Positions 1-15,292 of a DNA stretch of 15,292 nucleotides are shown here, piece by piece. The notes under the pieces are model-generated. The model was not told where the DNA came from. It saw nothing but the letters and a program-made list of their open reading frames with translations, and searched no databases. Position 1 is the stretch's first letter. The number at the start of each line of letters is the position of its first letter. A program made the translations under genes and the position numbers. The stretch is from Candidatus Hodarchaeota archaeon (GTDB lineage Archaea; Asgardarchaeota; Lokiarchaeia; Sigyniarchaeales; SOKP01): NCBI GenBank assembly GCA_048886685.1, contig JBHLKM010000034.1, positions 1 through 15,292 on the forward strand. Reading direction: 5' to 3'.

Positions 1-289
1 TCGCATTGAATTTAACCAGTTGATATTAGGATTAACTATTTAATAGTTAGTAACCTTAATATTTAAAATATTCATGTTATAAAATCAAATAATGAACAAT
101 TAGCATTGATTTCATAAGTTTTAAAGTTCAACGAAGCGTTTTTATATACCTAATTCTTTTTTTACGTTTTCTTTATATTTTAATTTATTCTGCTCATATT
201 CCAAATTTACATAAAATATATTTAAAAAAAAATAAATATTAAAGAGTTAATTAATAGGTAGAATACATTAAAACTCCATAGATCACCAT

Positions 290-622
290 TTACCTCTCTT
301 CAGGGGCTTCCATCCCCACGATTGGCATTGCCTCTGTTATGTCCATAAATGTCTCTATCTCATACCTAAACCCCTCAATACTTGACAAAAACTCGTGCGT
401 ACTCCGAACCCCTCGAAGAAGTGCGTCCTCGTATTTTCCTTTCACTATGTCGCCAATCACAACAACCTTAATCCCATCCTTTGTCGGTTTTACCCCAATA
501 GCCAATGTCTTAACTAAGGATGGATCTGGGGGATATTTCTGTAAACTTTCAACCCATTTTTTCGCAACCTCACTTGACTTCCCAGTAGGATACCATACAG
601 TCATGGTCGTAAATACCATCAT
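290..622 (-). CDS. Small conserved hypothetical protein (110 aa)
   Basis: Clean ORF with SD-like GGAGGT upstream (reverse complement of acctcc at 627-632) and globular composition. A paralogous C-terminal fragment at 762-875 supports it being a real family. Confidence 0.8.
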   Translation of the reverse strand: MMVFTTMTVWYPTGKSSEVAKKWVESLQKYPPDPSLVKTLAIGVKPTKDGIKVVVIGDIVKGKYEDALLRGVRSTHEFLSSIEGFRYEIETFMDITEAMPIVGMEAPEER

Positions 623-643
623 CCCAACCTCCTTTCATAATTT

Positions 644-679
644 AATTTGAATAATGACTTCAATTTGAATAAGTACTTT
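644..679. repeat. Imperfect 18-bp tandem repeat upstream of the 110-aa gene (possible regulator site)
   Basis: aatttgaataatgacttc (644-661) / aatttgaataagtacttt (662-679). Confidence 0.45.
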
Positions 680-761
680 TTGATTAGATTTCGAATATTT
701 GATAATTAATCCTAAGAATATTTAAATCTTTACATTTTTGTTAAATCTTCATTCAATTATC

Positions 762-875
762 TTAAAATCAATCGGTACTAGATACGCAGGATATAGAAAT
801 ATTGAAGGATTTAAGTATAAAGTAGAACACCTAATGACCACACAAGAAGCTTTACCAATGATAGGCCTTGGCTAA
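762..875 (+). pseudogene. 3' remnant of a paralog of the 290-622 gene, in inverted orientation
   Basis: Frame reads LKSIGTRYAGYRNIEGFKYKVEHLMTTQEALPMIGLG*, which aligns with SSIEGFRYEIETFMDITEAMPIVGM of the 110-aa protein. In-frame TAA at 723-725; no N-terminal half. Confidence 0.7.
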
Positions 876-1084
876 AAGCTAAATAAACTAAATAAAATAA
901 AAAATTCTAAATTCATTTTTTTTTGACTAATTTGAATTAAATTGTTTTTAATTGATAATTAAAATGTTTCCGGTTATGCCATAATTCGTAAACTTTTTTA
1001 ATTTTATGACTTAGAGATCTATATATATAAAATTGTTTATCACAAAAATTATTCAAAAATTAAACAAACAAAAAGTGAAAAAAA

Positions 1085-2773
1085 ATGGCACAATTAGGCG
1101 GAACACCCGTATTAATAATGAGGGAAGGCACTGAGAGACAGAGAGGCAGAGATGCTATGTCAAATAATATTGCTGCCGCTATAGTCATCGCAGAAGCCGT
1201 TCGTACATCACTAGGCCCCATGGGCATGGATAAAATGCTCGTAGACCAATTTGGAGACGTTGTTATTACAAACGACGGAGCGACGATCCTAAAAGAGATT
1301 GACGTGCAACATCCTGCCGCTAAGATGATGGTTGAAGTCGCAAAAACTCAGGATTCTGAAGTGGGAGATGGAACCACAACATCAGTAATTCTTGCTGGAG
1401 AACTCTTAAAACGAGCCAAAAAACTTTTAGAACAAAAGATTCATCCAACGGTTATTACCGAAGGATTTCGTAAAGCAGCAGATAAAGCTGTTGAAATACT
1501 TGAAAGAATATCAATTAAAAGTGGGATTGCGGATGAAAAAGGCTTATTGAACGCTGCTATGACTTGTATGTCCAGCAAAATAGTTTCCGAATCAAAAGAA
1601 AAACTAGCTAGAATATGTATGGATGCAATTAAAGCTATTGCTGAAAAAGATGATAACGGAAAGTGGGTAGCAGATATCGAAAAGGTTCAAATTCAAAAAA
1701 AAGAAGGGGAATCTATTGACGATACTAGCCTAATCAAAGGTATCATCTTAGACAAAGAAGTTGTAAGCCCTGGAATGCCAAAGAGCGTAAAAGATGCAAA
1801 AATTCTACTCTTACAAAGCGCTATTGAGATTGAAAAAACTGAATTCGATAGCAAACTTCAGATCACCAGACCTGAGCAAATTCAAGAATTCCTTGATGAA
1901 GAAGAAAAAATGATAAGAACAATGGTTGAAAAAATAGAGAAGTCTGGAGCAAAAGTCGTTATCTGTCAAAAGGGAATTGATGATTTGGCTCAACATTTCT
2001 TAAATAAAGCTGATATTATGGCTATAAGACGAGTTAAAAAATCTGATATCGAAAAACTCTCAAAAGCCACTGGTGGAATGATCTTTACTAATCTTGACGA
2101 CATTACCGAAGACAAGCTTGGATGGGCAGGACTAGTAGAAGAACGCAAGATTATGAATGATAGCTGGATTTTCATCGAGGAATGTAAAGATCCTAAATCT
2201 GTCGTAATCCTTATAAGAGGTGGAACCGAACTTATCGTTGACGAAGTTGAAAGAGCTATTCATGACGCTCTCTGTGTTACCAGGGATGTTGTAGAAGATG
2301 AAAAACTCGTCGGTGGTGGTGGTGCCCCTGAACTTGAAACTGCTATTCAACTACGAAAATATGCATCTTCTCTTGGTGGCCGTGAGCAACTTGCTGTTGA
2401 GATCTTCGCCGATTCTCTCGATATTATTCCCAAAACTCTCGCTGAAAATGCTGGTTTAGACCAAATTGATACCCTCATGAAATTAAGAGCCTCTCACCAA
2501 AAAGGCAATAAATTCGCAGGGCACGATCTTGATACCGGCGAAGTCATCGACGATATGAGTAGCGCTGGCGTTGTCGAACCAACTATCGTAAAAGTACAAG
2601 CTATTAAAAGCTCTACCGAAGCTACCTCTATGATTTTACGTATCGATGATGTAATAGCTAGTGCAAAGACTGCAGGTATGCCTCCTGGTATGCCACCTGG
2701 TGGAGTTCCTCCTGGAATGGGTGGAATGGGAGGAATGCCCGGTGGAATGGGATATCCTCCAGATATGTATTAA
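1085..2773 (+). CDS. ths: Thermosome subunit (group II chaperonin, TCP-1/cpn60 family)
   Basis: Motifs [26 protein letters not shown] (ATP-binding), [14 protein letters not shown], and a GGM-rich C-terminal tail. Alpha versus beta subunit not assignable by eye. Confidence 0.98.
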
Positions 2774-2784
2774 GCTCTTAAAAC

Positions 2785-2828
2785 TTATTTTTATTTATTT
2801 TTTCTTTCTATTTTTCTTTTAATTTTTT
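2785..2828 (+). terminator. Oligo-T tract after the thermosome gene (archaeal-type terminator)
   Basis: ttattttttatttattttttctttctatttttcttttaatttttt begins about 10 nt after the TAA. Confidence 0.5.
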
Positions 2829-2984
2829 GGCGATATTTTGTGCAAGCTCACACCCAACGATATCAATTCCATTAATTGCCCATTTTAGTTCTTCTTTTAT
2901 TTCTTCTGATGTTACTGTTTTCTTTAAAGCTGTTAAATCAACTCGTACTTCAATAAGTAATTCAATAATTTCATCAATGGTCAT
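2808..2984 (-). CDS. Small helical hypothetical protein (58 aa, absent from the ORF track)
   Basis: MTIDEIIELLIEVRVDLTALKKTVTSEEIKEELKWAINGIDIVGCELAQNIAKKLKEK*, with an amphipathic helical pattern. Frame stays open upstream to 3035. Confidence 0.55.
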   Translation of the reverse strand: MTIDEIIELLIEVRVDLTALKKTVTSEEIKEELKWAINGIDIVGCELAQNIAKKLKEK

Positions 2985-3114
2985 ATTTTCATACTTTTTT
3001 TTTTCTTGATTAGTTTGATTTTCTGTTATTTTGCATCAACTCAAATTTTTTTTACCTAAATTTTTGTACTTAATAATCTATATACAAATCTCCTATTTAA
3101 ATTTACAAAAAAAA

Positions 3115-4899
3115 TTAATGTGTTTTTTGGTTTCGTCGAAATCTTACCATGAAGCTTGTTATAAGCACCGTTGTTACTCCAAATATTAAAGGTAGGTTGT
3201 AGCTAGGAATGGCATCACCGTCTCCTGGAATTATCTCTGGAGGCTCGGAGTGGTAAATGATAAGCGAAGGATCATGTATGATTTTCTCACCGCTCCATAC
3301 CGGATAATTTTGTGTTTCCATAGTAAACATGTCGTCTTGTACTGTAAATGAAGTATCTTGAGCCACAATATCACGCAGAGTAAAAATAGAGCTTACCAAA
3401 GGATTATCAAAATAGGAGTCTTCGTTGGTAAACAGGATTGCATGTTTATGAACACTTCCGCCTGATGAGGGATACACTGTATCTACGTCTTCTGTGGAAT
3501 TATGCAAGATGTAATTCTTTTTACTGCTTCCCATGTTAATTTCGGCAACGACAGTGTCATTTGAGACAAAAGAAAATTTATCTCGTGGGACTGATAGGAA
3601 CGGTGTGTCAGGTTCATCAATGTCAAAATCTGAGAGGAAAAAGTTAAATTGCGGGAGCAACAGACCGTAGCCTTGTACGGCCTCAAAAGCGGTGGCGTTT
3701 GTTAATTTTCCTAACTCCAAGGTGATATCAAGATTAGCTTCCTCTTCACTTACAAGAAAATCGAATCCATACGAAAGGTTAGTTGGAGACATATCGGTGT
3801 AGGTTGCATTATAGGGTGTCTGATATAGATCTTCGGGTGGTCGATCGCTATCACTGAAGGAGATTTGCATGGGAAAGTGAGGATAGGTTATTCCCCATGA
3901 AATATTTGCGCTGGGGGTCTCAACCGGAGGTGAAAATTGTATTTCTGCAATAATTTCTTCAAGAGATTTATCAGACGGAAAGGCAACATCGACGTTATCA
4001 AGAAACACAGTTTCGTTATCCTCCATGAAGCCAGTTGATTGAAACGCTTGAGGATACACATTCCCTACTAATTCGGTACTTGCATAGAAGTAGGGAAGAC
4101 TATGATCATCGGGATTGTCATGAACAGTAAGGATCGAGTCTCGATTCTTGTCTTTGTAGATAAAGAAATCGTAAAAGAGGTGTGCCCATGCGATCCTATC
4201 ATTTTTCGCAGTCTCAAATAACTGTATAGTAAGGATTATAGGTTTTACCAACTGTTCTGATTTCTTTACGTGCCATTTGAAGGGATACCACTCGTCACCC
4301 TTAGAAACCGTAGTATTGACCTCTCCAGGAACATCCTCTATAACCGTCCAGTTTCCCACAAGTTCGTCCGTGTCGATCTTACGCTCTTCAAAGTAGCTTA
4401 CAATATGACGGTTATATTGCTCCCTATATATATAGGTGGTGACATCCTTTTGTATGAAGTTTTCATAGGTAAACGTCCCCCCTTTGAGAGCAATCCATAT
4501 AAGTTTTACTCCTGAACCATAATCAATATTTACCTGATAGGCATCCATATTCATGGCAATCGAAGCATTTCCTGATCTTACCCTTTCAAGTGTTGAGCTA
4601 TAATTGGCAGTATGAGTTATCGTGCGATTTTCTTTTATGTAGACATTATAAATATGGCGGTACTCATAATGGAGAGAGCTAGTAACTTCGGTGTAATTAC
4701 CTGAATCTGCAGTTGAGATCGTATCATTTTCCCATTCTAACTGTTTTGAAAAGGTAAAGGTGGTATCCTTCCAAGAATAGTTGAGTTTTGGTTTTGGATC
4801 TGAAATCTGTAGGGCCGCATTCACCATGAAAATTGGTGAGATAATAACAAGAAGCCCTATAACAATAATGAAAAAGGTATTTTTGTAAAATGGTTTTAT
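3115..4899 (-). CDS. Secreted/cell-surface glycoprotein with Loki-CTERM-like C-terminal anchor (track start 4827; probable start ATA at 4899)
   Basis: C-terminus AIPSYNLPLIFGVTTVLITSFMVRFRRNQK (IPxY motif + TM + basic tail) and many N-x-S/T sequons. The in-frame upstream extension IKPFYKNTFFIIVIGLLVIISPIF forms a signal peptide behind an AGGTGA SD. Confidence 0.85.
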   Translation of the reverse strand: MKPFYKNTFFIIVIGLLVIISPIFMVNAALQISDPKPKLNYSWKDTTFTFSKQLEWENDTISTADSGNYTEVTSSLHYEYRHIYNVYIKENRTITHTANYSSTLERVRSGNASIAMNMDAYQVNIDYGSGVKLIWIALKGGTFTYENFIQKDVTTYIYREQYNRHIVSYFEERKIDTDELVGNWTVIEDVPGEVNTTVSKGDEWYPFKWHVKKSEQLVKPIILTIQLFETAKNDRIAWAHLFYDFFIYKDKNRDSILTVHDNPDDHSLPYFYASTELVGNVYPQAFQSTGFMEDNETVFLDNVDVAFPSDKSLEEIIAEIQFSPPVETPSANISWGITYPHFPMQISFSDSDRPPEDLYQTPYNATYTDMSPTNLSYGFDFLVSEEEANLDITLELGKLTNATAFEAVQGYGLLLPQFNFFLSDFDIDEPDTPFLSVPRDKFSFVSNDTVVAEINMGSSKKNYILHNSTEDVDTVYPSSGGSVHKHAILFTNEDSYFDNPLVSSIFTLRDIVAQDTSFTVQDDMFTMETQNYPVWSGEKIIHDPSLIIYHSEPPEIIPGDGDAIPSYNLPLIFGVTTVLITSFMVRFRRNQKTH

Positions 4900-4998
4900 T
4901 TTATTTCACCTGAATTTTTTTTGATTATACAGTTGTGAAAATAATTTCATACGTATCTATTATTTTATTTACACATATAAACATTTATTAAATACAAA

Positions 4999-5214
4999 TT
5001 GAAAAGGAAATCATCATTATTAGATCAAATTGAGGTATGTCTCTCAGGATCATTAAAAGATATAGATTATGATAAAATTTTTAAATTAAATAATTTCTGT
5101 CATGAAGTAGATAAAATTTATGATTGGCCTTTTAATCCTAAATCAATAAAAAAATTACTAGCATCTCTTGGTTCTCCGATTTTACCCTTAATTATCTCTT
5201 TCTTTGGGATTTAG
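4999..5214 (+). pseudogene. Probable 3' remnant of a membrane protein
   Basis: Ends in ...YDWPFNPKSIKKLLASLGSPILPLIISFFGI*, resembling a WPF-motif + terminal TM C-terminus. No SD and no ATG; in-frame TAA at 4978-4980. Confidence 0.5.
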
Positions 5215-5331
5215 AGTATTTATTGATAAAATACAAGTAAGTAACAGAAAAATTGTAGCTCAACCTGAGGAAATTAAATTTTTATTTTATAAATTTGATA
5301 ATATTCTATTTTCGCCAAAAATATAAAATTA

Positions 5332-5534
5332 AATATTCGATTAATATAAAAAGGGTTGATGAAATATCCCAGTACATCGAGAACTTACAAGAATTATTAC
5401 CAAACACACATCCGAATGTCAATCTTCGAAGTGATAGTAATTTACATAGGCTCAAGGGCGATAATAGAATGGAATTACTGACAGTTTTCGAAGCACTGCT
5501 TGAAGCCATATTTCAAGTAGACTTATTAGATTGA
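5332..5534 (+). pseudogene. 5'-truncated paralog of the 6986-7303 gene
   Basis: 5332-5513 is colinear with 7035-7216 (offset 1703; hand count 34/182 nt mismatches, 42/60 aa identical). Lacks the MTPYRLKFEIEIDENQE N-terminus. Confidence 0.75.
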
Positions 5535-5538
5535 GATT

Positions 5539-5600
5539 GGTAAATTCAGAGTCTGATTTCAATGAAAATTCATTTAAAAAGACTAAACAAAAGCTTTGAA
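5539..5600 (+). repeat. Dispersed intergenic element copy A (33-bp core 5539-5571 + degenerate right arm)
   Basis: GGTAAATTCAGAGTCTGATTTCAATGAAAATTC, then atttaaaaagac...acaaaagctttgaa resembling the right arms of copies C and D. Confidence 0.9.
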
Positions 5601-5707
5601 CTCAATAAGAATTTGATTAGATTTTAGGATTTTCTTAGTTTTTGATTGAGAAAGATTGTTACAAGTGATAGAATGCTAAGGAAAAAGAGCAGATTATTTT
5701 TTAGGAC

Positions 5708-5725
5708 AAGTTTAGATCTAAACTT
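5708..5725. other. Perfect 18-bp palindrome spanning the esterase stop codon
   Basis: AAGTTTAGATCTAAACTT is its own reverse complement. Confidence 0.6.
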
Positions 5726-6623
5726 CTTCTTTTAGGTGTTTTTGGATAAATTCTCCAATTTTTTCAATTGCTTGTTGACCCTCTGGCGTAATTGCTGCAA
5801 ATAGATGGAAACCATGAACCATATCTTCCCACACTTCCAAAGTGACCTCAACACCAGCAACTTTCGCCATTTCTGCAAATCGAGTCGAGTCATCTAGTAT
5901 AATTTCAGCACTCCCTACTTGAATCAGAAGTGGGGGTAATTCTTTGAGATCTCCATATAAAGGGGAAATGTATGGGTTTTTTGGATCATTATCTCCAAGA
6001 TACAAATCAGCAAAAAAGTATGCTTCGCTTGCGTTTATCACAGGATCTAATCTCTTATTTTTTCGAAATGAATCACCTGTCATCTCTAGATCAGTCCAAG
6101 GGGAGAGTAAAAAAGCAGCCACTGGTAAAGAGATGTCTAAATCCCTTAATTTAAGGAGCGTTGCGGCTGTTAAACCTCCTCCGGCGGATTCACCCCCAAT
6201 TATTATCTTTTTAGGATTGATTCCTTCAATATCAATTAGCCACTTATAAGCAGCCACTGCATCTTCTAAAGCAGCAGGATATGGGTATTCTGGAGCCAAA
6301 CGATATTCTATTAGTAATACACGTGATTCTGATGCCAGTGAAATCCTAGCTCCAAGATCTTTATGTGAATTTATTGAACCTGAGATATAACCACCCCCAT
6401 GTAGATATAAAACTACATGATCCTTTAGAGCATTTGGAGAGGTTATCCATACCGAAGAAATTCCGTTAACCGTTATTTCTTCAATTATTGCATCCTTAGG
6501 AAACTCTCCTATCACAACCGAATTTTCCATAAAATTACGAGATTCTTTTACTCGCCTTCTAGAAGAAATATCGTTTAATTTTTTGAGCATTTTAATCACT
6601 CTTTTCATTTCCTTACTCACCAT
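5718..6623 (-). CDS. Alpha/beta hydrolase, hormone-sensitive-lipase family (Abhydrolase_3) esterase
   Basis: HGGGY oxyanion motif, EYRLAPEYPYPAALED, GESAGG nucleophile elbow, GSAEIILDD acid and MVHGF histidine. Confidence 0.96.
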   Translation of the reverse strand: MVSKEMKRVIKMLKKLNDISSRRRVKESRNFMENSVVIGEFPKDAIIEEITVNGISSVWITSPNALKDHVVLYLHGGGYISGSINSHKDLGARISLASESRVLLIEYRLAPEYPYPAALEDAVAAYKWLIDIEGINPKKIIIGGESAGGGLTAATLLKLRDLDISLPVAAFLLSPWTDLEMTGDSFRKNKRLDPVINASEAYFFADLYLGDNDPKNPYISPLYGDLKELPPLLIQVGSAEIILDDSTRFAEMAKVAGVEVTLEVWEDMVHGFHLFAAITPEGQQAIEKIGEFIQKHLKEEV

Positions 6624-6724
6624 AGTGAATTTTCCCTCTTTTATTTAGACAACATTATTTTAGTATTGGTATTAGTAATTCTGTTTAAAAAAATATTTGT
6701 GCTGTTAGAAGTGGTGGTAATTCC

Positions 6725-6746
6725 TTTTCTGGAAAAATCCAGAAAA
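6725..6746. promoter_or_regulatory. Inverted repeat, candidate operator ~100 bp upstream of the esterase
   Basis: TTTTCTGGA-aaaa-TCCAGAAAA (9-bp arms, 4-bp spacer). Confidence 0.4.
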
Positions 6747-6763
6747 ATTTAATATTAATATAG

Positions 6764-6898
6764 TTTTTTTTCAATCAACCCAAAAGAAGTTCCTTCTTTA
6801 TTCCGCCTTTCCTGGATGAGTGGCTTTTTATCTATATTGATAGGCAAGATGTTTTTACAGTGAATATAACCTTAACGGATGAAATTCTTAAAATATAA
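6764..6898 (+). pseudogene. Possible start-less 3' gene remnant followed by an oligo-T terminator
   Basis: Open frame FFFNQPKRSSFFIPPFLDEWLFIYIDRQDVFTVNITLTDEILKI* with no ATG, in a locally GC-richer patch. T-tract at 6899-6925. Confidence 0.35.
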
Positions 6899-6985
6899 TT
6901 TTATTTTTTTTATCTTTTTTTCTTTAAATATAAACAGAAGAATAAAGCAAATAGTGAAAATTAAGCATATAAAATAGGTGGTAAA

Positions 6986-7303
6986 ATGACTCCTTATAGG
7001 TTAAAATTTGAAATTGAGATTGATGAGAATCAGGAATATTCGATTAACATAAGAAGGGCTGATGAGATATCCCAGTACATCGAAAATTTACATGAACTAT
7101 TACCAGACACTTTTCCGAATGTCAAACTTCGCAATAATGGTAATTTATATAAGCTTAAGAGCGAGAATAGAACAGATTTACTGAATGTTTTTACAGCATT
7201 GCTTGAAGTTATTTTTTTTTCATATTGTTTTCGCCAAGAGGGTATAAACTATCATGTAAAAAATTATATAATTATATTTAACATTTTTGTCTATTACTCG
7301 TAG
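6986..7303 (+). CDS. Small hypothetical protein; C-terminus possibly altered at a poly-T run
   Basis: SD AGGTGG 4 nt before the ATG. Paralog at 5332-5534. Similarity to the paralog stops at the T run (~7212-7221). Confidence 0.7.
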   Translation: MTPYRLKFEIEIDENQEYSINIRRADEISQYIENLHELLPDTFPNVKLRNNGNLYKLKSENRTDLLNVFTALLEVIFFSYCFRQEGINYHVKNYIIIFNIFVYYS

Positions 7304-7407
7304 AAATAATTAGATTTTCATTCTAAAATTCATTTAAAGGCGTTTTTAACTTTACCCATTAGGAAATTTAGTGTTGTTTTTAATGCTTTAAATTAAAAAG
7401 GAATTAT

Positions 7408-9195
7408 ATGTCTAACCTAATAGAATTAGTATTTCTTTTTTTAGTTCTTATTTTAACGGGGCTAAGCATCATTTATTTCGTAGCACAGAAAAGAGAGAAT
7501 TCACCTCCTCTTCTAAAATATATCATCATGCTTGTTTTAGGGATTTCGATTATCATTTTCATAATAAATTCATTACCCGTTATAGGGTCTGTTTCAGAGC
7601 CTGAAGTTTCTTCTGAAAACGTAATAGTTAGTAATATCCCGCTTTTTTTACTCTGCTTTTCTACTGCGTTATTTATTTATTCAGTGAACAATTCTGGTGA
7701 TGATGTTGTGGAATTGGATAATCCTTCAATCTTGAAATCTAGAAAAGGTACAATTAAAATTGGCAGAGTAATGAAAGGGAAACAAAAGAAGCATAAATTT
7801 TTTCTTTCACTTAAGGATCTGGAAAAGCACATGTTTATTTGTGGCGCAACAGGTACAGGAAAAACAACACTTTTACAATATCTTCTTATGAATTTTACTA
7901 AGCATCACAAAATTCCTTTCATGCTTGTGGAGTTTAAGGGAGAGTATCATTTTTTACAGCGAAAGATCGAGAATTTATTGATATTTCGACCAGGAGAGAA
8001 TTTCTCGATAAATATCTTTAATCCGGGGGACATCGCTCCAGAAGTTCATGCTGAACGCGTTTTTGATATATTAAAGAGTGGAAAGTTTTTAGATGAAAAT
8101 GCTGAGTTTTCTCCTCAAATGGAGAAAGTTCTTGTCGAAATTCTAACTAAGGTATGTGCGAACAAACAATTTCAGAGTTGGAAAGGATTTTATGATTATT
8201 GTAAAGGGTATGCGAAGAATAAGAAAGATGAGATTCCAATGTTAAGTCAAACTCTTATCAGTATTACAAATAGGATTAGGCGGTTTTCCTTAGGATCGTT
8301 AAAAGCATTATTTGATACAGATCATAACATTAAAATAGAAAATATCTTCGAGAGAAATATTTTAATTGATTTAAGTTCAATTATACGCTTGGGAGGAGAG
8401 AAAGAAGATGCTCTTTTCTTTTTAAATATGTTATTGAAATATTTATGGGATATAAATCTCACACGGGGAGCTTTTAATTTTAAGGGCATAAAACATGTAA
8501 CTATTGTCGAAGATACACAATATTTTGCCCCAAAAGATCTTACACGACAAAATAAGTTGACAACATACTTAGAGGATATCGCTCTACTTCAAAGAGGTAC
8601 AGGAGAATGCCTAATCTCTCTAGCAACTCACCCTGATATAAGTCAAGAAATATTGGCAAATTGCGGCGTTTTAGTATGCTTTAAAACCCATATTGAAAAA
8701 GAATTTTTATGTAAATTATTAAACCTTGATACTGAAAATGAAGATTATTTGTCGATTTTAGAGGAGGGGCAATGTCTAATTCGTGTTAATTCTATCAAGA
8801 GACCTTTTTTACTAAGTGTTCCCTTTGTTAAAAGAGATTGGTTAGAAATATCTGAAATTACCAAAAATAACCAAATCATTTTGGAAAATCTTGAAAACAA
8901 AAGTTTTGAAGTGGTAAAAACACCACATGTTAAATTTATAAAGAAATTTAAGGAAAAAAGTGCTAAAAGTATGAGTAGAATAAATAATAAAATTAAGGAA
9001 TTGAAGAATAAACTCACAAAGAAGTTAAAGAATAAAGAAAGTGATCCAATATTTATACCTAATTTTGATTCCAATAGGGATATTTTAGAAGATGATATAG
9101 ATCCTTTTGATGAAGTTGAAAAAGATAGAGAAGCATACGAGAGATTGAAAAAATACATAAATAAGCTAGCCGCAGAACAGGAAAAAGCTGGGTAG
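7408..9195 (+). CDS. Membrane-anchored HerA/FtsK-VirB4-like (DUF87) P-loop ATPase
   Basis: Three N-terminal hydrophobic segments. Motifs KHMFICGATGTGKTT (Walker A), EFKGEY, SINIF, IDLS, TIVEDTQYF (Walker-B region), QRGTG, LATHP, ILANCG and LEEGQC. Lys-rich coiled-coil tail. Confidence 0.9.
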   Translation: MSNLIELVFLFLVLILTGLSIIYFVAQKRENSPPLLKYIIMLVLGISIIIFIINSLPVIGSVSEPEVSSENVIVSNIPLFLLCFSTALFIYSVNNSGDDVVELDNPSILKSRKGTIKIGRVMKGKQKKHKFFLSLKDLEKHMFICGATGTGKTTLLQYLLMNFTKHHKIPFMLVEFKGEYHFLQRKIENLLIFRPGENFSINIFNPGDIAPEVHAERVFDILKSGKFLDENAEFSPQMEKVLVEILTKVCANKQFQSWKGFYDYCKGYAKNKKDEIPMLSQTLISITNRIRRFSLGSLKALFDTDHNIKIENIFERNILIDLSSIIRLGGEKEDALFFLNMLLKYLWDINLTRGAFNFKGIKHVTIVEDTQYFAPKDLTRQNKLTTYLEDIALLQRGTGECLISLATHPDISQEILANCGVLVCFKTHIEKEFLCKLLNLDTENEDYLSILEEGQCLIRVNSIKRPFLLSVPFVKRDWLEISEITKNNQIILENLENKSFEVVKTPHVKFIKKFKEKSAKSMSRINNKIKELKNKLTKKLKNKESDPIFIPNFDSNRDILEDDIDPFDEVEKDREAYERLKKYINKLAAEQEKAG

Positions 9196-9448
9196 TTAAA
9201 GTTTCCGTCATATACAGTAATAGAGGTCATAGGGGTTTATCTTTCTATTATTATTAAGTATAATTTAGGTGTTTTCTTAATAAGTATTTGAGTATCTTGT
9301 ATTTCAAATTTTCAAACCTATATTCTTTTCTTCATAGTTATTCTGAATTACCGAACATGATCTTCCAAAAATGTTAAAAATAATTCTAACAATTATATAC
9401 TTTAAGAGAAGACTTAAAGAAATCAAGATATCCAAGGTGGTGTAGAAA

Positions 9449-9673
9449 ATGAAAAAATGTGAATATTTTAACTGTAATAATAAAGCCACGAGAACTATCA
9501 AGCAGGGGAGTTATAAAATATACGTATGTAGTCGACACTATAAAAGAGATACAAGAAAAGGGAGTGATGAAGCGTTACATAAAGTTCTTAGATTTGATAC
9601 TATATCGACTATTATCTGTAGTGTCTGTACTATAATAATAACTGTAATAATATTACTTCTAGCAGTAGGATGA
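9449..9673 (+). CDS. Small putative zinc-finger protein with C-terminal membrane anchor
   Basis: SD AGGTGG upstream. C-x4-C (CEYFNC) ... C-x2-H (CSRH), then a hydrophobic C-terminal helix. Confidence 0.7.
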   Translation: MKKCEYFNCNNKATRTIKQGSYKIYVCSRHYKRDTRKGSDEALHKVLRFDTISTIICSVCTIIITVIILLLAVG

Positions 9674-9876
9674 TTAAGGAATTTAGGAATAAACTCACAA
9701 AGAAGTTAAGGAATAAAGAAAGCAATCCAATGTTTATCCCTAATTTTGATCCCCATAAAGATCATTTAGAGGATAATATTGATCCTTTTGATGAAGATGA
9801 AAAAGATAGAGAAGCATACGAGAGATTGAAGAGATACATAAATAAATTAGCTGCAGAACAGGAAAAAGGCAGCTAA
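9670..9876 (+). pseudogene. Duplicated C-terminal 67 aa of the HerA-like ATPase (could be translated through an ATGA overlap)
   Basis: IKEFRNKLTKKLRNKESNPMFIPNFD...AAEQEKGS matches the ATPase tail. The ATG overlaps the upstream TGA. Confidence 0.7.
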
Positions 9877-9973
9877 TTAAAATTTAGAGCTTAGTAGCTT
9901 CAATAAATCATTTAATGGATCTAGTCTTTTTCAATGGGTTTAAGATGTAAAAGAGAAATAAAAAAAAATTAAT

Positions 9974-11119
9974 TTACATTAATAGTTCTAAAAAAGATTT
10001 ATTTCCTATCTTGTGTTTTTCCGAAAATTTTTCATCTCTGACTTTTACTAACTTGATGGCATCATTAGGGCAATTAGCAGCACATACACCGCACCCGATA
10101 CAATATTCTTCATTTAAATACATATATTCATCCGATTTATCTGCTTTATTGGGATAATGGTGGTAAATCACGCCCATCGGACATTTTTTAAGACACAGAT
10201 CGCATTTTTTGCATAATTCATTATCATGTACTGGTTTGTAATTACTTGGAGTAGTACCCACTATTTTATGTTGTTTACCATTTATTAAGGCTCCACAGTG
10301 ACAACTACAACAATTGCACATAACTAAACCAGAATCAACGCTATTATCAGCCACAACCTGGTGGACGAGTCCCGCCTTTTCAGTTTTTTTAAGAAATTCA
10401 GTTGCTTCGTCTTTAGTCATCACTGGAGCTCCTTCTCTCATAGCTATTTCGGCAATAGGTCCAGCAACAAAACAGCCCAATTCTGATGGTGCAACTTTAC
10501 AAGGTTCACCTGTTAATTCTCCAATTAGTCTACATTGACAGGGAATACTCACAAAATGGTCATATTTATCGATAATCTCTTTAACCAACTCGTAAGAGAG
10601 TGTTTTTTGTTCAACATCAATAGATTTATCAATCTTTATCAGTTTATCACCAGCATCTAATGGAAGCCGTGGCCGGAATATTTTAAAATCAGTCTCTTGA
10701 TATAATGATGGTAAAAAATTCTTGAATAAAAATCGATAATGTTTTGCAGCCATTTTGAGATTTTCTTCCGTATCTTGTCGTCGAATATAATACTGTTCAA
10801 AGATCCCTGGTAAAAGCGGAAGCAGCGTGTACTTACTACCAACTTGAGTAATTGTTTTTTTTCTTAATGGTACTTTTAAAATTTCTTTTATTTCTTCTTT
10901 TGATTTACCGGTTCTTTGTACCAATTCTCTTAGAGCCGTTGGAGTATCACAGCTGTTAAATTGGGCTAGAATTTCAGATTCTTCTTCATTCCAGAATATT
11001 CGTAAAAGTTTATCGACTCTTGGGTGTTTAGGTGCAAATAATGGGCCTAATTTCATTTTTTGTCTAATTATTTCATAATTATCCATTTGAGATTCTAGAT
11101 CCATTTGAGATTCAGTCAT
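9974..11119 (-). CDS. 4Fe-4S dicluster (ferredoxin-domain) iron-sulfur protein
   Basis: CKKCDLCLKKCP and CIGCGVCAANCP ferredoxin motifs, plus CQCR..C..C and CNCCSCHC clusters. Possible N-terminal HTH-like segment. Confidence 0.93.
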   Translation of the reverse strand: MTESQMDLESQMDNYEIIRQKMKLGPLFAPKHPRVDKLLRIFWNEEESEILAQFNSCDTPTALRELVQRTGKSKEEIKEILKVPLRKKTITQVGSKYTLLPLLPGIFEQYYIRRQDTEENLKMAAKHYRFLFKNFLPSLYQETDFKIFRPRLPLDAGDKLIKIDKSIDVEQKTLSYELVKEIIDKYDHFVSIPCQCRLIGELTGEPCKVAPSELGCFVAGPIAEIAMREGAPVMTKDEATEFLKKTEKAGLVHQVVADNSVDSGLVMCNCCSCHCGALINGKQHKIVGTTPSNYKPVHDNELCKKCDLCLKKCPMGVIYHHYPNKADKSDEYMYLNEEYCIGCGVCAANCPNDAIKLVKVRDEKFSEKHKIGNKSFLELLM

Positions 11120-11259
11120 AATAATACGAACTTTTTGATTTTTATTTTTAATTAAATTCTATTTTTTTATTTAGATATTTCACCCAGAAATTTATGGATT
11201 AAGAAAGAAATTGACAAATAAGTATTTAAAATTTTTGACAAAATGTGATTTAGGAACTA

Positions 11260-11844
11260 CTAAATCATCAACCTTAGAGATGTTCTAAATCCAACAAGAA
11301 TCCAGAAGAAGAACCCTACTGCTACAAATGCCATGAATTTTAATTTAGAACGGAGTATGAATTTGTTAAAGAACATAAGATAGATTCCTATGATTATTAA
11401 CAGAAGCGAGATTAATGAGAGAAAATTGATTAAAAAAAACAAAGTTCTGGCCCAAATATTTAAGTTATGAACATTACTCAATGAGATAGAATCGATCTCC
11501 TCCATATAACCTAGCAATATTGCTGGTTCTGGTAATTTTTCGGACAATTGAAATAATGATTTTAAGAGATCTTCGGATAAGAAGGCAAACGCGAGAATAA
11601 AAGAAATTACCATTCCGGCGCGTCCTCTTTTTTTCACCAATTCCTCTTTTCCATGAACTTTTTCATCATATTCTATTTCTCTCGCATTTATCAGCAATAG
11701 GACACTCAAAATTAGAAAGAGGAAAAAGAACAAATAATTCGCATTCTTGAAGAGAACATAAAAAAACTTGTTAAATCCATTTAGGAAAGGGATTAAGGGT
11801 TCAAAAATTTCACTGAAATCGAATTCTGAGAAAAATTCTAACAT
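11260..11844 (-). CDS. Integral membrane hypothetical protein (~4 TM)
   Basis: Four long hydrophobic stretches separated by basic loops. The left arm of repeat copy B lies directly upstream. Confidence 0.8.
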   Translation of the reverse strand: MLEFFSEFDFSEIFEPLIPFLNGFNKFFYVLFKNANYLFFFLFLILSVLLLINAREIEYDEKVHGKEELVKKRGRAGMVISFILAFAFLSEDLLKSLFQLSEKLPEPAILLGYMEEIDSISLSNVHNLNIWARTLFFLINFLSLISLLLIIIGIYLMFFNKFILRSKLKFMAFVAVGFFFWILVGFRTSLRLMI

Positions 11845-11855
11845 ATTTAGTTAAG

Positions 11856-11997
11856 GTAATTGAGTCGATTGTTCTGATAATTTTGATTAGACCATATGAA
11901 TATCTGAGATTTGATATTTAAATTCAAAGTATTTTAATGAACATATCTTTTAAAGGTTCCTGAATGGTAAATTCAGAGTCTGATTTTATTGAAAATT
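11856..11997 (+). repeat. Dispersed intergenic element copy B (110-bp left arm + core 11966-11997)
   Basis: Gap-free match to 12950-13091 (about 18/142 mismatches by hand count). Core GGTAAATTCAGAGTCTGATTTTATTGAAAATT. Confidence 0.95.
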
Positions 11998-12160
11998 AAA
12001 TGTGGAGCTGGTCATCCTTTATCTGTCCATTCCTGAAAAATCAAACTTCAATTTAATTTTACACAAAAATGTCAAAAATTAAATACTAGAAAAAAGTAAC
12101 TTAAATTTGATATTCTATCTAACCCAATAATTTTATTTTTTCTATGAAATTGAATTTAAG

Positions 12161-12826
12161 GTGTCAAAGTTGAAAAATGTTAAAAAAATAATAATAGGTT
12201 TGTTTATTATATTCTTCCTCTCGTTTTTTAGTCACAATGCGATAAGCGCTACAACGATAGGAGATACAACCTTTCCAGCTGATGTCGGAATAACATATAC
12301 ATGGAAAGTTACTTATCCTCCTGAAACTAAAGGCTATAAAATTACTTTTAAATCTGAATCAATAGAGAAAGGCGTACATAATACTATAGATGCATTAATG
12401 GTAAATTGTACAATAAGACAATATCATCCTTTAACAGGATGGATTACCACATCGGACAATGAATTTTATATGGCTGCTAATAATACTCAAAATTATCTTT
12501 ACTTTGGCGATTATATGTTCTTCCCAAATATAATACCAATACCTATAAATCTAACATTAGTAGCTGAAGCTAGGTATGCTAGTAACTATTCTATTGTTGA
12601 TAATACAATTATTGAAAACTCTAACGGAGATACGGATGAATATACCTATAATACTGATGGTTTTTTAATTTCATACGTATCGAAAGAGGACGGAGAAATT
12701 GTTCTTAAGTTTGTCTTGACTACTGGTGATGGTGGAGCTGCAATTCCTTTTGATAATTATTTCTTAATTTTCATGGTCATCGGTGTTGTAGCATTGGTAT
12801 ATCTTAAAAAGCAGAAAATTAAATAA
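12161..12826 (+). CDS. Secreted/cell-surface protein with Loki-CTERM-like anchor (start may be TTG at 12170)
   Basis: N-terminal signal peptide KKIIIGLFIIFFLSFFSHNAISA. C-terminus GGAAIPFDNYFLIFMVIGVVALVYLKKQKIK. SD-like AGGTG lies 6 nt before TTG 12170; T-tract after the stop. Confidence 0.88.
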   Translation: MSKLKNVKKIIIGLFIIFFLSFFSHNAISATTIGDTTFPADVGITYTWKVTYPPETKGYKITFKSESIEKGVHNTIDALMVNCTIRQYHPLTGWITTSDNEFYMAANNTQNYLYFGDYMFFPNIIPIPINLTLVAEARYASNYSIVDNTIIENSNGDTDEYTYNTDGFLISYVSKEDGEIVLKFVLTTGDGGAAIPFDNYFLIFMVIGVVALVYLKKQKIK

Positions 12827-12949
12827 TTTTTTTTTATTTTTATTTTTTATAAATTTTTAAATGTATCTAAGAAATCTTTCATTCTAAGCAGAGTTTAGAA
12901 TTTTTTTGTGTCCTGATATAATACAATTCTTCTCACGAATTCGGAAGGT

Positions 12950-13159
12950 GTAATTGAATCGATTGTTCTGTTAATTTTGATTAGACCATAAGAATATCCG
13001 AGATTCGATATTTAAATTCAAAGGATTTTAATGAGAATAAATCTGAAAGATTCCCGAATGGTAAATTCAGCGTCTAATTTCAATGAAAATTCCTTTGAGA
13101 AAACGAAATTATAATACAAAAGGCTTTTAAGGAAATCCTTCTTCCTTATTTTTAAATCC
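12950..13159 (+). repeat. Dispersed intergenic element copy C (left arm + core 13060-13092 + right arm)
   Basis: Left arm shared with copy B, right arm shared with copy D. Core GGTAAATTCAGCGTCTAATTTCAATGAAAATTC. Confidence 0.95.
13116..13132 (+). promoter_or_regulatory. Candidate BRE/TATA promoter in the right arm of copy C
   Basis: ACAAAAGGCTTTTAAGG, ~50 nt upstream of ATG 13182; conserved in copy D. Confidence 0.5.
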
Positions 13160-13181
13160 GATTATTAATCAAGTAAGAAAA

Positions 13182-13349
13182 ATGTCCGATCCTCGTCCTA
13201 AAGAACTGATCCATGCCGAGGAGCTTATGTACAATGGGAAAATAGAGGAAGCACTTGAAATCATTTATAATTTCGAGAAAAACTTCAAACCAGTTACAAA
13301 ACAACACTTGTGGGCACTTCTGTCAAGAGGTTGGGCGAAAGAGACCTAG
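13182..13349 (+). pseudogene. 3'-truncated TPR-like gene (55 aa), cut at a direct repeat
   Basis: MSDPRPKELIHAEELMYNGKIEEALEIIYNFEKNFKPVTKQHLWALLSRGWAKET*. The A..L...G..EEAL pattern is TPR-like; the stop codon lies inside the 13336-13368 repeat. Confidence 0.65.
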
Positions 13350-13368
13350 TTCTCTGGTTTTAAAAGAA
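13336..13368 (+). repeat. 33-bp direct repeat, left copy
   Basis: CGAAAGAGACCTAGTTCTCTGGTTTtAAAAGAA; 32/33 identical to 13904-13936; internal AGAGA-cctagt-TCTCT dyad. Confidence 0.95.
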
Positions 13369-13490
13369 AACAACTATAATTATGAGTAAAAAATTAACAT
13401 TAATAACCAAAAGAAACTTAATTAATCATACAGATGTGATGTAATTATAAGGTTTGTATATTTAATTATCAATTTAATAAGGAGGCAAAT

Positions 13491-13871
13491 ATGAGTAAAG
13501 AACAATCAGATAGCGAGCTTATAGAGGAGACCATTGAACATTACTTCAAAGGGATGTACCATGGTGACGTGGAAAGGCTAAAAAAGGCATTTCATCCCGA
13601 GGCACATGTTATTGGACACTTTGATGGGAATTTCATCTTCAATTCGCTGGACCAATTCCTCGGTTTTATCAAGAGCGCCCCTGTTCCGGCTGAGAAGGGA
13701 GAGGAGTATGACATGAAGATCGTCTTAACCGATATAACAGGGGATGTCGGTTGCGTTAAGGTAGAGGACCTCTACCAGGGAAGGAGGTTTACAGACTACC
13801 TGACGGTTCTGAAACATGAAAACAACTGGGTTATTATAAACAAGGGATACCGCCACGAACCAAAATCCTAG
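13491..13871 (+). CDS. NTF2-like (SnoaL / putative lumazine-binding, Lumazine_bd_2-type) protein
   Basis: Signature YFKGMYHGDVERLKKAFHPEA ... FTDYLTVLK..NNWVIINK. Strong AGGAGG SD at 13480-13485. Confidence 0.93.
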   Translation: MSKEQSDSELIEETIEHYFKGMYHGDVERLKKAFHPEAHVIGHFDGNFIFNSLDQFLGFIKSAPVPAEKGEEYDMKIVLTDITGDVGCVKVEDLYQGRRFTDYLTVLKHENNWVIINKGYRHEPKS

Positions 13872-13903
13872 ATTATAGATTATTAAAATCGAAGACAATT
13901 TAA

Positions 13904-13936
13904 CGAAAGAGACCTAGTTCTCTGGTTTGAAAAGAA
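13904..13936 (+). repeat. 33-bp direct repeat, right copy
   Basis: CGAAAGAGACCTAGTTCTCTGGTTTgAAAAGAA, 568 bp from the left copy. Confidence 0.95.
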
Positions 13937-14025
13937 GATAAACTTCATGAAGATTTAGGAATTTGTATAAGACTCCCAGTTGATATTTTTTCTTGTTGAA
14001 ATTTCACATGATATCGGCAAGGAAA

Positions 14026-14140
14026 GGTAAATTCAGCGTCTGAGTTCAATGAAAATTCCTTTGAAAAGACAAAAAAATCTTAAATCTAAATTATGGCACA
14101 AAAGCCTTTTAAGGAAACTTATCTTCATAATTTTTAATCC
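14026..14140 (+). repeat. Dispersed intergenic element copy D (core 14026-14058 + right arm)
   Basis: Core GGTAAATTCAGCGTCTGAGTTCAATGAAAATTC. The right arm aligns with copy C apart from a ~16-bp insertion. Confidence 0.93.
14098..14114 (+). promoter_or_regulatory. Candidate BRE/TATA promoter in the right arm of copy D
   Basis: ACAAAAGCCTTTTAAGG, ~57 nt upstream of ATG 14171. Confidence 0.5.
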
Positions 14141-14170
14141 ATAAACTACAAATTTAATCTGTGTTGTTAC

Positions 14171-15190
14171 ATGAAAACTACTGTAATATCTGGCAGTTAT
14201 TATGAGATGGGATATAAGTTAGGTTCCCAATATAAAAATTTTTTTGAACCACCTCCTTGTCATCCAGAAAAACTAAAACTATCACACCAATGCAAAGGAA
14301 TTGTAAAACAGTACATCCCTGATCTACTTGAAGAGATTCGAGGATTTTGTGATGCTGGAAATTTTGATCTTGAGTCTATCGAAGCATTTCTGTTAGTTTT
14401 AGGATATGAGCTTCTTTCTCTTCCAGAGGAGGGTTGTACGGTTTTTGCTATTGGGAGTGAATTAACTGATTCTGGATATCCCATGTTTGCTCGAAATTAT
14501 GATTTTAACGTAAAAATCCAATCATCTTGTGGAATTACATTTAGATCCCCTTTAGGAAAATTGAAAAGTATAGCTTTTTCAGATCATATGATTGGAAATA
14601 TGGGAGGAATAAATGAATCTGGATTAGCAATTGCAATACTTTTAGCAGGGAATTATGATAGTAAGTGGCAACCAGGAATAAGGATGAACTTATCGACTAG
14701 ATGGATTATGGATAATTGTCGCAATACAAAAGAGGCAGTATCTTTTCTTGAAAAAATCCCTCATGTGAGAGGACAATTTTTTATGGTTATGGACAAGGAA
14801 GATAATATAGCCCGAGTGGAAACCTCACCCCCCCATGTGGCTGTTACATATGCTAAGAAGGATTATTTATTCAGTACGAATCATTATCAAGATGAATCCC
14901 TAAAGAAATATTCAAATCAATCTTTAATACATCCCAAAAGTTTAGAACGATTTAGTAAAGTCAAAAATTTCCTTGAAAAAAGGAGCAACAATTTAACTTT
15001 AAATAATATCATGGAATTCCTGAGCTCGCATGAAAAGGGAGTATGTAGTCATGTTGAGATAGATGGAAGAAATATTGCTACGTTATACTCATGGTTAGCT
15101 GAGATTCGTGAAAAAGGAGATGCTCTTCAAGCATGGGCAACAAGTGGCGCTCCCTGCAAAAATAAATATGAAATTTATACCTACTTTTAG
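14171..15190 (+). CDS. C45 family Ntn-hydrolase (acyl-CoA:6-APA acyltransferase-like autoproteolytic peptidase)
   Basis: GSYYEMGYKLG N-terminus, EEG|CT autoprocessing Cys, ARNYD, GGINESGLAI and TNHY motifs. Confidence 0.94.
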   Translation: MKTTVISGSYYEMGYKLGSQYKNFFEPPPCHPEKLKLSHQCKGIVKQYIPDLLEEIRGFCDAGNFDLESIEAFLLVLGYELLSLPEEGCTVFAIGSELTDSGYPMFARNYDFNVKIQSSCGITFRSPLGKLKSIAFSDHMIGNMGGINESGLAIAILLAGNYDSKWQPGIRMNLSTRWIMDNCRNTKEAVSFLEKIPHVRGQFFMVMDKEDNIARVETSPPHVAVTYAKKDYLFSTNHYQDESLKKYSNQSLIHPKSLERFSKVKNFLEKRSNNLTLNNIMEFLSSHEKGVCSHVEIDGRNIATLYSWLAEIREKGDALQAWATSGAPCKNKYEIYTYF

Positions 15191-15292
15191 TATTAAAAAT
15201 AGTTTTATTCCTCAAATTTATACTTTTATTATAAATATTTTTGTTTGGTTTCGATTTTTCGCTCATTTGCATTTTCCTCCGCGCTCAAAACA

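Follow-up and report, generated by a model that had tools for sequence, protein, structure and literature searches.

Short sites bound gene modules in the dif/pdif systems, where a Xer recombinase acts in trans; pdif sites alternate in orientation and follow an 11-6-11 layout with a 28-bp dyad. In the ICESt1/ICESt3 family and in IME-CIME arrays, integrative elements and CIMEs accrete in tandem at a shared att site (PMC5704250), and archaeal elements that re-use one site have been reported (PMC6563490). Integrons and CALINs have also been described, archaeal ones included (Ghaly et al. 2022, PMC9668308). In the Atabeyarchaeia, Yucahu-i is an element of ~10 kb that encodes a tyrosine integrase and a helicase and has an 11-bp att motif in direct repeat at one or two places, and mini-Yucahu is a small derivative able to excise (PMC11529989). 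Here we analyze a repeated site in a Promethearchaeota (Loki) family and conclude from sequence comparison that this ~50-bp site is probably the att site of small integrative elements, which form tandem-accretion arrays of the IME/CIME kind. The system is best read as one that works like an integron without being one.

Copies of the site and their arrays

The window is a stretch of 15,292 nucleotides from one genome, whose assembly we label G000 (other G and L labels denote genomes and loci of relatives). A sequence-only reading of the window had reported four intergenic, co-oriented copies of a 33-mer, intervals of 1094 and 966 bp, and two adjacent dyads in the core. We re-found all four copies on the plus strand between genes, starting at 5539, 11966, 13060 and 14026, with the same two intervals between the last three and both dyads present. 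The statement that each copy lies two positions away from the one at 5539 stood for 13060 and 14026 but not for 11966, which has three mismatches. The conserved stretch exceeds the 33-mer, running from about -8 to +43 relative to it (~50 bp), and contains repeated TTYC-N3-GAAA boxes. The features of the window, in which the earlier labels for the NTF2-like and C45/AAT genes and for the TPR remnant were borne out, are as follows.

5535..5581, plus strand: att-like site copy 1 (33-mer 5539-5571), the array's first copy, downstream of the thermosome gene
11856..11965, plus strand: 110-bp left flank of copy 2, the upstream region of a minus-strand membrane-protein gene; duplicated before copy 3
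11962..11998, plus strand: att-like site copy 2 (33-mer 11966-11998); right arm shortened, homology to G047 stops at 11997
11996..12040, minus strand: short 3' gene scrap, stop codon overlapping the end of copy 2
12161..12826, plus strand: cargo, 221-aa predicted surface/membrane-anchored protein
12892..12947, minus strand: RHH-like gene scrap from the parent element (80-82% over 61 nt)
12950..13059, plus strand: second copy of the 110-bp flank, at the distal end of the 1094-bp unit
13056..13102, plus strand: att-like site copy 3 (33-mer 13060-13092)
13100..13350, plus strand: TPR-family gene, upstream region plus 5' remnant (70% over 231 nt to a TPR gene start on contig C15)
13491..13871, plus strand: cargo, NTF2-like gene (PF12893)
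14022..14068, plus strand: att-like site copy 4 (33-mer 14026-14058)
14171..15190, plus strand: cargo, C45/AAT Ntn-hydrolase (PF03417)
15213..15292, minus strand: RHH-like gene 5' scrap from the parent element (matches element backbones at up to 96% over 46 nt)

The scrap beside copy 2 looks like an ABC-ATPase tail from its residue pattern, with no homolog found. The 221-aa protein had no match in Pfam, and its gene has 90-93% identical counterparts in G017 and G048 that lack an adjoining site, so cargo is found away from sites too. At the right end, an ORF at 15078-15272 has a start that resembles the RHH protein, and the RHH-like scrap there leads towards the next site past the contig end, probably C12:166666 by synteny. 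The NTF2-like gene lies between the two copies (13336 and 13904) of a different direct repeat of 33 bp, which is private to the window and which we excluded from the site system.

The repeat is real and not a chance match. This genome holds 43 sites at 20 bits or more, the reversed genome has none even at 14 bits or more, and shuffled motifs gave 0-1 matches even when 9 mismatches were allowed. Across the family, 92 of 129 other genomes carry the site, and we did not find it in the other families of the same order that we searched (0/19 genomes). An Rfam search of the site and a search of viral contigs for the exact core returned no match, and we found no description of the site in the literature. 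We also considered and rejected a replication-origin (ORB) reading: neither close cdc6 gene has an adjoining site, the tie to GC skew is inconsistent, and at the same locus site orientation is reversed between G018 and G065.

Copies are clustered and co-oriented rather than scattered singly before related genes. Adjacent copies point the same way in 104 of 105 neighboring pairs, at a median spacing of 1.3 kb (range 277-5307 bp, compared with the 30-40-bp spacers of CRISPR arrays, which the earlier reading had correctly set aside). Genomes contain several arrays at different loci, with arrays reaching 10 sites and genomes reaching 43, and the units between sites are mostly host-like accessory genes of 0.3-5 kb. 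The copy at 5539, previously called distant, opens the array to which the other three belong, and that array continues by synteny on contig C12 (10 copies in ~23 kb). That all cargo in the window lies on the plus strand is local luck and not a trait of the system, as site and downstream gene share a strand in 20 cases and oppose each other in 18 genome-wide in G000.

A tyrosine recombinase linked to the site in relatives

The sequence-only reading had placed the recombinase elsewhere, and we found a candidate beside the site in relatives. At 16 of 20 loci encoding a 302-aa tyrosine recombinase (at least 60% identity), the site lies upstream on the opposite strand, at a fixed 630-631 bp from the recombinase start, with an RHH-like gene in between; none of 34 other tyrosine recombinase loci has a site within 1 kb. 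One copy of the enzyme is encoded at L072:4878-5786. The 16 site-linked enzymes are 62-96% identical to one another, and alignment showed the catalytic residues R151, K175, H242, R245, H268 and Y278 to be intact. Exceptions to the link are L197 and L214 (81-82% enzymes) and L138 (75%), which have no site at 631 bp. Two enzymes of genus g16 (69-70%) have, at the equivalent position, a site that has diverged. The recombinase scores 88 bits against the XerA model NF040815 (cut-off 220) and 53.7 bits against the IntI model TIGR02249 (cut-off 265), with no insertion relative to XerA in the alignment.

Reading from one site to the other, elements carry an RHH-like gene (172-182 aa), the 302-aa tyrosine recombinase, a convergent SF2-helicase-like gene and then cargo, and at L126, L128, L139 and L124 two direct site copies bound elements of 3.7-9.6 kb. 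We saw no conjugation module in the elements that we read. The RHH protein has a weak NikA-like match (E 8e-4, below cut-off), and an ESM Atlas match to the N-terminal part of a 981-aa protein at L076 was set aside at <0.9.

The recombinase is scarce. Close copies occur in 4 of 51 genomes of the genus (G040, G041, G057 and a fragment in G014) and relatives in 16 of 133 genomes of the family, whereas the site is found in most genomes. Neither the recombinase nor the SF2-helicase-like gene was found in G000, where RHH-gene scraps of 40-290 bp adjoin sites, two of them in the window. This assembly retains only sites and scraps of the element, and we read the window as an integrase-less array.

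Breakpoints within the site and competing explanations

To ask whether sites act as exchange points we compared flank pairs and gene adjacency; counts of HSP ends, with sites masked, were not used as a test. Among site pairs, 34 have one flank in common and none has both. Gene adjacency relative to G000 is preserved at 2 of 40 site junctions compared with 110 of 214 other junctions (Fisher 5e-9, a value to be read with the caveat that kin are not independent), so gene order across the cores is not conserved in relatives. Three complete site-to-site units recur in other species at 80-95% identity with both flanks different. In 12 of 13 genome pairs, the shared units are closer in sequence than the pair's xerA regions (e.g. 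95 vs 76%), marking recent exchange between species. Together with the clustering and the linked recombinase in relatives, these results support the earlier proposal of a non-attC recombination site for cassette accretion.

Breakpoints fall inside the site. Variation in the site is linked to the left flank up to about +3 and to the right flank from about +33, with position 12 linked to neither. The strongest half-sites stop or start within positions 12-16, meeting at the dyad center; weak half-sites overlap the chance range. Position 12 of the 33-mer varies freely while the arms are more than 90% conserved, a pattern that fits protein recognition better than a neutral patch of homology.

An alternative that we regard as unlikely is that the site derives from an element but is now shuffled by homology (RadA-type recombination or microhomology on the ~50-bp repeat, longer with RHH scraps) or by the host XerA, with the integrase playing a minor part. 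The integrase is missing from most array-bearing genomes. XerA occurs throughout almost the whole genus, and no other tyrosine recombinase was found in G000. A 142-nt duplication at 87% identity, comprising the flank and the site, brackets the 1094-bp unit, and G000 has many additional duplication scars. Units in the window are mosaics carrying other scars, which indicates that other recombination also acts, and nine relatives vary at the thermosome hotspot although they have no site there. Against this explanation, in most shared flanks homology stops abruptly no more than about 10-25 bp from the site, half-sites join at the dyad center, position 12 is free between conserved arms, the xerA loci examined are site-free, and the search of the order's other families found no site. 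A search among 205 sites for a trio of empty and filled loci found none, and nine relatives are site-free at the orthologous locus. A possible degenerate attB after the gene at G000 C4:32634 was too weak to keep. Repeat joints in Logan contigs (one study) have a short side of only 21-35 nt that matches other copies as well, which makes them uninformative about circles.

A transcription-factor operator or portable promoter, for example one bound by the RHH protein and regulating flanking genes, would account for the site in the upstream region of the RHH-integrase operon, with its TTYC-N3-GAAA boxes, and for several TPR paralogs that start 84-113 bp downstream of sites on the same strand. We consider it very improbable as a replacement for recombination: orientation follows neighboring copies and not genes, many copies lie between convergent gene ends, the flanking genes are unrelated, and a regulon leaves the breakpoints inside the site unexplained. 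The site may serve as an operator in addition to being a recombination site. An IS terminal-repeat relic or MITE, suggested by a short, imperfectly palindromic, multi-copy site with attached scraps of variable length, is largely refuted, as copies are direct and never paired as inverted ends, intact elements carry a tyrosine recombinase operon behind the site, and a search of G000, an assembly from which repeats may be missing, found no gene for IS110, IS4-like DDE (DDE_Tnp_1), IS200, a resolvase or an RT.

Proposed mechanism and relation to known systems

Under the att-site reading, the recombinase would catalyze strand exchange centrally in the first dyad, near positions 10-16 of the 33-mer. 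Integration of a single-site circle into a resident site would leave two sites in the same orientation, and because integration regenerates co-oriented sites, arrays would expand through tandem accretion. Non-autonomous units of 0.3-5 kb would arise from elements stripped of integrase and helicase, and from host genes trapped between a site and a weak secondary site; a visiting element could mobilize these units in trans. A founder copy presumably seeds each array, since the orthologous loci in many relatives lack a site.

The system resembles ICESt1/ICESt3-type accretion in having a tyrosine integrase beside att, decayed elements that keep att sites alone and, under our reading, newcomers that integrate into a resident att to form co-oriented arrays. 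It differs in that no fixed target gene or tRNA is apparent, arrays occur at several loci, and most units are small and host-like. The earlier reading's proposal of an undescribed system needs qualifying, as we would class the arrays with accretion of integrative elements at an att site in preference to an entirely new class.

Like integrons and CALINs, the arrays hold units of one to a few genes between co-oriented sites, the units cross species, the tyrosine recombinase is transcribed away from the first site, and most arrays are enzyme-less. Unlike in integrons, sites are fixed in length and sequence rather than conserved in structure, a single site type is found next to the enzyme as well as between units, the IntI extra domain is missing from the enzyme, and cargo lies on either strand. 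Ends of the attC form (RYYYAAC...GTTRRRY within 60 bp, either strand) were found at 0 of 201 sites, upholding their earlier exclusion, and the copies in the window have folding energies of -5.6 to -7.6 kcal/mol (z of -0.1 to -0.9 vs shuffles, RNA parameters), with no stable hairpin. Yucahu-i and mini-Yucahu share the plan of a small Asgard element with tyrosine integrase, helicase and direct att repeats, but their motif is 11 bp long and arrays of host-gene units are not described there. The dif/pdif systems likewise have short sites bounding gene modules, whereas here every site is direct and ~50 bp in length, and the linked enzyme is not XerA.

Few mechanisms have been named for the gain and swapping of accessory genes in Asgard archaea (integrons, aloposons and small integrated elements). 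Our work yields a defined site that is widespread in the family, a candidate enzyme and a predicted crossover point, and the sites explain assembly breaks at these loci in family genomes. More tentatively, we suggest as a possibility that this is a non-integron cassette platform of Asgard archaea, in which host genes are captured, stacked into arrays and handed from species to species by a mobile tyrosine recombinase acting with a single double-stranded site; that site may have originated as an in-frame junction swapping toxin-like protein tips on elements, later adopted by the host lineage as its main system of accessory-gene exchange. Packets of one to three genes, with cargo that includes TPR proteins, hydrolases and surface proteins, are swappable between sites and move between species, which would represent a second, independent route to integron-like arrays.

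A directional repeat in arrays

Contig C34, from a 4.4-Mb assembly, makes up the entire window and carries four copies of the 33-bp core, all on the forward strand, starting at 5539, 11966, 13060 and 14026. The same-strand arrangement and the spacing of the last three copies, 1094 and 966 bp, agree with the sequence-only reading, as do its identifications of the cargo genes; it had given every copy two differences from the 5539 copy, which is right for two of them, but the 11966 copy has three. Across 201 sites, conservation extends from about -8 to +43 relative to the core, with most of positions 1-32 fixed at 85-99% and position 12 nearly free (A 47%, C 41%). A profile search found 43 genomic sites that score at least 20 bits; the reversed genome gave no match scoring 14 bits or higher.

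Copies cluster, as had been suspected: the end of contig C15 holds ten and that of C12 six, the start of C25 holds seven, and C19 and C34 have six and four. In this genome and its relatives, neighbouring copies less than 6 kb apart point in the same direction in 104 of 105 pairs, at a median distance of 1.3 kb. Genes do not follow the direction of the site, since in this genome the downstream gene shares the strand of the site in 20 cases and lies opposite in 18, and the co-orientation of cargo noted in the window is therefore not general. The site pattern occurs in 92 of the 129 further family genomes surveyed (by genus, 47/50 in the organism's own and 37/42 in another). It was not found in any of 19 genomes from other families, and control patterns had no matches in the same survey.

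The parent element and its recombinase

Among 40 tyrosine recombinase loci of the genus, the site lies within 1 kb of one family only, a 302-aa protein; the gene ahead of it encodes 172-182 aa and has a weak RHH-type (NikA-like) match. When metagenome loci were included, 16 of the 20 loci with at least 60% identity had a site on the opposite strand that started 630-631 bp upstream of the recombinase; none of 34 other recombinase loci had a site within 1 kb. Site-bearing enzymes are 62-96% identical to one another. In L126, L128, L139 and L124, a further copy in direct orientation follows on the far side of the recombinase, 3.7-9.6 kb from the first. Between the two there is usually a convergent gene for an NTPase of 420-505 aa, which has Walker A and B motifs and resembles phage SF2 helicases. 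The recombinase retains R151, K175, H242, R245, H268 and Y278, lacks the IntI insertion in alignment and scores far under the cut-offs of both IntI and XerA.

This link is weaker in a second batch of loci from other genera: a diverged site stands at the corresponding position for two enzymes of 69-70% identity, an 81% enzyme retains the upstream extension with the core lost, and an 82% enzyme has neither. In the two loci with 69-70% enzymes (L200 and L213, genome G114), the diverged site keeps its left arm, has a changed centre and runs in frame into an ORF, a possible case of co-divergence of recombinase and site. A 44% relative with an RHH-like gene lies beside an apparent tRNA gene end with no site (L090:6429-8092, genome G042), and tRNA genes may be the targets of more deeply branching members of the family.

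We found neither the 302-aa recombinase nor the helicase in the assembly under study; the linked enzyme is encoded in relatives, in keeping with the earlier supposition that it lay elsewhere. The sole tyrosine recombinase of the genome is XerA, whose gene adjoins cdc6/orc1 on the same strand at C2:181992-184243 (L011), with no site copy nearby. Many of the genome's sites have 5' extensions of 40-290 bp that are the reverse complement of the RHH gene start, so the arrays hold physical relics of the parent element. Two lie in the window:

12892-12947, match to the reverse complement of the RHH gene start
15230-15281, match to the reverse complement of the RHH gene start

Exchange at the site and proposed array growth

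In 34 site pairs with a homologous flank reaching the site, the other flank was common in none; in a larger set both flanks were common in two pairs, one of related tandem elements and the other of near-identical contigs. Gene adjacency relative to the genome under study was retained at 2 of 40 site junctions versus 110 of 214 site-free junctions, a comparison among kin whose P value overstates the significance. The site marks exchange points, and gene content varies with breakpoints at the core as predicted. Three whole site-to-site units of 0.8-1.9 kb are shared by different species (80-95% identity), in each case between new neighbours on both sides. Shared units exceed the xerA-region identity of the same genome pair in 12 of 13 comparisons (e.g. 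95% versus 76%), which points to recent transfer. Homology to relative G047 covers the membrane-protein gene and ends at window 11997, the end of copy 2. Counting against a simple unit picture, 90-93% copies of the window's surface-protein gene in G017 and G048 have no adjoining site. This gene is tandemly duplicated in G048 (L054:1501-3410). In six of its copies, from four genomes, homology starts no more than a few bases from window 12035, which makes this position another fixed boundary, one that has no relation to the site.

Within the site, pairs with a common left flank have elevated identity as far as about +3, and those with a common right flank (11 pairs only) from about +33 onwards; position 12 tracks neither. 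The strongest half-sites stop at 14-16 or start at 12-16 (C25:3942, C15:89221, L128, L136, L027 and L095); weaker ones fall within the chance range. From the flank-linked identity and these ends, we infer strand exchange at the centre of the first dyad (TCAG-N3-CTGA). Tyrosine recombinases have overlap regions of 6-8 bp, for which this position is as expected. The RHH protein could bind TTYC-N3-GAAA boxes on both sides.

The repeat is probably an att site, with arrays built by tandem accretion. A single-site circle would integrate into a resident site to give two sites in the same orientation, and repeated integrations would give an array. Units that have lost integrase and helicase would remain excisable when an intact element visits and acts in trans, as would host genes trapped with a site on one side and a weak secondary site on the other. 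In the main rival, the repeat is today only a homology anchor or an XerA site; the rarity of the recombinase (close copies in 4/51 genus genomes, relatives in 16/133) fits this, but the sharp homology ends and half-sites do not. With these qualifications, the breakpoints, shared units and recombinase link support the proposed recombination site of a non-attC array system.

The window's array sits downstream of a thermosome gene that relatives connect with genes found here at C12:143-149 kb. C34 therefore very likely joins the C12 end, for a combined array of 10 copies in ~23 kb; the final bases of the window match the extension preceding other copies. Five of 20 relatives have sites at this locus, with nine copies in G022 and a single, reversed copy in each of G018 and G065, and nine of the 20 span the interval without any site. 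The locus is variable regardless of the site, which was seeded there, the founder fixing direction. A HerA-like ATPase (window 7408-9195) and a 194-aa membrane protein (11260-11844), separated in the window by a ferredoxin-like gene, co-travel in this hotspot in G047, G067 and G023. Duplicated gene tails without a site flank small cargo genes (8992-9204 and 9673-9885, 87%; 5332-5513 and 7035-7216, 81%), and a second, homology-based insertion route operates here. A different 33-bp repeat, with direct copies at 13336-13368 and 13904-13936 and an internal dyad, encloses the NTF2-like gene and truncates the TPR gene; it was found nowhere else in 52 genus genomes.

Related systems, in-frame sites and gene families

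Although the array works like that of an integron, the system is not one, because attC ends occur at 0 of 201 sites (as the sequence-only reading had judged), no stable fold of the site was found and the recombinase has no IntI domain; archaeal integrons retain all three features (PMC9668308). Of the processes described so far, the nearest is one in which integrative elements and att-only CIMEs, integrase-less att-bounded units, accrete in tandem (PMC5704250); our arrays differ from it in having no fixed target gene, in being many per genome and in consisting mostly of single host-like genes. Archaeal elements that re-use one site have been described (PMC6563490), and an att motif has been found in small Asgard elements (PMC11529989), for which arrays like these are not known. 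We found no description of this site in the literature.

At integrase-bearing loci, a single frame stays open across 15 of 23 sites and leads into ORFs of at least 100 codons; the other two frames show no such read-through, and the count elsewhere is 2 of 172 sites. For three sites the open frame is longer and surrounds the site, in L076 with 588 codons upstream of it. Several of the read-through ORFs have a common S24/S26-like peptidase domain and then a variable tip, in some cases with weak deaminase-toxin matches; LRR or small proteins follow and vary with the tip.

In-frame sites with peptidase and variable-tip ORFs, then immunity-like genes
L072: 4279
L074: 9120, 12460
L076: 2326, 9237
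L120: 5485
L123: 4366
L124: 7118, 13410
L125: 2397

The arrangement resembles the exchange of tips and immunity genes known from microbial polymorphic toxins; it was not seen in the window's units. Recombinase-driven exchange of toxin tips at in-frame sites is possible, and a lead only, since the Pfam matches are under cut-off. In the genome under study, members of an expanded TPR family each occupy a whole site-to-site unit (C5:241806-243767, C15:109603-111645 and C19:87701-89521), and several have a common upstream arm adjoining the site. The site system may lie behind the growth of this family.
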